Assembly: GCA_903945435.1 (NCBI GenBank)
Contig: CAJAVM010000001.1
Coordinates: 73,071 to 137,070, forward strand
Length of the DNA: 64,000 nucleotides
Direction of reading: 5' to 3'
Source of the DNA: an uncultured bacterium
GTDB lineage: Bacteria; Patescibacteriota; Patescibacteriia; Patescibacteriales; UBA12465
The notes below the pieces were generated by a model, which saw only the letters and a list, made by a program, of their open reading frames with translations, had not been told where the DNA came from and made no database searches. Of this stretch, positions 1 to 64,000 are shown piece by piece. How positions within the stretch are numbered: the stretch's first letter is position 1; every line of letters begins with the position of its first letter. A program made the position numbers and the translations under genes.

Positions 1-426
1 TGCGGTACTGGGCCAGCTATAATCTATAACGGAACATTTAATACTACTGGTTGGTCATTTGACCCCGGTATAATCAATCAAGCTGGAGATGCTAGCCAAA
101 ATTTAGGACAGCTACTAAATTGCATGCGCTCTAGATTACCAGCAGGAGTAGGGACTATTTCCTCCATTAGCGATAGCAACTACATAGGCAAGTTGGCTCA
201 ATGCAACAAAGCAGATTGCGGGTCCGTTATACCCTGTGTTCATAGCTGCTCCTCTTGTCATTATGGGGGCGGAGATAGCAGTAATAAATCTTATGCTGTT
301 GATTTTGGAGATGAAAAAAATAAAAACGCTATACAAATAGCAGCTTATGCTTGCGACCCAAATGCTTATGTTCTAGATGAAGGAAATCATATTCATGTCA
401 GTGCTTCTGCCTGTCGCAAAAAATAA
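1..426 (+). CDS. 3' part of a gene that starts upstream of the window; C-terminal cysteine-rich LAS-type (peptidase M15 / DD-peptidase-like) zinc-peptidase-like domain
   Basis: Frame 1 is open from nt 1 with no stop before the listed Met at 124, so the gene is 5'-truncated by the window. SCHYGGG...AVDF and GNHIHVS resemble the H..D and HxH zinc ligands of LAS metallopeptidases. TAA at 424-426 is followed by a hairpin terminator. Confidence 0.45.
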   Translation, partial: CGTGPAIIYNGTFNTTGWSFDPGIINQAGDASQNLGQLLNCMRSRLPAGVGTISSISDSNYIGKLAQCNKADCGSVIPCVHSCSSCHYGGGDSSNKSYAVDFGDEKNKNAIQIAAYACDPNAYVLDEGNHIHVSASACRKK

Positions 427-451
427 CATCCGATAGCAGTAAAATAAAAAT

Positions 452-482
452 AAAAATCACCAGCAAATACTGGTGATTTTTT
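452..482. terminator. Bidirectional rho-independent terminator between the M15-like gene (+) and rnhA (-)
   Basis: ATCACCAG (456-463) pairs with CTGGTGAT (470-477) around a 6-nt loop. An A-run lies 5' and a T-run 3'. Confidence 0.7.
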
Positions 483-498
483 AAATCTCAAAATTTTA

Positions 499-909
499 TT
501 AACGACCCCTATCCATTGCTTCATTAGCTAGCCGATCTGCTTCCCTATTTTTTTCTCGAGGAATATGAGTATATGTAATATTTTTAAAACTTAAACTTAA
601 ATTATGAATCTCTAAAAACAGCGGCGCTAGTTCTTTATTCTTAACTTTATATTCACGTTTTAATTGTTTTACAACTAATTCGCTATCGAGATAACACTCT
701 AATTCCAAAGAACCCAATTGAGCTGCTTTTTTTAGAGCAGCAATTAAGGCTTTATACTCCGCCTGATTATTAGTCGCAACTCCTAAATATTCCGAAACTT
801 CAGCAATCACATTTTTATTAACATCATATAAAACTGCCCCAATACCAGCGGGCCCAGGATTTCCTCTTGCACCGCCATCCGTAAAAATAATTATTTTTTC
901 AACGCTCAT
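499..909 (-). CDS. rnhA: Ribonuclease HI
   Basis: 136 aa with FTDGGARGNPGPAG, NNQAEYKALI and DSELVVKQL motifs typical of type 1 RNase H. Confidence 0.85.
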   Translation of the reverse strand: MSVEKIIIFTDGGARGNPGPAGIGAVLYDVNKNVIAEVSEYLGVATNNQAEYKALIAALKKAAQLGSLELECYLDSELVVKQLKREYKVKNKELAPLFLEIHNLSLSFKNITYTHIPREKNREADRLANEAMDRGR

Positions 910-935
910 AATTTTATCAACAATCTAATTTTTAA

Positions 936-2726
936 TTACTTAGGGGATAATCGCAAATCAATAATTTTTAATTGTGCTTCCCGGCGACCATTAAAGGCAT
1001 TCACCTCTAAATAATATGCGACATCAACCCTGTCTCCAATTTTAAAATTCTTATACTGCTCCGCTGCCCCAAAAGCTAAAGCCCAAAAACCAGATAATCT
1101 TAACTTAATATGCTGATTATCGAAGCCCATCAAATTAATATCTTCAATTAACAAATTACAACTTGCTAATTTTGGCTGCTGGTTGTTCTGACCAAATGGT
1201 TCTAAAGTACTTATTTCATCAGCGAGATGTAAATTAATATCTAAAGCCTCTAAAATTGATTCTATTTCTAATTTTGGTGCTAAACTTTTACCGGCCAATT
1301 CTTTATCAGCTAAAATATTAATATGTTTCTTAAAAGCTAATAACTTTTCTTCAGAATTTATCGAAAATCCACAAGCCATCGGATGGCCGCCATATTTTTC
1401 TAATTCATCAGAACAAGCTTCTATCGCTTTAACTAAATTTAATTCTGGAATAGAGCGACCAGAACCCTTAAAAGAAACTTTTTTAGGAACTAATTTCTTT
1501 TTTTCAATATCAAATTCAGCGGCCTCTATTAATCTAGTAATTATCAAGGTTGGACGATAATATTTTTCGGCAATTCTTCCAGCGACTAGTCCAATTACTC
1601 CCTCATTCCAAACCTCATCTTCACCAGCTATGCCAACGATAATATTGGGCATATTTTCTGAATCAATTTGTTTCTCAACTTGTTCAGTAATTTCTTTAGT
1701 TATCTGCTGACGGCTTAAATTACGTTGATTTAATTCCTCGGCTAATATTTCAGCTTCTTCTTCAGTAGTGGCCGTTAATAAACCAAAGGCGGTATTAGCA
1801 TGACTTAAACGACTAGCCGCATTCAAACGCGGGCCTATTTGCCAGCCAACATTCCAGGCTTCTATTTTTTTACCGCCACTTATTTTAGCTGATTTCAAAA
1901 GAGCGTTAAGGCCGAGTCGTTTACTTTGATTTAATATTTCTAACCCCTTTTTTACTAAAAGCCTATTTTCACTCAAGAGGCTTACCATATCAGCAATAGT
2001 TCCAACGGCAACTAAATCTAAACTCTTTTCCAAAATTAATTTTTTCTGATTATCCGGCAAATTAGATTTTATAAGTAAAGCACTAATCAATTTAAAAGCA
2101 ACTCCAACTCCCGCTAAAAATGGACAGGGGTAATGATTTCTTTTATCGGCTGGATTAATAATTAAACACTCTGGTAAATCCTTTTCATCTTCTGGTAGAA
2201 CGTGATGGTCGGTAATAATAATATCGAGACCCTTACTTTTAGCATAAGCGACCTCTTCTTTATTACGGATTCCATTATCAACCGTAATAATCAGTTTAAA
2301 TCCGCTCTCTAAAATTTGGTTGATAGCCATTTTATTTAAACCATAACCCTCGCTAACACGGTCTGGTAAATAAACTTCAACTTTTGCTTTCAGTATTTTT
2401 AAAGTTTCTAGCAATACCGTAGACGATGTTACTCCGTCAGCATCATAATCACCATAAACTACAATTCCATCGCCATTTTTAATATGACTAATAATCAAAT
2501 CAACAGCGGCAGCCATATCCCGAAAAATAAAAGGATCATAAAAATCTAAACCAGAACCAAAAGACACAGCTGAACCATTATCGAGCTCACCACTTAAAAA
2601 ACTTTTTATAGCCGCCTCTTCTTTGAGGCCACGATTAAAAAGAAGTTGTAAAAAAATTTTACTTATTCCCTCATGTTTAACAACAGAATCCGATTCTATC
2701 TTAGGCAAAACGCGCCATTCTTTCAT
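936..2726 (-). CDS. recJ: Single-stranded-DNA-specific exonuclease RecJ
   Basis: 596 aa. DHH-family motifs (YGDYDADG, ITDHH) and a DHHA1 motif (GGHPMACG). Confidence 0.85.
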   Translation of the reverse strand: MKEWRVLPKIESDSVVKHEGISKIFLQLLFNRGLKEEAAIKSFLSGELDNGSAVSFGSGLDFYDPFIFRDMAAAVDLIISHIKNGDGIVVYGDYDADGVTSSTVLLETLKILKAKVEVYLPDRVSEGYGLNKMAINQILESGFKLIITVDNGIRNKEEVAYAKSKGLDIIITDHHVLPEDEKDLPECLIINPADKRNHYPCPFLAGVGVAFKLISALLIKSNLPDNQKKLILEKSLDLVAVGTIADMVSLLSENRLLVKKGLEILNQSKRLGLNALLKSAKISGGKKIEAWNVGWQIGPRLNAASRLSHANTAFGLLTATTEEEAEILAEELNQRNLSRQQITKEITEQVEKQIDSENMPNIIVGIAGEDEVWNEGVIGLVAGRIAEKYYRPTLIITRLIEAAEFDIEKKKLVPKKVSFKGSGRSIPELNLVKAIEACSDELEKYGGHPMACGFSINSEEKLLAFKKHINILADKELAGKSLAPKLEIESILEALDINLHLADEISTLEPFGQNNQQPKLASCNLLIEDINLMGFDNQHIKLRLSGFWALAFGAAEQYKNFKIGDRVDVAYYLEVNAFNGRREAQLKIIDLRLSPK

Positions 2727-2749
2727 AATTTAATAAATAATCAACTAAA

Positions 2750-2845
2750 TTAGAAGCCCATCATGAGCGGAAAAATAACCATGGAAACTGTAACCAAGAT
2801 TGAAATAAATAACCAAAGCGCACGCACAATTTTTTTTCTTTTCAT
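2750..2845 (-). CDS. Possible 31-aa hydrophobic micro-protein (MKRKKIVRALWLFISILVTVSMVIFPLMMGF)
   Basis: Hand translation. The ATG lies 1 nt after the lepA TAA. The peptide has a basic N-terminus plus one TM-length hydrophobic stretch and a TAA stop. It is below the length cut-off of the ORF track. Confidence 0.3.
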   Translation of the reverse strand: MKRKKIVRALWLFISILVTVSMVIFPLMMGF

Positions 2846-2846
2846 A

Positions 2847-4667
2847 TTATCTTTTTAATATTTTTACAAAAGTCTCTGGCGGAATTTCAACGCTCCCCTT
2901 ACCAGCGGCCATCATTTTCTTTTTACCTTTTTTTTGTTTTTCTAAAAGTTTACGTTTTCGAGAAACATCACCTCCATATAATTTAGCGGTCACATCTTTT
3001 CTCATAGCTGATAATTTTTCAGCCGCAATAATTTTTGCGCCAATAGCTGCTTGGATTTTAACAGCAAACATCTGTCTAGATAAACTATTCTTTAGAATGT
3101 CTACTATCTCACGACCTTCTCGATTAGCGTCATCACGATAAACGATTGTGGCTAAGGCTTCAATAATATCTTCCGCTACTAAAATATCCATTTTTACAAC
3201 ATCAGCTGGACGATAATCTAAATATTCGTAATTAATTGAAGCGTAACCAGCGGATACACTTTTTATCTTATCATAAAAATCAGTTAAAATCGCCGATAAA
3301 GGAATTTCATAATGTAGAATAACACGACTATCTTCACCTTCAGCAGAAATATATTCTGTATTCTTATAGATTCCCCGTTTATCTTGAGCAAGTTTAATAA
3401 TATTCCCCATGTAGAATTTAGGGCTAACAATATCAAGCGATACCCACGGTTCTTCAATCACTTCAATATTATTTTGTTCTGGCAATCTTTGTGGAGTTCT
3501 AATAATTGTTTCCTCACCATTAGTTTTTAGAACCTTATAGGCAACACTGGGAATAGTTACAATTAAATCTAAGTTATATTCTCGACGTAATCTTTCTTGA
3601 AATACCTCTAGATGTAGAAGTCCTAAAAATCCACAACGGAACCCGAACCCTAAAGCATCAGATCTTTCTGGTTCATATGATAGAGCGGCATCATTTAATT
3701 TTAATTTTTCCATTGCCTCTCTTAATTCTTTAAAATCACTACCTTCACGCGGAAAAATACCAGCAAAAACCATTGGTTTTACCTCTTTATAGCCTGGCAA
3801 AGTTTCAATTTCATCAAATCCTAAATTAGCTCCGGAAACTAAAGTATCACCAACGCGACAATCAGCAACTTGCTTAAAGCCAGTTACTACATAACCAATC
3901 TGGCCAGGTCTCAGTTCCCCCGTTGATACATAACCTGGGCGGAAAATTCCACAATCAAGAACTTCACTATCAGCCCGAACAGAGGCCAATTTTATTTTAT
4001 CGCCTTTTTTAATTACACCATTAAAAACTCGGATATAAGCAACTACTCCGCGATAAGTATCATATTTAGAATCAAAAATTAAGGCGCGAGAATAATTTAT
4101 AGCACTTAATATCTCAGGCTCTTTAGGTGGCTCACTACGACTAATAATTTCATCAAGAATCGCTGCCACCCCTTCGCCAGTCTTACCAGAAGTACAAAAT
4201 ATTTCCTCTTCTTTACAACCCAAAAGTTTAATAATTTCTCTTTTAGTTTTAGAGACATCGGCCGCTGGTAAATCTATTTTATTTACTACCGGAATAATAG
4301 TTAGATTTTGCTCTAAAGCTAAATATAAATTTGCCAAAGTCTGAGCCTGGATTCCTTGAGTACAGTCTACTAAAAGCAAGGCTGTTTCTACAGCTGCTAA
4401 GGAGCGTGATACCTCATAAGAAAAATCTACATGGCCAGGGGTATCTATCAAATTCAAATTATACCCTTTGTATTCCATGCTTACCGGGGTAAGTTTAATA
4501 GTAATTCCTCTTTCTCTTTCAATATCCATCCCATCCAATAACTGCGCTTTCATGTTTCTTTTTTCAACTGTTCCGGTAATTTCAAGCATGCGATCGGCTA
4601 GGGTTGATTTACCGTGATCGATGTGAGCAATAATAGAAAAATTTCTAATTTTATTTATATCTGACAT
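2847..4667 (-). CDS. lepA: Elongation factor 4 (LepA)
   Basis: 606 aa. GTPase motifs AHIDHGKST, DTPGH and NKID, with a LepA-type C-terminal region. Confidence 0.95.
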   Translation of the reverse strand: MSDINKIRNFSIIAHIDHGKSTLADRMLEITGTVEKRNMKAQLLDGMDIERERGITIKLTPVSMEYKGYNLNLIDTPGHVDFSYEVSRSLAAVETALLLVDCTQGIQAQTLANLYLALEQNLTIIPVVNKIDLPAADVSKTKREIIKLLGCKEEEIFCTSGKTGEGVAAILDEIISRSEPPKEPEILSAINYSRALIFDSKYDTYRGVVAYIRVFNGVIKKGDKIKLASVRADSEVLDCGIFRPGYVSTGELRPGQIGYVVTGFKQVADCRVGDTLVSGANLGFDEIETLPGYKEVKPMVFAGIFPREGSDFKELREAMEKLKLNDAALSYEPERSDALGFGFRCGFLGLLHLEVFQERLRREYNLDLIVTIPSVAYKVLKTNGEETIIRTPQRLPEQNNIEVIEEPWVSLDIVSPKFYMGNIIKLAQDKRGIYKNTEYISAEGEDSRVILHYEIPLSAILTDFYDKIKSVSAGYASINYEYLDYRPADVVKMDILVAEDIIEALATIVYRDDANREGREIVDILKNSLSRQMFAVKIQAAIGAKIIAAEKLSAMRKDVTAKLYGGDVSRKRKLLEKQKKGKKKMMAAGKGSVEIPPETFVKILKR

Positions 4668-4676
4668 AATTTTAAG

Positions 4677-6314
4677 TTATACACCACGAGCCTCTCCCTG
4701 GTCTTCAATCTTAACCTTTCTAAAGGGCCAGCGTTTTTTCAAAGAGGACATAAGTCCAAAAAATTCCTCACTCTGAAATAAATAACAAAATATAGCGTAT
4801 ACCAATATTCCAACACTAAATGAAATAATTAATTGAATAAATACTCCACTAAATTTAGTCATATCAATAAATGGCCAAACAACAACTTTCATAATCTGAG
4901 CCGCTAGTCCCGCCCCAATAGCCGAGATAGTAAACTTAAGGGTAGCAATAAGAATGTTACCTAAATCCAAGACTCCTACTTTAACATAAAGCCAGGTCCA
5001 AAGCAAGATTAAATTTAAAATATTAGCAATGGAAAAGGCTAGGGCCAGACCAGAAACGCCCATGCTTTTTCCAAGATAAAACGACAAAATAATGTTAATG
5101 CCAATAGAAACTAAACCTAAGTAAAAAGGTGTTTTAGAGTCATGACGAGCATAAAAAACTCGTACTACCAAGGGAATGGTTGCTTGAGCAAACAAGCTCA
5201 TCGCAAAAAATCCTAACGCATCCATAGTCATAAAAGTCGCCCGCCAATCAAAATTACCCGTCCCTAAAACAACACGAATAATCTGTGCTCTCAAAGCAAC
5301 AATCAACACAGTTGCTGGAACCACAAAAAATAATATCTGTCTTATGGTATTAGAAAAATGTTCAGTCAGTTTTTCCTTATTATGTGCATTTTCTGAAAGC
5401 GCAGGGAAAGCAGCAATAGCAAATGAAATACCAAATATACCAACTGGAAAAGACTGTAAATTATTAGCAAAATTAAAAGCAGCGAGCGACCCGCCAGGTA
5501 GGCCTGAAGCAATAATTGTTGTCACAACTAAATTAACCTGAGATATCGCTAGACTCATTGTTCTAGGAACCATCATGCGCCCTATTTTTCGTGTATTTTT
5601 ATCTCCCCAAGAAAGTTTAAAAAGATATCTAAAACCTAAATTATAAGTGGCGGGCAACTGAACAATAAAATGTAAAAAGGCTCCCAGTACTACTCCCCAG
5701 GCTAAACCATCTAAACCCCAGATATCAACAAAATATAAAGCCCCAATAATAATTCCTAAATTATAAAAAATAGGCGCTAATGAATAAATTAGAAATCTCT
5801 TAAATGATTGCAAAATCCCACCCAAAACTCCAGACAGTCCCAAGAAGACTGGCGATAGAAACATAATCCTAGTTAAAGCAGCCGTTTTTGCTTGTTCTTC
5901 TGGGCCAAAGCCAGGAGTAATTAATCTTGTTAGAGCGGGTGCAAAAATCATACCAATGACTGATAAAACCGCTAATCCTAAAACTAAAAAATTTAAAATA
6001 TTTCCCGCCAAGAACCAAGCCTCTTTATTATGATTAGCACTTTGTGCACCTTCATCTTTCCAATTTTTTATAAGTGAAGTAAATACTGGGATAAACCCAG
6101 CCGATAAAGCACCAAGTACGACTAAATTAAAAATTAAATCAGGAATTCTAAAAGCGGCATAATAAATATCAAGCGTAGTTCCAGCACCAAAATTACCTGC
6201 CAAAATACGATCACGAATAATTCCTAAAAATCGTGAAACAAGCGAAGATAACGCTACTAAAGCAGCGGCGACAGTTATGCTATTTATTTGACGACTAAAA
6301 ATACTCTTAAACAT
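4677..6314 (-). CDS. murJ: Lipid II flippase MurJ/MviN family
   Basis: 545 aa and about 14 hydrophobic segments. The N-terminal SRFLGIIRDRILAGNFGAG pattern is typical of MurJ. Confidence 0.8.
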   Translation of the reverse strand: MFKSIFSRQINSITVAAALVALSSLVSRFLGIIRDRILAGNFGAGTTLDIYYAAFRIPDLIFNLVVLGALSAGFIPVFTSLIKNWKDEGAQSANHNKEAWFLAGNILNFLVLGLAVLSVIGMIFAPALTRLITPGFGPEEQAKTAALTRIMFLSPVFLGLSGVLGGILQSFKRFLIYSLAPIFYNLGIIIGALYFVDIWGLDGLAWGVVLGAFLHFIVQLPATYNLGFRYLFKLSWGDKNTRKIGRMMVPRTMSLAISQVNLVVTTIIASGLPGGSLAAFNFANNLQSFPVGIFGISFAIAAFPALSENAHNKEKLTEHFSNTIRQILFFVVPATVLIVALRAQIIRVVLGTGNFDWRATFMTMDALGFFAMSLFAQATIPLVVRVFYARHDSKTPFYLGLVSIGINIILSFYLGKSMGVSGLALAFSIANILNLILLWTWLYVKVGVLDLGNILIATLKFTISAIGAGLAAQIMKVVVWPFIDMTKFSGVFIQLIISFSVGILVYAIFCYLFQSEEFFGLMSSLKKRWPFRKVKIEDQGEARGV

Positions 6315-6318
6315 AATC

Positions 6319-7773
6319 TTATCTTAACCGGTTTTTTAAAATAAGCAAATTATTTAAATTAATCAAAGTCTTATCATAACCAGGATTAATCTCTAATTCC
6401 CTTTTGAATTCCGATTCCGCGGCTTGTAAGTCTCCTTTTTCCATATATATTAGCCCAATATTATTATGTGCCATGGGCTCGTTTTTATTAGCTTGAAGTG
6501 CTAATTGATATTGGACAATTGCTTCATCTTTACGACCGTCTAGATATAACATTGCCCCTAGATTACGGTGAGCTATGGGAGAAGATGGGGAGCTAAAAAC
6601 GGCAGATTGCCAAAAAATTAAACGATTTTGAAAATTGGGTAAATGATACGCAGCCAAAGAAAATGATAACACCAAAATTAATAAAAATGGCAGGAAGGAC
6701 TTAAACTTTTTATAATTTATCTCTTGCAAAAATTGAATTTGAGAAATTATAATGAGCAAGCCGATAAAAGGCAAATAAAAACGATGCTCTAAAACGTAAT
6801 AAAAACTAGACGATTCAGGATTAATTAATGATGGAACTAGAAATAAAAAATACCACAATAAACCAAAAGCAAAATATTCTTTTTTTATTCCCTTTTTCCA
6901 AATAAAAACAACAAATAACAGTGCAATTGCGATTAAACCATATAATACATGCGCGTCTCTAATAACCGCCATGATAGATAAATCATAAGGAAAGAAAAAC
7001 TTCCCCAAACCAATTATTAAAACTGGAGAATTGTCCAAGATAGAATTGAATACACTATAAATTGTTAAGCTCCCTTCAGACATAGCCAGACTACGAAATA
7101 AAAACCATATAAAAATAGCCGCCGTGGCTCCAAACATCGATATTAAACCATTAGTTTCTGCAAACTTCTTCTTAGATAAAAAAAGATAATAAAAAATTAA
7201 TAAAATAGGAAAAAATATGGCCGCCTCTTTAGTAAATAATGCCAACAAAAAGAAAAGCACATAACCAACATAGTTAGCCGTCTTAGGGGTTTCTAAAAAC
7301 TTTATAAAATATAAGAAAGAACTCAAGATAAAAATAGCAAGCAGCGAATCATTGCGACCAGGAATCCAGGCAACTGCCTGTACTAAAGCAGGATGAAACA
7401 AAAATAACAAAGCTAAAAAAAGACCTAAAAACCGAGAATCTTGTAATTTATTTAATAACTTAAAAACTAGACAAGCCGCTAATATATGCAATAAAACATT
7501 AACTAAATGATAAAACCAAGGCAACGGACCAGAAATAAAAGAATCTAACATGAATGAAATGTTCAATATAGGACGATAATAAAAATTACTATTAGAAAAG
7601 AAAGCGTCCTCAACAAAAATATTACCAATATCAGAAACACTATTAATCATTGGATTATTTTCCAAAATCAAAACATGGTCATCCAAATAAGAAAAACCAA
7701 AAAAAGCCGTCAGCGAATAAAGCAAAATGCCCAAAAAAAATATAATTAAATAAGGTCGGTATTTATCCAACAT
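6319..7773 (-). CDS. Polytopic membrane glycosyltransferase (GT-C, PMT/ArnT/TMTC-like) with C-terminal TPR repeats
   Basis: 484 aa with many TM segments. It has an acidic YLDDHVLI motif in the first loop and a TPR-like C-terminus (AHRNLGAMLYLDGRKDEA..., AHNNIGLIYMEKGDLQAA...). Confidence 0.5.
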   Translation of the reverse strand: MLDKYRPYLIIFFLGILLYSLTAFFGFSYLDDHVLILENNPMINSVSDIGNIFVEDAFFSNSNFYYRPILNISFMLDSFISGPLPWFYHLVNVLLHILAACLVFKLLNKLQDSRFLGLFLALLFLFHPALVQAVAWIPGRNDSLLAIFILSSFLYFIKFLETPKTANYVGYVLFFLLALFTKEAAIFFPILLIFYYLFLSKKKFAETNGLISMFGATAAIFIWFLFRSLAMSEGSLTIYSVFNSILDNSPVLIIGLGKFFFPYDLSIMAVIRDAHVLYGLIAIALLFVVFIWKKGIKKEYFAFGLLWYFLFLVPSLINPESSSFYYVLEHRFYLPFIGLLIIISQIQFLQEINYKKFKSFLPFLLILVLSFSLAAYHLPNFQNRLIFWQSAVFSSPSSPIAHRNLGAMLYLDGRKDEAIVQYQLALQANKNEPMAHNNIGLIYMEKGDLQAAESEFKRELEINPGYDKTLINLNNLLILKNRLR

Positions 7774-7786
7774 AAATTACTTGGAT

Positions 7787-8500
7787 TTATTTATATAATC
7801 CAAAAAAATACTTAATCCCAGTCCAGACAGTTAACATTCCATACTTCAAACTACGCCAGAAGTTAATTGAAGATGCTTCTTTAAAATATCGCACAGGAAC
7901 GGGAATCTCTCCAACACGATATTTACGAGCAATAATCTTAAATAGCATCTGACTATCAAAAACAAAATCATCAGAATTATTTTTCCAAGATATTTTTTCC
8001 AATACCTCTCTTTTATAAGCACGCATTCCTGTGTGCCATTCTGATAAATTGCGTCCGCTAATTAAATTTTCAAACATCGTTAAAACTCGATTGGCAAGAT
8101 ATTTATATAACGGCATTCCTCCTGCTAAAGTTTCACGTCGACTTCTAATTCTCGTACCAAGCATTACATCAAAATAATCATCAGCAATAAATTCAGCAAA
8201 ATATTTAACCAATTTAGGGTCATACTGATAATCAGGATGAATCATTACAATAATATCAGCGCCATGATTAAGCGCTATTTCATAACAAGTTTTTTGATTT
8301 CCACCGTAGCCTTTATTATTACCATGTACAACAACAGTTAGCCCTAACTTTTTAGCAATACCGGCCGTATCATCAGAGCTTTTATCATCAACCAAAATAA
8401 TTTCATCAACAATATTCGGTAAATCAGCTACGGTCTTTTCTAGAGTTTTAGCAGCATTATAAGCCGGAAGAACAACAATAATTTTATGGCTACTATACAT
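7787..8500 (-). CDS. Family 2 glycosyltransferase (polyprenol-phosphate sugar synthase-like)
   Basis: 237 aa. VVLPAYNAAKTL and LVDDKSSDDT motifs are typical of the GT2/Dpm1-like fold. Confidence 0.75.
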   Translation of the reverse strand: MYSSHKIIVVLPAYNAAKTLEKTVADLPNIVDEIILVDDKSSDDTAGIAKKLGLTVVVHGNNKGYGGNQKTCYEIALNHGADIIVMIHPDYQYDPKLVKYFAEFIADDYFDVMLGTRIRSRRETLAGGMPLYKYLANRVLTMFENLISGRNLSEWHTGMRAYKREVLEKISWKNNSDDFVFDSQMLFKIIARKYRVGEIPVPVRYFKEASSINFWRSLKYGMLTVWTGIKYFFGLYK

Positions 8501-8513
8501 AGGGATAAAGTAA

Positions 8514-10487
8514 TTAAATAATTGCCCTTATATCGCCAACTAATGCACCCTTTTCTTTTAAAAAGAGCGGATTAATATCAAACTCTTGAACCTCAACATG
8601 CTCCATCGCTAAACGAGATACTGCCACTAAAATATCAGCTAATTTATCAATATCGTATTTTTTTCTACCGCGAGCACCGTCTAAAATAGGAAAAAAGGGC
8701 AAACTTTTTATTAGTTTATAAGCTCGACGCTTATCTAAATCGGCTACCACAACTTTGATTTCTTTAAATATTTCAGCATAAATGCCACCCAAGCCCAGCA
8801 AAAGTATTGGTCCAAAAGAAACATCACGCTTGAAGCCTAGAATTAATTCTAAACTACTAGTTATTTGTGGCTGAACTACTAAATAATTTTGTTCATTATG
8901 TAAAACTTTTTTATTACTACGATAAAAATTTGCGGCCGCCTTTTCCAGTTCTAAACGATTAGTTAAATTCAGAATAACCGCCCCCTTATCAGTTTTATGA
9001 AGAAAATCTGGTCCAACTGCTTTCAAAACTGCCGGGTAAGAAGTCTCCACGTCAGCACCATATCTTATTGTTCTCACGGCTGGAATTTTATATTGCTTTA
9101 TTAGTGACAATAAAGATAGATAGTCACTATTTGTTTTTTTGTTTACTGGTGCTAGCTGACGGAATGGAGTTAAGCCATTTACAACTTCTCTCCAGCTAGA
9201 TAATTTTTTTACAGTTCTAATAGCGCATTCAGGATAATCAAAAACTGGTAAACTTTCTTTAGTTAATAAGGATTTGGCGTTCTTCACGGTTTCTCCTCCT
9301 AAAAAACTAGCCATCAGTAAACGCTTAGGATATTGCTTATCTACCCTGATAATTGCTTCTGCTGTTTCTAGGGGCTTAGTACTAGTTTGTGGTGTTAAAA
9401 GAATTAGAATATTATCAGTAGATTTTTTCTTAGCTAGCTCCCTTAAAGCATCCTCATATCGCACATCATCCGCATCGCCAAAAATATCCAAGCTTCCATT
9501 TAACAACAAATTTTGTTTTGCAGTCTCATCAGCTGATAAAACTGCTAAGCCACCAGCATTAGTTAGTATCTGCAAGCTATTAGTTATCGGGCCGTGTGTT
9601 GCCTCTGCTTGTAATAAAAGTAATAAATCAAATAATTCTCCTAAGGTATCAATCATAATTACCCCAGCACGCTCTAGGCCTGCTTTAACGGCTATGCTAC
9701 CGCCCGCCAAAGCACCGGTGTGGGATTTAGCAATCTTACTCCCCTGTTCGCTCATTCCAGCCTTTAGTACAATAATTGGTTTTTTAGGAGAAATTTTAGA
9801 AGCAATCTCCATAAATCTGCAACCATCTTTTATATCTTCTAAATACAAAATAATTGCTCCAATATTTTTATCAGTAGCTAAATGAATTAAAAAATCATTT
9901 TCATTTAAAACTGCTTTATTGCCTAAACTTATAAAATAACCCAAATTAAAATTCTTATCTTTCAACCAATCTAAAACCGCGCTACCAATTGCCCCTGATT
10001 GTGAAAGTAGGGCAATTTTTCCGCCAGCCAAACCGCTACCAGCAAAACTAGCATTAAGATGATTAATATTATTAATCAGCCCTAAGCAATTAGGGCCTAA
10101 AATATTTAATTTATATTTGCGAGCAAGAGCTTCTAGTTCTTTTTCTCGAACTATTCCCTCTGAACCCGTTTCCTTAAATCCAGAACTGATTATAATAATA
10201 TTTTTAATTCCTAAAAGTCCACATTTTTCGACTTCTGCAAGCACAAATTGTGCAGGAATCACAATAACAACTAAAATAGTAGATAACTTTTTGTTAGGGA
10301 TTTTATCTAGACTAGGAAAAACATTTAAACCAGCAATTTTCTTCTCTTTCAAGTTAATTGGGTAAATTATTCCTGGGTAATTACTTTTAAGAATATTATC
10401 TAATACTTGTCGACCAATTTTTGTCTTATCAGATGAAGCGCCAACAATAGCGACTCCTAGTGGTTTAAAAAAATAATTTAAATCCAT
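8514..10487 (-). CDS. ADP-forming acetyl-CoA synthetase family protein (fused CoA-binding, ligase-CoA and ATP-grasp domains)
   Basis: 657 aa. N-terminal CoA-binding pattern (VAIVGASSDKTKIGRQV), succinyl-CoA-synthetase-like middle region, ATP-grasp-like C-terminus. Confidence 0.75.
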   Translation of the reverse strand: MDLNYFFKPLGVAIVGASSDKTKIGRQVLDNILKSNYPGIIYPINLKEKKIAGLNVFPSLDKIPNKKLSTILVVIVIPAQFVLAEVEKCGLLGIKNIIIISSGFKETGSEGIVREKELEALARKYKLNILGPNCLGLINNINHLNASFAGSGLAGGKIALLSQSGAIGSAVLDWLKDKNFNLGYFISLGNKAVLNENDFLIHLATDKNIGAIILYLEDIKDGCRFMEIASKISPKKPIIVLKAGMSEQGSKIAKSHTGALAGGSIAVKAGLERAGVIMIDTLGELFDLLLLLQAEATHGPITNSLQILTNAGGLAVLSADETAKQNLLLNGSLDIFGDADDVRYEDALRELAKKKSTDNILILLTPQTSTKPLETAEAIIRVDKQYPKRLLMASFLGGETVKNAKSLLTKESLPVFDYPECAIRTVKKLSSWREVVNGLTPFRQLAPVNKKTNSDYLSLLSLIKQYKIPAVRTIRYGADVETSYPAVLKAVGPDFLHKTDKGAVILNLTNRLELEKAAANFYRSNKKVLHNEQNYLVVQPQITSSLELILGFKRDVSFGPILLLGLGGIYAEIFKEIKVVVADLDKRRAYKLIKSLPFFPILDGARGRKKYDIDKLADILVAVSRLAMEHVEVQEFDINPLFLKEKGALVGDIRAII

Positions 10488-10489
10488 AC

Positions 10490-10675
10490 CTATTTTTTAA
10501 TTAATAAAAATATACTAAAACCAAAAACTAATAAAAATAAATAATTAATGTTGAAGTAGACTAAAATAATATTAGGGAAGATAACTTCGAGCACTATAAA
10601 AACTAACCACAAGCAAACTAAAAAATAAAAGACTTCTTTAATAAACAATCTTGATAATAAAAATTTTAAATCCAT
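10490..10675 (-). CDS. Hypothetical small membrane protein (61 aa, two hydrophobic segments)
   Basis: Lies in the co-directional array 2 nt downstream of the next gene. TAG stop. No recognisable motif. Confidence 0.4.
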   Translation of the reverse strand: MDLKFLLSRLFIKEVFYFLVCLWLVFIVLEVIFPNIILVYFNINYLFLLVFGFSIFLLIKK

Positions 10676-10680
10676 ATTAA

Positions 10681-11265
10681 CTAGTCAGAAATATCAAAAA
10701 TTTTCTGATATAAATTTCTTCCAGAAAACTCTATTTTTACTTCACTGATTTCTAGATAGTCTGGGCTATTTATAATCTCTAGGCTAGGAATAGAAATAGT
10801 AAACACATATTTCCCGTTCGACCTATAAACTTCTTTTAAATTAAAATCAGCTGACAATGTATCTGGTGCAACTAATTCAAGTGGTTGCAAATTATAGTCT
10901 GCTGTTGCAGGGCTAACTAGTGCACCAGCCTCTATAATAGCGCCCCTAGTTAAGTTACTCCGATATTTAATTATCAACTTTGCCCTGGAAAAGGTACGTG
11001 GTGTAAACACGGAAAAATAAACCGGACTCTTGATAATACGAGGGGAACTATCTTCTTTCTGATTAACATTAACGACGGGGGTAAAATTATTTATAAACCC
11101 TTTACCTAGCTTAAAAGTATGAGAATAGTTTTTGATGTAGGTTGCCTTACCAAGCGGAACTATTTTCAAAAAGAAAAAAATCAATATAATGAATATAATC
11201 AGCAAAATCCAAACCAGCCTCACTTTCAACAAAAATGGCTTTTTTTTAAAAAATTGAAGCATCAT
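10681..11265 (-). CDS. Hypothetical membrane-anchored protein (194 aa)
   Basis: N-terminal TM helix followed by a probable extracytoplasmic domain. TAG stop. No recognisable family. Confidence 0.5.
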   Translation of the reverse strand: MMLQFFKKKPFLLKVRLVWILLIIFIILIFFFLKIVPLGKATYIKNYSHTFKLGKGFINNFTPVVNVNQKEDSSPRIIKSPVYFSVFTPRTFSRAKLIIKYRSNLTRGAIIEAGALVSPATADYNLQPLELVAPDTLSADFNLKEVYRSNGKYVFTISIPSLEIINSPDYLEISEVKIEFSGRNLYQKIFDISD

Positions 11266-11303
11266 ATATCTTTATTTTACGTTATTTTGAGCAAAAAAAC
11301 AAA

Positions 11304-11342
11304 TAAAAAAACACTCTCACTTTAATTCGTGAGAGTGTTTTT
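11304..11342 (-). terminator. Rho-independent terminator downstream of rpoC
   Basis: ACACTCTCAC (11311-11320) pairs with GTGAGAGTGT (11329-11338). On the minus strand a U-run follows (plus-strand A-run 11304-11310). Confidence 0.75.
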
Positions 11343-11360
11343 CGTCTATATACTTTAGTC

Positions 11361-14300
11361 TTATTTTCCGTATTCGAAACGTTTTTTCTTACCCTTATAA
11401 CCAGTTCCCGCGGGAATTAAGCAACCGATAATAACATTTTCCTTAAGACCTTCTAAATAATCAATCTTACCATTAACAGCAGCATCAATTAATACACGAG
11501 AGGTTTCCTGGAAAGAAGCGGCAGATAAGAAACTATCAGTAGTTAAAGAAGCCTTAGTAATACCTAACAATAATTGATCACCAGTAGCAAGCTGCTTAGA
11601 GTCCTTATTAGCTTGGTAGAACACTTCATCTTCAACTGTTTCACCAGGAAGCAAAGTAGTATCACCAGCGTCAGTAACAAAGAAACGAGAGAACATTTGG
11701 CGAGCAATAATTTCAACGTGTTTATCATTTAAAGGTTGTCCCTGAGAAGAATAAACGTATTGGATTTCTCTAATAACATATTTCTGAGTTTCCAAACGTC
11801 CTTTAAGTTTATACAATTCACGTAAATCAAGGCTACCTTCAGTTAATTGAGTTCCTTTTTCAATAATCTCGCCATCCTTAACCATCATCATGGTTCCCTT
11901 TAAAATGGAGAACTCTTTAACTTTTTCGGCTTCCTTAGAAACGCTAACTAATTTCTCAGTAACTTTAGCTATACCAGCAGTAGTAGCTTTTACCATTTCT
12001 CCGCCGACACTAAATAAATCAGTATTTTTAGAAACATGGTCACCATCCTTCACTAAAACATTAACTTCAAATTTCTTTTTATCTTTAGCAGTTAAACCAC
12101 CAGCTAATTTTACTTCATTAACTTTTTCAGAGAAATAATATTTATCACTATCTTCTCCTTTATAGAAAATGCTTAAAATCTTAGCTTGAGGATTATCAAC
12201 TAATATTTCTTTTCCATCCTTATCTTTAATAGTCTTTTGTGCAAATTCAATCTTAATGCGTCCAGAAACGTCGGCCATAAGCGCTTTCTTTTTTGGACTT
12301 CGAGCTTCAAAGATTTCTTCAACACGAGGTAAACCTTGAGTAATATCGTCTTGACCAGCAACACCTCCAGTATGGAAGGTTCTCATAGTTAACTGAGTAC
12401 CAGGTTCACCGATAGATTGAGCGGCAATAATACCAACTGTGGAGCCCATCTTAACTAGCTTATTGTAAGCCAAATCCCAACCATAGCATTTAGCACAAAT
12501 TCCTTTATGCATCTTACAACTCAAAACTGAACGAATACAAACTTCAACAACTTCTTTAGATTTGATCAGTTTAATATTATCTTCATCCAACATTTCGCCA
12601 GCCTTTAGAATAGACTTTCCTTTTTCATCTAAAGCGTCTTTAGCTAAATAACGACCAGTAATCTTCTTGTAAAAATCTTCACCTGTCTTTTCAGCGTCAG
12701 TTTTTTTCATAATTGCCCCCTCTTCATCACCACAATCTTCTTCAGAAACAATAATATCTTGAGAAACATCAACTAAACGACGAGTTAAATAACCAGCATT
12801 AGCAGTTCTTAAGGCAGTATCGGACAAACCTTTACGTACACCATGAGTAGAAATGAAATATTCTAATACACCGAAACCTTTCTTAAAGTTTCCTTTAACA
12901 GGTAATTCAATAATGGCGCCGGAAGGAGAGGTTACTAAACCTTTCATACCTAAGATCTGAACTGGCTGAGCCCAAGAACCACGAGCACCAGAATCAATCA
13001 TAGAATAAACCGGTAAAACATTGTTCAATCCTTTTTTACAAATATCTCCGATTTTATCTTTAGTATTAGTCCATTCTTCAATAACTTTAGCGTAACGTTC
13101 ACTCTCAGTTAATAAACCATCTTCGTATTGTTCTTGAATAATTTCAACTTGTTTATTAGCAGCATCAATTAACTGATCCTTTTCTGGTAAGTTAGGCAAA
13201 TCACCGAAGCCCCAAGAAAGACCAGATTTAGTAATAAATGAGAAAGCACGATTTTTTAAACCATCAATAAATTTAACAGTTTCGTCTTCACTATAAAGAC
13301 GCAAACATTCACGAATTAAATCTTTTAATTTACTCTTACCGACAACATCATTAATAAATCTTAATTTTTCTGGGAGTAGTGAGTTAAAAATTAAACGACC
13401 AACGGTAGTCTTTAACATTTCATCTCTATATTTTACTGAGATTGGTTCATGAAGAGCAATGAAATTATTATTGTATGCTAAATATGCCTCATCTTCATTA
13501 TAGAAGTAACGCATATCTTCACGCTTGGCATCAGCAAAATCTTTATTAACCAAAGTAATATAATAAGTTCCCCAAACAATATCTTGAGCAGGAGCAATAA
13601 TCGGGTCACCAGTTGCTGGCTTTAATAAATTGTGGCTAGCTAACATTAAATGCTCAGCTTCCCACTTAGCCTCTTTAGTTAAAGGGACATGAACAGCCAT
13701 TTGGTCTCCATCGAAGTCGGCGTTAAACGCTGTACAAACAAGAGGATGGATTTGAATAGCCTTACCTTCAATTAAAATCGGACGAAAAGCTTGAATACCA
13801 AGACGATGTAAAGTAGGAGCACGATTTAATAATACAAAAGCTCCACGAACAATTTCTTCTAAAATATCCCAAACTTCATCATGACCAGCTTCAATATAAC
13901 GAGAAGCACTACGAACATTATGAACAATCTCTCTCTTAATTAATTGAGAAATAATAAAGGGTTTAAATAATTCCAACGCCATAATCTTCGGCAAACCACA
14001 TTGGTCAAGATTTAGTTTTGGATTTACAACAATAACGGAACGACCAGAATAATCAACACGTTTACCAAGTAAATTCTGACGAAATCTTCCCTGCTTACCC
14101 TTTAAAGTATCAGCTAAAGATTTTAGTTGTCTCTTTTGACCAGTAGAAGCGGTAACCGTTTTTGTATGACGAGCAGAATTATCAATTAAAGCATCAACGG
14201 CTTCTTGAAGCATTCTTTTTTCGTTACGACAAATAACTTCTGGAGCATTTAAATCTAATAATTGTTTCAAACGATTATTACGATTAATAACACGACGATA

Positions 14301-15281
14301 TAAATCATTTAAATCAGAAGCAGCAAATCTTCCGCCATCTAACGCTACCATCGGACGTAAATCCGGGGGAACAACTGGAAGAACATTCATAATCATCCAC
14401 TCTGGGCGCAAACTATTATTTCTAAAACTCTTTAAAAGTTTTAATCTCTTAACTAATTTTTCTTTTTTAGATTCAATCGCATCCTTTAACTTTTCTTCTA
14501 GATTTACAATACTCTTTTCTAACTGAATCTTTTCTAAAAGTTCACGCACGGCCTCAGCTCCAATAGAAGCTTCGAAAATATGACCAAACTTTAAACTTAA
14601 ACTTTGATATTGATGTTCAGATAATATTAAAAGTGGTTTCAATTCTTTAAGTTCTTTTTGAGTTTGAGCAAAGTCTTCATCCAAACGAGCAACTTTTTCA
14701 TTCTTAGCTTTTAAAGCTTCTTTGATTTCACCATCATTATCGCCGGCTTCTTTGATTTTCTTTATTTCATTATTATATTCATTTTCAAAACCTTTAATCT
14801 TACTCTTATACTCCGCCTTAATTTGATTAATAGTTATTTCCTTTAAGCTTTCATCAACGTCGGTAACAATAAAACTTGCATAGTAGATAACTTTCTCTAA
14901 AGATTGAATTCCTAAATTCAAAAGTAAACCAATCTTAGAAGATAAGCCTCTTAAAAACCAAATATGAGAAGCGGGGACCTGTAGGGTAATGTGACCCAAT
15001 CTTTCACGTCTAACAATACTGCGAGTTACTTCAACACCGCATTTATCGCAAACGATTCCCTTATAACGGATTTTTTTATATTTTCCGCAGGCACATTCCC
15101 AGTCTTTAGTCGGACCAAAAATTTTCTCACAAAATAAACCATCTTTTTCCGGCTTTTGAGTACGATAGTTTATAGTTTCCGGTCGAGTCACCTCTCCGTG
15201 AGACCAAGACATAATTTCATCCGGACTGGCCAGTTTTAAACGGATAGCGTCAAAATCGCTGGTTTTTATTGGATTTAACAT
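11361..15281 (-). CDS. rpoC: DNA-directed RNA polymerase subunit beta'
   Basis: 1306 aa. Zinc-binding CxC..CxxC near the N-terminus, NADFDGD catalytic motif, conserved trigger-loop region. Confidence 0.97.
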
Positions 15282-15313
15282 AATATGTATATGTAAATGC
15301 TTATTTAATATTA

Positions 15314-18300
15314 TTACTCAGACTTCTCTCCGCCTTCTTCTAAAGCGACGACTATCTCAGGCTTATCATAATCGAACTTTTCTTCTTTAATTATTTCTTC
15401 ATCTAAATCAGTCATAACCTCTGAAGCAGTCATTCCGTTCTTTCCATTTAAAAGTTCAACATTAAGACCAAGTCCTTTTAGCTCTCTAATCAAAACATTA
15501 AAGGATTCAGGTACGTTCAATTTTTCAATTTCCTCACCCTTAATAATTGATTCATAAGCCTTAGATCTTCCAGGAATATCATCAGACTTAATAGTTAAAA
15601 TTTCTTGTAAAGTATGAGCGGCACCATAACCCTCTAAAGCCCAAACTTCCATTTCTCCAAATCTCTGTCCACCAAATTGGGCTTTTCCTCCCAAAGGTTG
15701 TTGAGTAATAAGAGAATAAGGACCGATTGAACGTTGGTGAATTTTATCTTCAACCATGTGGTTAAGTTTTAACATGTACTTATAACCAACGGTGATTTGA
15801 TTATCATAAGCCTCACCAGTTTTACCATCATATAAAGTAATCTTTCCATTTTCTGGTAACCCCGCCTTTCGAAGCTCTTCTTTAATTTGTTCTTCAGTAA
15901 CACCATTTAAAGCTGGAGACATAACTCTGTAACCAAGCTTCTTAACAGCAAAACCAAGATGAGTTTCAAGCAACTGACCAAGATTCATACGAGAAATAAT
16001 ACCCAATGGAGAAAGGATAACATCAACTGGAGTACCATCAGCCATATAAGGCATATCTTCAACTGGAACAACTTTAGAAATAACACCTTTATTACCATGA
16101 CGACCAGACATCTTATCACCAACTTGAATCTTTCTTAAGTTAGCAACGGAAACTTGAATTGATTGTAAAACGCCAGCTGACAGTTTATCACCCTCTTCAC
16201 GAGAAAAGATTTTAATATCAACTACTTTACCGTGTTCACCGTGTTCAAGATACAAAGAAGAATCACGAACATCTTTAGCTTTTTCACCAAAGATAGCTCG
16301 AAGTAATTTTTCTTCAGCTGATAAAGTTGTTTCTCCTTTTGGAGTAATCTTACCAACTAAAATATCCCCAGATGAAATTTCAGCACCAATTCTGATAATA
16401 CCTTCGTCATCAAGATTCTTTAATTTTTCTTCACTGATATTTGGGATATCGTTAGTTACAACCTCGGGACCAAGCTTAGTATCGCGAACATCAATTGTAT
16501 AATTTTCAATATGAATAGATGAATAAACATCTTCCTTAACTAAACGTTCAGAAATAATAACCGCATCTTCATAGTTGAAACCTTCCCAAGTCATGAAAGC
16601 AACTAAAACATTTCTTCCTAAAGATAATTCCCCGTTATCAATCGCTGGACCATCAGAAAGGATATCTCCTTTTTTAACTTTAGTTCCGACATCAGTAGTG
16701 GGATGCTGATTAATACAAGTTGAGGAATTAGAACGTAAAAATTTATTCAAAGTATAAGTAATAACTTCACCTTTTTTAGTTGTAAGTTCAATTGTACCGG
16801 CATCAGCTTTAGTAATCACACCATCTTCAGCGGCAATCACAACATGACCACTATCACGAGCAGCTCTTTCTTCAACTCCAGTACCAACTACAGGCGCCTC
16901 ACTCTTTACAAGAGGAACGGCCTGACGTTGCATGTTTGTTCCCATTAAAGATCTCTGTCCGTCGTTGTGTTCCATAAAAGGAATCAAGCTGGTAGCGATA
17001 GAAATAATCTGATTAGCGGCAACCCCAACAAAATCGATTTTATCAACTTCTTCCATTCCCGGTTGGCCATATTTTCGGCCTTCAAATTTAGATACTAAAA
17101 AGTAACCATCATCACTAGTAGGAATGGTTGAATCGACAGTAATATATTTTTCTTCTTCAAAAGCATCAAGATAAACAATTTCATCAGTAACACGAGGACC
17201 TTTTTTGTCCTTAACAACTTTACGATATGGAGTCTCTAAAAATCCATAACTATTGAGTCTAGCATAACTAGCTAAATGGCCTACTAAACCAATATTTGGA
17301 CCTTCAGGAGTAGCAATCGGACAAATACGACCATAATGAGTAGTATGTACATCACGAACATCAAAGCCCGCTCTTTCTCTTGTTAAGCCTCCAGGACCCA
17401 TCGCCGATAAACGACGCTTGTGTTCAAGTTCAGCTAAAGGATTAGTTTGATCCATGAACTGAGATAATTGAGAAGACATGAAAAATTCTCTGACAACTCC
17501 AATTACTGGACGAGCATTAACTAATTTAGAAGGCGTAAGTGAAGCAATATCAGAAGTCGACATTCTATCTTTAATAATTCTTTCCATTCGAGCTAGTCCA
17601 ACACGGAAACGGTTCTGAATTAAACCACCAATTGCACGAATACGACGATTACCAAGATGATCAATATCATCTTCCGGTTCTTTAGTAATATTTAATCTAA
17701 TTACTTCTTTAATAATTAAAACTAAATCTTCCTTTCTTAAAATACGATATTCTTTTTTGTTTGAAGGTAAATCAAGACTAAAACGACGATTTAATTTATA
17801 GCGTCCAACACGACCAAAGTCATAACGATCAAAACGGAAGAACATAGAATAAATAAGTTGACGAGCATTTTCAACAGAAGCTAAATCGCCCGGTCTAATG
17901 CGGCGATAAACTTCTTGTAAACCTTCGGCTTCATCCTTAGCAGCATCTTTTTCAATCGTTGCTTCAATGAAAGTCTTTTCTTCTTTATTTTTTACTAAAT
18001 CAACATCAGCAAACAATTTAATAATTTCTTCATCACTAGTATAGCCAAAAGCACGCAACAATGAAGTAACGGCAACTTTACGTTTACGATCAATTCTAAC
18101 CCATAATACTTTATTAGAGTCAGTTTCTATTTCAAGCCAAGCACCGCGATTAGGAATAATCTTAGCACCATAGCATTTTTTTCCTTTTATAAACTCAGCG
18201 GTAAACATTACCCCAGCACTTCTAATAAGCTGAGAAACAACAACTCTTTCAATACCGTTAATAATGAATGTTCCCTTATCAGTCATCAATGGAAAATCAC

Positions 18301-18613
18301 CAAGAAAAACTTCTTGGTTAACAGCATGATTGGTTTTTTTATTTAATAGTCTAGTCTTTACACGCAAAGGAGCTTCGTAAGTAATATTCTTCTCGCGACT
18401 TTCTACTTCAGAGAATTTAGCTTCATCTAAATAATAGTCTTCAAGATATAATTCTAAATCACGGCCGATAAAATCGGCAACGGGATTTATTTCATCAAAT
18501 AGCTCCGCTAAGCCTTCCTTAAGAAACCAATTATAGGAATCTTTCTGTATCTCGATTAAATCCGGCATTGGCAGGACCTCTTTTACCTCAGAAAATGATT
18601 TGCGTTTAGACAT
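15314..18613 (-). CDS. rpoB: DNA-directed RNA polymerase subunit beta
   Basis: 1099 aa. Conserved rif-cluster region (SQLSQFMDQTNPL) and the C-terminal GGQRFGEMEVWALE motif. Confidence 0.97.
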   Translation of the reverse strand: MSKRKSFSEVKEVLPMPDLIEIQKDSYNWFLKEGLAELFDEINPVADFIGRDLELYLEDYYLDEAKFSEVESREKNITYEAPLRVKTRLLNKKTNHAVNQEVFLGDFPLMTDKGTFIINGIERVVVSQLIRSAGVMFTAEFIKGKKCYGAKIIPNRGAWLEIETDSNKVLWVRIDRKRKVAVTSLLRAFGYTSDEEIIKLFADVDLVKNKEEKTFIEATIEKDAAKDEAEGLQEVYRRIRPGDLASVENARQLIYSMFFRFDRYDFGRVGRYKLNRRFSLDLPSNKKEYRILRKEDLVLIIKEVIRLNITKEPEDDIDHLGNRRIRAIGGLIQNRFRVGLARMERIIKDRMSTSDIASLTPSKLVNARPVIGVVREFFMSSQLSQFMDQTNPLAELEHKRRLSAMGPGGLTRERAGFDVRDVHTTHYGRICPIATPEGPNIGLVGHLASYARLNSYGFLETPYRKVVKDKKGPRVTDEIVYLDAFEEEKYITVDSTIPTSDDGYFLVSKFEGRKYGQPGMEEVDKIDFVGVAANQIISIATSLIPFMEHNDGQRSLMGTNMQRQAVPLVKSEAPVVGTGVEERAARDSGHVVIAAEDGVITKADAGTIELTTKKGEVITYTLNKFLRSNSSTCINQHPTTDVGTKVKKGDILSDGPAIDNGELSLGRNVLVAFMTWEGFNYEDAVIISERLVKEDVYSSIHIENYTIDVRDTKLGPEVVTNDIPNISEEKLKNLDDEGIIRIGAEISSGDILVGKITPKGETTLSAEEKLLRAIFGEKAKDVRDSSLYLEHGEHGKVVDIKIFSREEGDKLSAGVLQSIQVSVANLRKIQVGDKMSGRHGNKGVISKVVPVEDMPYMADGTPVDVILSPLGIISRMNLGQLLETHLGFAVKKLGYRVMSPALNGVTEEQIKEELRKAGLPENGKITLYDGKTGEAYDNQITVGYKYMLKLNHMVEDKIHQRSIGPYSLITQQPLGGKAQFGGQRFGEMEVWALEGYGAAHTLQEILTIKSDDIPGRSKAYESIIKGEEIEKLNVPESFNVLIRELKGLGLNVELLNGKNGMTASEVMTDLDEEIIKEEKFDYDKPEIVVALEEGGEKSE

Positions 18614-18828
18614 AGATATATAGAGTAATTATTTAACTATTTAAACTATAAGATAACAAAAGAGCAAAAAAAGATAGCCAGTAAATAAAGGGTTTTTAAC
18701 AAAAAAATCCCAATCAAAAATTGGCTTGAGTTTCAAGAAATATTAAATTAATTCGTTTTTTTATAAATCACTTTTTTTAGGTAAAAAAGTGTTAGTCTGT
18801 TCTTATGATAAGAATAATATGATAATAA

Positions 18829-20262
18829 TTATCTTTTGTCAATACACATTTTGTCCACAATCGCTTTTCTAAGCTCCTCTCTATCATCCCAAGGGATTTT
18901 CACCCCTCCAGCAACACAAATATGTTGTTCGGCTCCTTTCCCCGTAATAAGCACTAAATCATTTTCCTTGGCTAATTCTAGTGCTTTTTCAATAGCCTCA
19001 TGACGATCTAGCAACTTAAATAAATCTTGACCAATAATCTTACCAGCCATTTCTGCGCCAACCGCAACTTGATTAATTATATCATTGGGATTCTCGTCAT
19101 AAGGGTCCTCATTAGTAACAATAACGACATCGGCTTTAAGAGCGGCCATGCGCCCTAAAATAGGGCGACGAGTTTTATCCCTTCCCCCTCCAGTTGAACC
19201 TAAAATATGAATTAATCTCTCATAGGGAACCAAAGAAATAGTTTCATATAACTTCTCTAAAGCTTTTGGTTCAAAAGAATAATCAACCATTGCCCCAAAA
19301 TCTTGCCCCTCATCAATCATTTCCATTTTACCAGCCAAGCCTTGAACCCCTTCCAGTCCTGAAATAATTTTCTCTACAGGGATAACTTGATTCAAGCCAA
19401 CGGCATAAGCAGCTAAAGCGTTCAGCGCATTAAAATCCCCTAAAAGATTCAAATGTATTTGTTTCCCATCGATTTCTAAGTCCGTACCAGAAATTCCAGT
19501 TGCCGCCAAGACTCCCTTGATAAAGGTAAAATCTTTAGCGTGCGCCTCACTACTTAAATGTTTCAAAACAGCAGTCAAGCTATGCTCTGCATTTAATGAA
19601 TAGGCTATTTTAACTTCACTTCTAAAATTTAAAAAGTACGAGGCATTTTTATCATCGCCATTAGCAATAATAGTTTTTTGAATTCTAGTTAAATCTAATT
19701 TTTTTAAACCGTTTTTAACGCTACGAACCTTTTTATTTTCATCGACATATTTATTCTTGAAACGTTGCAAATGAGCGAATAGCAGACCCTTGGCTTCTTT
19801 ATACTTTTCAAAACTGCCATGAGATTCAATATGCTCAGGATACAAACCGGTAAAAACTAAAACGTCATAATTTATAAAACGATGTCGAAATTGTTTAATT
19901 CCTTCGGAAGTGGTTTCTACAACTGCATAACGACAACCATTCTTAACCATCCGACTTATAAGATTTTGAATAAAAAAACGACCAGGCATAGTCATCTTTT
20001 TATCATTCAACCATTCACTTTTTCCATCAGAAAAAATAGTCGTTGAAGTAAAGCCGGTTTTATAACCCGCTTTTTCTAACATTTTAGCAATCAAATAAAC
20101 CGTTGATGTTTTTCCGGCCGTTCCAGTAACTCCAATAATAATAAGTTTGCGACTAGGAAATTTAAAATATACGGCCGCAACAAAGCTCAATAAAAAATGA
20201 TAAACCGGTTGTACGGTTTTAAACAAACGTAGCGGAATAAGTTTTTTTATTTTTTCCGTCAT
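18829..20262 (-). CDS. murE: Mur ligase family protein, MurE-like with a reduced N-terminal domain
   Basis: 477 aa. P-loop GVTGTAGKTST. The C-terminal TNEDPYDENP resembles the MurE DNPR region. Confidence 0.6.
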   Translation of the reverse strand: MTEKIKKLIPLRLFKTVQPVYHFLLSFVAAVYFKFPSRKLIIIGVTGTAGKTSTVYLIAKMLEKAGYKTGFTSTTIFSDGKSEWLNDKKMTMPGRFFIQNLISRMVKNGCRYAVVETTSEGIKQFRHRFINYDVLVFTGLYPEHIESHGSFEKYKEAKGLLFAHLQRFKNKYVDENKKVRSVKNGLKKLDLTRIQKTIIANGDDKNASYFLNFRSEVKIAYSLNAEHSLTAVLKHLSSEAHAKDFTFIKGVLAATGISGTDLEIDGKQIHLNLLGDFNALNALAAYAVGLNQVIPVEKIISGLEGVQGLAGKMEMIDEGQDFGAMVDYSFEPKALEKLYETISLVPYERLIHILGSTGGGRDKTRRPILGRMAALKADVVIVTNEDPYDENPNDIINQVAVGAEMAGKIIGQDLFKLLDRHEAIEKALELAKENDLVLITGKGAEQHICVAGGVKIPWDDREELRKAIVDKMCIDKR

Positions 20263-20264
20263 AA

Positions 20265-20609
20265 TTAATTCTGAGACGCGATACTATTTATATTCTTTTC
20301 GACGTTACTATACTCCTGTTTCATACTATTAATATTTTCCATTTTTGCATTCAACGCTTCTAGTTCAGCTTCCGCTTCGTGTAATTCAAACCCCTTGTCT
20401 ATTATCTGCCCTTGTGTAGACCTAAAATCTTCTTCAGCAATAATATTCAGATTTTTTTTCAAATTATTAATTTTTTCATTAGCTTGTACAATTTTTTCCT
20501 GCAAAACTCTAACCTGAGCACTTGGCGCTAAAACGGAATCACGAGAAGAATCTAAACGATCAAATTGTTCATGTGGAAAATTACTACTAACATTTTCAAA
20601 ATGTTCCAT
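20265..20609 (-). CDS. Hypothetical coiled-coil protein (114 aa)
   Basis: Heptad-like E/K/N/L-rich sequence lying between ftsK and the Mur ligase. No recognisable family. Confidence 0.5.
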   Translation of the reverse strand: MEHFENVSSNFPHEQFDRLDSSRDSVLAPSAQVRVLQEKIVQANEKINNLKKNLNIIAEEDFRSTQGQIIDKGFELHEAEAELEALNAKMENINSMKQEYSNVEKNINSIASQN

Positions 20610-20627
20610 ATTTATTATATTTAATAA

Positions 20628-23150
20628 TTATTTAGAAAAAAACATTTCATCATCATCGCTGGGAGGAAATGATTGTTTTTTAGGTTCATTTTTTTTATTT
20701 TCTCTAATCTCTTCTAAAATTTCATCCTCATCTTCAATTACCTCCTCCTCTTCATTTGAAGTTAGTTGTAGTTCTTCGGCAATTTCTTCTTCAATTATCT
20801 CAGTTTCTTCTTCTGGTTCTTGTTTTTCAACATCAACATCCTCATCTTTACCAAAATCTAAAACACCATCGTCGCCTTCATCTTCGGAGCCAAAATAACT
20901 ATCTGGTGCTTTTGACTCAGCACGATTATGAATAGGCATAGCGCTCATACCACCCCCTGCTTCATATTGCTCACGACTAATCATCACTTCGCGAGGTTTA
21001 GAGCCATTAGACGGACCAATAATTCCGCCCTCTTCTAACATATCTAAAATTTTAGCAGCTCTTCCATAACCGATAGATAATCTTCTTTGTAACATTGAGG
21101 TTGAGGCCTTACCGGCTTTTACAATTATTTCTTTAGCTTCTTCAAATAACTCATCTTCATCACCATGGTTTCCATCCATTCCCACTCCCGCTACTCCACC
21201 GACTTTCTGGCGCTCAGTAATACCATCAAGATATTCAGGCGCACCACTCTTTTCTTTAATATACTCAACAACATCATTAATTTCATTATCACTTAAATAA
21301 GCGCCTTGAATACGTTTAGGTTTAGATAGCTCAGCTGTTGAAAAAAGCATATCCCCCTGACCTAATAATTTTTCAGCGCCAGAAGAATCTAAAATAGTTT
21401 TAGAATCTACTAAAGAAGCAACCGAAAAAGCGATTCTTGTTGGGATATTTGCTTTAATCAAACCAGTAATAACATCAACGCTCGGTCTTTGGGTCGCCAA
21501 TATTAAATGGATACCAATCGCCCGAGACATCTGTGCTAAGCGAATAATAGCTGCTTCCATATCCTTACCAGCAGTCATCATAAAATCAGCTAACTCATCA
21601 ATAATATAGACTATGTAAGGAAGCTTATCTGTAGTTGTTTGATTATATGATTGAATATTTTTCTTTCCCGCTTTATTTAAAAGATCATAACGTCTATCCA
21701 TTTCATTCAAACACCACTTAAGAGAATTGATAGTTTTTGAAACCTCGGTAATAACTGGGGTTAAAAGATGAGGAATTCCATTATATACAGGAAGTTCGAC
21801 TCGTTTAGGGTCAACCATAATAAAACGTAACTCATCAGGATTATTTTGATATAACAAACTAACAATAATTGCATTAAGACACACTGATTTTCCAGAGTTA
21901 GTTGCGCCTGCTACTAATAAATGAGGCATCTTCGTTAAATCATACAACCAAGAGGTTCCGGAAACATCTTTTCCTAAAGCAATAAATAAATTATTTTTTC
22001 TATTTTTAAAGGCTTCATCTTCAAGAATTTCTCTCAAACCGACAATCGCCTTAGAGCGATTTGGGACTTCAATTCCAACTAAAGATTTTCCAGGGATTGG
22101 GGCTTCTATCCTGATAGGATGAGCGGCCAAAGCTAAAGATAAATCGTTGCTTAAAGTTGTAATGCGAGAAAGCTTAACTCCTTCGGCTGGTCTAAAGGTA
22201 TATTGAGTTACAGTAGGACCAACTTTTGTTTCTCCCATTTCAACCTCTATTCCAAATTTATTTAAAGTATTATGTATTTTTTGTAAATTTAATTCTGTAT
22301 CGCCACCAATTGCTTTAGCAAACTTATTATTTAATAACTCCATTGGCAAATCAATTCTAACTGAATTTTTAGGCCAAGCAATTTTTTCTTGTACCTGTTT
22401 TTTATCTTTATGCTTAGCAGCTGGAGAAGGCTCATCTTCTTTATCTTCTACAATTTCTTCTTCAAGCAGAGCATTAACATCTCGTTTCTGCCAAGCACTT
22501 AAAACTTCCTCGCGGGCGGACTCAATTAAAGCTGAGCGCTGGTCATCCTTATCATCACTTTCTGATTTAGAAAATAATTCTTTAAAGAATAGGGCAAATG
22601 GTTTAAATATTTTTGCCCAAAAACTTTCACGACCGATTATTTTTTCTAAAGACGTATTAAAAACTAAAACTAAGGCAATTAAAAGGCAAGCAATTAAAAC
22701 TATTACTCCACCCCAAAAACCAAAAATATAAAAGAAAAGACGACTTAAATAATAACCAACATATCCGCCACCTTCTCCCAAAGAAACTGCTATTTTCCAA
22801 TTTGCTTGATTCATAAAAAAATGAAACAAGGTCTGATAAGAAACAAATAAAAGTCCTAGTCCTAAATAATCAGTAAATTTAAAAGCAGATTTAGAGCGAC
22901 GAATTAAAAGAAAAGCCCAATATAGAAAAATCAATGGGACTAGCCAACGTCCATAACCAAAAATAAGAGTTAATCCCTTTGAAAGGAACTCACCAAGATG
23001 ACCAGAAAGATTAAGCAAGCCTAATAAACTAATAACCCCCAGCACAACGAGCAGAACAATAATAATACTACGCTTTGCTCTTTCGTCTAAGTCGAAATCT
23101 GGCAAAGTTACATAATCCATCGGATTCTGACTCTTCTTTTTTCTTCCCAT
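20628..23150 (-). CDS. ftsK: DNA translocase FtsK with a long acidic C-terminal tail
   Basis: N-terminal TM segments, Walker A GATNSGKS, and a gamma winged-helix (SMLQRRLSIGYGRAAKILDMLEE). I prefer the ATG at 23150 (MGRKKKSQ...) over the track start at 23210. Confidence 0.9.
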   Translation of the reverse strand: MGRKKKSQNPMDYVTLPDFDLDERAKRSIIIVLLVVLGVISLLGLLNLSGHLGEFLSKGLTLIFGYGRWLVPLIFLYWAFLLIRRSKSAFKFTDYLGLGLLFVSYQTLFHFFMNQANWKIAVSLGEGGGYVGYYLSRLFFYIFGFWGGVIVLIACLLIALVLVFNTSLEKIIGRESFWAKIFKPFALFFKELFSKSESDDKDDQRSALIESAREEVLSAWQKRDVNALLEEEIVEDKEDEPSPAAKHKDKKQVQEKIAWPKNSVRIDLPMELLNNKFAKAIGGDTELNLQKIHNTLNKFGIEVEMGETKVGPTVTQYTFRPAEGVKLSRITTLSNDLSLALAAHPIRIEAPIPGKSLVGIEVPNRSKAIVGLREILEDEAFKNRKNNLFIALGKDVSGTSWLYDLTKMPHLLVAGATNSGKSVCLNAIIVSLLYQNNPDELRFIMVDPKRVELPVYNGIPHLLTPVITEVSKTINSLKWCLNEMDRRYDLLNKAGKKNIQSYNQTTTDKLPYIVYIIDELADFMMTAGKDMEAAIIRLAQMSRAIGIHLILATQRPSVDVITGLIKANIPTRIAFSVASLVDSKTILDSSGAEKLLGQGDMLFSTAELSKPKRIQGAYLSDNEINDVVEYIKEKSGAPEYLDGITERQKVGGVAGVGMDGNHGDEDELFEEAKEIIVKAGKASTSMLQRRLSIGYGRAAKILDMLEEGGIIGPSNGSKPREVMISREQYEAGGGMSAMPIHNRAESKAPDSYFGSEDEGDDGVLDFGKDEDVDVEKQEPEEETEIIEEEIAEELQLTSNEEEEVIEDEDEILEEIRENKKNEPKKQSFPPSDDDEMFFSK

Positions 23151-23225
23151 ATTAGTTAAACCTAATTTACTGAATGATAAATAACCCAAATATATGACAT
23201 TATAGCACAAAATTTAAAAGACGGC

Positions 23226-24251
23226 TTAATTAATCTCAATATCAATAAAGATAGCTTCTGGAACTTTAGCGCGAATCTTCCTTTCAATATCATCAATCTT
23301 TTTACCTACTAAACGAGGGACTCTATCCATATATTCAACTGAAAACTTAAGAAAATTTTCGTAACTTTCTTTTACATCTTCATATTCATTTTCCAAGAAA
23401 TGATGTTTATTAAATTCTTTCATGAGTGAAGAGGCATTAAATTCTATATCACACTTAATCAAATACTTATCAACATCTAAAACGGCCGATTTAAAATCTA
23501 GCACCTTTTCAATTGTTGGCTCACTATTTAAAACTTGTAATACTAATTTTTCATCTTCTTCAGGAATACACTTAGTAATTAAATAACTGCGATTTTTGGC
23601 AATTAAAATAATAGCGGCAATACCCAAGGAAGTTCCAATAGCAATGGAACCAACGGCATCCCAAAATATTTGGCCGGTAACACGAGACAAAATAATACTT
23701 AAACCTGCCAAAGCGACGCCAATAACCGCTAAGCCATCCTCATAAATAACTGCTAATGTTGTGGGGTCGGCTTTTTTAAAGATAGTTCCCCAGGTATCAT
23801 TAGGAAAGTGTTTACGAACATCTTTAAAGGCAAGCCACAAAGTAAAAGATTCAATTACAAAAGCTGCTAATAAAATATATAAATTCCAAACATTAAAATG
23901 TATAGCGGGTTTATTAATCAAAGCGTCAACTCCGTGATAAATAGTAACCCCAGCACCAATAAAAAAGATTCCGCAAGCAGAAATTAATGCCCAAATAAAT
24001 CTTTCGCGTCCATGGCCATAAGGAAAAAGATGATTTGGTTGTTTCTTTGTTTTTTTAACACCAATAATTAACAATGATTGATTAGCTGTATCAGCAAAAC
24101 TATGAACCGCCTCAGAGAACATCGCCCCAGAACCAGTCATAATAAAACCTACAAACTTAGCGACACAGACTACGGCATTCCCAAAAAAAGCGGCAATAAT
24201 CGGCAATAATCCAGATAGCTTATTTCCATCACCAGAACCAGAAGAAATCAT
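23226..24251 (-). CDS. Cation diffusion facilitator (CDF) family metal transporter
   Basis: 341 aa. HSFADTANQ motif in TM2, six TM segments, cytoplasmic C-terminal domain. Confidence 0.75.
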   Translation of the reverse strand: MISSGSGDGNKLSGLLPIIAAFFGNAVVCVAKFVGFIMTGSGAMFSEAVHSFADTANQSLLIIGVKKTKKQPNHLFPYGHGRERFIWALISACGIFFIGAGVTIYHGVDALINKPAIHFNVWNLYILLAAFVIESFTLWLAFKDVRKHFPNDTWGTIFKKADPTTLAVIYEDGLAVIGVALAGLSIILSRVTGQIFWDAVGSIAIGTSLGIAAIILIAKNRSYLITKCIPEEDEKLVLQVLNSEPTIEKVLDFKSAVLDVDKYLIKCDIEFNASSLMKEFNKHHFLENEYEDVKESYENFLKFSVEYMDRVPRLVGKKIDDIERKIRAKVPEAIFIDIEIN

Positions 24252-24261
24252 ACTTTTGTTA

Positions 24262-25320
24262 TTAATTTAAATTATTTTTTATATCTTTAATAAACTTCGA
24301 TACACTATTACTCATTTCTATTTTTTTCTTCACAAATTGTTTTTGATAATTTGTTTTTTTACTAATTACCATTTGAGCTCGACGTAATAATTCTCCATCT
24401 TTTAACTTTTCTAAATCGACAACCAGTTCGGGATGATTAATAAATTCAGCAAACCCATAATTACGAATATCATAGGCAACGCTAATTTCTGGAGTTTTTG
24501 CACCATAGGCCATCACTCCAACATGGAGCATCATTCCAATTATTAAATCTAACTTCCCGTAGACATATTTCTGCTCGTTAGGTTTTAAATCGACCAATTT
24601 CAAATTGCTAATTTTCAATTCTGGATAAATATTTTTTTCACCAGGGTGATGTTGTAAATAATATACCTCAAAACCTAATTCGTTTTGAAAATAATCTACC
24701 GTTTCTTTATAGGCATGTAAAATATCTTCGCGCCATTTTCCAAAACCAAGCCAACCAGAATAATTTAAGTTTAAACCAATTTTTTGTTTACGATTTAAAA
24801 GAGATAGCCTGGAAATTGTAGCGACTGATGGCTTTTTTTCAAATAAGAAAGCGGCTGGATCACCAACTACTTTTATTTTAGTAGTCCTAACCCCATTAGC
24901 AATCAAAAATCGTTTTGTATTTAAATCACGAATTCCAATTCCAGTCGCCTTATTAGCTAGTGCTACCACGCTATCAATCTTATCCTGAGACCATAAAGGA
25001 GCATCAACCTCTTTAATATAACCAAGGCCAAATAAAAAAATCGGTTTAACAATTTCGTTAATTGTTTTTAAATTAAAAGGTAAAAAATAAGAATATAAAA
25101 TTCCACCACCACCAATAACAATAAAATCAGCATGATTCAATTTTACAATTGTTTTTAAATCATGATTCTTTAAAACTTCAACTGGAAAATTATTAATAAT
25201 CGCACCCGGAAAATTCTTATACAAAATTTCCTGAACAGCCAAAACTATGGCGTGGTCGCCTTTATTATTTTTATCCCAAACATGAATATGAGCAATCTTA
25301 AATTTTTTGTTTTTAATCAT
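24262..25320 (-). CDS. Polysaccharide pyruvyl transferase family protein
   Basis: 352 aa. The N-terminal WDKNNKGDHAI pattern and overall layout resemble the CsaB/WcaK-type PS_pyruv_trans family. Confidence 0.6.
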   Translation of the reverse strand: MIKNKKFKIAHIHVWDKNNKGDHAIVLAVQEILYKNFPGAIINNFPVEVLKNHDLKTIVKLNHADFIVIGGGGILYSYFLPFNLKTINEIVKPIFLFGLGYIKEVDAPLWSQDKIDSVVALANKATGIGIRDLNTKRFLIANGVRTTKIKVVGDPAAFLFEKKPSVATISRLSLLNRKQKIGLNLNYSGWLGFGKWREDILHAYKETVDYFQNELGFEVYYLQHHPGEKNIYPELKISNLKLVDLKPNEQKYVYGKLDLIIGMMLHVGVMAYGAKTPEISVAYDIRNYGFAEFINHPELVVDLEKLKDGELLRRAQMVISKKTNYQKQFVKKKIEMSNSVSKFIKDIKNNLN

Positions 25321-26342
25321 TACAAGTTTAAATTAGCTATTACTTGATGAAGAAGTTCTTCAGCTCGGATTGGATCACAATCGTGCTTTAAAAATAAAAA
25401 CGCTGAAGTACGAATAGCAGTCCAATTATAATATAAGTTAATTCTTTCTCTTAAACTATCATCTAATTTTAAACCAGAGTAAGTGAGGTAAGATGACAAG
25501 AAAACCTCTTTCAGCTCCTCGGCCATTTGATGATCTTTATTTTTAGTTACCAATTTATATTCTAATTGCTGTAAAAATGTTCCTATATCACGAGCGAAAT
25601 CACCCAAACAAAAATCCGTAAAATCAATTAAACCAACCCTCTCTTCGCCGGTTTTAATAATATTTTCTGTATGAGCGTCGCCATGTATTAAACTTAATAC
25701 TAACTCATGTGAAAAAAACTTTTCTTCCTGAGTAATAAAATAATTATAAATTTTCTTTAAATCCTCATCAAATTTTTTATCATAACGAATAGACATTTCT
25801 CTCAAAATTGTTTCCACTCCAGGAATTACAGTTCTAATGCGAGAATTCATCGGGTTAAAATTAGCCGCCGTCCCGGCTGGAAGTCTATGAAGACGAGCAA
25901 ATAATTCTGAGGCAAAGGGTAGTAATCGTTTTACTTCAGGATAATTTTTTTCCTTAATATAATAAAGTAGATTTTCGCCAACAATGCCACGATAAAAAGT
26001 TCCTCTAAAATATTCTGAATAGAACAACGGCCGCGGGATATCGATATCCCCTTGATTAAAATCTCTATCCCAAAGATATTTCATAGCTTGAAACACATTA
26101 TCTCTAGGTTCATCACTATGAGCGGAGCATACAATTAAAATTTTAGTAGTTTTATTTTCGGAATCTGTAAAATAAACATCAAAACCAACAACCACATGAT
26201 AAGTAGTGGTCCAAATTAATCTTTTATATGGTCTAATTACTACTCTTTCTATTCCCGAAAAGTCAGGATATAAAGGTAATAACTTGCGACGAAACATGGC
26301 TATAACATATTCTTCGTCAAATAACTGTAAAATTTTGTTCAT
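25320..26342 (-). CDS. APH/choline-kinase-fold phosphotransferase (possible sugar or maltose-type kinase)
   Basis: 340 aa. Brenner motif LIHGDAHTEN followed by GLIDFTDF. Its stop overlaps the next gene's start by 1 nt (TAATG). Confidence 0.6.
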   Translation of the reverse strand: MNKILQLFDEEYVIAMFRRKLLPLYPDFSGIERVVIRPYKRLIWTTTYHVVVGFDVYFTDSENKTTKILIVCSAHSDEPRDNVFQAMKYLWDRDFNQGDIDIPRPLFYSEYFRGTFYRGIVGENLLYYIKEKNYPEVKRLLPFASELFARLHRLPAGTAANFNPMNSRIRTVIPGVETILREMSIRYDKKFDEDLKKIYNYFITQEEKFFSHELVLSLIHGDAHTENIIKTGEERVGLIDFTDFCLGDFARDIGTFLQQLEYKLVTKNKDHQMAEELKEVFLSSYLTYSGLKLDDSLRERINLYYNWTAIRTSAFLFLKHDCDPIRAEELLHQVIANLNL

Positions 26343-26361
26343 AACTTTTGTAAACCTGAAA

Positions 26362-27549
26362 TTAAACTATTTTTCTCCAATGTTTTTTCCAGTGTTCTTC
26401 CCAAATGAGCTTTTTAATTTTTAAATAATATTTCTCCGATTGTAATTTATATTTTTTTGTTTTTGGATCGTTTAAAGATCTTACCGAACGAACTAAATCC
26501 TCTAAACCTCTTTCGATACCATCAGGACTCCAAGCATAAGGTCCAAAAATTTTAGAGAAATCTTTCGCGCTTGCCCACCAAAATGTACAACTAGCAATTC
26601 CTCGAACTAGATGCCAATAAAACCATTCGTAATTTTTATCTTTTTTATATTTTGCATCAAGAGAAAGAGCTAGATAAGCGAACTTCCATAAATAATTATG
26701 AATTTTATTTTTCTTATCAAACCAGAGCTTGAATGGTTCTTTAGCAAGAATTTCTTTTCTGGTAGATTCCCAAGAACAAGAAATAACTTCTACTTTTTCA
26801 GGCTTAATTTTATTTTTTAAACTATAATCAATAAACTCAGAAATAGTTTCTGTTTCTATTTTTTTAACTTTAACAATCTTTTCTATTTCTGCGGTTGGAT
26901 CTTCATGTCTTAACCCATATAATTCAGCATCAGTAGCCGTAATAATAATTTCTGTAGCTGATTTTAATTTCTTCGTCTCTAAAGCTAATCTATCGGGAGG
27001 ATAAGCGCCAGAAAAATCACGATTCCGAAAAATGACTTTAAGATTACTGTTTTTATCTATATAGAACGTATTAAAATTAGGATGATTTTTCCCGCCATCA
27101 TAAGCAATCTCATCTAAAATAATCCATTTGTAACCTAAGCGTTTTACAATCTTGGCAACTGCTGGAGAGTAGGCCATTTCTGGCAAAAAAAATCCTGATG
27201 GCTTAAATTTATTACCAAAATATTTTTTCAATATTTTTTCGTTCTCCTTAATTTGTCTTAAAACTTCTTCTTCTGGCAATAGGGGCAGAAACCCGTGATA
27301 AGCCGCTGAGCCAGTTAACTCAACTCGACCAGCTTTAACTAATATAGATAAACGATTAATAAAATCTATCTTTTTTTCATCTTCTATTCTTGTTAACAAA
27401 CAACCAGTAATATTCCAAGTCATTTTTAGCTTGGGGTTTTCCTCCATTAAACGCAACAAACGATAATAGCTTTTATCCAAAGCTTTCTGAACACTATAAG
27501 ATTCAATATTGGCTGGTTGATAAAAATGTAAAAAATTTATCCATTTCAT
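26362..27549 (-). CDS. Glycoside hydrolase family 57 protein
   Basis: 395 aa. N-terminal HFYQP, AAYHGFLPLL and FLPEMAY motifs match GH57 signature regions. Confidence 0.75.
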   Translation of the reverse strand: MKWINFLHFYQPANIESYSVQKALDKSYYRLLRLMEENPKLKMTWNITGCLLTRIEDEKKIDFINRLSILVKAGRVELTGSAAYHGFLPLLPEEEVLRQIKENEKILKKYFGNKFKPSGFFLPEMAYSPAVAKIVKRLGYKWIILDEIAYDGGKNHPNFNTFYIDKNSNLKVIFRNRDFSGAYPPDRLALETKKLKSATEIIITATDAELYGLRHEDPTAEIEKIVKVKKIETETISEFIDYSLKNKIKPEKVEVISCSWESTRKEILAKEPFKLWFDKKNKIHNYLWKFAYLALSLDAKYKKDKNYEWFYWHLVRGIASCTFWWASAKDFSKIFGPYAWSPDGIERGLEDLVRSVRSLNDPKTKKYKLQSEKYYLKIKKLIWEEHWKKHWRKIV

Positions 27550-27553
27550 AAAT

Positions 27554-29020
27554 TTATTTTTTTAGCACTTTACGATACAGCTCAACATATTTTTTCGCTG
27601 GTATTTCCCAACTATTAGATTGTTGCATTACTCTTTTTACTAAATTTTTCCAAGAAGTCTTATGATGATAATTTTCTAAAGCTCTAATAATTGCACCATA
27701 AAAAAGATTTGAATCTTCCGACTTAAAAGTAAAGCCTGTTCCCTGCTTAGTCGCTGGATTAAAATTTTCAACCGTATCATATAATCCGCCAATTTCTCTA
27801 ACAATTGGGATACATCCATACCGCATAGCAATCAACTGATTTATCCCACAAGGCTCATGATTTGATGGTAGAAGAAATAAATCGCTCGCCGCACATAATA
27901 ATGTTTCCAATTTTTGATCAAATGGTAGCCAAATAATTTTTTTAGGAAACTTGCGTTGCAATTTTTTAATAGGTTTAATATATTCTTTACTTCCATCGCC
28001 CATAAATACTAACTGGATATCGAGCTTTAATAACAATTCAATAATTTTTAAAATTAAATTAAAACCCTTCTGAAAGGTAACACGAGAAGTCGTGCACAAT
28101 ATTGGAACTTGAGCATTTTCAGGTAAACCAATTTTTTTCTGAAGATACTTTTTATTATCGCCTTTACCGGCTACTGAAGAGGAGGCGGAATAAACTTTAT
28201 GTAAAGTATTATCCTTCTCTGGATTATAAGTATTATAATCTATACCATTAATAATCCCATATAATTTATCTGATCTATTTTTTAAAATTCGATTTAAATC
28301 CTGGCCAAACTTTTTAGTCATGATTTCTTTACGATATTGTTCGCTAACAGTATTAATAATATCGGCCGACATAATAGCACGTTTAGCAAAATTAATATTT
28401 TCTAAATTTTCGTCTTCAAGATGAGGAATGCGTCCGCGACCATAATCTTTATTTTCTGGAGCAATTTCCCACCAATTATGACCAAATTGAAAAATCAGAT
28501 TATGAATTGTAAATACCGTCTTAGCCTTCTTTAAGGTTTTAGAATATCTAAAATCAGTCTTTAAATAATACGGAATCAAACCAGTTTGCCAATCATGACA
28601 ATGAATTACATCAGCTTCAAATTTTAAAAGCGATAATAATTTTAAAGAAGCAACATTAAAAACTAAGAATCTTGCATTTTCACGTGAAGAACCATAGATC
28701 TTTTTATGTTTAGAAAAAAACTTTTTGCATTCTATAAAATATACCGGCAAATCTTCCATTAAATACCCTTGCCAATAATTTACTGTAATATTTTCCTGGC
28801 TATTCAGGCGTAAATTCACATCACTAAAAATCAGCTTTAAGCCTTTTTCCTTTTTATCAATCATCCGCCCATATAACGGAGTAATAATTGCAACATCATG
28901 TCCCAAGCGCTTTAACGCTTTAGGTAAACTACGAGTTACATCTCCCAGGCCGCCCGTTTTAGAAAACGGAGCAACCTCAGAAGCAATATGAACGATTTTT
29001 AATCTTTTACTTTTAAGCAT
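27554..29020 (-). CDS. glgA: Glycogen/starch synthase (GT5)
   Basis: 488 aa. The N-terminal KIVHIASEVAPFSKTGGLGDV is the classical GlgA motif. It overlaps the ruvC 3' end by 22 nt. Confidence 0.88.
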   Translation of the reverse strand: MLKSKRLKIVHIASEVAPFSKTGGLGDVTRSLPKALKRLGHDVAIITPLYGRMIDKKEKGLKLIFSDVNLRLNSQENITVNYWQGYLMEDLPVYFIECKKFFSKHKKIYGSSRENARFLVFNVASLKLLSLLKFEADVIHCHDWQTGLIPYYLKTDFRYSKTLKKAKTVFTIHNLIFQFGHNWWEIAPENKDYGRGRIPHLEDENLENINFAKRAIMSADIINTVSEQYRKEIMTKKFGQDLNRILKNRSDKLYGIINGIDYNTYNPEKDNTLHKVYSASSSVAGKGDNKKYLQKKIGLPENAQVPILCTTSRVTFQKGFNLILKIIELLLKLDIQLVFMGDGSKEYIKPIKKLQRKFPKKIIWLPFDQKLETLLCAASDLFLLPSNHEPCGINQLIAMRYGCIPIVREIGGLYDTVENFNPATKQGTGFTFKSEDSNLFYGAIIRALENYHHKTSWKNLVKRVMQQSNSWEIPAKKYVELYRKVLKK

Positions 29021-29493
29021 AGACTAGAATTTAATGCACAAATAGCAGCCGCCAAAGCATCAGCGGCATCGTCAGGTTGAGGCATTTCTTTTAAACCTAA
29101 AATCAGTTTAACCATTTTTTGAATTTGTTTTTTATTCGCCTTACCATATGCAGAAACTGCCTGTTTAATTTGTGAAGGTGTAAATTCACAAATTGGAATA
29201 TTGTTTTGTTTTAAAGTTAATAGCATTACCCCTCTCGCTTGTCCAACTATTAAGGCTGTTCTAACATTTTTATTAAAAAATAACTGCTCAACAGCTGCCA
29301 ACCCCGGCTGGTACTTTTTTATTATCTTATCCAATTCACGATGTAAAATATCTAAACGCGTAATTAAGTCATCTGCGGGAACTGTTTTAATTGTTCCATA
29401 ACAAAGACATGAAAGCTTCCCGCCATCCTCTCTAACCACTCCATATCCAGTATCAGCGATACCGGGGTCGATACCAAGAATGATTTTTGACAT
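28999..29493 (-). CDS. ruvC: Holliday junction resolvase RuvC
   Basis: 164 aa. ILGIDPGIADTGYG, VEQLFF and DAADALA motifs. Confidence 0.9.
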   Translation of the reverse strand: MSKIILGIDPGIADTGYGVVREDGGKLSCLCYGTIKTVPADDLITRLDILHRELDKIIKKYQPGLAAVEQLFFNKNVRTALIVGQARGVMLLTLKQNNIPICEFTPSQIKQAVSAYGKANKKQIQKMVKLILGLKEMPQPDDAADALAAAICALNSSLCLKVKD

Positions 29494-29500
29494 TTAATCG

Positions 29501-30220
29501 TTAGATGAGATTAGTATAATAGTCATTTACATCCTCATTATCTTCAAGTTCATCAAAAAACTTTTCTAATTTTTCTTTATCTTCTTCTGGGGCTTTAATT
29601 TTTTCTTTAGAAACTGATTCTATTTCTGCTTGCTCAATCTTTAAACCTTTAGCTTCTAAAAATTCTTTTATTTTCTGTAAATCTTTAATTTCAGTATACA
29701 CGGATATCCCCTCCTCTTCTTTCTGAAAATCTTCTACCCCCTGGTCGATTAATTCAAGTTCTAAATCTTCATTACTTAAATGTTTAGCTTTTATTTCTTC
29801 ATTAGGAATTCTAATCACTCCCATTTGAGAAAAGTTCCAAGCTACCGCCCCAAAAGCACCACCATTTTTAGTAAACAAATGACGAACGCTAGAACCACTT
29901 CTATTTTTATTATCAGTTAAACATTTAACAATCACCTGAATTCCAGGAGGAAGAATACCTTCATATAAAAGTTCTTCTACCTGAGCTCCAGCCAACTCTC
30001 CGGTTCCTTTCTTAATTGCCCTTTCAATATTATCTTTAGGCATATTAGCTGCTCGCCCCTTATCTACAGCGGCTCTTAAGGACGGATTAGAGTTAGGGTC
30101 GCCACCTTTTCTAGCGGCAATAGTAATTACATTAGCTAATTTAGTAAAAATAGCCCCTCTTTTAGCATCAACTAGTTCTTTTTGGCGATGCGTAGTCGCC
30201 CACTTGGAATGTCCAGACAT
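29501..30220 (-). CDS. yebC: YebC/PmpR family DNA-binding regulator
   Basis: 239 aa. MSGHSKWATTHRQK N-terminus diagnostic of the family. Confidence 0.9.
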   Translation of the reverse strand: MSGHSKWATTHRQKELVDAKRGAIFTKLANVITIAARKGGDPNSNPSLRAAVDKGRAANMPKDNIERAIKKGTGELAGAQVEELLYEGILPPGIQVIVKCLTDNKNRSGSSVRHLFTKNGGAFGAVAWNFSQMGVIRIPNEEIKAKHLSNEDLELELIDQGVEDFQKEEEGISVYTEIKDLQKIKEFLEAKGLKIEQAEIESVSKEKIKAPEEDKEKLEKFFDELEDNEDVNDYYTNLI

Positions 30221-30348
30221 ATTAATTGCTAGTCTTATAAAGTTAAAACACCGAAAAAATACATTTCTCAGCTAATAGAACTTTAACTTAAATTGAAATA
30301 AAAATCAAGATGAATTATAATAAAAATATAATAAAATAAAGCAAAAAT

Positions 30349-31269
30349 ATGGATAATAAGCATTTGCCAGATTTAGACGAAGTTGTCATTTCCGCCCTTG
30401 ATTTATTTATCGAAGAAACGCCACCTAAATTAAATTTAGAAAAAGCTGGTCAACCCTTTGTAGTTGGGAGTGGGAACGCCTACAATACCGGAAAGTTATT
30501 GTTTTCACAACGCCCAGCCATCTTTGCTAATGAAAGTAATTTAAAACCAAAGCTTGTCGCTCATCTAAGCTTAATTAAATCTGGTGTTGTTAAAAGAGCA
30601 ATTATTATATCGGCTTCTGGAGAAAAAGATGCTGCCTGGGAAGTAGCCGAAGCGGAAAAATATGGTCTAGAAACCACTCTCCTAACCTGTAATTCTAATT
30701 CCTCAGCCGCTAAACTAGCAGATAAAACCATAGTCTACAGAAATCTACCAGAGCCTCAAACATATAACACTTCTACTTATCTAGGAATGCTTATGTCGGC
30801 CAGCAATGAAAATGCAAAAAATATTAAAAACTTTATAAAAAAAGTGAAATTACCAAAAAACTTTGGTAAGTATGGCGCTTACTCCATTATCGTTCCTGAT
30901 GAGTTTTCTGAATTAACACCGATGCTTGATATAAAAAAACATGAATTATTTGGACCCCATCTTTCTCTTCGCGCTTTTAGTTTTGGTGATGCCCGGCATG
31001 CTAAATTTGTTATGCCCTGGGAAAAGGAGTTAGTTATTAGTCTTGGTAATAATAAATATTTTGGCTTACCACAAAATCGTTTACAAATAAAAATGCCAAA
31101 AAAATACGGGGCGGGATTAGTTATGGCCTTAACTTATTATTTAATTGGTAAAATTCAAGCAGCCAAGCCTCCATATTACAAACAAAATATTGCTAAATAT
31201 TGCATAGACGGGCCTAAAGCGTACGGTAAGAAAGGAAAATTTGATATTGTTGTCCCGGGTAATTACTAA
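30349..31269 (+). CDS. SIS-domain protein (possible sugar-phosphate isomerase)
   Basis: 306 aa. VVGSGNAYNTG and IIISASGEKDAAWEVAEAEKYG resemble SIS nucleotide/sugar-phosphate binding loops. Confidence 0.5.
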   Translation: MDNKHLPDLDEVVISALDLFIEETPPKLNLEKAGQPFVVGSGNAYNTGKLLFSQRPAIFANESNLKPKLVAHLSLIKSGVVKRAIIISASGEKDAAWEVAEAEKYGLETTLLTCNSNSSAAKLADKTIVYRNLPEPQTYNTSTYLGMLMSASNENAKNIKNFIKKVKLPKNFGKYGAYSIIVPDEFSELTPMLDIKKHELFGPHLSLRAFSFGDARHAKFVMPWEKELVISLGNNKYFGLPQNRLQIKMPKKYGAGLVMALTYYLIGKIQAAKPPYYKQNIAKYCIDGPKAYGKKGKFDIVVPGNY

Positions 31270-31287
31270 TATTAAACAAATTCATCT

Positions 31288-31316
31288 AAAAACGCTCTCT
31301 CACTGGGAGCGTTTTT
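31288..31316 (+). terminator. Rho-independent terminator after the SIS-domain gene
   Basis: AACGCTCTC (31291-31299) pairs with GGGAGCGTT (31305-31313, one G:U) around a 5-nt loop, followed by TTT. Confidence 0.75.
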
Positions 31317-31319
31317 CTA

Positions 31320-31349
31320 TTGACATTTAATCTAAAAACGTGTTACTAT
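31320..31349 (+). promoter_or_regulatory. Sigma70-type promoter (TTGACA, 18-nt spacer, TG-extended TACTAT)
   Basis: TTGACA at 31320-31325, TGT at 31341-31343, TACTAT at 31344-31349. Confidence 0.6.
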
Positions 31350-31351
31350 CT

Positions 31352-31444
31352 GAAGTTCTTGAGGCGAAATAGCAAAGAGTGCTACGTAGTTAATTCTCAA
31401 GGACGCCTGACCCGGGAATGGGTGCACATTAAAAACTTATCAAA
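31352..31444 (+). promoter_or_regulatory. Structured 5' leader (candidate cis-regulatory RNA, class unknown)
   Basis: 8-bp helix 31356-31363/31396-31403 encloses hairpin 31370-31384. GGCG (31363-31366) and CGCC (31404-31407) could pair as an alternative or pseudoknot. A further hairpin lies at 31410-31423, then an A-rich tail runs to the TTG start. Confidence 0.35.
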
Positions 31445-32851
31445 TTGAAAAAGAAATCTTTGGCACGCATACTTGCGCTGCCGTTATTCGTGATGTTTGC
31501 AGGATTGATTACAGTTTTTGTAATCCTTTCCTTAGTAGCCAACTGGCACACTGTAGCCACTTGGCCGAAATCTACTTTTGGTTGGGCAACCGACCATGCC
31601 TCTTTCCTAGTAATAGGTGCAATTGTTATCTTTTATCTTGGAGCTTTTGTATATTTTATTAGTAGTAGATCATTTGGATCATTGTATGCAGCTAATGAAA
31701 AATTTTGGTATAAGCCAAGTTGGCCAATTTCACAAACGGCTAACGAGATAGCGGACCGCTACAACCTACACTTAAAAGATTGGGTATATGAAACTGGTCT
31801 AAAAATCATCTGGATTGGCTTAATTTGTTTTGTGCTGACCACGTTTCCGCTATCTAACCATTTTGGATTATTAAAGGGTTGGCTTATAGCTCTTGGGTTT
31901 ATTACTATTGCACTAGTAGAAATCAGAATTCTGCAAAAAATAATCAAGAATGCAGATGCTAACTGGAATAATGATGACTATAAACCAAGCAATTGGTTAG
32001 TATGGGCATTCATGCTCATCCCAGTGCTAGCAAGTTACTACCTGGATATATTTTTATTCAGCTGGAAAAACCCTTGGATCACCGCCGTTCTCTTGGTCAT
32101 CCTTGCAATCTTCCATAGTTATATGTTTTATCAAAAAAAATCAATTAAACGAAAGGAACAAGAAGAAACCGAAAGAAGAAACAAGGCCCTAGAAAAAAGA
32201 ATGGTCGATCTATCTCACGAAAGATGCTACAGCCTGGCAATGCAGTATCTCAACGCCAAGAAGAAAAATAATGAGACGGAATCCGAATTGATTCTAACGA
32301 CTATCAAGGGATTGGTTGTAGATGATAATAATCGGCTTAAAGGATTGGAAATTAAAAAGTTGGTTGCAAAAATGGAATTCGCTAATTTCGCGATGGCACC
32401 GGAAATTTTAGCTTTAGTTCTAGATGAACTTACGATAGAAGATGTGAGCATTATTCTTAGTTTCAACACAGCTTACTATTTTAATGAAACTGAACTACCA
32501 CTATTTTTTAAGTATTCCAAGGATAAAAAAGACATCCTGAAAAGATTCTGCGAAAAGTTGATGGACCCGAATATAATTCTAAACAAAACGAAACAACAAT
32601 TCCGGTTTAGAGCTTTCGTGAGCATTATCAACTCATTAGAGTTTGGCTATGAAAAAGAGTGGTCAGACGAAGAATGGATTAAAAATATAGTTCTCAATAT
32701 TGAGCATATATTAAATCTGACAACCGAGTTTTTACCAAAAATATGGAATAAAGTGGAAGCGTCACAGCTTGAAGCCTATCTCCAAAAAACTAAAAAGAAA
32801 TATGAAGACTCAGGAATACAGGTCAAATTTCCTGAAATTCCTATAATTTAA
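31445..32851 (+). CDS. Orphan membrane protein: about six N-terminal TM helices plus a roughly 230-aa helical cytoplasmic domain
   Basis: 468 aa with a TTG start and no SD (alternative ATG at 31493). No family recognised. It has its own promoter and is flanked by terminators. Confidence 0.6.
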   Translation: MKKKSLARILALPLFVMFAGLITVFVILSLVANWHTVATWPKSTFGWATDHASFLVIGAIVIFYLGAFVYFISSRSFGSLYAANEKFWYKPSWPISQTANEIADRYNLHLKDWVYETGLKIIWIGLICFVLTTFPLSNHFGLLKGWLIALGFITIALVEIRILQKIIKNADANWNNDDYKPSNWLVWAFMLIPVLASYYLDIFLFSWKNPWITAVLLVILAIFHSYMFYQKKSIKRKEQEETERRNKALEKRMVDLSHERCYSLAMQYLNAKKKNNETESELILTTIKGLVVDDNNRLKGLEIKKLVAKMEFANFAMAPEILALVLDELTIEDVSIILSFNTAYYFNETELPLFFKYSKDKKDILKRFCEKLMDPNIILNKTKQQFRFRAFVSIINSLEFGYEKEWSDEEWIKNIVLNIEHILNLTTEFLPKIWNKVEASQLEAYLQKTKKKYEDSGIQVKFPEIPII

Positions 32852-32867
32852 TATTTACGCTCTTTTT

Positions 32868-32907
32868 AAAAAAAGCCTCGCGACAAAATCGTGAGGCTTC
32901 TTTTTTT
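32868..32907. terminator. Bidirectional terminator between the orphan membrane gene (+) and gpmA (-)
   Basis: 10-bp stem 32874-32883/32889-32898 with an A-run 5' and a T-run 3'. Confidence 0.8.
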
Positions 32908-32923
32908 ATCAAATTTAATTTAA

Positions 32924-33661
32924 TTATTTTTTAGTCCCCTGTTTTTTTACTTTATCAATCGCGGCTTGTAATTTATTTTTATCAGCTAAATAATAATGTT
33001 TTATTGGTTTAAATTTAGCATCTAATTCATAAACTAATGGAATCCCGGTTGGAATATTTAATTCTGATATTTCAGAAGTAGAAATTTTATCTAAATATTT
33101 TACGATGGCTCTTAAACTATTGCCACTTGCAGTAATAATAATTTTTTTGCCATCTTTAAGTTGTGGAACAACTTCTTCTTTCCAAAAAGGAACTGCTCTT
33201 TCAACTACATTTTTTAAACTTTCAGCTTCTGGAACTTTTATACCTTTATACCTTGGGTCATTCTTCTGATTAAAAAGATTTTTGCTATCAATTTTTGGAG
33301 GCGGAGTACTATAGCTACGGCGCCAAATAAGAACTTGCTTCTCCCCAAACTTTTCTGCCATTTCTTTTTTATTTAATCCTTGTAAATTTCCATAGTGTCT
33401 TTCATTTAAACGCCAGTCGGTAACAACCGGCAACTTAGCAGCGTCCATTTCTTTCAATGCTATTTTTAAAGTATTGGAAGCTCTTTTTAAAAATGAAGTA
33501 AAAGCTAAATCAAATTTAAAACCTTCTTTTTTAAGTTGTATTCCAGCTTCTTTAGCTTCTTCTTTTCCTTTTGATGATAAATTAACATCAGTCCAGCCAG
33601 TAAAAAGGCCTTTTTTATTCCAAGTACTTTCACCGTGACGCAACAAAACAATTTTGTACAT
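32924..33661 (-). CDS. gpmA: 2,3-bisphosphoglycerate-dependent phosphoglycerate mutase
   Basis: 245 aa. N-terminal LLRHGESTWNKKGLFTGW histidine-phosphatase motif. Confidence 0.92.
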   Translation of the reverse strand: MYKIVLLRHGESTWNKKGLFTGWTDVNLSSKGKEEAKEAGIQLKKEGFKFDLAFTSFLKRASNTLKIALKEMDAAKLPVVTDWRLNERHYGNLQGLNKKEMAEKFGEKQVLIWRRSYSTPPPKIDSKNLFNQKNDPRYKGIKVPEAESLKNVVERAVPFWKEEVVPQLKDGKKIIITASGNSLRAIVKYLDKISTSEISELNIPTGIPLVYELDAKFKPIKHYYLADKNKLQAAIDKVKKQGTKK

Positions 33662-33703
33662 AAGATTCTTACTTATTTTTTTATTTTTTTATTATATCAT
33701 AAA

Positions 33704-33733
33704 TTGACTATAAAAGTTCAAAAATGATAGTAT
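33704..33733 (+). promoter_or_regulatory. Sigma70-type promoter for the LysM/M23 gene (TTGACT, 18-nt spacer, TG-extended TAGTAT)
   Basis: TTGACT at 33704-33709, TGA at 33725-33727, TAGTAT at 33728-33733. Confidence 0.5.
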
Positions 33734-33747
33734 AAAGTATAGTCTAA

Positions 33748-33771
33748 CAGAAATATATCAGAAATATATCA
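33748..33771 (+). repeat. Tandem direct repeat, 2 x 11 nt (CAGAAATATAT) plus a partial third copy (CA)
   Basis: Read directly: 33748-33758 and 33759-33769 are identical. The repeat lies in the leader of the LysM/M23 gene. Confidence 0.9.
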
Positions 33772-33857
33772 AAACTACTAAGACTAGCCAATTTAAGAAA
33801 TTAGCCGTCGAAAGCGGATTAATTGCCATCAAGTCCGTCCATATCCTGGGAGGACTA

Positions 33858-35150
33858 ATGATGGGTTCGTTCCGGATCTTTTCCGGTTTTTTTCGTTTGT
33901 TCTTTAAATTGTTTTTTTATAAAATATTAGTCAAAATATACTTTCAAATTTTTAGATTCAAAAAAAATAATCTTAAAGAAAAAACCTCCTCACAATTCAT
34001 CCGCAGTAATATTATCTTTATCATTATTACTGTTTTAGGTATCTTTTTTATTGTATCTAATACAAATAGTAAAAATCAAACTAATACACCAGATAGTTTA
34101 ATTCCAAAAACTATCATGGCAAACTTAGTCAAGAATGAATTCAGTTCTCTAGATAGCGAAGAATTAATAGAAGAATCATACACGCCCAATAGTCTAAAGG
34201 TTGCTGGTAAAGAAAAGTATCTGGATTCGTTCTCCACCGTTGAAAAACAAATAGGATTAACTGGAAACACTAGTGAAGAAGAATATAATCCATTAGTAAT
34301 CGTGAGCGAAGATGGCTTAGCTATTAAGCCGCGAATGATTGGGTCTAATTTAGCAAATGATGGAATTATTCCTCAAAGAAATGCTATTGTATATTATACT
34401 GTCCAGAAAGGTGATGTTATAAGTAATATTGCACGTAAATTTGATATTACTGTAAACACTATTCTTTGGTCCAACAATTTAACTGCCTTCAGTTTAATTC
34501 GACCAGGAGATACTTTAACTATTCTTCCATATAGCGGCGTCGTGCACACCGTTAAAAGTGGCGACACCTTATCCAAGATTGCTAAACTATATGATGTAGA
34601 GGCAGAAAAGATATTAAGCAGCAATAATATTGGTGGCTCTCTAAAAATTGGTGCTAAAATAATTATTCCTGGAGGAACAAAATTAACTACTTCTATCGCC
34701 ACAAATAAACGAAGCAATAATGGCAATACCGGCTTATCTATTATTCGTGATTTAGTAAAATCTCCAAACGAATCTAGCGCTCCAACCTCGGGAGCTAAGA
34801 TGGCTTGGCCAACAGTTGGTCATCGTATTACGCAATACTATTCATGGAGACATACTGGTTTAGATATCGCCAATAAAGTTGGGACTCCTTTATATGCAGT
34901 TGAGGCTGGAACTGTTGAATTTGCGGGATGGAGTAACGGTTATGGCTATAACGTGGTAATTAACCATGGCGGCGGCAAAAAAACTCGCTCAGCTCATGCT
35001 AGTAAATTATTTGTTAAAGTTGGGGACGAAGTTGAAAGGGGCGAAAATATTGCAGCCATGGGATCTACCGGTTGGTCAACTGGACCGCACATCCACTTTG
35101 AAGTAATCATTAATGGTAAAAAATATAATCCACTTAACTATATAAAATAA
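33858..35150 (+). CDS. LysM-domain M23 family metallopeptidase (cell-wall endopeptidase)
   Basis: 430 aa. N-terminal TM segment and two LysM-like repeats (YTVQKGDVISNIARKF, HTVKSGDTLSKIAKLY). M23 motifs HTGLDIA and GSTGWSTGPHIHFE. Strong SD GGGAGGA at 33848-33854. Confidence 0.9.
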   Translation: MMGSFRIFSGFFRLFFKLFFYKILVKIYFQIFRFKKNNLKEKTSSQFIRSNIIFIIITVLGIFFIVSNTNSKNQTNTPDSLIPKTIMANLVKNEFSSLDSEELIEESYTPNSLKVAGKEKYLDSFSTVEKQIGLTGNTSEEEYNPLVIVSEDGLAIKPRMIGSNLANDGIIPQRNAIVYYTVQKGDVISNIARKFDITVNTILWSNNLTAFSLIRPGDTLTILPYSGVVHTVKSGDTLSKIAKLYDVEAEKILSSNNIGGSLKIGAKIIIPGGTKLTTSIATNKRSNNGNTGLSIIRDLVKSPNESSAPTSGAKMAWPTVGHRITQYYSWRHTGLDIANKVGTPLYAVEAGTVEFAGWSNGYGYNVVINHGGGKKTRSAHASKLFVKVGDEVERGENIAAMGSTGWSTGPHIHFEVIINGKKYNPLNYIK

Positions 35151-35151
35151 T

Positions 35152-35400
35152 ATGGGTCAAATACTCTCTGGTATAATTTTAACTGCTGCGGGCGCATTTT
35201 TAGTTATCAAGACTGAATGGTTTATTAACAACTTCGGACGCATTGCCTGGTTTGAAGAAAAGCTTGGTTCTGATGGTGGCTCTAGATTAGGCTACAAATT
35301 AGTAGGAATTGCTTTGTTATTTTTAGGCATTATCTTAATGACGGGTAGCGGTGATGATTTTATGCTTTGGCTACTTAGTCCTATTTTAAAATACAGCTAA
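35152..35400 (+). CDS. Hypothetical small membrane protein (82 aa, two TM segments)
   Basis: ATG lies 1 nt after the M23 stop. Hydrophobic segments flank a short loop. Confidence 0.5.
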   Translation: MGQILSGIILTAAGAFLVIKTEWFINNFGRIAWFEEKLGSDGGSRLGYKLVGIALLFLGIILMTGSGDDFMLWLLSPILKYS

Positions 35401-35455
35401 CTTAAATAAAGATAGCTAATTACCAGAATAAATTTGATAATAAAATTATAGGCTC

Positions 35456-35484
35456 TTGACCGAAAAGAAAACAATTGATAATCT
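35456..35484 (+). promoter_or_regulatory. Promoter upstream of tRNA-Ala (TTGACC, 17-nt spacer, TG-extended TAATCT)
   Basis: TTGACC at 35456-35461 and TAATCT at 35479-35484, about 20 nt upstream of the tRNA 5' end. Confidence 0.5.
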
Positions 35485-35503
35485 TTTACAGTCAGATATA
35501 TGC

Positions 35504-35576
35504 GGGCCCTTAGCTCATCTGGTAGAGCACCTGCTTTGCAAGCAGGGGGTGGCAGGTTCGAGTCCTGTAGGGTCCA
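35504..35576 (+). tRNA. tRNA-Ala (UGC)
   Basis: Hand-folded 73-nt cloverleaf. Acceptor GGGCCCU/AGGGUCC includes the G3:U70 alanine identity pair. Anticodon loop CUUUGCAAG region, T-loop GGUUCGAGUCC. No encoded CCA. Confidence 0.95.
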
Positions 35577-35582
35577 CAAATA

Positions 35583-35624
35583 AAACAACCCCTTAACTTT
35601 TATTAGCTAAGGGGTTTTGTTTTA
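35583..35624. terminator. Bidirectional terminator between tRNA-Ala (+) and the FkbH-like gene (-)
   Basis: AACCCCTTA (35587-35595) pairs with TAAGGGGTT (35608-35616), flanked by A- and T-runs. Confidence 0.7.
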
Positions 35625-35641
35625 CATTATTTTTTATTTAT

Positions 35642-37399
35642 TTAATCAAAATAAATAATGCCATTATTTTGATTGTAACTACCGCCAGCAAAAGAGTCAG
35701 CCTTAAATGGCTTAACAAAATTTTTAGGGGTTAGGGCAATCTTTTTAAAAACTGCCATAGTGCGACGAAGATTATTGTCCGGTCCGATATTTTTAAAAGC
35801 GATTGGTAGAAAAAAATCAGTAGAAAATATCTCCAACAAAGCCTCTGGCCCAATACGCCATAAATCAACTGGATATTCATGCTTAGGGAAACTTTTTCCA
35901 GGAACAGTAATAACGATATAGCCGCTAATTTTACAAATTCGCATCATTTCATTTAATACCTTCCAAGGACGAAAAGTGTGTTCCAAAAGCTCAAATGCCC
36001 AAACATGATCTTGGGTTTCATCATAAAAAAAGTCTGGTAAGTTCTCGGCGTCACCAACGATATTCTCTTCTTCAGGAATATACTCTAAGTCAACCTTGGA
36101 GAGTGTCGCTCCAGCATTTTTTATCATCTCCTCAAATTTAATTCGACGACTTTCTTGTAATAAACCCAACACTTCTCCGCGGGCAGAACCTAAGTTAGTA
36201 ATCAATGCTCCTTTATCAATAAGCGGAACCACTTCACTCTTAAAAAAATCAATTACATCAGGCATGCCTGGATAATCTAAATTTAATTTATCGGAAACTA
36301 TTATCCAAGGTAATTGATTCTTTGTTTCATAACAATAAATATCAAGACTAAAAATACAATTAGTTCCGCCTTTCGTGCTAACTACTTGACTCTGAAGTTC
36401 AAAACCAAGCTGCCAAAGAATTTTTTGAATACGAGAATTAGTAGTTGAAGTATTAAGCATAAGTAAAAGCTTTTTAACTTTCTGGTTTTTTAATTTTTTA
36501 ATTAAAACCGAAATTGCCTTCTCTTCAAAACCAAGCCCCATTGAACTACAAGAAAAAGTCGCATTTTCAACCGTGGCTATCTCACCCTTAATATCAACAA
36601 TAAAAGCTCCTATCAATCCCAGCGAAATTTCTTGCTGGAAAGCGGAAACGGCATACACAACCCGTCCGTTATTCAATTTAGCAAAGATAGATTCAATTAA
36701 ATTTTCTTCACTTTCGAATTGGTCAGGATTAAAATTCAGCCGATGAGTCGTAAATAGTAATTTGATTATTCTATAAAGACCCCGGGCAGGAGGAATGGCA
36801 ACGCAAATTTGTTTGCCCAAACTTTTTTGAACTTCAAAACCCAAACCGATTTGACTACGTTCTTTAATCTTTAAACGATAACGATTTTGACGAGCCCGAA
36901 TATCACTCGAAGATTCTTTGGAGCGAGAACTAACAATCTTAAGACTCTTTAACTTTACTAAGTCTTCAGGAGATAAAACGTGAATACCGGAGATAGATTC
37001 GCTAACCTCCCTTAATAGAGCTTCGTTATCATCAATGAAAACAGCTGTCTCCGGACGAATATCCGTCAGCTGTAATAACCGCTTAATATTAAGAACTTTA
37101 GGCTCCCAATTGGCAATGACCTGAGTAAAAATACTCTTATCAATCCCTAATCGGATAAAGGCTTTTTCTACGTCAGATAAATCATTTTGAGAAACAATAA
37201 AAATCTGGATTCCACGGTCATACATGAAGTTAATTAATTCATAACGATCCTGGTGCAAAGATAATCTATCTTCCTTAACAATTGTCCCCTCCCACAAGGT
37301 TTCATCTAAATCAATAAAGAGTGCCGCAATCTTTTTGGCAACTCTAACACTTAAAACATCATTTACTTTTTTCATTGTGCTGTTATTTTGGTTAAACAT
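35642..37399 (-). CDS. FkbH-like HAD (subfamily IIIC) phosphatase domain, central GNAT-like region, and C-terminal class I methyltransferase-like domain
   Basis: 585 aa. N-terminal FIDLDETLWEG ... VFIDDNEALLREV matches the FkbH/HAD-IIIC pattern (DLDNTLW ... DDNP). The C-terminus has LPDFFYDETQDHVWAFELLEHTFRPWKVLNEMMRICKISGYIVITVP (Methyltransf_11-like), but its glycine-rich loop is degenerate (NLGSARG). An alternative start is Met9 at 37375. Confidence 0.6.
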   Translation of the reverse strand: MFNQNNSTMKKVNDVLSVRVAKKIAALFIDLDETLWEGTIVKEDRLSLHQDRYELINFMYDRGIQIFIVSQNDLSDVEKAFIRLGIDKSIFTQVIANWEPKVLNIKRLLQLTDIRPETAVFIDDNEALLREVSESISGIHVLSPEDLVKLKSLKIVSSRSKESSSDIRARQNRYRLKIKERSQIGLGFEVQKSLGKQICVAIPPARGLYRIIKLLFTTHRLNFNPDQFESEENLIESIFAKLNNGRVVYAVSAFQQEISLGLIGAFIVDIKGEIATVENATFSCSSMGLGFEEKAISVLIKKLKNQKVKKLLLMLNTSTTNSRIQKILWQLGFELQSQVVSTKGGTNCIFSLDIYCYETKNQLPWIIVSDKLNLDYPGMPDVIDFFKSEVVPLIDKGALITNLGSARGEVLGLLQESRRIKFEEMIKNAGATLSKVDLEYIPEEENIVGDAENLPDFFYDETQDHVWAFELLEHTFRPWKVLNEMMRICKISGYIVITVPGKSFPKHEYPVDLWRIGPEALLEIFSTDFFLPIAFKNIGPDNNLRRTMAVFKKIALTPKNFVKPFKADSFAGGSYNQNNGIIYFD

Positions 37400-37420
37400 G
37401 AATTTTTAAAGAGCTTGTGA

Positions 37421-37449
37421 ATATTAAAACAAAAATGATAAAATGTCAA
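37421..37449 (-). promoter_or_regulatory. Near-consensus sigma70 promoter for the FkbH-like gene (TTGACA, 17-nt spacer, TAATAT)
   Basis: On the minus strand, TTGACA is the complement of 37444-37449 and TAATAT the complement of 37421-37426. Confidence 0.6.
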
Positions 37450-37484
37450 TAAAAGAGCCTCGTCGATGAATGGCGAGGCTCCTT
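37450..37484 (-). terminator. Rho-independent terminator downstream of ddl
   Basis: 8-bp GC-rich stem 37455-37462/37474-37481. On the minus strand UUUUAUU follows. Confidence 0.7.
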
Positions 37485-37504
37485 GAACAATTACCTATTA
37501 CAAT

Positions 37505-38494
37505 TTAATACCCTAATTCTATGATTTTATTTATCAATTGTTTATAGCTTAAACCCGTATCCATCATAAGCATGGGAAACATGGAGATATCGGTAAATCC
37601 AGGCAAAGTATTAATTTCATTTAAATAAATTTTTCCATCATGTAAAAAGAAGTCGATGCGGGAAAATCCTTGGCAGTTAAATAAATGATAGGCCTTAGTA
37701 GCAAGCTCTTGAACCTGTGCAATTTGCTTAGGGCTAATATCAGCCGGAATAACAGCTTGAGCCTGACCCAACTTATATTTATCCTCATAATTATAAAAAT
37801 CTTTTGCTAGCCTCAACTCACCTGGACGAGAAACTAATAAAGTCTGATTACCTAAAACCGCAACCTCTATTTCTTTTGGACTCTTTAAGCCCTGTTCAAT
37901 AACTAATTTGGAGTCGTGCTTCTTAGCTAAATTAATTGCCTTTGCCAAATCTTCAATTTTATCAACTTTAGTGATTCCAACCGATGAACCGGAATTGGCT
38001 GGTTTAACATACCAAGGCAGGGGCAAATTTTTTACTATATCACTAAGAGTATCGGCAATTTCATTTTTCGTTTGACGTTTAAAATCAACTACGCGATAGG
38101 CAACCTGATTAATTTTTGATGAACAGAGTAAATCTTTAAATACTGCCTTGTCCATACAAAGAGCCGAGCCTAACACGCGACAGCCACAATATTTAATTTT
38201 TTGACTTTCAAATATAGCCTGAAGTACACCATCCTCGCCATATTTACCATGAGTCATGAGTAAAGCGATATCAAACGTCTTCGTAAAATCTTCAATTTTT
38301 AATTGATATCCTTTCCCGACGACTAGCTTATTAATATCTTTTACTTTATAAAAAAGACTATCTTTCTTATTCCAAAAAACTAAAATCAATTCGTATTTTT
38401 TATAATCAAAATTTTTAACAACATTCTTGGCAGAAACAATTGAAACGTCTGATTCATTTCCTAGCCCACCAAAAAATAAGGCAACTTTTTTCAT
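37505..38494 (-). CDS. ddl: D-alanine--D-alanine ligase
   Basis: 329 aa. N-terminal ALFFGGLGNESDVS, an ATP-grasp core, and a C-terminal EINTLPGFT motif. Confidence 0.9.
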   Translation of the reverse strand: MKKVALFFGGLGNESDVSIVSAKNVVKNFDYKKYELILVFWNKKDSLFYKVKDINKLVVGKGYQLKIEDFTKTFDIALLMTHGKYGEDGVLQAIFESQKIKYCGCRVLGSALCMDKAVFKDLLCSSKINQVAYRVVDFKRQTKNEIADTLSDIVKNLPLPWYVKPANSGSSVGITKVDKIEDLAKAINLAKKHDSKLVIEQGLKSPKEIEVAVLGNQTLLVSRPGELRLAKDFYNYEDKYKLGQAQAVIPADISPKQIAQVQELATKAYHLFNCQGFSRIDFFLHDGKIYLNEINTLPGFTDISMFPMLMMDTGLSYKQLINKIIELGY

Positions 38495-38513
38495 ATATTT
38501 TTATTATAAATGT

Positions 38514-38522
38514 ATTTTAGCA
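38514..38522 (-). promoter_or_regulatory. Extended -10 element (TGCTAAAAT) upstream of ddl
   Basis: The complement of 38514-38522 reads TGCTAAAAT, about 20 nt upstream of the ddl ATG. The same 9-mer precedes the gene at 51122, and the KH-gene promoter has the same TGC-TAAAAT element. Confidence 0.45.
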
Positions 38523-38578
38523 AAAAATAAGTTTTATTTATACAAGGACTTCTCCATCAGCCCTGTTGATAAATCCTC

Positions 38579-38607
38579 TTGATTCTTTTTATTCTTTTAT
38601 TTAATAT
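38579..38607 (+). promoter_or_regulatory. Sigma70-type promoter at the head of the ddl-polA gap (TTGATT, 17-nt spacer, TAATAT)
   Basis: TTGATT at 38579-38584, TAATAT at 38602-38607. No annotated gene lies downstream before polA. Confidence 0.5.
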
Positions 38608-38631
38608 AACAACATACCAAAGCTACAGAAC

Positions 38632-38934
38632 ATGATGACAAAAGTGTTTTTGGTCTTGATTCTGAGTTTCGGTCCGCTCTCACAAGTTAAGTATCTGGAT
38701 ACATCCCTTAAAAGCCTCGTGCTATTACAAGCGGACTTCCAGGAAGTTGATTTTCCGGAAATAATCGGTCTTGTACCGACCATTCCCACAACACTTAACG
38801 TTGTTACTCAAGCGGCCCCACTTTTTGCCGGGGCTATACCACATCTGTTTTTTTTACTCACAGAAAAGTTGGCGTATCAAAGGCAAAAGTACGAACTCAG
38901 AGGTATAATAGAAGAGGAAATATTATACCTATGA
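38632..38934 (+). CDS. Doubtful 100-aa ORF with a hydrophobic N-terminus; the frame stays open past its TGA
   Basis: ORF-track entry. First-codon-position G is about 28%, which is coding-like. No SD, though SD motifs are rare throughout this window. It is the only ORF in the window that ends in TGA. No recognisable family. Confidence 0.25.
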   Translation: MMTKVFLVLILSFGPLSQVKYLDTSLKSLVLLQADFQEVDFPEIIGLVPTIPTTLNVVTQAAPLFAGAIPHLFFLLTEKLAYQRQKYELRGIIEEEILYL

Positions 38935-39065
38935 CAATGTTATCCTCGGATTAAAGATTTCTTTAATCGTAGTACCTTCTTAGTCTCATCAAGAGACGCA
39001 CAAAACATTATGGACCTTCAATCACAAGACAGGGTCCTGTACAAAAAACTAAAAAGCTCTAAACC

Positions 39066-39096
39066 AAAAAGCGCCGTCAACCTACGAGCGCTTTTT
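39066..39096 (+). terminator. Possible intrinsic terminator (AAAAAGCGC, 13-nt loop, GCGCTTTTT)
   Basis: Only 4 G:C pairs plus A:U pairs and a long loop, so it is weak. It lies 73 nt upstream of the polA ATG. Confidence 0.4.
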
Positions 39097-39168
39097 ACTT
39101 GGTCAAAAATAAGAAAACCCCGTTTTAGTCAAATAGAAATTCTTAAGACTATATGATAAACTAATATT

Positions 39169-41916
39169 ATGTCTAAAACTAAACCAAAACTTATTATCAT
39201 TGATGGAAATGCGATTATTCACCGCAGTTTTCATGCCCTTCCACCAACCCTCAGAACTAAGGATGGGGTTTTAGTTAATGCGGTCTATGGCTTTACCTCT
39301 TTCTTATTAAAATCCTTAAACGAGTTTCATCCGGAATATGTAATATTAACCTTAGATAAAGCTGGTAAAACTTTTAGACATGAGGCTTATGCGGAATATA
39401 AAGCGACTAGGGTTAAAGCGCCTGATGAATTATACGAACAGATTCCGCTCGTTAAACGTATCGCCGAAGTTTTTGATATCCCAATTTTTGAAAAAACTGG
39501 TTTTGAAGCCGATGATTTAATTGGAACCCTTTGCAAACAAGCGGAAAAGGAAAAAAACTTAGAAACCATTATCATGACTGGCGATATGGACACCCTCCAA
39601 CTAGTTAGCGAGAAAACAAAAGTTTATACCATGAGCCGTGGCTTATCAGATAGCGTTTTATACGATGCTGATAAAATTAAAGAGAGATATAATTTAACGC
39701 CTGAGCAAGTAATTGATTACAAAGCTTTACGTGGCGACCCAAGCGATAACATTCCTGGCGTTAGAGGAATCGGTGAAAAAACAGCAGTTGAGCTGTTAGT
39801 AGACTTCAAGGATTTAGATGGAGTATATAAAGCAGCTGAGAAAAATGATAAAAAAATAAAACCTCGAACCATAGAATTACTAACCACTTCTCGAGAAAAT
39901 GCATTTTTAAGTAAAGAATTAGCAACTATTGATTGCAATGCGCCAATTGAGCTCTCTTTGGAAAAGGCGCGTTTCGCAACTTTTAATTTAGACAAAGTTT
40001 TAAGTATATTTAGTGAATTTGAATTTAGATCACTTCTTGGAAAAGTTAAGGAGGTTCGAGATAGATTAGAGAAAGCACATCAAGGAGGCGAAGCAGGAGC
40101 GGAAGTAGTTGAACAGAAAATTGAAAAACGTCGTCAAGAAACTAATTATACTTTTATTAAAACGGAGACTGAATTTACAGATTTTTGTTTAAATTTAAGT
40201 AAGGCAAAAGAATTTGCCTTCAAAACTGAAGCTTCCGATACTAATCCTCTCACGGCCGAAATTTTAGGAATGTCATATTGTATAAAAGAAGGTGAGGCAT
40301 ATTTCGCAACTATTAATAAGGAACGTTTAGCAAAATTAAAACCTATTTTTGAAAATGAAAATATTAAAAAAACTGGTCATAATATAAAATTTGACTGGCG
40401 CATTTTAAATAAATTAGGAATCAATCTTCAGGGAATATATTTTGATGTCATGATTGCTTCATATTTACTCAATCCCGGAGAAAGGCGACATGATTTAGAT
40501 GCGCTCGCTTTTTCTGAATTAGGAATAGAAAAAATAACTTCTAAAAATATCCAAGCCGAAGAACCTAAACAATTAAGTTTAGACTTTAGCGGACCTGACC
40601 CAGAAAAATTAAGTTTATTTGCCTGTGAAAATGCTGATTTAATAAAACAATTAGAAGAGATATTAAATAAAAAATTAAAAGAACTAGAGCTAGCTGATGT
40701 TTTTAATAAAATAGAGATGCCTCTCACTTCTATTCTTGGTGAAATGGAAAATCACGGAGTGAGAATAGCAATGGCTCCTCTAAATAAGCTAGATAAAGAA
40801 GTAAAAATAAAAATTAAAAAGCTAGAAAAAGAAATTCATAAATTAGCTGGTAGTGATTTTAATATTAATTCAACCAAACAACTCAAGGAAGTTTTATTTA
40901 CTACTTTAGAAATTCCAACTGATGGTTTAAAGAAAACAAAAACCGGATTTTCAACCGCTGAAGATGAACTAGAAAAATTAAAGAACTTACATCCGATTAT
41001 TATTTTATTACAAGAATACCGAGAATTAAATAAGCTAGAAACAACTTATTTAAATGCTTTACCAAAAATGATAAATCCAGAAACCGGAAAGATTCATACT
41101 AATTTTAATCAAACGGTCGCTGCAACCGGAAGGCTTTCTTCTAATGAACCGAATTTACAAAATATTCCTACTAGAACTGAAGAGGGTAGACGAATTAGAG
41201 AGGCTTTTGTAGCTGATGATGGATATAAATTAATTGGTTTTGATTATTCGCAAATTGAACTACGTCTTGCGGCTCATATGTCTAAAGACGCTGGGATGAT
41301 AGCTGCTTTTAATTCTGGAGAAGATATTCACAGTGCAACAGCTGCGGGAATTAATGGCGTTAGCCTTAAAGAAGTTACCAAAGAAATGCGCCGCGAAGCT
41401 AAAGCGGTTAACTTTGGTATTCTATATGGACAAGGCGCACATGGCTTAAGCCAGGGGGCAGGAATTTCCTATTCTGAAGCTGGCCAATTTATTAAAAAAT
41501 ATTTTGAAACTTATCCGGGAATTAAAAAAATGATTGATGGTTTTATTAAACAGGCCCGTGAAGAAGGCTATGCAATTACCATGTTTGGACGTCGTCGTCC
41601 TTTACCTGATATGGAATCGACTATTCCCTTTGTGAAAAAAAGTGCGGAACGCATGGCAATCAATACTCCCGTTCAAGGTTCGGCAGCTGATTTAATAAAA
41701 ATGGCCATGATTCAAATTTCAGAAATGATTGGAAATAAACAGGATGAAATTCGCATGCTTTTACAAGTTCATGATGAATTGATTTTTGAAATTAAAGAGG
41801 ATAAGATACAATCTTACCTACCAAAAATAAGAGAAATCATGCAAGATGTAGTAAAATTGAAAGTTCCGATTACAGTTGATGAGCATACTGGCGATAACTG
41901 GGGCGAACTTAAATAA
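39169..41916 (+). CDS. polA: DNA polymerase I
   Basis: 915 aa. 5' nuclease domain (LIIIDGNAIIHRSFHA, GDPSDNIPGV). Pol motifs A (DYSQIELR), B (RREAKAVNFGILYG) and C (QVHDEL). The 3'-5' exo motifs are partly degenerate. Confidence 0.95.
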   Translation: MSKTKPKLIIIDGNAIIHRSFHALPPTLRTKDGVLVNAVYGFTSFLLKSLNEFHPEYVILTLDKAGKTFRHEAYAEYKATRVKAPDELYEQIPLVKRIAEVFDIPIFEKTGFEADDLIGTLCKQAEKEKNLETIIMTGDMDTLQLVSEKTKVYTMSRGLSDSVLYDADKIKERYNLTPEQVIDYKALRGDPSDNIPGVRGIGEKTAVELLVDFKDLDGVYKAAEKNDKKIKPRTIELLTTSRENAFLSKELATIDCNAPIELSLEKARFATFNLDKVLSIFSEFEFRSLLGKVKEVRDRLEKAHQGGEAGAEVVEQKIEKRRQETNYTFIKTETEFTDFCLNLSKAKEFAFKTEASDTNPLTAEILGMSYCIKEGEAYFATINKERLAKLKPIFENENIKKTGHNIKFDWRILNKLGINLQGIYFDVMIASYLLNPGERRHDLDALAFSELGIEKITSKNIQAEEPKQLSLDFSGPDPEKLSLFACENADLIKQLEEILNKKLKELELADVFNKIEMPLTSILGEMENHGVRIAMAPLNKLDKEVKIKIKKLEKEIHKLAGSDFNINSTKQLKEVLFTTLEIPTDGLKKTKTGFSTAEDELEKLKNLHPIIILLQEYRELNKLETTYLNALPKMINPETGKIHTNFNQTVAATGRLSSNEPNLQNIPTRTEEGRRIREAFVADDGYKLIGFDYSQIELRLAAHMSKDAGMIAAFNSGEDIHSATAAGINGVSLKEVTKEMRREAKAVNFGILYGQGAHGLSQGAGISYSEAGQFIKKYFETYPGIKKMIDGFIKQAREEGYAITMFGRRRPLPDMESTIPFVKKSAERMAINTPVQGSAADLIKMAMIQISEMIGNKQDEIRMLLQVHDELIFEIKEDKIQSYLPKIREIMQDVVKLKVPITVDEHTGDNWGELK

Positions 41917-41926
41917 AACTAAAACA

Positions 41927-43255
41927 ATGAAAACCAAATCAAAAAATCAGATTACTAAAATTGCTCTTTTAGGACTAGGTTTAGATAACCTGGCTCTTTT
42001 AGAATTATTAGACGCTAATAATGCTCCAGCTGAAGTTACTATTTGTGATTTTAGAGATAAAGATAAATTACCAAAAATAAAAATAAAAAATCTAACAATA
42101 AATTATCGACTAGGCGAAAGCTTTAACAAAAATTTAGGAGATTTTTCTTTATTATTTCGTTCTCCCGGTTGGCCAGTTAATTGCCCAGGGATTTATGAAG
42201 CTTTAAAAAATAAAATCACCAAACTATCTAGCCCTTTAAACTTATTTTTTAATCTTGTTCCAACTAAAAACATAATCGGCATAACCGGAACCAAGGGAAA
42301 AGGAACGACCGCAACTTTAATTTATAAAATTCTATTAGCTAATAAAAAAACTTCCGGAAAAAATGTTTTTTTGGGCGGAAACATTGGAATCACCCCACTT
42401 TCATTTTTAAATAAAATTAAGCCTGATGATTACGTTGTTTTAGAATTATCGAGCTTTCAACTTGAAGACTTAGAATATTCTCCAAAAATTTCAGTGATAA
42501 CCAATTTATTTAAGGAACATCTCGCTCCCGCCGACCCTAATAATCCTAATTTCCACTCATCAATAAATAAATATTGGAAGGCAAAATTAAATATCGCCAA
42601 GAATCAAGAAAATAAACATTTAATAGCTAACGAATCTTTAAGAAAAATATTAACTAAAGAAAACCCTCGGGGAAAAGTAATTTATTTTTCCGATTGCAGC
42701 CTACCTTCAAAACTAACCGGTAATTATAATCGTCAAAATATTGCCGCCGCCGTTGAAGTTGCTAAATTATTAAAAATAAAACCTGAGATATATAAAAAAG
42801 TAATCGCTCGGTTTGGAAATTTAGAACATCGCCTAGAATTAGTTGCGGAAATAAATAAAATAAAATATTTTGATAATAGTTTTTCGACTACCCCTGAAAG
42901 TACTGCTTTAGATTTAGAGTCTTTCAACGTTCCAATTGTCCAAATTGCTGGCGGCGCCGATAAGGGCGCAGAATTTAAAAACCTCGCCAAAGTAATTAAG
43001 GAAAAAACTTCTTTTTTAATCTTACTTCCAGGACATGGGTCCGATAGAATTAAAAGTGAACTTAAAAAAATTAATTTTCCAAATAATAAGTTAGCTCTAA
43101 CAAGTGGTATGGAAGAGGCGGTTAAAATTTCCAAACAAAAAGCAACCCCCGGTAACGTCGTTTTACTATCAACCGCTTGTGCTAGTTTCGGAATATTTAA
43201 AAATTATAAAGAAAGAGGTGACCTGTTTAAAAAATATGTCAGACAAACAAAATAA
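41927..43255 (+). CDS. murD: UDP-N-acetylmuramoylalanine--D-glutamate ligase
   Basis: P-loop GITGTKGKGTT and a Mur ligase C-terminal domain. I prefer the ATG at 41927 (MKTKSKNQ...), just after the polA stop, over the track start at 41876 inside polA. Confidence 0.8.
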   Translation: MKTKSKNQITKIALLGLGLDNLALLELLDANNAPAEVTICDFRDKDKLPKIKIKNLTINYRLGESFNKNLGDFSLLFRSPGWPVNCPGIYEALKNKITKLSSPLNLFFNLVPTKNIIGITGTKGKGTTATLIYKILLANKKTSGKNVFLGGNIGITPLSFLNKIKPDDYVVLELSSFQLEDLEYSPKISVITNLFKEHLAPADPNNPNFHSSINKYWKAKLNIAKNQENKHLIANESLRKILTKENPRGKVIYFSDCSLPSKLTGNYNRQNIAAAVEVAKLLKIKPEIYKKVIARFGNLEHRLELVAEINKIKYFDNSFSTTPESTALDLESFNVPIVQIAGGADKGAEFKNLAKVIKEKTSFLILLPGHGSDRIKSELKKINFPNNKLALTSGMEEAVKISKQKATPGNVVLLSTACASFGIFKNYKERGDLFKKYVRQTK

Positions 43256-44087
43256 AACTCAGCAACCAAAAAATATCATCGGCGTTTTTGATTCAGGCCT
43301 AGGCGGGCTGACTGTTTTTAAACATTTTCTAAAAGATTTACCAGAATATAATTATATCTATCTAGGCGATAACGCTCGTCTACCGTACGGCGAAAAATCA
43401 CAGGCAACAATTTATGAGTATACTCTAGAGGCAATGGAATTTTTATTTAAAAAAGGTTGTAACTTAATTATTATTGCCTGCAATACTGCTTCTGCTCAAG
43501 CATTACGACGTCTTCAACAAGAATATCTCCCAAAACACTGGCCAGACAGAAGAATTCTCGGGGTTATTAGACCGCTAGCTGAAGAATTCGCAAATCAGAA
43601 AATAAAGAAAATCGGAGTAATCGGAACAAAGTCTACTATTAATTCCGGAGCTTATGAAATTGAAATTAAAAAATTAAATCCAAATATTAAAGTTGAAGCA
43701 ACTAGCGCGCCATTACTCGTTCCTTTAATAGAAGAGGGCTGGGCGAAAAAACCGGAAACAAAAATGATTCTTAAAAAATATCTTCATCCTTTAAAAACAA
43801 AGCAGGTAGAAGCTCTAATTTTAGGTTGTACGCATTATCCATATCTATTAAAAGAAATCAAAAATATTATGGGTCGCAGAATTTCAGTGCTTGACCCAGG
43901 AAAAATTATTGCTAGTCGCTTAAAAAAATATTTAGACAAGCACTCAGAACTCGGACTGAAATCAACCACAGAAAAAACTAGAAATTATTATACAACCGAC
44001 GACCCTAAGATTTTTAAAGACTTAGGAGAAAAGTTTTTAGACGCTAAAATAGTAAATATTGAACAAGTTAAAATAACCGAACTGTAA
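43236..44087 (+). CDS. murI: Glutamate racemase
   Basis: GVFDSGLGGLTV, ACNTAS and GCTHYP motifs. I prefer the ATG at 43236 (MSDKQNK...), which overlaps the murD end by 20 nt, over the track start at 43104. Confidence 0.88.
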   Translation: MSDKQNKTQQPKNIIGVFDSGLGGLTVFKHFLKDLPEYNYIYLGDNARLPYGEKSQATIYEYTLEAMEFLFKKGCNLIIIACNTASAQALRRLQQEYLPKHWPDRRILGVIRPLAEEFANQKIKKIGVIGTKSTINSGAYEIEIKKLNPNIKVEATSAPLLVPLIEEGWAKKPETKMILKKYLHPLKTKQVEALILGCTHYPYLLKEIKNIMGRRISVLDPGKIIASRLKKYLDKHSELGLKSTTEKTRNYYTTDDPKIFKDLGEKFLDAKIVNIEQVKITEL

Positions 44088-44089
44088 TT

Positions 44090-45058
44090 ATGATTATCTT
44101 TCTTTACGGAGCCGACTCTTTTCGCTCAAGACGACTACTCCAAGAAATGAAAACCAAATTTATTAAAGATACTGACCATGATTCAGATAGTTTAGGTTTG
44201 GTTGATGGCCAAACAACAGACCTTAAAGAAATAAATGAAAAAATAAATACCGGTTCTCTTTTTACAAAAAAGAGAATGGTAATTATTGAAGATATTTTCA
44301 AAAATAAAAAGACAAAAATATTTACCGAGATTCTTCCCTATTTAAAAAAAGCAGAGACTGATGAGGAAAAAATAATTATTTTTCACGATAGCGAATTAAA
44401 TGAAAAAGGCTCGATGCTTAAAGCTGATGCTAAAAAATTATTTGCGTTCTTACTTAAACAAAAATACGTTCAAGAATTTCAAAGGTTAAAAGACGCCGGA
44501 CTCCTAAGCTTTATCAAAAAAGAAGCAGAAATGAACGGAAAAGAAATCGGGATGCCGGCGGCTACGGAAATAATTAAGAGAACGGGTGGAAATCTTTGGT
44601 TAATTTCTCAAGGCTTGAAAAAAGCTTCTTTGAGTAACGAGGGCAAAACAATCAGTATAGAAGCCGTAAAAGAAATGACTGCTGAAATATTTGAAGAAAA
44701 TATTTTTGCTTTAACTGATGCCTTGGGCGGAAAAAATAAAAAATTAGCTTTACAAATTTTAGAAGAACAATATTCAGCCGGCGTAAGTGATGAATATCTC
44801 ATCGCAATGCTCATTAGACAATTCAAAATTTTAGTTCAAATAAATGCTGCACTAGATTCTAGATTAACTCCCGATTCAATTGCCTCTAAATTAAAAATAC
44901 ACCCCTTCGTTGCTAAAAAAGGGGTTGCTCAGGTTAGAAACTTCTCCAAACAACAACTATTAAATTATTTAAATAAACTGATTCAATTAGATTTTTCCAG
45001 TAAGACCGGTGGTGGGAATATAAAAGTAGAATTAACAATGCTGATTGCGGGTCTCTAA
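44090..45058 (+). CDS. holA: DNA polymerase III delta subunit
   Basis: 322 aa. The N-terminal IIFLYGADSFRSRRLL pattern and helical C-terminal domain are typical of HolA. Confidence 0.7.
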   Translation: MIIFLYGADSFRSRRLLQEMKTKFIKDTDHDSDSLGLVDGQTTDLKEINEKINTGSLFTKKRMVIIEDIFKNKKTKIFTEILPYLKKAETDEEKIIIFHDSELNEKGSMLKADAKKLFAFLLKQKYVQEFQRLKDAGLLSFIKKEAEMNGKEIGMPAATEIIKRTGGNLWLISQGLKKASLSNEGKTISIEAVKEMTAEIFEENIFALTDALGGKNKKLALQILEEQYSAGVSDEYLIAMLIRQFKILVQINAALDSRLTPDSIASKLKIHPFVAKKGVAQVRNFSKQQLLNYLNKLIQLDFSSKTGGGNIKVELTMLIAGL

Positions 45059-45172
45059 AAAGACTAAAACCAATAGATAGCGCCTGAAACCCTTGCCTTT
45101 TTATTTATTATTTGTTATATTCTAATTCAGAATTTCTGAAGGTGAGAATCTGGTTTTTTTCGTTTAAAAATC

Positions 45173-45246
45173 GGGCAATTAGCTCAGTTGGTTAGAGCGC
45201 AACACTGATAATGTTGAGGTCGGAGGTTCGAATCCTCCATTGCCCA
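45173..45246 (+). tRNA. tRNA-Ile (GAU)
   Basis: 74-nt cloverleaf. Acceptor GGGCAAU/AUUGCCC, anticodon arm CAACA-CUGAUAA-UGUUG, T-arm GGAGG-UUCGAAU-CCUCC. Confidence 0.95.
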
Positions 45247-45274
45247 CTTTAGCCTGATAAAAGGTAAAATTTAT

Positions 45275-45347
45275 AGCGGGATAGAGCAGTTGGCAGCTCG
45301 CCAGGCCCATAACCTGGAGGTCGTCGGTTCGAGTCCGACTCCCGCAA
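45275..45347 (+). tRNA. Initiator-type tRNA-Met (CAU)
   Basis: 73 nt and closely parallel to E. coli tRNA-fMet (GCGGG...GAGCAG...AGCUCG...CAUAACC...AGGUCGUCGGUUC...CCCGCAA). It has an unpaired 1:72 (A.A) and A11:U24. The anticodon stem has only 2 of the 3 hallmark G:C pairs, and position 33 is C. Confidence 0.85.
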
Positions 45348-45366
45348 CTAAAAACTTTAACATCGG

Positions 45367-45438
45367 GCCTCGGTAGCTCAGTGGTAGAGCAAAGGATTGA
45401 AAATCCTTGTGTCGTCAGTTCGATTCTGACCCGGGGCA
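45367..45438 (+). tRNA. tRNA-Phe (GAA)
   Basis: 72-nt cloverleaf. Acceptor GCCUCGG/CCGGGGC, anticodon arm AAGGA-UUGAAAA-UCCUU. Confidence 0.93.
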
Positions 45439-45484
45439 CAGAAAAAGCAAGGTATTCCGTAGTTCCGGCGGATTATTTTTTTAT

Positions 45485-45559
45485 CGGGGTGTGGCCCAGT
45501 TGGTCTAAGGCGTCTGGTTTGGGACCAGAAGATCGAGAGTTCGAATCTCTCCACCCCGA
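45485..45559 (+). tRNA. tRNA-Pro (UGG)
   Basis: 75-nt cloverleaf. Acceptor CGGGGUG/CACCCCG, anticodon arm UCUGG-UUUGGGA-CCAGA (G37). Confidence 0.93.
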
Positions 45560-45644
45560 CACTTGATTTTTATTTATTATTGTGTTAATGTTTCCATAGA
45601 AAGGGACGCTCGTCTCTAATAATTTTATTAATTTAGAATCCGTT

Positions 45645-45905
45645 ATGCCAAATAAGAAATCCGCGGAAAAAGAACTTCGCAAAACCGTTAAAAGAAATAC
45701 TGCTAACAAAAAGATTGCTACTAAACTTAAATCTTTGATTAAGGCTAATATTAAACAAATAAAAGCTGTTGATAAGAAGGTTAAAGAAGATTTTATCACT
45801 ACTGTTCAAGCAATTGATAAGGCTACTAAAAAAGGTATTATTAAAAAAAATACTGCTAGCCGCAAAAAATCCAGATTAATGAAGAAAATCAACGCTTTAA
45901 AATAA
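45645..45905 (+). CDS. rpsT: 30S ribosomal protein S20
   Basis: 86 aa and highly basic. MPNKKSAEKELRK N-terminus typical of S20. Confidence 0.9.
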   Translation: MPNKKSAEKELRKTVKRNTANKKIATKLKSLIKANIKQIKAVDKKVKEDFITTVQAIDKATKKGIIKKNTASRKKSRLMKKINALK

Positions 45906-45987
45906 GAAATTTTAAAAATTTTATAATAATTGTACTCCATCTTGGATGCGGACAGCTTAACCGCTTCTCGGATAGAGCGTAGAATCT

Positions 45988-46356
45988 ATGTTAGACAAAA
46001 AAGCAAAGGAAAAAATCATCAAAAAATTCCGTGTTCATGATACGGATACTGGTTCATCCCAAGTTCAGATTGCCATTTTAACAGAAGAAATCAAAGAATT
46101 AACTGAGCATTTAAAAAAACACAAGCATGATTTCTCTTCTCGTCGCGGATTACTTAAGAAAGTTGGCGAAAGAAGAAAATTACTTAAATATTTACAAAAA
46201 GAAAACGCTGAACAATTTAAAGAATTAGCTGAAAAGTTAAAACTTAAGATTGCTGCTAGATTACAGGAAGAAGAGGAAGAAGAAAAGAAAAAAGAAAAGA
46301 AATATATTAATCCTGAAGATGAAGCAGAAATAAAAGAGGAAGAAACGGAAGAATAA
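45988..46356 (+). CDS. rpsO: 30S ribosomal protein S15 with a 34-aa acidic/lysine-rich C-terminal extension
   Basis: Residues 1-88 align with canonical S15 ([36 protein letters not shown]). The tail is [17 protein letters not shown]...EEETEE. Confidence 0.92.
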
Positions 46357-46363
46357 GATAACT

Positions 46364-46870
46364 ATGATAAAGCACAAGGAACAAAGGGTTGGGATTTTAG
46401 TAGACGTGTCGAACATGTACCATTCTGCTAAGAATTTATACAAACGAAAAACCAACTTTAAAGAGATTTTATTAAAAGCAGTGGCCGGCCGGAAACTTAT
46501 CCGGGCCACTGCTTATGCTATACGGACAGAAACAAAAGAAGAGCTTCCCTTCGCTGAAGCTCTCGAACAACAAGGGTTTGAAGTGAAATTAAAGGACTTA
46601 CAAATATTTGCCGGCGGCGCTAAAAAGGCTGACTGGGATGTTGGTATTGCAATTGATGCTATTAAACTAGCTGATAAATTAGATGTTATCGTAATTGTTT
46701 CCGGTGATGGAGATTATTTGCCATTAGTATCATATTTACAGAATAACAAAGGATGTTTAGTGGAGGTGATGGCCTTCAGAAAAACCTGTTCTTCAAGATT
46801 AATTGAAGAAGCGGATGACTTTATTGATTTAGGAAGTGATAAAAAATTTCTGATATATAACCGACAATAA
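46364..46870 (+). CDS. NYN-domain (LabA/DUF88-like) putative ribonuclease
   Basis: 168 aa. VGILVDVSNMYH ... DWDVGIAIDA ... IVIVSGDGDYLPLV pattern of LabA-like NYN domains. It starts 8 nt after the rpsO stop. Confidence 0.7.
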   Translation: MIKHKEQRVGILVDVSNMYHSAKNLYKRKTNFKEILLKAVAGRKLIRATAYAIRTETKEELPFAEALEQQGFEVKLKDLQIFAGGAKKADWDVGIAIDAIKLADKLDVIVIVSGDGDYLPLVSYLQNNKGCLVEVMAFRKTCSSRLIEEADDFIDLGSDKKFLIYNRQ

Positions 46871-46899
46871 ATAAGCAAGAAAAAATAAATATAAAATGA

Positions 46900-46959
46900 C
46901 CTGCCCGTTAAATAGATAGTGCTGTAAGATAATTACAGTCCTGTAATTTAACGGCCAGG
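46900..46959 (+). promoter_or_regulatory. Long leader hairpin immediately upstream of pnp
   Basis: CCTGCCCGTTAAAT (46900-46913) pairs with ATTTAACGGCCAGG (46946-46959) at 13 of 14 positions. An inner hairpin lies at 46922-46938. The pnp ATG is 11 nt downstream. Confidence 0.6.
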
Positions 46960-46970
46960 CAAAAAAAATT

Positions 46971-49244
46971 ATGGAAAAAGTATTTTCAGGAGAGTGGCTT
47001 GGCCGTCCTCTCACTATCAAGACCGGTAAAATCGCTTTACAAGCCGATGCCGCGCTCTGGGTACAGTATGGAGAAACTGTTGTACAAGCAACAGTAGTAC
47101 AATCTAAAACCGAACGTGAAGGAGTAAATTTCTTCCCACTGATGGTTGATTTTGAAGAGAAGCTTTATGCCGCTGGCATAATTAAAGGTTCTCGTTGGGT
47201 TAAACGCGAAGGTCGTCCAACCGACCAATCAGTTTTAACAGGACGTATGATAGATAGATCTATTCGTCCGCTTTTTGTAACTGGTGATAATCGTGATATT
47301 CAAGTTATTGTAACTGTTTTAGCAATTGACCAAGAGAATGACTACGACGTTGTTTCTCTACTTGCTGCTTCAGCCGCTTTATCTATTTCTGGAATTAAAT
47401 GGAATGGACCAATCGGCGGAATTCGCGTTGGTTTAATTGAAGATAAATTAGTTTTCAATCCAACTTACGAAGAACAAGCTAAAAGCACTCTTGATTTAAT
47501 TGTTGCCGGAACTGATAAGAAAGTTATTATGATTGAAGCGGGCGCTAATGAAATTCCAGAAAGCGTAATGCTTGAAGCAATTAATGCTGGACAACGCGAA
47601 ATGCAAGTTGCTATCGATTTAATCAAAGAATTAAAAGCTAACGTTGAACCTAAAAAAGTTGAAAAACCAATTAAAGAAAAGTCTGCTGAAGAGCTAGAAG
47701 CATTAGCTGAAAAAGAAGCCTTACTTGAAATTGGAAAGAAATGGTTAAGCGAAAATATTCCAACAATTTTATTTACTAAAGAATACTATACTAAAGGCGA
47801 AAGAAAAGCAGCTGTTGGCGCCATTAAAGAAGGTTTGGATGAATATCTAACTGCTCAAGGATTAAGCGGCGATAAGCGTGGCTTTATTGCTAAAAAATTA
47901 GTTGAAGAAATGATTGATACGGAAGTTACTCGCGCAATTGTTGAAGATAAAAAACGTGTTGATGGTCGCGGTCTAGAAGAAATCAGGCAGCTATTAGCTG
48001 AGGTTGCTATTTTACCTCGTGATCATGGTACTTCCCTATTCTCTCGTGGCGAAACTCAAGTTATGTCAATTGTAACTTTAGGCGCTCCAGGAATGGAACA
48101 ATCTTTAGAAGGTATGGAAGGCCAAAGCAAAAAGAGATACATGCATCATTATAATTTCCCTCCATACTCAGTTGGCGAAGCTTCTCCTTTAAGAGGAACT
48201 GGCCGACGTGAAGTTGGACATGGTGCACTTGCCGAAAAAGCTTTGCTTCCAGTTATCCCAAATCGTGAAGACTTTCCTTATACTGTTCGTGTTGTCAGTG
48301 AAACTTTAGGTTCTAATGGTTCATCATCAATGGCTTCTACTTGTGCTTCAACTTTAGCTTTAATGGATGCTGGTGTACCAATTAAAAAACCAGTTGTCGG
48401 CATTGCAATGGGACTTGCCTCAAATCATGATATGAGCAAATGGGAAGTTCTAACTGATATTCAAGATTTAGAAGACGGCGAAGGGGGAATGGATTTCAAA
48501 ATAACTGGAACTGATACTGGCTTAACTGCTATTCAGCTTGATACAAAAACTGATGGTTTAACTGAAGCAATCATTGCTAAAACTTTAACTCAAGGCCGTA
48601 AAGCTTTGAATGAAATTTTAGAAGTTATAAAAACTGCCATCCCTGCTCCAAGAGAAGAGATGTCTAAATATGCTCCAAGAATTATTAGCTTTAATGTTGA
48701 TCCAGAAAAGATTGGCGCTATCATTGGTCCCGGCGGAAAAATTATTAACCGTATTATTGATGAAACCGGTGTTAGTATCGACATCGAAGATACCGGCTTA
48801 GTAATGATTTGTGGAACTGATGTTGAAAAAGTTAATGAAGCTGTTAGACAAGTTAAAGAAATCGTCCATGTTTTTGAAGCTGGTGAAGTAATGAAAGGTA
48901 AGGTTGTAAGAATGTTAGACTTCGGTGCTTTCATCGCTTTAAATGCTAACCAAGATGGTATGGCTCATGTTAGCGAATTAGCTCCTTACCGCATTGAAAA
49001 ACCAAGCGACTTCTTAAATATTGGTGATGAAGTTACTGTTAAAATTAAGGAGATAGATGACCAAGGAAGAGTTAATCTAACTTTAAAAGGTTTGGAGGAA
49101 AATGCTCACCTTTGGAAGGATGAAAAGGGTAAATCTAACGGCCAACCATCAGCTGGAGGTTTTAGACCTAGTCGTTTCGGTTCTAGCGGCGGAAATGACC
49201 GCGGCGGAGCAAGAAAACCAGGAGGGTTTGTTCCTAGAGGTTAA
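46971..49244 (+). CDS. pnp: Polyribonucleotide nucleotidyltransferase (PNPase) with an RG/G-rich C-terminal tail
   Basis: 757 aa. Two RNase PH domains, then KH (GPGGKIINRI) and S1 (GKVVRMLDFGAFI) domains, then a 50-aa tail ending GGNDRGGARKPGGFVPRG. Confidence 0.96.
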   Translation: MEKVFSGEWLGRPLTIKTGKIALQADAALWVQYGETVVQATVVQSKTEREGVNFFPLMVDFEEKLYAAGIIKGSRWVKREGRPTDQSVLTGRMIDRSIRPLFVTGDNRDIQVIVTVLAIDQENDYDVVSLLAASAALSISGIKWNGPIGGIRVGLIEDKLVFNPTYEEQAKSTLDLIVAGTDKKVIMIEAGANEIPESVMLEAINAGQREMQVAIDLIKELKANVEPKKVEKPIKEKSAEELEALAEKEALLEIGKKWLSENIPTILFTKEYYTKGERKAAVGAIKEGLDEYLTAQGLSGDKRGFIAKKLVEEMIDTEVTRAIVEDKKRVDGRGLEEIRQLLAEVAILPRDHGTSLFSRGETQVMSIVTLGAPGMEQSLEGMEGQSKKRYMHHYNFPPYSVGEASPLRGTGRREVGHGALAEKALLPVIPNREDFPYTVRVVSETLGSNGSSSMASTCASTLALMDAGVPIKKPVVGIAMGLASNHDMSKWEVLTDIQDLEDGEGGMDFKITGTDTGLTAIQLDTKTDGLTEAIIAKTLTQGRKALNEILEVIKTAIPAPREEMSKYAPRIISFNVDPEKIGAIIGPGGKIINRIIDETGVSIDIEDTGLVMICGTDVEKVNEAVRQVKEIVHVFEAGEVMKGKVVRMLDFGAFIALNANQDGMAHVSELAPYRIEKPSDFLNIGDEVTVKIKEIDDQGRVNLTLKGLEENAHLWKDEKGKSNGQPSAGGFRPSRFGSSGGNDRGGARKPGGFVPRG

Positions 49245-49267
49245 ATCTCTAAGAAGATAACAAACCA

Positions 49268-49296
49268 TTGACTTTTAACCAAAATTAAGTTAATCT
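49268..49296 (+). promoter_or_regulatory. Promoter upstream of rpsP (TTGACT, 17-nt spacer, TAATCT)
   Basis: TTGACT at 49268-49273, TAATCT at 49291-49296. Confidence 0.5.
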
Positions 49297-49327
49297 AACA
49301 CAATATAAAATAATACAGAAAAACACT

Positions 49328-49744
49328 ATGTTAGCGATAAAATTATCCAAAACAGGAAAAACAAACAAAAAAATGTTCCGTTTGATAATCTCGGAAAAAG
49401 GCCGTGATCCATATGGTAATGTTTTAGAAATCTTAGGTTCTTACAATCCTCATTCTAAAGAATTAGTTGCTAAGACTGACCGTGTTAGCTATTGGATTAG
49501 CAAGGGCGCTCAGATGACCGCAACTGTAAATAATCTTTTAGTTGAAAAAAAGATTATTGAAGGTAAAAAAGTTGTAGCTTCAAAAGTTGGAGAAAAAAGC
49601 GAAAAGCGTACTGCTCAAGTAAAAACTAAAGCTGATAAAAAAGCTGCCGCTGAAACTGCCGCTAAAGCTCCAGTTGTAGAAGAACCAAAAGTAGAAGAAG
49701 TTGTAGCTGAAGAAGCTGCTCCTGAAGCAGAAACACAAGCTTAA
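49328..49744 (+). CDS. rpsP: 30S ribosomal protein S16 with a roughly 60-aa A/E/K-rich C-terminal extension
   Basis: The N-terminal roughly 76 aa align with S16 (IKLSKTGKTNKKMFRLII, GSYNP). The tail is rich in K, A, E and V. Confidence 0.9.
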   Translation: MLAIKLSKTGKTNKKMFRLIISEKGRDPYGNVLEILGSYNPHSKELVAKTDRVSYWISKGAQMTATVNNLLVEKKIIEGKKVVASKVGEKSEKRTAQVKTKADKKAAAETAAKAPVVEEPKVEEVVAEEAAPEAETQA

Positions 49745-49752
49745 TTAGCAAA

Positions 49753-49780
49753 TTGACAAATAGCTAAGCAGTGCTAAAAT
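49753..49780 (+). promoter_or_regulatory. Promoter upstream of the KH-domain gene (TTGACA, 16-nt spacer, TG-extended TAAAAT)
   Basis: TTGACA at 49753-49758, TGC at 49772-49774, TAAAAT at 49775-49780. Confidence 0.5.
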
Positions 49781-49881
49781 ACTAGCATAAGACTATTACA
49801 CATTCAGTTAATAGTTATTTAATAAATTTCTTTTCTCTCTGAATAAATTTATTTATTCCCAGAAAAAGATTAACCAAAATT

Positions 49882-50217
49882 ATGGAAGAGCAAGACAAGA
49901 AGTTTCTTGAGATTATCGTGAAACAAATCGTTGGTAATCCAAACGATGTAGTCGTAGACAGAACGATTGATGAAAGAGGAGTGCTTTTAACTCTTAAGAT
50001 CAATCCAGCTGACATGGGATACGTTATCGGCCGCAAGGGACAAACCGCGCAGGCAATCCGCACCTTATTAAAAATTGTTGGTGCTAAAAATAACTCTCGC
50101 GTTAACTTAAAGATTTACGATCCAGAGGGTGGAAATCATCGCTCAAACATGAGTGCTGAAACTCCTATCAATCGTGATGAAATCGATACTTCAGCAATTG
50201 ACGATTTAAAAATCTAA
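49882..50217 (+). CDS. KH-domain RNA-binding protein (YlqC/KhpA-like, UPF0109) with a C-terminal extension
   Basis: 111 aa. GYVIGRKGQTAQAIRTLL KH motif. It sits in the usual position between rpsP and trmD. Confidence 0.8.
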   Translation: MEEQDKKFLEIIVKQIVGNPNDVVVDRTIDERGVLLTLKINPADMGYVIGRKGQTAQAIRTLLKIVGAKNNSRVNLKIYDPEGGNHRSNMSAETPINRDEIDTSAIDDLKI

Positions 50218-50242
50218 ATTGAAAAAATAAAAATAAACAAGA

Positions 50243-50269
50243 AAGCCCGTGTCAAACCGTGGCTTTTTT
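50243..50269 (+). terminator. Probable terminator or attenuator after the KH gene
   Basis: AGCC..CG (50244-50249) pairs with CG.GGCT (50258-50264) with one bulge, followed by T6. Confidence 0.5.
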
Positions 50270-50277
50270 GTTATAAT
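50269..50277 (+). promoter_or_regulatory. Extended -10 element TGTTATAAT upstream of trmD
   Basis: TG at 50269-50270 and TATAAT at 50272-50277, 29 nt before the trmD ATG. Confidence 0.45.
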
Positions 50278-50305
50278 AAGCAGAGATTAGAAATTAACCA
50301 AAACT

Positions 50306-50980
50306 ATGAGATTCCAAATAATTACAATTTTTCCAGATATTTTCTCGTCCTATTTCGGCGAAAGTATTTTGAAGCGGGCACAAGAAAAAAAAGTTATTGA
50401 ATTCAAAATTCATAACTTACGAGACTGGACATCCGATAATCATAAAACGGTTGATGATGCGCCTTATGGAGGCGGAGCGGGGATGTTAATGAAGATAGAG
50501 CCGTTATATAAAGCATTGAAAGATATCAACAAAAAATCAGCCAAGATTAAGACGGCTAAAAGAAAAGTAATTTTACTTTCTGCATCTGGTAAAAAATGGA
50601 ATCAAAAAATGGCCCAAAAATATTCTAAGTTTGAAGAAATAGTTTTTGTATGCGGACGCTATGAGGGAGTTGATGCTAGAATAAAAAAATTTATTGATGA
50701 AGAAATTTCTATCGGCGAATATGTTTTAACTGGTGGCGAATTACCAACAATGGTAATGATAGATTCAATTACGCGGTTGCTGCCTGGCGTGCTCGGAAAT
50801 AAAATGAGCACCATTGAAGAATCTCATTCCGAAGAAGGCTTAGCGGAATATCCGCAATACACTAGACCGGAAATATTTATTGCAGATGGAAAGAAATACC
50901 CAACACCAAAAATATTATTATCAGGAGACCATAAAAAAATCGCGGAGTGGAGAAAAAAACAACAAAAGGAGATTAAATAA
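50306..50980 (+). CDS. trmD: tRNA (guanine37-N1)-methyltransferase
   Basis: 224 aa. FQIITIFPDIF, DDAPYGGGAGM and RYEGVD motifs. Confidence 0.93.
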   Translation: MRFQIITIFPDIFSSYFGESILKRAQEKKVIEFKIHNLRDWTSDNHKTVDDAPYGGGAGMLMKIEPLYKALKDINKKSAKIKTAKRKVILLSASGKKWNQKMAQKYSKFEEIVFVCGRYEGVDARIKKFIDEEISIGEYVLTGGELPTMVMIDSITRLLPGVLGNKMSTIEESHSEEGLAEYPQYTRPEIFIADGKKYPTPKILLSGDHKKIAEWRKKQQKEIK

Positions 50981-51006
50981 AAAAGACCGGAGCAATCCGG
51001 TTTTTT
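50980..51006 (+). terminator. Rho-independent terminator after trmD
   Basis: ACCGG (50986-50990) pairs with CCGGT (50997-51001), extended by A:U pairs, then T6. Confidence 0.6.
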
Positions 51007-51054
51007 GTAACATGAAAACCATAATTTACTAAGATTAGAGCAAAGTATAAAAAA

Positions 51055-51083
51055 TTGAATATCTGTTTAATTTTTGCTAAAAT
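51055..51083 (+). promoter_or_regulatory. Promoter for the orphan secreted-protein gene (TTGAAT, 17-nt spacer, TG-extended TAAAAT)
   Basis: TTGAAT at 51055-51060, TGC at 51075-51077, TAAAAT at 51078-51083. Confidence 0.5.
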
Positions 51084-51121
51084 ATTAATATAATAACTTA
51101 TTAACTTATTCTGACAAGAAT

Positions 51122-52009
51122 ATGAGTAAATTTGAAATGGGGTTTATGAAACCCAAAGAAGCAAAGGTTGAAGATAATAAAACAGGCCATTTAGCCAAAA
51201 TGGCAGCGATTATGTCTTTAGCTTTTCTAAGCTTAGGCGCCGCTAAAGAAAGCCAAGCTTATAACAGGGACAAAAAGATAACTCCAAATTTAGAAGTCGC
51301 TAATAAATTTTTGAGTACCGCAAGTGAAGATAATGCTACTTGGAGTTATTTTACCAAGTCAGAAAGGCTCGGTCCCGAAATTCCGGTAGGAGCTGAAACT
51401 CCTTTCGGAAAAGGGGTAATAATATGCAACGGATCGGCTTATAACAATCCCGACTCAAAAATTATTTTTTCTAAAATAACTGAAGACGTTAATGAACAAG
51501 GAGAAAAGGTTGAACATAAAACAGTCGCCATTGATATTGATGCGGATGGAGACGTTGATTTTATCGCCAACAAAACTATGAGTGAAAAAGAATTAGGGTT
51601 TAGTATGCCTTATGAAGGCATGCCCTCGGTAAGAGAAACGGCAGATGGTACAATACACGGCATAACTCCTAACTTCGTAAAATCCTGGCAAGCACAAGAA
51701 GAAGTAAATAAAAACTTTTTTAACCAAGAAGTTCCTAGCGCTGTTGTTAGTTTAAGTGCTGATGGAGGACTTAGTGAAAGATTGACCATGAAAGAATGTG
51801 AAGAAAAAGTAAAAGGCCAATTCAGTGAGAAGGATGGATATTATGTTGTCTCAGTAACTGAGCTAGAAAAAAGCGCTCAAGAAGAAATTCAGGCTGGATT
51901 TTCTAAAACACTTCAAGAAGCTACAAAAGTAATGGAAGACGCTAAAAGCAAAAGACCAACTGAATCAGGAAGATATAACGCTCACGAAGGCTACGGACAA
52001 CAATACTAG
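51122..52009 (+). CDS. Orphan secreted or membrane-anchored protein (295 aa) with a DxDxDG calcium-binding-like loop
   Basis: Signal/anchor-like MAAIMSLAFLSLGAAKESQA and an IDIDADGDVDFI motif. TAG stop. No family recognised. Confidence 0.55.
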   Translation: MSKFEMGFMKPKEAKVEDNKTGHLAKMAAIMSLAFLSLGAAKESQAYNRDKKITPNLEVANKFLSTASEDNATWSYFTKSERLGPEIPVGAETPFGKGVIICNGSAYNNPDSKIIFSKITEDVNEQGEKVEHKTVAIDIDADGDVDFIANKTMSEKELGFSMPYEGMPSVRETADGTIHGITPNFVKSWQAQEEVNKNFFNQEVPSAVVSLSADGGLSERLTMKECEEKVKGQFSEKDGYYVVSVTELEKSAQEEIQAGFSKTLQEATKVMEDAKSKRPTESGRYNAHEGYGQQY

Positions 52010-52042
52010 TTTCTAAATTTAAACAACAAAAAGAAATTAAAT

Positions 52043-52078
52043 AAAAAAGACGTTCGTAGAAATACGAGCGTCTTTTTT
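52043..52078. terminator. Bidirectional terminator between the two convergent orphan genes
   Basis: 10-bp stem GACGTTCGTA (52049-52058) / TACGAGCGTC (52063-52072) with a GAAA loop, flanked by A6 and T6. Confidence 0.85.
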
Positions 52079-52106
52079 AAAAGAACATTTTTTAAAAATT
52101 AGAAAC

Positions 52107-52706
52107 TTAGATTGCTTCCAGAATGGCAAATTTATTACGCGGAAAAAATTCTACATACTGGCCGGCTGGCTCATCGACAATAGTCGGAAGTTTTGCTTTT
52201 ATGCCAAACTTATAGCCAACCTTATAAAACTTTCCAGGCCTAATTAATCGGAAGGCATTATATTTACCATGATCCAGATTCCTGTCGGTAGGCATATTAC
52301 CTATAACAAAGATTTCCCAATCAGCAGCCAGCTCTGGATAGCATTTAGCAAAAACTAAAAATTCAACGATTGTTGCCGGCACATAACTACTAGTGCTTAC
52401 TACATCCAGAACTCTAAAGGCGTTTGTTGTGCATCCTCCAAATTCAATAAACTTCAATCTAAAGCGACGCTTAAGATTACGAATTGATTTAGAAATGCAC
52501 TCTTGAGCCTCAACGCTCTCAATACAGAATCCTTCGGACGGGTCGATAGAATAATCTACTTCGATTTCATAACCTTTAGCTAAGTAGGAATATTCCAGGC
52601 CGATTTGAGTCGTCTGAACAACATCCAACAAGCTGATTTTATTATCTCTAATCATTTCCTGTACAGTTTGAAGGGCTTTTTCTTCGGGCTTGGTCAGTTT
52701 TTCCAT
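52107..52706 (-). CDS. Orphan cytoplasmic protein (199 aa), no recognisable family
   Basis: Clean ORF with a TAA stop, convergent with 51122-52009. The TTAACCAAAA motif lies 13 nt upstream of its ATG. Confidence 0.55.
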   Translation of the reverse strand: MEKLTKPEEKALQTVQEMIRDNKISLLDVVQTTQIGLEYSYLAKGYEIEVDYSIDPSEGFCIESVEAQECISKSIRNLKRRFRLKFIEFGGCTTNAFRVLDVVSTSSYVPATIVEFLVFAKCYPELAADWEIFVIGNMPTDRNLDHGKYNAFRLIRPGKFYKVGYKFGIKAKLPTIVDEPAGQYVEFFPRNKFAILEAI

Positions 52707-52788
52707 AATATCTATGTTTTTTTGGTTAATATTCAGTTTTTAAAGTAACTATTTAAAATAACAATATTTTACAATCTTGTCAATATCA

Positions 52789-53799
52789 TTAAACCACCTT
52801 CCAGCCATCTTCAGTTTCTTCTAAATGTCCTTCAACCGAAAATCCAGCTGCTCGTTTATGCCCACCGCCACCGAAATTTTTAGCAATCAAAGAAACGTCA
52901 ACCTCATCATAATTAGTTCGTAGACTTCCCTTCACACGACCGTCATCTTCTCGAAGTAATAATGCAATTTTTACATCTGATAAATAGCTCATAAAAGAAA
53001 CTATATCACCAAAAATATCAGCAACTTTTACCCTTTCTTCAATAGTTAATAATTCATCCAAATCTTTTTTCATTAAAGCTGAAGAAATTAAACCAGTATC
53101 CTGCTTAAATTTTATTTTTTCAAACACCTTTCCCCAAACTTTTAAAGAAGGTAGGCTACTAACTCCGCGCAAACGACTACTTATTTTTAATAAAGACGCC
53201 CCCTTCAAAAGCATTTGTGAAGAAGCGGCTAAAGCATCAAAAGAAGAATTCGCATGCAAAAAATTACCTGTATCAGCCATGAGCCCAATTAATATACATT
53301 CGGCGATATTCTTATTAATATTAAAGTCGTTTGCCTTAAGAAAATCGTAGACTATTTCCGTAGTCGAAGCCTTCTCGGGCAATCTGATTTCTAAATCCGC
53401 AAAAGCATCCTGAGATTCATGATGATCAAATTCAATAATATAAGGGCGAGTAATTTTTGCTAAGCCCTGAGAAGCTAAAATAGTTTTTAATTCTTGCTCT
53501 AGTCCAGTGCGAAACATCGAACCGCAATCTAAAATTAAAATCACAGAGAAATCAGCCAAACTAGTTGGCTTATTGCTACTTATTTTCTCTTCATGAGGAA
53601 TAAAGCTATAAATCGAATCAATCTTTTTTTCAGTATAAGTAGTAATCTTAATTCCTAGAATACTACACAATTCATACATCGCCCCTACCGAAGCGAGCGC
53701 ATCAGGATCGGGTGAAGTATGACTTACTAATAAAATTGTATCGGCTAAACTTATCTTTTGAAAAGCTAATTTTAATTTATCATTCAATTCCATAACCAA
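52789..53799 (-). CDS. nrnA: DHH/DHHA1 phosphoesterase (NrnA-like nanoRNase/pAp phosphatase)
   Basis: 336 aa. SHTSPDPDALAS, EFDHHES and GGGGHKRAAG motifs. Downstream of rbfA, as in several other bacterial lineages. Confidence 0.75.
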   Translation of the reverse strand: MVMELNDKLKLAFQKISLADTILLVSHTSPDPDALASVGAMYELCSILGIKITTYTEKKIDSIYSFIPHEEKISSNKPTSLADFSVILILDCGSMFRTGLEQELKTILASQGLAKITRPYIIEFDHHESQDAFADLEIRLPEKASTTEIVYDFLKANDFNINKNIAECILIGLMADTGNFLHANSSFDALAASSQMLLKGASLLKISSRLRGVSSLPSLKVWGKVFEKIKFKQDTGLISSALMKKDLDELLTIEERVKVADIFGDIVSFMSYLSDVKIALLLREDDGRVKGSLRTNYDEVDVSLIAKNFGGGGHKRAAGFSVEGHLEETEDGWKVV

Positions 53800-53811
53800 A
53801 TATTCTATTAT

Positions 53812-53844
53812 AAAAAAACAAAAAAGTCCAGCCTAAGCTGGACT
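53812..53844 (-). terminator. Rho-independent terminator after rbfA
   Basis: AGTCCAGC (53825-53832) pairs with GCTGGACT (53837-53844) around a 4-nt loop. On the minus strand a U-rich run follows. Confidence 0.75.
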
Positions 53845-53868
53845 CTTAATTTCTACAAAATCGCTTAT

Positions 53869-54213
53869 TTAATCCGCGTAATCTTCGCTATTAGCCTGTT
53901 TAATTAAATCCTCAATTTTACTTGCCTCCCTTTCGGTAGCATCAAACTCCCAGATTAATTTAGGTAATTTTCTCAATTTAATACGTTGAGTTAAACGCTG
54001 TGCTAATTCTCTAGTTGCGGAGCTAAGTTTTCTCATTGCTGAACCAGCTAACTTATCAGGTAGCACAGAAAAGCCAATATGAGCCTGCTTTAAATCGGTT
54101 GAGCAATTAACATACGTAATAGTAATCAGCGCACCTTCAATACCAACTTCGCGATTAATCGCCAAGGCTAATTCTTCATGTATTAATTCATTTAATCTTT
54201 CAATCTTTGCCAT
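53869..54213 (-). CDS. rbfA: Ribosome-binding factor A
   Basis: 114 aa in an RbfA-like layout. Its ATG lies 1 nt downstream of the infB stop. Confidence 0.85.
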   Translation of the reverse strand: MAKIERLNELIHEELALAINREVGIEGALITITYVNCSTDLKQAHIGFSVLPDKLAGSAMRKLSSATRELAQRLTQRIKLRKLPKLIWEFDATEREASKIEDLIKQANSEDYAD

Positions 54214-54214
54214 A

Positions 54215-56188
54215 TTAGATAGTTCCGACTATTCTCTCTTCAATATAATTAACTAAAATATCACCAACTTCAATCATCGGCTTTCCTTCATAACGCATCC
54301 CAGCCTCTTGATCTTTCTCAACCATATTTACATCTTGTTTTCCGGATTGTAGTCTTGTAAGTTTACCGGCAACAATAAAATTATCACCACGATAAACTTC
54401 TATCATACTAGCATTACGAAGTTCACCATCTAAAACTTTTCCACCAACAATTTGGCTATCATTTTCCGTTCTAAAAATAGCTAATACTTTTAAGCGACCC
54501 AAATCAACACGATTAATTTCCGGTTTTGCTAGAAGCTGCATTTCATCTTTAACATACTTAATCAAATCGTAAATAATTGTATAAACTTTAACAGTAACTT
54601 GTTTTTCTCTCACTAAATTTTCAATCGCTGGCGACATACGAACGTTAAAGCCTAAAATCTTAGCGCCAGAATCTTCCGCACGCTTAACATCGCCTTCAGT
54701 TATATAACCAAGACCTTTTGAAATAATTTTTACTTTTACTTTTTCACCGTTTAATTTTAACAAAGATTCTTCAATCGCTTCCGCTGAACCCAAGAAATCT
54801 GTTTTAATCAAAACATTTACTTTCGGAGTTTTATCTTCTGGGCTATCTTCAGTTGAAGCTAAAACATTTTCGTTATGGCCAGAAACAGATTTAATTTTTT
54901 TAATTTTTACCTTTTCACCCTCACCAACATTTAAAATATCACCCACGGCTGGAGAAATTTTTAAGCCTAAAATTTTAACTGGAGTTGATGGACCGGCTTC
55001 AGTAACCTCTTCACCTTTATAATTTTTTAAAGCTTTAACTTTTCCGTATACGACGTCATTAAAACAAAGTTGGTCGCCAACACGCAAAGTTCCATTTTGA
55101 ACTAAAATAGTTGCGAGCGGTCCAGAAGCTTTATCAACATTTGATTCTACAACCGTCCCCGCAGCTTGAGCGCCAGGGTTAGCTTTTAAATTTGAAGATT
55201 CAGTTGCGGAAACAAGTAAAACCATATCTAATAATTCTTCGATACCAGTTCCATCTTTAGCAGAAATAGGAACACAAATAGTTTTACCTCCCCAGTCTTC
55301 TGGAGTTATATTTAATCTAGTTGATAATTCTTGTTTGGTTTTATTAACATCGGAATCTGGTTTATCAATTTTATTAATCGCGACAATAAATGGAATTTTA
55401 GCGGTCTCAATAATTCTAAAAGCTTCAATAGTTTGAGGCTTAACCCCATCATCAGCAGCAACAACTAAAATTGCGATATCAGCTACTTTAGCACCACGAC
55501 TACGCATAGCGGTAAAAGCTTCGTGACCCGGAGTATCAATAAAAGTTATGGCTTGGCCTTTGCGGTTTACCTGATAAGCACCAATATGCTGAGTAATCCC
55601 ACCAGCTTCACCAGCAACAACGTCGGTCTGACGGATAGAATCTAATAATTTTGTTTTTCCGTGGTCAACGTGGCCCATAACAACAATAACTGGAGCTCTT
55701 TCTTGCATATCAGCCACATCTTCTTTTGCTAAAATGGCTTCCAATTTTTTATCCTCTTTATCTTCGTCTTCAACCTTTGATTCAGCTAATTGAACATCCA
55801 AATTTAAATTTTCGCCAATAATAGCAGCGGTATCGAAATCAATTTTTTCATTAATAGAAGTAAAAACGCCATTCTTCATGAGTTCTGCTAAAACACGGTT
55901 AATTGGGATACCAGCTAATTCTGCATAAGCGCGGACCGCTAAAACATTAGGAACAAAAATAGTCTTTCTTTCTTTAGGAAGAACTTCATCTTGCTTCTTA
56001 ATAGCCGCTGCCATCTTCTTTTGCTCCCATTCACGACGCAAAAAAGGCCAATCTTTAATGATTTTTTTAGCAGTGTTGTTATCAACCTTGATTGCCTTCT
56101 GACCGATGGCAAATCCTAGTTCCGGTAGCATGTCGCGCAGTTCTTGAGGACTAATCCTTAAGATTCTGGCTAATTCTGTAATATTCAT
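54215..56188 (-). CDS. infB: Translation initiation factor IF-2
   Basis: 657 aa. GTPase motifs GHVDHGKT, DTPGH and NKID, with IF-2 C-terminal domains. Confidence 0.96.
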   Translation of the reverse strand: MNITELARILRISPQELRDMLPELGFAIGQKAIKVDNNTAKKIIKDWPFLRREWEQKKMAAAIKKQDEVLPKERKTIFVPNVLAVRAYAELAGIPINRVLAELMKNGVFTSINEKIDFDTAAIIGENLNLDVQLAESKVEDEDKEDKKLEAILAKEDVADMQERAPVIVVMGHVDHGKTKLLDSIRQTDVVAGEAGGITQHIGAYQVNRKGQAITFIDTPGHEAFTAMRSRGAKVADIAILVVAADDGVKPQTIEAFRIIETAKIPFIVAINKIDKPDSDVNKTKQELSTRLNITPEDWGGKTICVPISAKDGTGIEELLDMVLLVSATESSNLKANPGAQAAGTVVESNVDKASGPLATILVQNGTLRVGDQLCFNDVVYGKVKALKNYKGEEVTEAGPSTPVKILGLKISPAVGDILNVGEGEKVKIKKIKSVSGHNENVLASTEDSPEDKTPKVNVLIKTDFLGSAEAIEESLLKLNGEKVKVKIISKGLGYITEGDVKRAEDSGAKILGFNVRMSPAIENLVREKQVTVKVYTIIYDLIKYVKDEMQLLAKPEINRVDLGRLKVLAIFRTENDSQIVGGKVLDGELRNASMIEVYRGDNFIVAGKLTRLQSGKQDVNMVEKDQEAGMRYEGKPMIEVGDILVNYIEERIVGTI

Positions 56189-56235
56189 GAAAATTTATAA
56201 CAAAAATTAATAAAATAAAGCTTATCTGTTTTTTA

Positions 56236-56264
56236 ATATTACTTTAATTTTCCGCTTAAGTCAA
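56236..56264 (-). promoter_or_regulatory. Near-consensus promoter upstream of infB (TTGACT, 17-nt spacer, TAATAT)
   Basis: On the minus strand, TTGACT is the complement of 56259-56264 and TAATAT the complement of 56236-56241. Confidence 0.5.
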
Positions 56265-56558
56265 TCAAATTAGGCCTGATTTATACTTTACAAACCAAGA
56301 AAGACGTGCTAAAGTGAAGCCAGATAAATTAATAATCTGTTATTTGGAAAAGTTAGAGGTAGCAACCGCAGAATCAGTCTAGAAACTTTATTTTTGAAGA
56401 CAAACATCTATGAACCACCGATTTATTTCTCTGAAATTAGTAAAAAAATTAAAAAACTCAATCAAAATCTTCTAAAGTAACGCTTTTCAAAGCGGTCGTT
56501 TTTGTTAAAAAATCAATATTTTTTAACCGCCTCAACTCTCCAATTACAGCCAAATCAT

Positions 56559-58082
56559 ATGGAATTTTTAAACTATGCCCTGTATTTAGTCCTGGCTGCT
56601 GGCGGTTTTTTTGTTGGCTACATCTATTACAAAAAGGCAACTGAAGCTAAAACTAATAGTGCAGGAGAAAAAGCAGATAAAATCCTCAATGACGCTAAAA
56701 TGAAAGAAAAGGAGTTACTCCTTAAGGCTCAAGATAAAGCGTTAAAAATTGTTGAGGACTCAAAACAAGAAGAAACAAAACGTCGCAATGAAATTCATCA
56801 ACTACAAAATCGCTTAGAACAAAGAGAGAGCTCTTTTTCTCAGAAGTTATTAGACTTACAAGAAAAACAACAAAAGCTTTTCGATAAAGTTAGTGAGGTT
56901 CAAGAAATTAAAGAAAAAATCAAAGGCATCCAAGAACAGCAAGTTGCTAAGTTAGAAGAAATATCTGGTCTAAAAAAAGAAGAGGCTAAGGATATTTTAC
57001 TAAAAGCTGAAGAAGCGAAATGTGCCGAAGACTTAATGGTTAGAATTAAAAAATTAGAACAAGATAGTGAAGATAAAATAAATGATAAAGCTAAAGATAT
57101 GTTAGCTTTAGCAATGCAAAGAATGGTTTCTTCGTATACCGTTGAGCTTACAACAACAACTATCGATTTACCGAACGATGAAATGAAGGGCCGTATTATT
57201 GGTCGCGAAGGACGAAATATTAAAGCAATTGAAAACATGACCGGAGTAGAAATTATCGTTGATGATACTCCAAACGCAATTACTGTTTCCGGGTTTTCCT
57301 TAATCAGACGTCATATCGCTAAAAAGACTTTAGACTATTTAATAAAGGATGGACGCATTCATCCAACTAAAATTGAAGAGGCGGTTGAAAATGCTAAAAA
57401 AGATATTGCCCTTGATATTAAAAAAGCTGGAGAAGAAGCCATGTATGAAGTTGGAGTTACGGGATTCGATCCTAAGTTAGTTGCTATTTTAGGTCGTCTA
57501 AAATATAGAACGAGTTATGGCCAAAATGCTTTACGTCATTCGATTGAAGTTGCTCACTTATGCGCCATGTTAGCTGAAGAATTAGGTGCTGACGTTACTT
57601 TAGCTAAGAAAGGCGGTCTATTACATGATATTGGAAAAGCAGTTGACCATGAGGTTCAAGGTAATCATACTGAAATTGGACGTGATATTGCTAAGAAGTT
57701 TAACTTACCGGCGGAAATAATTGCTCCAATTGAAACTCATCATGAAGACCACCCCGCTACTTTAATTTCTGTCATTGTTAAAGTTGCCGATGCTATATCC
57801 TCTGCTCGTCCCGGCGCTAGACGTGATAGCTTTGAAAACTATCTACAACGTTTAGAGGAGCTAGAAAAGATTGCTTTAACCTTTGAAGGAGTAGAAAAAG
57901 TGTTTGCAATTCAGGCTGGTCGTGAAGTAAGAGTCTTTGTCCAACCAGAATCTATTAATGACCTAGCTGCTCATAATTTGGCTAGAGATATTGCAAAAAA
58001 GATAGAAAATGAGTTAAAATATCCAGGAGAGATAAAAGTCAATGTTATTCGCGAAATGAGGGCAACCGAATACGCTAGGTAA
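56559..58082 (+). CDS. rny: Ribonuclease Y
   Basis: N-terminal TM helix, coiled coil, KH (GRIIGREGRNIKA) and HD (HSIEVAHL...LLHDIGK) domains. I prefer the ATG at 56559 (MEFLNYALYL...) over the TTG at 56502. Confidence 0.92.
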   Translation: MEFLNYALYLVLAAGGFFVGYIYYKKATEAKTNSAGEKADKILNDAKMKEKELLLKAQDKALKIVEDSKQEETKRRNEIHQLQNRLEQRESSFSQKLLDLQEKQQKLFDKVSEVQEIKEKIKGIQEQQVAKLEEISGLKKEEAKDILLKAEEAKCAEDLMVRIKKLEQDSEDKINDKAKDMLALAMQRMVSSYTVELTTTTIDLPNDEMKGRIIGREGRNIKAIENMTGVEIIVDDTPNAITVSGFSLIRRHIAKKTLDYLIKDGRIHPTKIEEAVENAKKDIALDIKKAGEEAMYEVGVTGFDPKLVAILGRLKYRTSYGQNALRHSIEVAHLCAMLAEELGADVTLAKKGGLLHDIGKAVDHEVQGNHTEIGRDIAKKFNLPAEIIAPIETHHEDHPATLISVIVKVADAISSARPGARRDSFENYLQRLEELEKIALTFEGVEKVFAIQAGREVRVFVQPESINDLAAHNLARDIAKKIENELKYPGEIKVNVIREMRATEYAR

Positions 58083-58121
58083 CTTGATTATTGCGGGATA
58101 AAAAGCTAATATCATAATCAT

Positions 58122-58409
58122 ATGAACAAAGCGCAACTCATCGACAAAATTTATCATGATGTCGAAGGTCTGAATAAAAAACAGGCCGAAAAAATGATTG
58201 ATGTTTTTACCGACACAGTCATCGAGGAATTAAAGAACAATCACGAAGTAACTATCGCTGGTTTTGGAACTTTCCTAGCTCGCGTTCGTTATGCTCGTGG
58301 TGGTGTAAATCCTCAAAAGCCAAACGAAAGGATAACCATCCCTGAAGTAAAGGTCGCTAAATTCAAAACTGGTTACCACTTAAAGCAAGCTTTAAAAGGT
58401 AAAAGATAA
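58122..58409 (+). CDS. hup: HU family DNA-binding protein
   Basis: 95 aa. MNKAQLIDKI ... GFGTF ... R.GRNPQ-like arm (RYARGGVNPQKP). Confidence 0.9.
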   Translation: MNKAQLIDKIYHDVEGLNKKQAEKMIDVFTDTVIEELKNNHEVTIAGFGTFLARVRYARGGVNPQKPNERITIPEVKVAKFKTGYHLKQALKGKR

Positions 58410-58463
58410 AACAACCGCCCTTGCACTGAGGACCCTATCCTGTTTGCCTAGGGCGTGTTATTT

Positions 58464-58537
58464 GCGCTCGTAGCTCAACTGGATAGAGTACTTGGCTTCG
58501 GACCAAGGGGTTGCAGGTTCAAATCCTGCCGGGCGCA
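58464..58537 (+). tRNA. tRNA-Arg (UCG)
   Basis: 74-nt cloverleaf. Acceptor GCGCUCG/CGGGCGC, anticodon arm CUUGG-CUUCGGA-CCAAG. Confidence 0.93.
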
Positions 58538-58561
58538 CATATCCGGATTTTTCCGGTGTTA

Positions 58562-58635
58562 GGCTGGGTAGCTCAGCTGGTTAGAGCGTAGCACTCATAA
58601 CGCTAAGGTCGAGGGTTCGAGCCCCTCCCCCGCCA
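58562..58635 (+). tRNA. tRNA with CAU anticodon (elongator Met, or Ile2 if C34 is lysidinylated)
   Basis: 74-nt cloverleaf with anticodon loop CUCAUAA. It has mismatches U4.C69 in the acceptor stem and A31.C39 in the anticodon stem. Confidence 0.8.
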
Positions 58636-58640
58636 CTTAT

Positions 58641-58668
58641 TTGACAATATTTTTTTAATGTTTACAAT
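58641..58668 (+). promoter_or_regulatory. Promoter-like element between two tRNA genes (TTGACA, 16-nt spacer, TACAAT)
   Basis: TTGACA at 58641-58646 and TACAAT at 58663-58668, about 30 nt upstream of tRNA-Lys. Confidence 0.45.
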
Positions 58669-58699
58669 GTAAAGGTAGACTTCGGCTTTTAGCCGTAAT

Positions 58700-58772
58700 G
58701 CGCTGTTAGCTCAGTTGGTAGAGCAGCTCCCTCTTAAGGAGACGGTCGCTGGTTCGAATCCAGCACGGCGCA
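58700..58772 (+). tRNA. tRNA-Lys (CUU)
   Basis: 73-nt cloverleaf. Acceptor GCGCUGU/ACGGCGC, anticodon loop CUCUUAA, T-arm GCUGG-UUCGAAU-CCAGC. Confidence 0.93.
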
Positions 58773-58811
58773 CAAAAACGGGCTTGTTAGCCTGTTTTAA
58801 ATTTGTAAGAT

Positions 58812-59393
58812 ATGTTAAACCTTATATTTTTTGGAACACCAGGCGCCGGTAAAGGAACTCAGGCGGAAATTATTGCTGCCGAGCGCAGCCTTTTTCATTT
58901 ATCTAGTGGAAGCATTCTACGTCAAGAAATAGAGAGTGGTGAACTTGGTCCAGAAATAAAACACTACCTTGATAGCGGGACATTAGTTCCTGATAGCTTA
59001 ATCACCACGATGATGGAAAACGCTATTACTAAAAATATTAGCGGTAACGGATTTATTTTTGATGGCTACCCAAGAAGTATTAGTCAGGCTGAAGCTTTAT
59101 ATAAATTTTTTGAGAATAATAACCTTCATCTTAACGCGGTTATAAATATAGAAATAAGTGAGGATGAAGCGAAAAAAAGAATCCTGCTACGCGGTAAAAC
59201 TTCAGGGCGTTCTGATGATAATCCAGAAGTGATTGCCCAACGATTTAAAACTTATCACGAACAAACAAAACCCTTATTAGATTACTACCAAGAACTAGGA
59301 AAAATTATCAATATCAATGGTGAACCCGATATAGAAACTGTCGCTACAAATATTAATCAAACGATTGAAGAAATAAAAAAACCGCTCCAATAA
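58812..59393 (+). CDS. adk: Adenylate kinase (short-lid type)
   Basis: 193 aa. P-loop GTPGAGKGTQ. Short LID (RGKTSGRSDDNPE) without a zinc knuckle. Confidence 0.92.
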   Translation: MLNLIFFGTPGAGKGTQAEIIAAERSLFHLSSGSILRQEIESGELGPEIKHYLDSGTLVPDSLITTMMENAITKNISGNGFIFDGYPRSISQAEALYKFFENNNLHLNAVINIEISEDEAKKRILLRGKTSGRSDDNPEVIAQRFKTYHEQTKPLLDYYQELGKIININGEPDIETVATNINQTIEEIKKPLQ

Positions 59394-59407
59394 GAAGCGG
59401 TTTTTTG
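59374..59407. terminator. Bidirectional terminator between adk (+) and recA (-)
   Basis: ACCGCT (59381-59386) pairs with AGCGGT (59396-59401), with A7 5' and T6 3'. The adk stop codon sits in the loop. Confidence 0.75.
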
Positions 59408-59437
59408 TTTTAAGTTTTAAGTTCTAGTTAACTGAAA

Positions 59438-60541
59438 TTATTCAGCTTCCTTGGTAGTTATTGCTTCCTTAGAGGCACCATCTTTATTAGCTTCGATTTC
59501 CTTGCTTTTAACTTCAGCAATAATTGCTTTACGAATCTCGGCTAATAATTTCTTATCATCTTTAATCATTTTCTTAGCAATCTCTCGTCCAACGCCAAGT
59601 TTTACATCTCCAAAAGAATAAGAATTCCCATTCTTTTTAATAACATTGTATTCAACACCTAAATCTACTAAATCACCAGCAACCGAAATTCCTTCATTAT
59701 ACATAATATCAAACTCACAAGTTTTAAAAGGAGCAGCAACTTTATTTTTTACAATTTTTACTTTAACGCGATTACCAATAATCTTTTCACCTTGTTTAAT
59801 TTGAGCGGCACGTCTTACTTCGACGCGAACAGAACAATAAAATTTAAGAGCATTACCACCAGTAGTTGTTTCTGGGCTACCGAAAAAAACACCAATCTTA
59901 TTTCTAATCTGATTAATAAAAATAACCACTGTTTTTGTCTTACCGATAATAGCAGTTAATTTTCTTAAAGCCTGGCTCATTAAACGTGCTTGTAGGCCCA
60001 TATGCTGGTCGCCCATATCACCTTCAATCTCTTTCTGAGGAACTAAAGCAGCTACGGAATCGACAACAATAACATCAACCGCGTTAGATCGTACTAAAGT
60101 CTCAACAATCTCTAAGGCTTGTTCACCGCTATCCGGTTGAGATAATAACATCTCTTTAATATTAACACCGATTTTTGCAGCATAGTCAGGATCAAGCGCA
60201 TGTTCAGCATCAACGAAGGCGGCAATACCGCCAGTCTTTTGAACCTCAGCAACGATATGTTGAGCGAGAGTTGTTTTACCTGATGATTCAGGACCAAAAA
60301 TTTCAATAACCCGACCACGAGGAACGCCACCGATACCAAAAGCCATATCTAAAGATAAACAACCAGTTGAAATAGCATCAACGTTTGTTTTTCTTACATC
60401 GCCCAGCTTCATAATTGAGCCTTCACCAAATTTATCTTTAATTTGTTGAATCGCACTTAAAGCGGCCTCATGTTTTTTATCATGATTTACGATTGCGACG
60501 CCGTCTAAAACGGCTTTCTTTGCTTTTTCTACTTTAGCCAT
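59438..60541 (-). CDS. recA: Recombinase RecA
   Basis: Walker [10 protein letters not shown] and the L1/L2 regions. I prefer the ATG at 60541 (MAKVEKAKK...) over the GTG at 60553. Confidence 0.96.
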
Positions 60542-60649
60542 AAATTTATACACTAATTTATTAATCTCTGAAAACTGCCATTATTATAGCGCTAAGCAGT
60601 TAAAGCGCTTTTAAAAAAATTATAAACCAAAAATAAATTAAACTATTTT

Positions 60650-61006
60650 TTATTTAATACCAATCGTTTTCTGAAAAATTATTTCATTTTTATTCTGTAA
60701 AGTTAGCTCCCAGCCAGTATCAGTTTTTTGAATTTGAATATATTCTTTTACTTTATTTAATACATTATTTCCATCTTCTGGATTTGATAAGTTAGAAACC
60801 GTCTCTTCGGGACGAATAGCTGTTGGAGTAATAAACAAGCTATCAACAGTATCAATTAATGAAACAGCTGTTCTATAAAGACCGCCCTCTTTAACTGCCG
60901 CTGCTTTTTCAGCATTCCCGCTATATTCTACCGTAGCAACAACTGCCAACACCAGAAAGGCGACAATTGAAATCAAGACGAAGGTTGGTTCACGAAAACT
61001 CGACAT
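60650..61006 (-). CDS. Hypothetical membrane-anchored protein (118 aa)
   Basis: Single N-terminal TM helix (FVLISIVAFLVLAVVATV). Its start lies 4 nt after the stop of the upstream gene. Confidence 0.5.
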   Translation of the reverse strand: MSSFREPTFVLISIVAFLVLAVVATVEYSGNAEKAAAVKEGGLYRTAVSLIDTVDSLFITPTAIRPEETVSNLSNPEDGNNVLNKVKEYIQIQKTDTGWELTLQNKNEIIFQKTIGIK

Positions 61007-61010
61007 AAAA

Positions 61011-62249
61011 TTATTTTTTAGAAAAAATATTTACTTGGCCGTATTGGCCATCAAATCCTGGGGTAATTATTAATTCACCATTTCTGGATTTCTTAATTCC
61101 CTCAAGAATTTTTACATCAACGACTTTATCGATCTTTTTTAAATCTATATCAATTAATATTTCAAGTTCGCTACCAAACTTCGGAACTAATTTTGAATAT
61201 TCTTGTTTTACTCTTTTAGACAATCTATTTTTAATTCCTAAGGCTTCGGCAATAATTTTATCTAATTCAATTACCTTCTTAAAAGGAACCGCATTTTTAG
61301 GTTTATACCCAACCGGTCTATCACTTAATTCCTCCACTCTATTTAACACTCCGATTACGAGAGGTCTTTTACAAATCGGACAAATATTTTTTAATTTTCT
61401 ACTTTCACTCGGAGGGCAACTAAATTTACAATTACTGTGACCATCTAAATGATATATTCCTTCTTCAGGATAAAATTCAATCGTAGATACTATTTTTGAT
61501 TTTCCACTTTTTTTATTATGTTTTATAACATCGTAAAGCTGCTGATAGTTAAATGGTGTAGTTAATTCCATTACCGTCGCTTCTCGACCAATATTTACGG
61601 GGCTATGCGCATCAGAGCTAGAAAGCATAGTTAGTTTATCAAGTGCTGATAGACGCCAATTCATTTCCGGGTCGCTCGATAAACCAGTTTCAAAAGCGTA
61701 AATATTTTTTATTTCCTCTTTAAAACACTCTTCTAACGTATTAAAACCAGATTTAGAACCAAAAACTGCAAACCAGGGGGTCCAAATATGAGCTGGGTAA
61801 ATTAGAAAATTTGGATTTATATTTAAAAGTAATCTTACAAATTCCGGAGCTTGAATTCCTAAAATAGGTCGACCATCTGATTTAATATTATAATTTTCAC
61901 CAAGATATTTATTTAATTCTGCGGCGGCCGTTAAATTTGGAGCATGAACAACTAGATGGATTCGTCTTACTTTTTCTTCATCCTTATAAATAAGAGCAAC
62001 TTCGGTTGATAAAATAAATTTTATTTTATCATCAGGGGCAGATTTCAATTTATATAATCCTGAGTTTTTATAAGTTTCTTCCAGTTCTTCACTTAAAGAT
62101 TTAAACCAAGCGGGATGTGTAAAATCTCCAGTTGCAATAATATCAATTCCCTTCTCACGACAAGTTTTATCAATGTTCTTTAAAGTAAGCTGAGGTGAAC
62201 AAGCCCTGGAATAAGGAGAGTGAATATGTAAATCCAGGATTTGTTTCAT
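61011..62249 (-). CDS. Endonuclease Q-like PHP-domain protein with a Cys4 zinc finger
   Basis: 412 aa. DLHIHSPYSRACS, ATGDFTHPAW, PAHIWTPW, SSSDAHSP, C..C...CPIC, and a C-terminal PGFDGQYGQ. This order parallels archaeal EndoQ as I recall it. Confidence 0.6.
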   Translation of the reverse strand: MKQILDLHIHSPYSRACSPQLTLKNIDKTCREKGIDIIATGDFTHPAWFKSLSEELEETYKNSGLYKLKSAPDDKIKFILSTEVALIYKDEEKVRRIHLVVHAPNLTAAAELNKYLGENYNIKSDGRPILGIQAPEFVRLLLNINPNFLIYPAHIWTPWFAVFGSKSGFNTLEECFKEEIKNIYAFETGLSSDPEMNWRLSALDKLTMLSSSDAHSPVNIGREATVMELTTPFNYQQLYDVIKHNKKSGKSKIVSTIEFYPEEGIYHLDGHSNCKFSCPPSESRKLKNICPICKRPLVIGVLNRVEELSDRPVGYKPKNAVPFKKVIELDKIIAEALGIKNRLSKRVKQEYSKLVPKFGSELEILIDIDLKKIDKVVDVKILEGIKKSRNGELIITPGFDGQYGQVNIFSKK

Positions 62250-62253
62250 AATT

Positions 62254-62991
62254 TTATTCCAATAAACTCGAAGCGATTTGCAATTCTTCTAAACTATTAA
62301 TTCCCATCGCTTCTTTTGGCTCAATATTAATAGTTCCAATTTTATCCCCGCTCTGAAAGGCAATCTTTACCATATCAGTTAAATAAAATTCTTGTGCTTT
62401 ATTATCGTCCTTTAATTTATCAATATTTAAAAATAACCATTCTTTATTAAAGCACATGAACCCCGGGTTAACTTCGGTAATTAATTTTTCTGCATCATTT
62501 GTATCTTTAAGTTCTACAATTCCTTTAACTAGACCATCTTCCCCACGAACAATACGTCCCCAATGATAAAAATTGTGATGCCAATCTTCAAAATCAGGTA
62601 AAACAGTTGGCATAATAGTAAGCGCGTCATGTTCTAGAGCGGCAAATTTTTTAATAGAGCTTGAAGTTAAAAAAGGATGGTCACCATATAACACGACAAT
62701 ATTTTTTGTATCTTGATTGATATAAGAACGAGCGCAAGAAACAGCATGACCAGTTCCTAGTTGTTTATCCTGAATAACATACTCTAAATTATAATCCGAT
62801 AAGGCTTCTTTAATAATATTTTGATTATCAGGCGAAACAATAATAATCGGCCTTACATCAACGAAAGAAGCAATAACCGAATCCATTAAATATTTTATCA
62901 TCGGCCTACCATTTAAAGGAACAAGAACTTTTGGTAATTCGGAATTCATTCTAGTTCCTTTACCGGCGGCTAAAATTACAATCTGAGTCAT
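62254..62991 (-). CDS. Sugar-1-phosphate nucleotidyltransferase, GlmU N-terminal-domain-like, without the acetyltransferase beta-helix
   Basis: 245 aa. VILAAGKGTRMNSELPKVL signature. The protein ends where the left-handed beta-helix domain of GlmU would begin. Confidence 0.7.
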   Translation of the reverse strand: MTQIVILAAGKGTRMNSELPKVLVPLNGRPMIKYLMDSVIASFVDVRPIIIVSPDNQNIIKEALSDYNLEYVIQDKQLGTGHAVSCARSYINQDTKNIVVLYGDHPFLTSSSIKKFAALEHDALTIMPTVLPDFEDWHHNFYHWGRIVRGEDGLVKGIVELKDTNDAEKLITEVNPGFMCFNKEWLFLNIDKLKDDNKAQEFYLTDMVKIAFQSGDKIGTINIEPKEAMGINSLEELQIASSLLE

Positions 62992-63093
62992 AACTCAAAA
63001 CAATTAATAAAAAATAAGAGAAACTTTTATCAAATTTCCCTTATATTTTAGCATTTTTATAGATTTCAAGCAATAAATTCTGATGAACAAAAT

Positions 63094-64000
63094 TTATTTA
63101 ATATAAGCTAAAATTTTAGCTTTCAATTCATCGACTTTCGTTTGAGCTTCGGTTTTTGTTTTTGCCTCGGAATAAATACGGACAATCGGTTCAGTATTAG
63201 AAGCACGTAAATGAACCCAAGAATCTACCCAATCAATTTTTACACCATCAATATCGGTAATTTTTTCACTTTTATATTCTAACTTTATATTTTCTAAAAT
63301 TTGTTGGAGCGGAGCTTCGGGAGTTAATTCAATTTTATCTTTTACCATAAAATACTCTGGCAAAGTTTTTCTAAGTTCAGAAACTTTTTTTCCAGACTTA
63401 GCGAGCATCGTTAAAAATAAACTAATCCCAACTAACGCATCACGTCCATAATGTAGTTCAGGAAAAATTACACCACCATTTCCCTCACCACCAATAACTG
63501 CTTTTAACTCTTTCATTTTAGTAACAACGTTTACTTCGCCAACTGCCGCCGCTTCATAAACTCCACCGTGTTTTTCGATTATATCTTTTAAGGCACGCGA
63601 AGAAGAAAGATTAGAAACCGATGCTTTAGAATATTGTCCGGGATGTAAAGTATTTAATGTATCAAAATTTTCTAAAATATAATCAGCAATCGCGACTAAT
63701 GTATATTCTTCCCCAAACATTTCGCCATTTTCATCAATAAACGCCAGCCTATCAACATCAGGGTCAACTACTATGCCTAAATCAGCTTTTTCTTTTTTTA
63801 CAATTTCCATTATCTCAGTTAAGTTTTCAGCTAATGGTTCGGGCTTATGAGCGAACTTCCCGTCCAGTGAACAATTGAGCAATATTTCTTTAGTAAGCCC
63901 AAATGATTCTAAAAGATGAGGAACGGCTTTTCCTCCAATAGAGTTAATGCCATCGATAACAATTTTAAAATCTCTATTTTTTATTACTTCAACATCTATT
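63094..64000 (-). CDS. glmM: Alpha-D-phosphohexomutase family protein, likely phosphoglucosamine mutase; 5' end outside the window
   Basis: Domains II-IV are visible (GIVVDPDVDRL, GGEGNGG, RASNTEP). The frame stays open upstream of the listed TTG at 63882 to nt 64000 (...KIVIDGINSIGGKAVPHLLESFG...). Confidence 0.75.
   Translation of the reverse strand, partial: IDVEVIKNRDFKIVIDGINSIGGKAVPHLLESFGLTKEILLNCSLDGKFAHKPEPLAENLTEIMEIVKKEKADLGIVVDPDVDRLAFIDENGEMFGEEYTLVAIADYILENFDTLNTLHPGQYSKASVSNLSSSRALKDIIEKHGGVYEAAAVGEVNVVTKMKELKAVIGGEGNGGVIFPELHYGRDALVGISLFLTMLAKSGKKVSELRKTLPEYFMVKDKIELTPEAPLQQILENIKLEYKSEKITDIDGVKIDWVDSWVHLRASNTEPIVRIYSEAKTKTEAQTKVDELKAKILAYIK

Follow-up and report, generated by a model that had tools for sequence, protein, structure and literature searches.

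Organization of the ddl-polA region

We analyzed a stretch of 64,000 nucleotides (here referred to as the window) from an uncultured Falkowbacteria (CPR) bacterium. The region of interest is a gap of 674 nt (38495-39168), flanked by the minus-strand ddl (37505-38494) and the plus-strand polA (39169-41916). When ORFs of at least 110 aa and tRNAs were counted as covered sequence, this gap was the largest uncovered stretch of the window, in which uncovered stretches had a median size of 75 nt. Since ddl and polA are divergent, two promoter regions simply account for part of it. The G+C content was 45.0% at positions 38701-38760 and 48.3% at positions 38761-38820, compared with window means of 34.9% for covered and 29.7% for uncovered sequence. 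Both the exceptional size of the gap and the GC enrichment of the two 60-nt blocks had been pointed out in an initial annotation of the window and were borne out. The same annotation had described the gap as gene-free, which is not correct: it contains a 100-codon ORF (38632-38934) that public assemblies carry as an annotated gene. The original observation of the gap was confirmed in part. The features outside the RNA helices were the following:

38566-38595, plus strand: upstream promoter-like site (TTGATA, 18-nt spacer, TATTCT), including the block CTGTTGATAA
38579-38607, plus strand: main promoter, read from the sequence (-35 TTGATT at 38579-38584, T-rich spacer of 17 nt, -10 TAATAT at 38602-38607)
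38614-38631, plus strand: short 5' leader CAUACCAAAGCUACAGAAC without a Shine-Dalgarno sequence
38632-38934, plus strand: 100-codon ORF MMTKVFLVLILSFGPLSQ...LRGIIEEEILYL and stop, open in all copies, about 60% of the unit
39066-39096, plus strand: intrinsic terminator AAAAAGCGCCGU...ACG.AGCGCUUUUU, from fold and conservation
39127-39160, plus strand: conserved block TAGTCAAATAGAAATT...TATATGATAAA directly 5' of polA

Homologous copies of the element

Twelve distinct copies of the element were obtained from related Falkowbacteria contigs. All of them were located just upstream of polA, and the polA genes of these loci were 66-100% identical to that of the window, so that the conservation in relatives sharing the polA synteny, on which the initial annotation had made its proposal depend, was found. 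Each locus carried a single copy in a fixed chromosomal position, and the nucleotide divergence among the copies was high (about 30-55%). Seven of the 12 copies came via protein databases, which hold intact ORFs only, and the others via polA or a DNA pattern. The DNA pattern scan of metagenomes yielded three true loci and one chance match (L016); a scan of genome contigs with N-terminal peptide patterns yielded one locus only. The central part of the element was exchanged mosaically between genomes with polA 98% identical, which suggests a hot spot of recombination at this locus. A phage or mobile-element origin was rejected, since blastn against 50,697 phage records gave no match to the element and one copy was present per locus.

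Promoters, leader and terminator

The main promoter was present as initially claimed (TTGATT, 17 nt, TAATAT) and its arrangement was kept in all 12 homologues, most of which have TTGAC(C)-17-TAATAT. The 64-kb window contains a single occurrence of it, compared with 0 expected by chance. Its absence from the list of the consensus scanner is explained by the fact that just 8 of 12 positions match. The upstream site at 38566-38595, which the scanner did report (9 of 12 consensus positions), contains a block (CTGTTGAYAA / CTGTTAATAA / CTGTGAATAA) kept in 12/12 copies and may have a promoter-like function as well. From the position of the main promoter, transcription would start near 38614. The leader contains a block conserved among the copies (CAUNACCAAA). 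A start without a Shine-Dalgarno sequence is normal for this genome, because only one of the 41 long genes of the window has such a motif. A leader hairpin around the AUG, formed with 38653-38658, was considered and rejected (82% paired, mostly G-U, not significant).

At the other end of the putative unit, a hairpin and a T-run at 39066-39096 were part of the window's fold. A terminator of this type was found in 11 of the 12 copies; the sequence of L025 stops at the contig end before it. In the alignment 89.7% of its cells were paired and the inner stem covaried, and the feature initially noted as a weak hairpin is consequently a real and conserved one. It was missed by the terminator scanner because the loop was counted as >8 nt. 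Conservation of promoter and terminator thus showed the boundaries of the predicted unit.

The block at 39127-39160 was kept in every copy abutting polA except L023, which retains just the distal ATGATAAACTAATATT. It was also present in L011, which has no recognisable 3' domain of the element. This block is likely polA's own promoter and would lie outside the element.

A conserved open reading frame

The ORF at 38632-38934 is annotated by public gene callers as a hypothetical protein. Its frame (+1) contained no stop in any of the 12 copies, compared with 38-98 stops (summed) in each of the other five frames. The number of distinct stop positions was 0 in frame +1 and 34 in each of frames +2 and +3. 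For the copies found without a protein search, 0 stop positions were counted vs 20 and 17 (P about 1e-8). The start ATG was kept in 12/12 copies and the indels were multiples of 3 on an alignment built from nucleotides only. Near-identity of the copies does not explain the open frame, because they differ at about 30-55% of nucleotides. A frame that stays open across diverged homologues with such indels is what is generally expected of a coding gene. The length of the ORF ranged from 95 to 119 codons across the DNA copies, and in public databases the family comprised about 21 protein clusters of 87-147 aa spanning the full profile length.

Purifying selection on amino acids, the other general mark of a coding gene, was not seen. 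The pN/pS of the ORF was 0.6-1.0 and indistinguishable from that of frames +2 and +3, compared with 0.04-0.2 for polA. Synonymous sites of the ORF evolved 2-3 times slower than those of polA: between L015 and L020 the ORF had a pN of 0.157 and a pS of 0.179 with a polA pS of 0.62, and between the window and L006 the pS values were 0.38 (ORF) and 0.60 (polA). Codon periodicity was weak and was found at codons 6-17 (p=0.004) and 23-80 (p=0.0075). AlphaFold2 (16 sequences) gave no confident fold for the ORF product (pLDDT 50.8, pTM 0.12). Together with a pN/pS like that of out-of-frame sequence, this indicates that the peptide may be irrelevant as a molecule. Taken together, the comparison of the copies showed selection for an open frame and a near absence of constraint at the amino-acid level. 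The initial annotation had stated that a clear protein homologue would reclassify the segment as a gene or pseudogene; this applies by half only, because homologous ORFs do exist but show almost no amino-acid constraint.

An exception was the hydrophobic N-terminus with its weak codon periodicity. Of the parts of a Sec-type signal peptide (a positive n-region, an h-region of 7-15 hydrophobic residues and a c-region with small residues at -3 and -1), it has conserved n- and h-regions (M-x-K, followed by FLVLILSF) with coding-type periodicity, and Leu codons TTG and CTT were swapped within the hydrophobic stretch. This stretch is 9-10 residues long, and no clear canonical signal-peptidase site (AxA-type) was visible when read from the sequence. 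The peptide motifs LILSF, PxFAGA, RQK, KLxG and GII each coincided with a helix strand. Since this holds for all conserved motifs, most of what looks like conservation of the protein is conservation of the RNA.

The end of the ORF shifts relative to the conserved hairpins. L015 and L017 have the stop in a hairpin loop, L020 has it in the loop of H4, and in the window it comes just past H4; it was never found upstream of the 3' strand of H1. The hairpins persist whether they are inside or beyond the ORF. Two further coding possibilities were rejected. Reassignment or read-through of UGA would open 73 codons past the TGA of the ORF, and TGA stops were found in 0 of 41 genes of the window; however, the extension was not conserved and relatives use TGA stops (6 of 72 genes). 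An antisense gene was considered in frame -2, which was stop-poor in close relatives only.

Conserved RNA helices

The following helices were analyzed, where type A denotes the four closest copies:

38663-38669, plus strand: H1 5' strand UGAGUUU, long-range helix closing a domain of ~240 nt, pairs with 38893-38899
38765-38779, plus strand: H2 hairpin UCGGU, loop CUUGU, ACCGA, from covariation
38815-38834, plus strand: H3 hairpin GCCCC (38815-38819) / GGGGC (38830-38834), loop contains the H5 5' strand
38822-38829, plus strand: H5 5' strand UUUUUGCC, in the H3 loop, pairs with 38882-38889
38882-38889, plus strand: H5 3' strand GGCAAAAG, RQK motif of the conceptual protein
38893-38899, plus strand: H1 3' strand GAACUCA, K/E-L part of the conceptual protein
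38902-38929, plus strand: H4 hairpin GGUAUAAUA, purine-rich loop GAAGAGGAAA, UAUUAUACC; the stop UGA (38932-38934) follows directly
38949-38968, plus strand: 3' hairpin a, GAUUAAAG, loop AUUU, CUUUAAUC; two pairs covary in the four type-A copies
38983-38997, plus strand: 3' hairpin b, GUCUC, loop AUCAA, GAGAC; stem invariant and loop variable in the four type-A copies
39012-39037, plus strand: 3' hairpin c, GGACC...GGUCC, from the window's own fold

The helix set scored over the family consisted of the long-range helix H1, the hairpin/pseudoknot pair, the stop-codon hairpin and the terminator. On a structure-blind MAFFT alignment of 12 sequences, 89.6% of cells were paired, compared with 81.2 +/- 0.9 in shuffled alignments (0/500 as high), and 16 pairs were changed on both sides, compared with 9.3 +/- 1.6 (0/500); as the 12 DNA copies are related sequences of one narrow clade, these shuffle-based significances are inflated to an unquantified degree. 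The covariation score was 0.315 vs 0.168, and slid controls were 40-50% paired. The same helices were recovered on an alignment derived solely from the protein alignment. G-U pairs were frequent and A-C pairs rare, which identifies the plus strand as the folding strand, and the window copy folded better than its shuffles on both strands (z = -4.0 for plus and -5.9 for minus). Compensatory changes above controls, as generally expected of a structured RNA, were thus found: several helices exceeded the shuffled and slid controls well, which is the covariation support that the initial annotation had called for, and showed that the predicted helices are maintained by compensatory mutation.

The helix located at 38814-38835 in the initial annotation is real and corresponds to H3. 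All cells (100%) were paired in 12 sequences and three of its five pairs covaried; at facing third codon positions, the counts were seven for C:G, four for G:C and one for G:U. H5, which joins the H3 loop to a distal strand, had 95.7% of cells paired and three pairs changed on both sides, with double changes in L009 (GCA/UGC) and in L024 (UUCUU..GCU with AGCAAGAA). From this arrangement, H3 and H5 would form either an H-type pseudoknot or two alternative folds. In H4, six of nine pairs were changed on both sides family-wide and three among type-A copies (e.g. GGUAUAGUGG/CCACUAUACC in L013), and the encoded amino acids differ completely among copies (ILYL vs NHYTV).

H1 was found in the window's minimum-free-energy fold and by RNAalifold on the codon alignment. 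Over 12 sequences 89% of its cells were paired and two pairs were changed on both sides, e.g. A-U to G-C; at the site of its 3' strand Pro (CCC) occurs only with Gly (GGU) at codon 13. The weakest core helix was H2 with 77% of cells paired; its inner three pairs were conserved and one covaried (C-G to U-A in two sequences). With two and one covarying pairs, respectively, the support for H1 and H2 is modest.

The hairpins downstream of the ORF, all of which had been noticed in the initial annotation, held up among close relatives and not in the family as a whole. The 8-bp stem of hairpin a covaries among the four type-A copies but was not conserved in type-B copies. Hairpin b was kept unchanged in the stem in the four type-A copies only. 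Hairpin c was present in the window's fold and showed one compensatory change (GGACU...AGUCC in L006, identified by eye in the alignment); it is supported by close relatives only, because RNAalifold on the four type-A copies did not predict it. One initially proposed helix had to be given up: GTCCGCT (38672-38678) with AGCGGAC (38730-38736) was not conserved, with 42-54% of cells paired and no covariation. A GGGCC/GGCCC pairing suggested by RNAalifold on four close copies was likewise rejected, as other lineages, checked by eye, do not support it. Long invariant runs at 38705-38800 were also discarded as proof of RNA-only constraint, since the first three sequences compared were merely close relatives.

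Database searches

At gathering thresholds, Rfam 15 identified eight tRNAs and nothing else in the whole window. When 38400-39250 was searched at E<=10, the top match was PreQ1 with 20.8 bits vs a threshold of 39, and the divergent copies in L015 and L021 gave terminator-like fragments only. No Rfam family, including RNase P RNA, tmRNA, SRP RNA, 6S and riboswitches, matched the element. The initial impression that no known RNA class fits was therefore upheld by the Rfam results for the window copy and these two divergent copies. ARAGORN detected neither a tRNA nor a tmRNA at 38400-39300. Pfam-A gave 0 matches for the ORF product (P0001) and all 16 family members, NCBIfam gave 0 matches, and the best match to PDB chain profiles had an E of 0.82. 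Full-text searches of the literature gave no description of the element.

Interpretation of the element

The element is too complex to be described as a non-coding structured RNA or as just a gene. It is best read as a putative new clade-restricted RNA which is both structured and translated. The initial proposal that GC enrichment signals a structured RNA was supported in its core idea; it missed the selected ORF that makes up about 60% of the unit. We consider it somewhat more probable than not that the element, as a structured mRNA or dual-function RNA, encodes a small, rapidly evolving protein whose hydrophobic N-terminus resembles a signal peptide. Transcription of the unit, translation of the ORF, export of the peptide and a role of the fold are what we infer from the sequences. 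The element would be an independent transcription unit, reaching from the promoter at 38579-38607 to the terminator at 39066-39096 and giving an RNA of ~480 nt. H1 would close the ~240-nt domain, and inside it the H3 loop would pair with the distal H5 strand as a pseudoknot or switch. The H4 hairpin would follow at the end of the ORF and then the lineage-specific 3' hairpins. Starting 18 nt downstream of the presumed 5' end, the 100-codon frame extends across the entire H1 domain in every copy. Because ribosomes must unwind H1, H3/H5 and H4, the fold would act in cis on the translation or stability of its own transcript. A purely cis role has no obvious need for a pseudoknot and a modular 3' domain of 160 nt.

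These last features would fit more easily with a trans-acting or protein-binding structured RNA, a new large non-coding class in which the fold is the product and translation an accessory. Translation might then guard the transcript from Rho or RNases where any 5'-proximal AUG initiates, might reshape the fold, or might anchor the RNA at the membrane via the nascent hydrophobic N-terminus. The constraint at the nucleotide level, equal at synonymous and non-synonymous sites, would be explained in this way, as would the identity of every conserved peptide motif with a helix strand, the hairpins that persist inside or beyond the ORF, the pseudoknot-like H3/H5 pair with the modular 3' domain, the very strong, unique and conserved promoter typical of RNA genes and the lack of a predicted protein fold. 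However, ATG and open frame are kept without exception, the coding-type periodicity in the N-terminal 17 codons is unexpected for a by-product peptide, and neither an Rfam relative nor a partner protein or target is known; we regard this explanation as possible though on the unlikely side. Rather unlikely in our view, but related, is an undescribed class of large structured CPR RNA for whose working translation is obligatory. Here the passage of the ribosome through the pseudoknotted domain closed by H1, tethering to the membrane by the N-terminus, or both would be required, and the peptide sequence would be almost free to drift, with the frame and not the protein being selected.

If the element were simply a small hypothetical-protein gene, its GC content would reflect coding sequence and the helices would be incidental mRNA structure. 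The ORF is indeed present, called by gene finders and kept open, about 21 protein clusters make up its family, weak codon periodicity is present, and starts without a Shine-Dalgarno sequence are normal in this genome. Yet incidental structure would not give compensatory double changes in four helices, and the perfect C:G / G:C / G:U covariation at facing third codon positions, a pS down to a third of the polA value and a structure conserved past the stop codon would be left unexplained. As the pN/pS of 0.6-1.0 (vs 0.04-0.2 for polA) and a G+C content of 45-48%, above the coding mean of 35%, do not fit either, we consider an ordinary gene improbable. The converse, a purely non-coding RNA with an ORF that arose by chance or by ascertainment like spurious ORF families, draws on the seven of 12 copies that came via databases of intact ORFs, on the peptide motifs equal to helix strands and on the missing fold and domain. 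It was already disfavoured and is very improbable, because the copies found by polA or the DNA pattern also had 0 stop positions vs 20 and 17, the frame is open despite about 30-55% nucleotide divergence, and indels in multiples of 3, the ATG in 12/12 copies and the codon periodicity all point to a selected frame. We give hardly any credence to a type I toxin-antitoxin-like mRNA resembling hok/sok, that is, a structured mRNA with long-range pairing for a small hydrophobic peptide. It would account for the long-range helix with covariation within the coding region, for the hydrophobic N-terminus and for a minus strand that folds well too (z = -5.9). The ORF of 95-119 codons, with a hydrophobic stretch of just 9-10 residues and a long polar remainder, speaks against it, as do the wobble pattern, which supports the plus strand only, and the fact that each locus has one copy whose chromosomal position is fixed; inspection of the alignments brought no conserved antisense promoter to notice. 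The defining features of such systems, a toxin of less than about 60 aa with a full transmembrane helix and an overlapping antisense RNA gene, were not seen in the ORF and the alignments.

Comparison with known RNAs

Dual-function small RNAs include SgrS/SgrT, RNAIII/delta-haemolysin, SR1/SR1P and Spot 42/SpfP. Like these, the element combines selected RNA structure and a small ORF on one putative transcript, in its own promoter-to-terminator unit. Its ORF is much longer, however (100 codons, about 60%), and overlaps the structured core, and the element is without a known base-pairing target or trans activity, Rfam showing no homology. The mRNAs of the hok family have covariation in the coding region and long-range pairing. 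In the element, too, coupled covariations reach into the coding region and ribosomes would have to open long-range pairing, but it does not encode a short transmembrane toxin, no antisense RNA was found, its 5' and 3' ends are not brought together by the pairing, and the element is chromosomal, single-copy and fixed beside polA.

With tmRNA (SsrA; 300-400 nt) the element shares a structured RNA with a predicted pseudoknot and an internal frame to be read by ribosomes. It differs by the absence of a tRNA-like domain, of an ARAGORN or Rfam match and of a conserved C-terminal tag, and by a tenfold longer frame that starts with an ATG of its own. OLE, GOLLD, ROOL, raiA and HEARO resemble it as GC-enriched long intergenic regions with their own promoter and terminator and with covarying helices, but none of their Rfam models matches the element, and we know of no conserved open reading frame in these RNAs. 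AntiFam-type spurious protein families are translations of conserved RNAs. The conserved peptide motifs found here are likewise the conceptual translation of helix strands; unlike in such families, the frame is under selection (0 stop positions vs 34 and 34) and the N-terminus shows codon periodicity.

Significance

The genomes of CPR bacteria (Patescibacteria) are small and poorly understood, and to our knowledge almost no CPR-specific RNAs have been described. Judged by sequence comparison, the combination of kept folds and a kept open frame matches no known RNA or protein family. The same nucleotides are under strong selection for RNA structure and for an open frame and under almost none for amino acids. 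As a candidate new RNA family, the element lends itself to modelling and to searches for further members. It is also a warning for catalogues of small proteins, as the 'conserved protein motifs' are here complementary RNA strands. Furthermore, the question of why a structured RNA has to be translated can be approached with this system; control in cis of a small exported protein, remodelling assisted by ribosomes and co-translational localisation are possible reasons. If translation were indeed obligatory for the working of the RNA, the element would be an RNA gene of which the frame, and not the protein, is selected.

The intergenic region between ddl and polA

The 674 nt between ddl and polA (38495-39168), singled out in the initial annotation as a gene-free gap, formed the longest uncovered stretch of the window. 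Uncovered stretches, i.e. those outside any ORF of at least 110 aa or tRNA, had a median length of 75 nt. The two genes are divergently oriented around the gap:

37505-38494, minus strand: ddl (Pfam)
38579-39096, plus strand: predicted transcription unit with an RNA of about 480 nt, here named the element
38579-38607, plus strand: promoter TTGATT-17-TAATAT
38632-38934, plus strand: ORF of 100 codons
39066-39096, plus strand: hairpin and T-run
39169-41916, plus strand: polA (Pfam)

The promoter and the terminal hairpin proposed initially were both present, and the G+C content of the two 60-nt blocks counted by hand was indeed 45.0% and 48.3%. Covered and uncovered sequence of the window averaged 34.9% and 29.7%, respectively. 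The gap is not gene-free: it holds the ORF, which had been overlooked and which public gene callers, working on the source contig of 119 kb, list as a hypothetical protein. The Rfam search proposed at that stage returned nothing at the gap, neither at gathering thresholds nor at E<=10, and ARAGORN found no tRNA or tmRNA there. Rfam matches within the window were limited to tRNAs, namely clusters of four (45173-45559) and three genes (58464-58772) and a single gene (35504-35576). No relative of the ORF was found in Pfam, NCBIfam or PDB.

Relatives and synteny

Only two close homologues of the ORF were found among 5.8 billion proteins. Profile searches, first of 1.84 billion cluster representatives and then of the full collection, enlarged the family to about 21 clusters, all of 87-147 aa and covering the full profile length. 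Contig titles and polA annotations place the members in Candidatus Falkowbacteria of the CPR/Patescibacteria lineage. No description of the element was found in the literature.

Twelve distinct DNA copies (loci with L numbers) were recovered through look-ups of family members, look-ups of polA relatives irrespective of the ORF, and a scan with a DNA pattern; seven were reached via protein databases. The element was present once per locus and at the same position in 12/12 copies, the order being the ddl side on the opposite strand, element, terminator, a conserved block and polA. The opposite-strand genes upstream were either ddl alone or ddl with a Mur-ligase gene and an alpha/beta-hydrolase gene. 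All 12 copies kept the promoter, most commonly as TTGAC(C)-17-TAATAT; the 64-kb window contains a single occurrence of the promoter pattern. The terminator, of the AAAGCGC...GCGCTTTTT type, was found in 11 of the 12, i.e. in every copy reaching far enough (L025 stops at the contig end). In the related locus L011, with a polA 87% identical, no 3' domain could be recognised over the 319 nt covered, and the distribution of the element among relatives may therefore be patchy.

The conserved block (39127-39160, TAGTCAAATAGAAATT...TATATGATAAA) adjoins the polA start on its upstream side and is probably a promoter or operator of polA. It was kept in every relative with an abutting polA, with only the distal part retained in L023, and was present in L011 as well.

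The neighbouring ddl varied by lineage. A Ddl of 329 aa was directly adjacent in the window, L023 and L024; other lineages carried a Ddl of 356-393 aa together with the Mur-ligase and alpha/beta-hydrolase genes. The genes compared were those of the window (37505-38494), L006 (28-1098), L015 (5371-6549) and L020 (967-2145). The Ddl proteins of the window and L006 shared just 33% identity and are thus non-orthologous. On the other side, the gene order polA, Mur-ligase, Asp/Glu-racemase was kept in all relatives. The Mur-ligase-like ORF of the window (41876-43255) overlaps the polA end (41916) by about 40 nt if called from the first TTG or ATG. In L003, L004, L005, L008 and the contigs of the protein family members P0136, P0139 and P0142 the element lies on very short contigs ending nearby (730-1900 nt), which suggests assembly breaks from strain-level variation around the locus.

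Selection for an open reading frame

Frame +1 contained no stop codon in 12/12 copies. The other five frames contained 38-98 each, summed over copies, and shuffled sequences 6-7 per copy and frame. Counted as distinct stop-bearing alignment positions, frame +1 had none and frames +2 and +3 had 34 each. Because seven copies came via protein databases, the test was repeated on those obtained free of protein searches, giving 0 positions versus 20 and 17 (Poisson P about 1e-8). Indels within the ORF were multiples of three in a nucleotide-only alignment, and the ATG was conserved. Of 41 long genes of the window (ORFs of at least 150 aa), one had a Shine-Dalgarno-like motif in the 20 nt before its start. 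Initiation in this genome appears to proceed without Shine-Dalgarno pairing, so its lack at the ORF is uninformative.

The 41 long ORFs ended in TAA (39) or TAG (2), never in TGA. The small ORF stops at TGA (38932-38934), after which the frame is open for 73 further codons to 39154. Recoding of this TGA was considered and rejected; the situation looks like chance, as 6/72 genes in relatives end in TGA and the extension is not conserved.

Weak constraint on the amino acid sequence

Between the window and L006, polA was 92.6% identical with 50, 21 and 235 differences at codon positions 1, 2 and 3, and the ORF 59% identical with 25, 26 and 34. Across pairs, pN/pS (simple Nei-Gojobori proportions, saturated for distant pairs) was 0.6-1.0 for the ORF versus 0.04-0.2 for polA, and the ORF values did not differ from those in frames +2 and +3. 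AlphaFold2 with 16 sequences gave a pLDDT of 50.8 and a pTM of 0.12 for the predicted product. The sole protein-like signal was a weak three-base periodicity of conservation, clearest at codons 6-17 (hydrophobic FLVLILSFGP with a nearly invariant second position; p=0.004), present at codons 23-80 (p=0.0075) and missing at codons 81-110. Leu TTG/CTT swaps within the hydrophobic stretch pointed in the same direction. The amino acid sequence is thus barely under selection.

Nucleotide constraint and covarying helices

In close pairs, ORF sites of either class, synonymous or not, evolved far more slowly than synonymous sites of polA.

Table. Substitution proportions in close pairs
L015-L020: ORF pN 0.157; ORF pS 0.179; polA pS 0.62
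L020-L022: ORF pN 0.158; ORF pS 0.214; polA pS 0.68
Window-L006: ORF pN 0.28; ORF pS 0.38; polA pS 0.60

The conserved 'protein motifs' of the ORF turned out to be complementary RNA strands. They were read from the codon alignment, which is blind to RNA structure because it derives from the protein alignment. The helices, all on the plus strand, are:

H1: UGAGUUU 38663-69 ('LSF') with GAACUCA 38893-99 ('K/E-L')
H2: hairpin 38765-38779
H3: GCCCC 38815-19 with GGGGC 38830-34, all five positions paired in 12/12 copies
H5: H3-loop strand UUUUUGCC 38822-29 ('FA') with GGCAAAAG 38882-89 ('RQK')
H4: GGUAUAAUA 38902-10 with UAUUAUACC 38921-29

H1 changed from A-U to G-C via G-U; at the protein level, Pro was confined to copies with Gly at codon 13. 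Facing third codon positions in H3 were C:G in seven copies, G:C in four and G:U in one, and the flanking residues swapped (A..A, V..T, T..V). Double changes were found in H5 (L009, GCA/UGC; L024, UUCUU..GCU with AGCAAGAA). H4 was GGUAUAGUGG/CCACUAUACC in L013 and GGUAUGACA/UGUUAUACC in L021, with entirely different encoded residues.

The five helices and the terminator were scored on a separate structure-blind MAFFT alignment (A8) of the whole unit. Paired cells amounted to 89.6% (shuffled 81.2 +/- 0.9%), pairs changed on both sides to 16 (9.3 +/- 1.6) and the covariation score to 0.315 (0.168), each reached by 0/500 shuffles, a significance that is overstated since the 12 copies are few and phylogenetically related. 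When the partners were slid by 1-3 columns, 40-50% of cells remained paired and the covariation score fell to 0.07-0.11. H1 and H2 were modestly supported. Four control helices scored no better than shuffles across the family: a leader hairpin, two 3' hairpins and the helix 38672-78/38730-36, which had been proposed from the window alone. Family-wide, G-U pairs were common and A-C pairs rare, which identifies the plus strand as the folded one, in agreement with promoter and terminator. The window copy itself folded better than shuffles on both strands (z = -4.0 plus, -5.9 minus).

Architecture and probable exchange

The domain closed by H1 spans about 240 nt and comprises H2, the H3/H5 pair and a core that varies. 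Since H3 and H5 abut without overlap, they can form a putative H-type pseudoknot (first loop 2 nt, no second, third 47 nt) or alternative folds. H4 directly follows the H1 domain, with the stop codon of the window copy immediately 3' of it.

Two forms of the 3' part were distinguished, type A (window, L006, L013, L021) and type B (L009, L015, L017, L020, L022, L025), which carries covarying hairpins of its own, e.g. one reading GGCGU-AACUAUA-ACGCC or GACGU...ACGUC. Among the hairpins suggested initially, 38949-68 covaried and 38983-97 varied in the loop but not in the stem in the four type-A copies, a behaviour that did not extend to the family-wide tally. The hairpin 39012-37 was part of the window's own fold and showed one compensatory change in L006, but was not predicted on the four-copy type-A alignment. 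The stop codon shifts relative to the hairpins: L015 and L017 have it in a hairpin loop, L020 in the loop of H4, and L009 ahead of the hairpin. The ORF runs through the 3' strand of H1 in every copy.

The polA genes of L015 and L017 were 98% identical (pS 0.26), yet their elements differed by pN 0.35 and pS 0.43. Both ends of the elements (L015 9390-9749, L017 2397-2738) were nearly identical and the central 65 or so codons of different type. This pattern points to a putative swap of the domain core between lineages by mosaic or recombinational exchange.

A second small unit

Three lineages (L006, L009, L017) carried an extra insert between element and polA. Its length is about 3 kb in the two with both ends covered, L006 and L017; the L009 contig stops before polA. 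Each insert contained a second small unit:

L006, 4140-4640
L009, 895-1400
L017, about 2908-3400

In promoter type (TTGACC-17-TAATAT or TAAGAT) and leader (CATAACCAAAA) it agrees with the element. Its ORF, of 73-75 codons, has a hydrophobic N-terminus (MKKFLCILVFGSFSLA) resembling that of the element; hairpins, among them GGTTTCAG...CTGAAACC, are conserved, and the unit has a terminator to itself. It is followed by an ORF of 53 aa and an AAA_11/AAA_12 helicase on the opposite strand. The 5' part matched the element profile weakly (nhmmer, E = 0.018), and the unit may be a paralogous 'structured small-ORF' unit.

Interpretation

The structured RNA proposed in the initial annotation stood as far as covarying helices and constrained synonymous sites are concerned; its non-coding nature did not, and selection on the frame excludes a plain non-coding RNA. 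A plain protein gene is equally excluded, by the covarying helices, the constraint on synonymous sites, the drift of the amino acids and the structure that extends beyond the stop. We somewhat favour a structured mRNA or dual-function RNA; the peptide it encodes would be small, fast-evolving and probably exported or directed to the membrane, and the fold would act on the translation or stability of the transcript that carries it. We infer transcription, translation and export, as well as what the fold does. We regard as less probable the main rival, in which the RNA fold itself is what functions and being translated is an accessory requirement.

The element resembles dual-function small RNAs in logic, but no Rfam family matches it. 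It shares covariation inside the coding region and long-range pairing with hok-family mRNAs, but has no short transmembrane toxin, and no antisense gene was noticed in the alignments. A candidate pseudoknot and a presumably translated frame recall tmRNA, from which it differs in having no tRNA-like domain and no Rfam or ARAGORN match. The GC-rich intergenic signature of OLE, GOLLD, ROOL and raiA is the one that led to the element, which matches none of them. We classify it as a structured RNA with a presumably translated frame, representing a new family limited to a narrow clade of Falkowbacteria.

Follow-up and report, generated by a model that had tools for sequence, protein, structure and literature searches.

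A candidate small open reading frame on a structured RNA upstream of polA in Falkowbacteria-like CPR bacteria

The window, by which we mean the whole 64,000-nucleotide stretch of DNA that was analysed, carries between ddl and polA a unit of ~490 nt (roughly 38614-39100, + strand). With somewhat better than even confidence, we favour the reading that a small ORF in this unit is translated and that the fold of the RNA carrying it is itself selected. The unit would comprise a genuine ORF of ~100 codons (38632-38934) with a hydrophobic N-terminus and a UGA that is read as stop. The selected folds would begin with a 5' hairpin around the AUG and a two-tier hairpin, continue with a G+C-rich stem with a loop that pairs downstream (as a pseudoknot or a switch), and end with a long hairpin at the stop codon, further 3' hairpins and a terminator. 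In the compared genomes we see conservation of the ORF, a weak codon periodicity, covariation of base pairs, conserved promoter and terminator motifs and a constant position by polA, and these sequences suggest a unit that is transcribed, translated and functional. A preliminary description of the region had centred on a 176-codon frame interrupted by two TGA codons. This longer frame is not a recoded gene, and the absence of TAA and TAG in the 73 codons past the first UGA is a coincidence specific to the window's lineage.

Among Falkowbacteria-like CPR bacteria, nine sequenced lineages, the window's included, share the conserved unit, always upstream of polA, and a protein profile places it in at least 16 lineages of this group. 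In the window, polA (DNA polymerase I, recognised by its Pfam domains; 39169-41916, + strand) is the downstream neighbour and was used as the matched control in the selection tests; its amino-acid identity among the lineages is 76-99%. Between the window and lineage L001, polA has 86% nucleotide identity, showing that the two genomes are close, and the ddl of the window, with 36% amino-acid identity to that of L001, is therefore a paralogue or a replaced gene. The idea, drawn from ddl, that the genomes are very distant and the element unusually conserved was dropped in view of the polA identity. The element is single-copy in the window. Scanning a genome collection returned one locus, and a pattern scan of metagenomes yielded two chance GC-rich matches only. 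Viral contigs, phage records and plasmid records contained no match that would point to a mobile or phage origin.

A sigma-70-type promoter is predicted at 38579-38607 (+ strand) as an exact pattern match, with a -35 element TTGATT (38579-38584), a 17-nt spacer and a -10 element TAATAT (38602-38607), which puts the predicted start site near 38614. The pattern CTTGnn-17-TAATATA is conserved in 9/9 lineages. Some 7 nt upstream of the -35 element lies the motif CTGTTGATAA (38563-38572, + strand), which occupies that place in every one of the nine lineages and reads CTGTTRATAA or CTGTGAATAA in the relatives; it is possibly a regulator site. At the other end, a predicted intrinsic terminator (39066-39100, + strand; inverted repeat I6) would set the 3' end of the transcript. 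It consists of a stem at 39066-39096, AAAAAGCGCC-loop-GAGCGCUUUUU, followed by ACUU. A G+C-rich stem and U-run precede polA, or the next unit, in 9/9 lineages with differing stem sequences, and the G.U pairs of the terminator on the + strand favour transcription of that strand. Promoter-like sites on the minus strand were confined to 39148-39177 near polA, with a scan count at chance. The layout from promoter to terminator suggests one self-contained transcription unit.

The same upstream motif resembles a DnaA box on the opposite strand (TTATCAACA) and is the sole DnaA-box-like site in the gap. As one conserved site of this kind, it could belong to a DNA-level element such as an origin of replication or a region that regulates the divergent ddl and polA genes, and a minimum of cumulative GC skew near 39,300 and a switch of gene strand at the gap fit such an element as well. 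Nevertheless, GC skew follows gene orientation throughout the window and reverses again after 52 kb, DnaA-box-like sites occur at chance level (16 in the window vs 16.5 expected), and the compensatory changes, the asymmetry between G.U and A.C and the promoter-to-terminator layout indicate RNA. We therefore regard a DNA-level role as very improbable.

Base pairs of the unit are kept by compensatory changes above both permuted and slid controls, in covariation tests of 7-9 sequences of which some are closely related. We consider the RNA to be under fold selection because of these covariation counts, the same order of hairpins in independent folds, the z of the consensus fold (-3.6 for the core) and the complementarity of the strands that encode the FAG and RQK motifs described below. 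The first element is a 5' hairpin (38616-38673, + strand) in which the leader ACC.AAAGCU.CAGAAC pairs with GAUUCUGAGUUU.GGU in codons 6-14, enclosing the AUG at 38632. Nine independent folds gave one architecture for it (z -1.2 to -3.2). In L013 the codons for L-I-L-S-F carry synonymous changes that the leader compensates, and in L004 a 3-nt insertion extends the helix facing an extra C in the leader. The shared ACCAAAA leader was discarded as a sign of translation: it is also present in two real genes, the sharing is not significant, and the leader is a strand of the 5' helix.

Further into the ORF, a two-tier hairpin (38757-38786, + strand; GGAA-AUAA-UCGGU-CUUGU-ACCGA-CCA-UUCC) holds the near-invariant codons 'G46' and 'P49'. 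Across seven lineages, 89% of its cells are paired vs 80% after shuffling (0/500 shuffles as high), with a covariation score of 0.323 vs 0.150 (0/500); a C-G pair becomes U-A in L013 and L016, and a G-C pair of the outer stem becomes A-U. The G+C-rich stem S1 (38814-38835, + strand) pairs GGCCCC (38814-38819) with GGGGCU (38830-38835) around a 10-nt loop, and corresponds to the 'protein' motif x-P-x-F-A-G-x. Compensatory changes affect three of its six pairs among nine lineages (G-C/A-U, C-G/U-A and G-C/C-G), with G.U intermediates, and the amino acids flanking the motif change together in the combinations that pairing demands (Ala/Ala, Val/Thr and Thr/Val). Within the S1 loop, UUUUUGCC (38822-38829) can pair with GGCAAAAG (38882-38889) in the 'RQK' codons. 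This pairing, S2 (38822-38889, + strand), may form an H-type pseudoknot or else belong to an alternative fold, and 4/8 of its pairs are compensatory. For S1 and S2 together, 7 of 14 pairs are compensatory, 93% of cells are paired vs 83% shuffled (0/500) and 39-50% in slid registers, and the score is 0.393 vs 0.231 (0/500). The FAG and RQK motifs, the strongest conserved 'protein' motifs, are thus mutually complementary RNA strands, and GG/CC pairs underlie the near-invariant G and P residues.

The ORF ends inside a long hairpin of 13-14 bp (38897-38934, + strand; inverted repeat I2, also seen in folds) with a purine-rich loop, GAAGAGGAAA, and the TGA stop in its 3' arm. A long hairpin lies at or over the stop codon in 8/9 lineages, and a U-A pair is compensated to C-G in L013 and L016. 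This is probably the structure that the preliminary description had called a putative terminator hairpin, and no U-run follows it. The same description had pointed out that this hairpin and the extended frame were competing models; the competition is real, and the hairpin model prevails. Downstream, the 73-codon 'extension' (38935-39156, + strand) is structured 3' untranslated RNA with a codon-usage score of -0.14, its frame being kept in no relative. The consensus fold of this 3' domain from the window and L001 has a z of -9.1. Its hairpin at 38949-38968 (+ strand) is formed by GAUUAAAGA/UCUUUAAUC in the window and by GAUUGAAAC/GUUUCAAUC in L001, with two compensatory pairs in the counted 8-bp stem. 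By eye, the innermost pair, the ninth, shows a further compensation (A-U to C-G). L004 has a counterpart of different sequence. The hairpin at 38983-38997 (+ strand; GUCUC-AUCAA-GAGAC) has a stem conserved in the window, L010, L011, L013 and L016 with differing loops, and L004 carries GACGU/ACGUC at the same position. A third (39012-39037, + strand) pairs GGACC...GGUCC, for which L001 has GGACU...AGUCC, a C-G to U-A compensation.

These structures did not correspond to a known family in Rfam 15, which covers RNase P, tmRNA, SRP, 6S, riboswitches, OLE, GOLLD, ROOL and others. A search of the whole window against Rfam at the gathering threshold returned nothing in the gap, the best hit in the gap to Rfam 15 at E<=10 was PreQ1 (20.8 bits vs 39 required), and the relatives gave nothing meaningful at E<=10. 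ARAGORN found no tmRNA. Motifs of RNase P (CR-I/CR-V) and tmRNA were sought by eye on both strands, and both ideas were dropped. Our search of the literature on CPR non-coding RNAs found nothing specific to the unit.

With so much structure inside the ORF, the main alternative is a pure structured non-coding RNA, in which the ~490-nt transcript acts solely as RNA and the ORF is a by-product of nucleotide conservation that appears open only through retrieval from protein databases. The ORF family would then be spurious, the kind of case that AntiFam collects, in which the translation of a conserved non-coding RNA passes for a protein family. At only ~30% identity among members, such ORFs would be expected neither to remain open with whole-codon indels nor to vary in the order position 2 < 1 < 3. 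The likeness to AntiFam entries is considerable: an orphan family annotated as hypothetical protein with no match to a Pfam family, conserved residues that fall on helix strands, and non-native codons. Covariation is strong, also inside the ORF, and the best 'protein' motifs are helix strands. Pairwise differences at codon positions 1/2/3 are nearly equal in the ORF (0.47/0.45/0.55) vs 0.16/0.09/0.47 in polA, so that ORF positions 1 and 2 diverge at the rate of polA third positions, and translated identity is 0.31-0.36 in all six frames, the ORF frame being no better. The codon-usage score of the ORF (-0.046) falls under all 162 real-gene chunks of 100 codons. Its GC3 is high (0.41 vs 0.24), as in structured RNAs of A+T-rich genomes; a rationale for G+C-rich intergenic regions has been published (PMC8632094). 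The stop is TGA in 5/9 lineages, in genomes that avoid TGA and whose genes almost never use it. AlphaFold on a 10-sequence alignment predicted no confident fold (pLDDT 50, pTM 0.18), and a paralogous '73-aa' unit lacks any coding signal.

Against a pure non-coding RNA, the ORF frame (+1) has no stop in 9/9 lineages, although the relatives were retrieved via called ORFs and this openness is therefore partly ascertained. Four of the five other frames carry 4-10 stops in the nine lineages, and the antisense frame whose third positions coincide with those of the ORF carries 0-7. By chance a frame would stay open in ~1-2% of lineages, so that 16 or more intact copies would presuppose some thousand lineages; the NCBI listing for Falkowiibacteriota has 88 taxa. 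An exhaustive profile search added 13 full-length ORFs to the three lineages first known, which brings the family to 16 or more members of 95-114 aa that align over their full length. Truncated ORF fragments were absent among the profile matches, indels between conserved blocks are whole codons only, which at ~30% identity differs from AntiFam-type families, and the AUG is conserved in all members. The synonymous changes that L013 has in its LILSF codons likewise favour a real ORF.

Codon-position variability also distinguishes the ORF from such families. In the first 55 codons, column entropy at positions 1/2/3 is 0.88/0.76/1.10 (P<0.001), that is, position 2 < 1 < 3, whatever frame anchors the alignment; from codon 56 to the end there is no periodicity. 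The z for amino-acid conservation is highest in frame +1 (2.35), followed by 1.5 in the third-position-coincident antisense frame and -0.3 to 0.8 in the four others. Per 100 codons, the z for amino-acid constraint is 2.4 vs 8.8 in polA. These values point to a codon periodicity in the first ~55 codons that is weak yet real, and to an amino-acid sequence under very weak constraint, almost free to vary. On balance, we consider a pure non-coding RNA a serious but clearly less probable explanation than a translated ORF on a selected fold.

The ATG (38632), the first TGA (38932-38934), the second TGA (39154-39156) and the TAA (39157-39159) share one frame in the letters of the window, exactly as the preliminary description had placed them, and its figure of ~28% G at codon position 1 in the first 100 codons was recovered on recomputation; polA has 33%. 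The TAA/TAG-free run is in fact slightly longer (38605-39159, 184 codons). Chance openness of the entire frame had been estimated as (0.955)^175, or ~3e-4, a figure that needs correction: the 100-codon part exceeds chance and the 73-codon extension does not. Only the extension needs a chance explanation, since random sequence is no model for a conserved ORF such as the first 100 codons. Its lack of TAA and TAG has a P of 0.011 in dinucleotide and 0.019 in mononucleotide shuffles, values that are low but post hoc. Among stretches that table 11 does not read as ORFs, the window has 18 further runs of 150 or more codons without TAA or TAG, and nearly all of them lie antisense to real genes. Where a 3' region is A-rich and structured, an absence of TAA and TAG over a long frame can mislead.

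The lead reading of the preliminary description was a UGA-recoded gene (Trp, Gly or Sec), to be abandoned if TAA or TAG stood in the orthologous frame of relatives. They do. In six of eight relatives, TAA or TAG appears within 2-43 codons of the stop: L001/L010 has three TAA (codons 4, 28 and 37) and one TAG (codon 34), and L004, L011, L012, L014 and L015 have TAA within 2-43 codons. Like the window, L013 and L016 have long TAA/TAG-free stretches past their TGA, but there the frame is a different one over the homologous nucleotides, and the indels relative to the window are not multiples of three. The downstream frame is thus broken or shifted in 8/8 relatives, which also counts against a selenoprotein gene, where the UGA would precede a SECIS hairpin and a conserved coding frame. 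What would speak for a 176-codon recoded gene, or for programmed read-through, is the extension itself, open over 73 codons at P ~0.01-0.02, and the absence of any other TGA stop in the window. The extension, however, is made up of hairpins with compensatory changes and a terminator, has no homologues and no Pfam match, and shows poor codon usage.

UGA reassignment corresponds to genetic codes 4 and 25, the latter occurring in the CPR lineages Gracilibacteria and Absconditabacteria. The window resembles such cases in that a CPR genome rarely ends genes with UGA and the ORF frame runs on past one. It differs in that none of the ~41 long real genes, which as intact table-11 ORFs take up ~91% of the window, contains an in-frame TGA, in that ARAGORN detected no tRNA with a UCA anticodon among the eight tRNAs of the window, and in the lack of conservation of the downstream frame. 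No release-factor gene lies within the window. Judged by the genes of the window, its genome does not recode UGA, and we see hardly any likelihood of a recoded or read-through gene. The attention that the preliminary description gave to TGA was nonetheless sound as an observation, since a TGA stop is exceptional in the window: 52 of its 57 ORFs of at least 50 aa end in TAA and only one, the 100-codon ORF, ends in TGA. Our search of the literature found nothing specific on UGA avoidance in the Falkowbacteria-like group.

Two other options had been offered for the long frame. One was a pseudogene, and a frame that stays open beyond a single stop might be the remnant of a longer gene that decayed through a nonsense mutation at 38932. 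The extension lacks a protein homologue and a Pfam match, though, and an intact homologue of greater length does not exist: family members have 95-114 aa, except one N-terminally over-called entry of 147 aa. One hairpin marks the position of the stop in the window, L010, L013 and L016 alike, and a decaying gene would not retain the conserved promoter, terminator and structure. We find a pseudogene as improbable as recoding. The other option, coincidence within a structured RNA, proved essentially right for the 73-codon extension.

A selected fold combined with a translated ORF would recall the dual-function bacterial RNAs SgrS/SgrT, RNAIII/delta-haemolysin and SR1/SR1P, whose ORFs have 26-43 codons and are separate from the module that base-pairs. 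The likeness is a short transcript with its own promoter and terminator and a small ORF together with selected RNA structure, all predicted here; the ORF of the present unit differs in having ~100 codons with covarying helices inside. No relationship to these RNAs was found by sequence or in Rfam. A second comparison is with type I toxins, usually <60 aa and accompanied by an antisense RNA. The hok mRNA is highly folded, with covarying long-range helices, and encodes a small hydrophobic peptide. The unit shares with hok-type mRNAs a peptide with a hydrophobic N-terminus, a start region within a conserved helix, nucleotide conservation with compensatory changes and, in some lineages, adjoining paralogous copies (the '73-aa' unit). 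It differs from type I toxins in its 95-114 codons, its chromosomal location, its synteny with polA and its single copy in the window. We rejected a type I toxin-antitoxin system: in addition to the ORF length, minus-strand promoter-like sites are at chance and the antisense ORF is not conserved, a protein search with it returning nothing new. No antisense promoter or partner RNA was identified at the unit.

The genomes of CPR/Patescibacteria are tiny, and very little of their DNA is non-coding; even so, the ~490-nt unit is retained next to polA. To our knowledge, almost no regulatory RNAs are known in this phylum, and if the unit is transcribed and translated, it is a candidate dual-function RNA. 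Selection on the fold and selection on the open frame would act on the same nucleotides. The unit is also a cautionary example for the annotation of orphan small proteins.

If a small translated ORF on a selected fold is the correct reading, the 5' hairpin may limit or gate initiation at the sequestered AUG because these genomes do not use Shine-Dalgarno sequences. An entering ribosome would have to unwind the internal helices and finish inside the stop-codon hairpin, and RNA fold and ORF translation would therefore be coupled. A more far-reaching version, which we consider improbable although less so than recoding or decay, is that structured RNAs coupled to translation form a new class in CPR, to which the unit would belong. 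The ORF would then stay open to let ribosomes pass along the RNA and remodel it, at the pseudoknot or switch (38814-38889) and at the stop hairpin, and not for the sake of its product. Because the genome otherwise does not use UGA (1/57 ORFs), the UGA could be a slow-termination or stalling site that sets the active conformation or half-life. Under the favoured reading, the product would be a small, fast-evolving and probably membrane-associated or secreted peptide with protein-level constraint in its N-terminal half only. Its hydrophobic N-terminus follows M-x-K-x-FLVLILSFGP; peptides predicted from the ORF (38632-38934, + strand) include YLDTSLK, SLVLLQADFQEVDFPEIIGLVPTIPTTLNVVTQAAPLFAGAIPHLFFLLTEK and the C-terminal GIIEEEILYL, and read-through past L100 would give W/G-QCYPR...

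The coordinates of the frame in the preliminary description were correct: ATG at 38632, TGA at 38932-38934, a second TGA at 39154-39156 and TAA at 39157-39159 all lie in a single frame. The run free of TAA and TAG begins earlier, at 38605, and so spans 184 codons. This interval fills the 674-bp gap between ddl (37505-38494, − strand) and polA (39169-41916, + strand), where G+C reaches 0.40-0.44 around 38600-38900, compared to 34% for the window. The earlier chance estimate of about 3 × 10−4 took all 175 codons as random and ignored multiple testing. The surprise it expressed holds for the first 100 codons (38632-38934), which form a conserved ORF, but not for the 73-codon extension after the first TGA (38935-39156), where shuffling yields P = 0.011-0.019 for the absence of TAA and TAG, a low but post hoc value. 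Another 18 stretches of the window that are not table-11 ORFs also go at least 150 codons without TAA or TAG, and almost all of these lie antisense to genes.

Approximately 91% of the window lies in long ORFs, all of them free of in-frame TGA; therefore, UGA is not a sense codon here. No anticodon UCA was found among the eight tRNAs of the window, which also contains no release-factor gene. The 57 non-overlapping ORFs of at least 50 aa end in TAA (52), TAG (four) or TGA (one), and this single TGA is that of the 100-codon ORF. In six of eight relatives, TAA or TAG occurs 2-43 codons after the ORF stop. In lineages L013 and L016, TAA and TAG are missing over long stretches, but the translations of these are unrelated to that of the window. 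Indels between lineages in the extension have lengths that are not multiples of three, and the reading frame across a conserved GTCTC...GAGAC hairpin differs between L013 and the window. The UGA-recoded gene proposed in the preliminary description is thus excluded on the grounds named there, as the frame after the stop is broken or shifted in relatives.

The extension scored −0.14 on the codon usage of the genome and had neither a homologue in the protein search nor a Pfam match. It is made up of hairpins at 38949-38968, 38983-38997 and 39012-39037, which retain pairing through compensatory changes, and of an intrinsic terminator (39066-39096, +). Against column shuffles, the consensus fold of this 3′ domain reaches z = −9.1. 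We conclude that no amino acid is specified by the UGA at 38932 and that 38935-39156 is structured untranslated RNA, which is common to both main readings discussed below. A sub-threshold match to the PreQ1 riboswitch aptamer at 39024-39058 (20.8 bits, 39 required; E = 0.11) overlaps a GGACC/GGUCC hairpin and an A-rich tract and was judged to be due to chance.

An indexed protein search recovered the ORF itself and two relatives. When 1.84 billion representative proteins were searched exhaustively with a profile, 13 further members emerged, nearly all 95-114 aa long and aligned end to end. Separately, eight stretches of an 817-aa protein (P0014) matched profile positions 40-74 (E = 9e-7), which may reflect a repeat protein or low complexity. 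DNA was available from nine distinct lineages (the window, L001/L010, L004 and L011-L016), giving nine nucleotide sequences that include close kin (the window with L010, and L013 with L016) and were all found via called ORFs. One of these lineages bears the name Candidatus Falkowbacteria bacterium, within the Patescibacteria group. No family in Rfam or Pfam matches the element, and searches of viral contigs, phages and plasmids did not recover it.

The element is predicted to be transcribed as a unit of its own. A predicted promoter (TTGATT-17-TAATAT, 38579-38607, +) and the terminator are conserved in all nine lineages, with a predicted transcript start about 7 nt past the promoter and a predicted end at the terminator. 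G.U pairs greatly exceed A.C pairs on the + strand, which, together with the orientation of promoter and terminator, indicates + strand transcription. About 7 nt 5′ of the −35 box, all nine lineages share the motif CTGTTRATAA, seen as CTGTTGATAA in the window (38563-38572) and as CTGTTAATAA or CTGTGAATAA at the same place in L004 and L010-L016. Its opposite strand, TTATCAACA, has one mismatch to the DnaA-box consensus TTATCCACA, and the motif could be a regulator binding site. Real genes of the window have no upstream Shine-Dalgarno sequence, only A/T-rich leaders (e.g. 39100-39168 and 50270-50305). The leaders of two of them (starts at 50306, +, and 52706, −) also contain TTAACCAAAA.

The fold also extends through the ORF. 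A 5′ hairpin (38616-38673) surrounds the AUG with identical architecture in nine independent folds (z −1.2 to −3.2). Across three lineages, the 5′ core had 94% of cells paired versus 92% when shuffled (0/500), five compensatory pairs (7/500) and a covariation of 0.137 versus 0.091 (1/500). A two-tier hairpin (38757-38786, seven lineages) was 89% paired versus 80% when shuffled (0/500), with three compensatory pairs (31/500) and a covariation score of 0.323 versus 0.150 (0/500). In all nine lineages, stem S1 (38814-38819/38830-38835) and pairing S2 of its loop (38822-38829) with 38882-38889 were 93% paired versus 83% when shuffled (0/500), with the segments concatenated and the variable linker omitted. 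Compensatory pairs numbered 7 of 14 (5/500), covariation was 0.393 versus 0.231 (0/500), and slid registers were 39-50% paired. The stop codon lies at or under a long hairpin in 8/9 lineages. The loop of this hairpin, GAAGAGGAAA (38911-38920), is invariant in four lineages and resembles a Shine-Dalgarno sequence, although the genes of this genome lack one. Within this loop, GAGGA complements a UCCUC some 25 nt further 3′ (38943-38948; window and L010), and the match might reflect an additional pseudoknot or mimicry of the anti-Shine-Dalgarno sequence of rRNA.

These helices account for the strongest apparent protein motifs, which belong to the RNA. The strands CUUUUGCC and GGCAAAAG, read as P-x-F-A-G and R-Q-K, are complementary to each other; residues on either side of P...G covary (Ala/Ala, Val/Thr, Thr/Val) precisely as pairing demands, and the near-invariant G46 and P49 are the GG/CC of a hairpin. 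In L013, all changes in the L-I-L-S-F codons are synonymous and are offset by compensation in the untranslated leader, so that coding and fold constraints are visible on identical bases.

Several measures argue against coding and fit the main rival reading, in which the RNA is purely non-coding and the ORF a by-product of ascertainment; we consider this reading possible but less likely. Among 21 matched genome pairs, differences at codon positions 1/2/3 were 0.47/0.45/0.55 in the ORF and 0.16/0.09/0.47 in polA, and an RNAcode-like z for conservative replacements per 100 codons was 2.35 and 8.8, respectively. Translations were equally identical in all six frames (0.31-0.36), and codon usage (−0.046) scored lower than all 162 100-codon chunks of real genes. 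GC3 was 0.41 versus 0.24, the stop is TGA in 5/9 lineages, and AlphaFold gave the product a pLDDT of 50 and a pTM of 0.18.

Conversely, other observations argue for coding. Frame +1 contains zero stops in 9/9 lineages, while four of the other five frames contain 4-10, and the ORF frame has the top z of all six. The AUG is conserved, the spacing between conserved blocks differs only by whole codons, and profile matches included no truncated fragments. Column variability in codons 1-55 was 0.88/0.76/1.10 at positions 1/2/3 (2 < 1 < 3, P < 0.001) whichever frame anchored the alignment; from codon 56 onwards there was no periodicity. The probability that the frame stays open by chance is about 0.09-0.19 for each close relative and would be of the order of 1-2% for diverged ones, so at least 16 intact lineages are hard to reconcile with chance, even allowing for ascertainment. 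The third-position-coincident antisense frame is likewise depleted in stops (0-7 per lineage) and forms ORFs of 62-162 aa that extend across the promoter (window 38601-38789, L010:3799-4215 and L004:134-622, all −). This frame shadows the + frame, and its ORF is not conserved in the window.

The most economical reading, towards which we therefore lean with moderate confidence, is that a small ORF is translated from an RNA whose fold is itself selected. In such an RNA, the 5′ hairpin would gate initiation at the AUG, as real genes here lack Shine-Dalgarno sequences, and the internal helices and stop-codon hairpin would couple RNA folding with translation. The closest parallels are dual-function small RNAs, among which the element would at most be a candidate, and the extensively folded mRNAs that encode type I toxins, from whose definition it departs.

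Wherever visible, the downstream gene is polA, with 76-99% amino-acid identity among lineages. In L010, L004 and L011, the element is separated from polA by the insertion of an SF1 helicase gene (AAA_11/AAA_12) and of a small paralogous unit. The region upstream of polA (window 35642-39168; L010:1-7388, L011, L013, L014) differs among lineages sharing polA. On its far side, the element is flanked by ddl and a HAD/methyltransferase gene (window, L012, L015), by alpha/beta-hydrolase and Mur ligase genes (L010, L011, L013) or by an HD-domain gene (L014). The element lies at a recombination or insertion hot spot.

The inserted small unit lies directly downstream of the element (L004:880-1330, L010:4495-4930, L011:1800-2200), is absent from the window and was called as ORFs of 73 or 51 aa. 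It shares the promoter, the ACCAAAA leader and about 70 nt of 5′ sequence with the element, and has hairpins at equivalent positions and a strong terminator of its own. It is approximately 79% identical from promoter to terminator, shows no coding signal (synonymous to non-synonymous 4:37, z −0.4) and is probably a diverged paralogue of the element. The roughly 60 nt directly 5′ of polA (TTTAGTCAAATAGAAATTC...; window 39111-39168, L010:7331-7388, L013, L016) are conserved at the nucleotide level even where the helicase intervenes, which suggests a separate promoter or leader for polA at this site.
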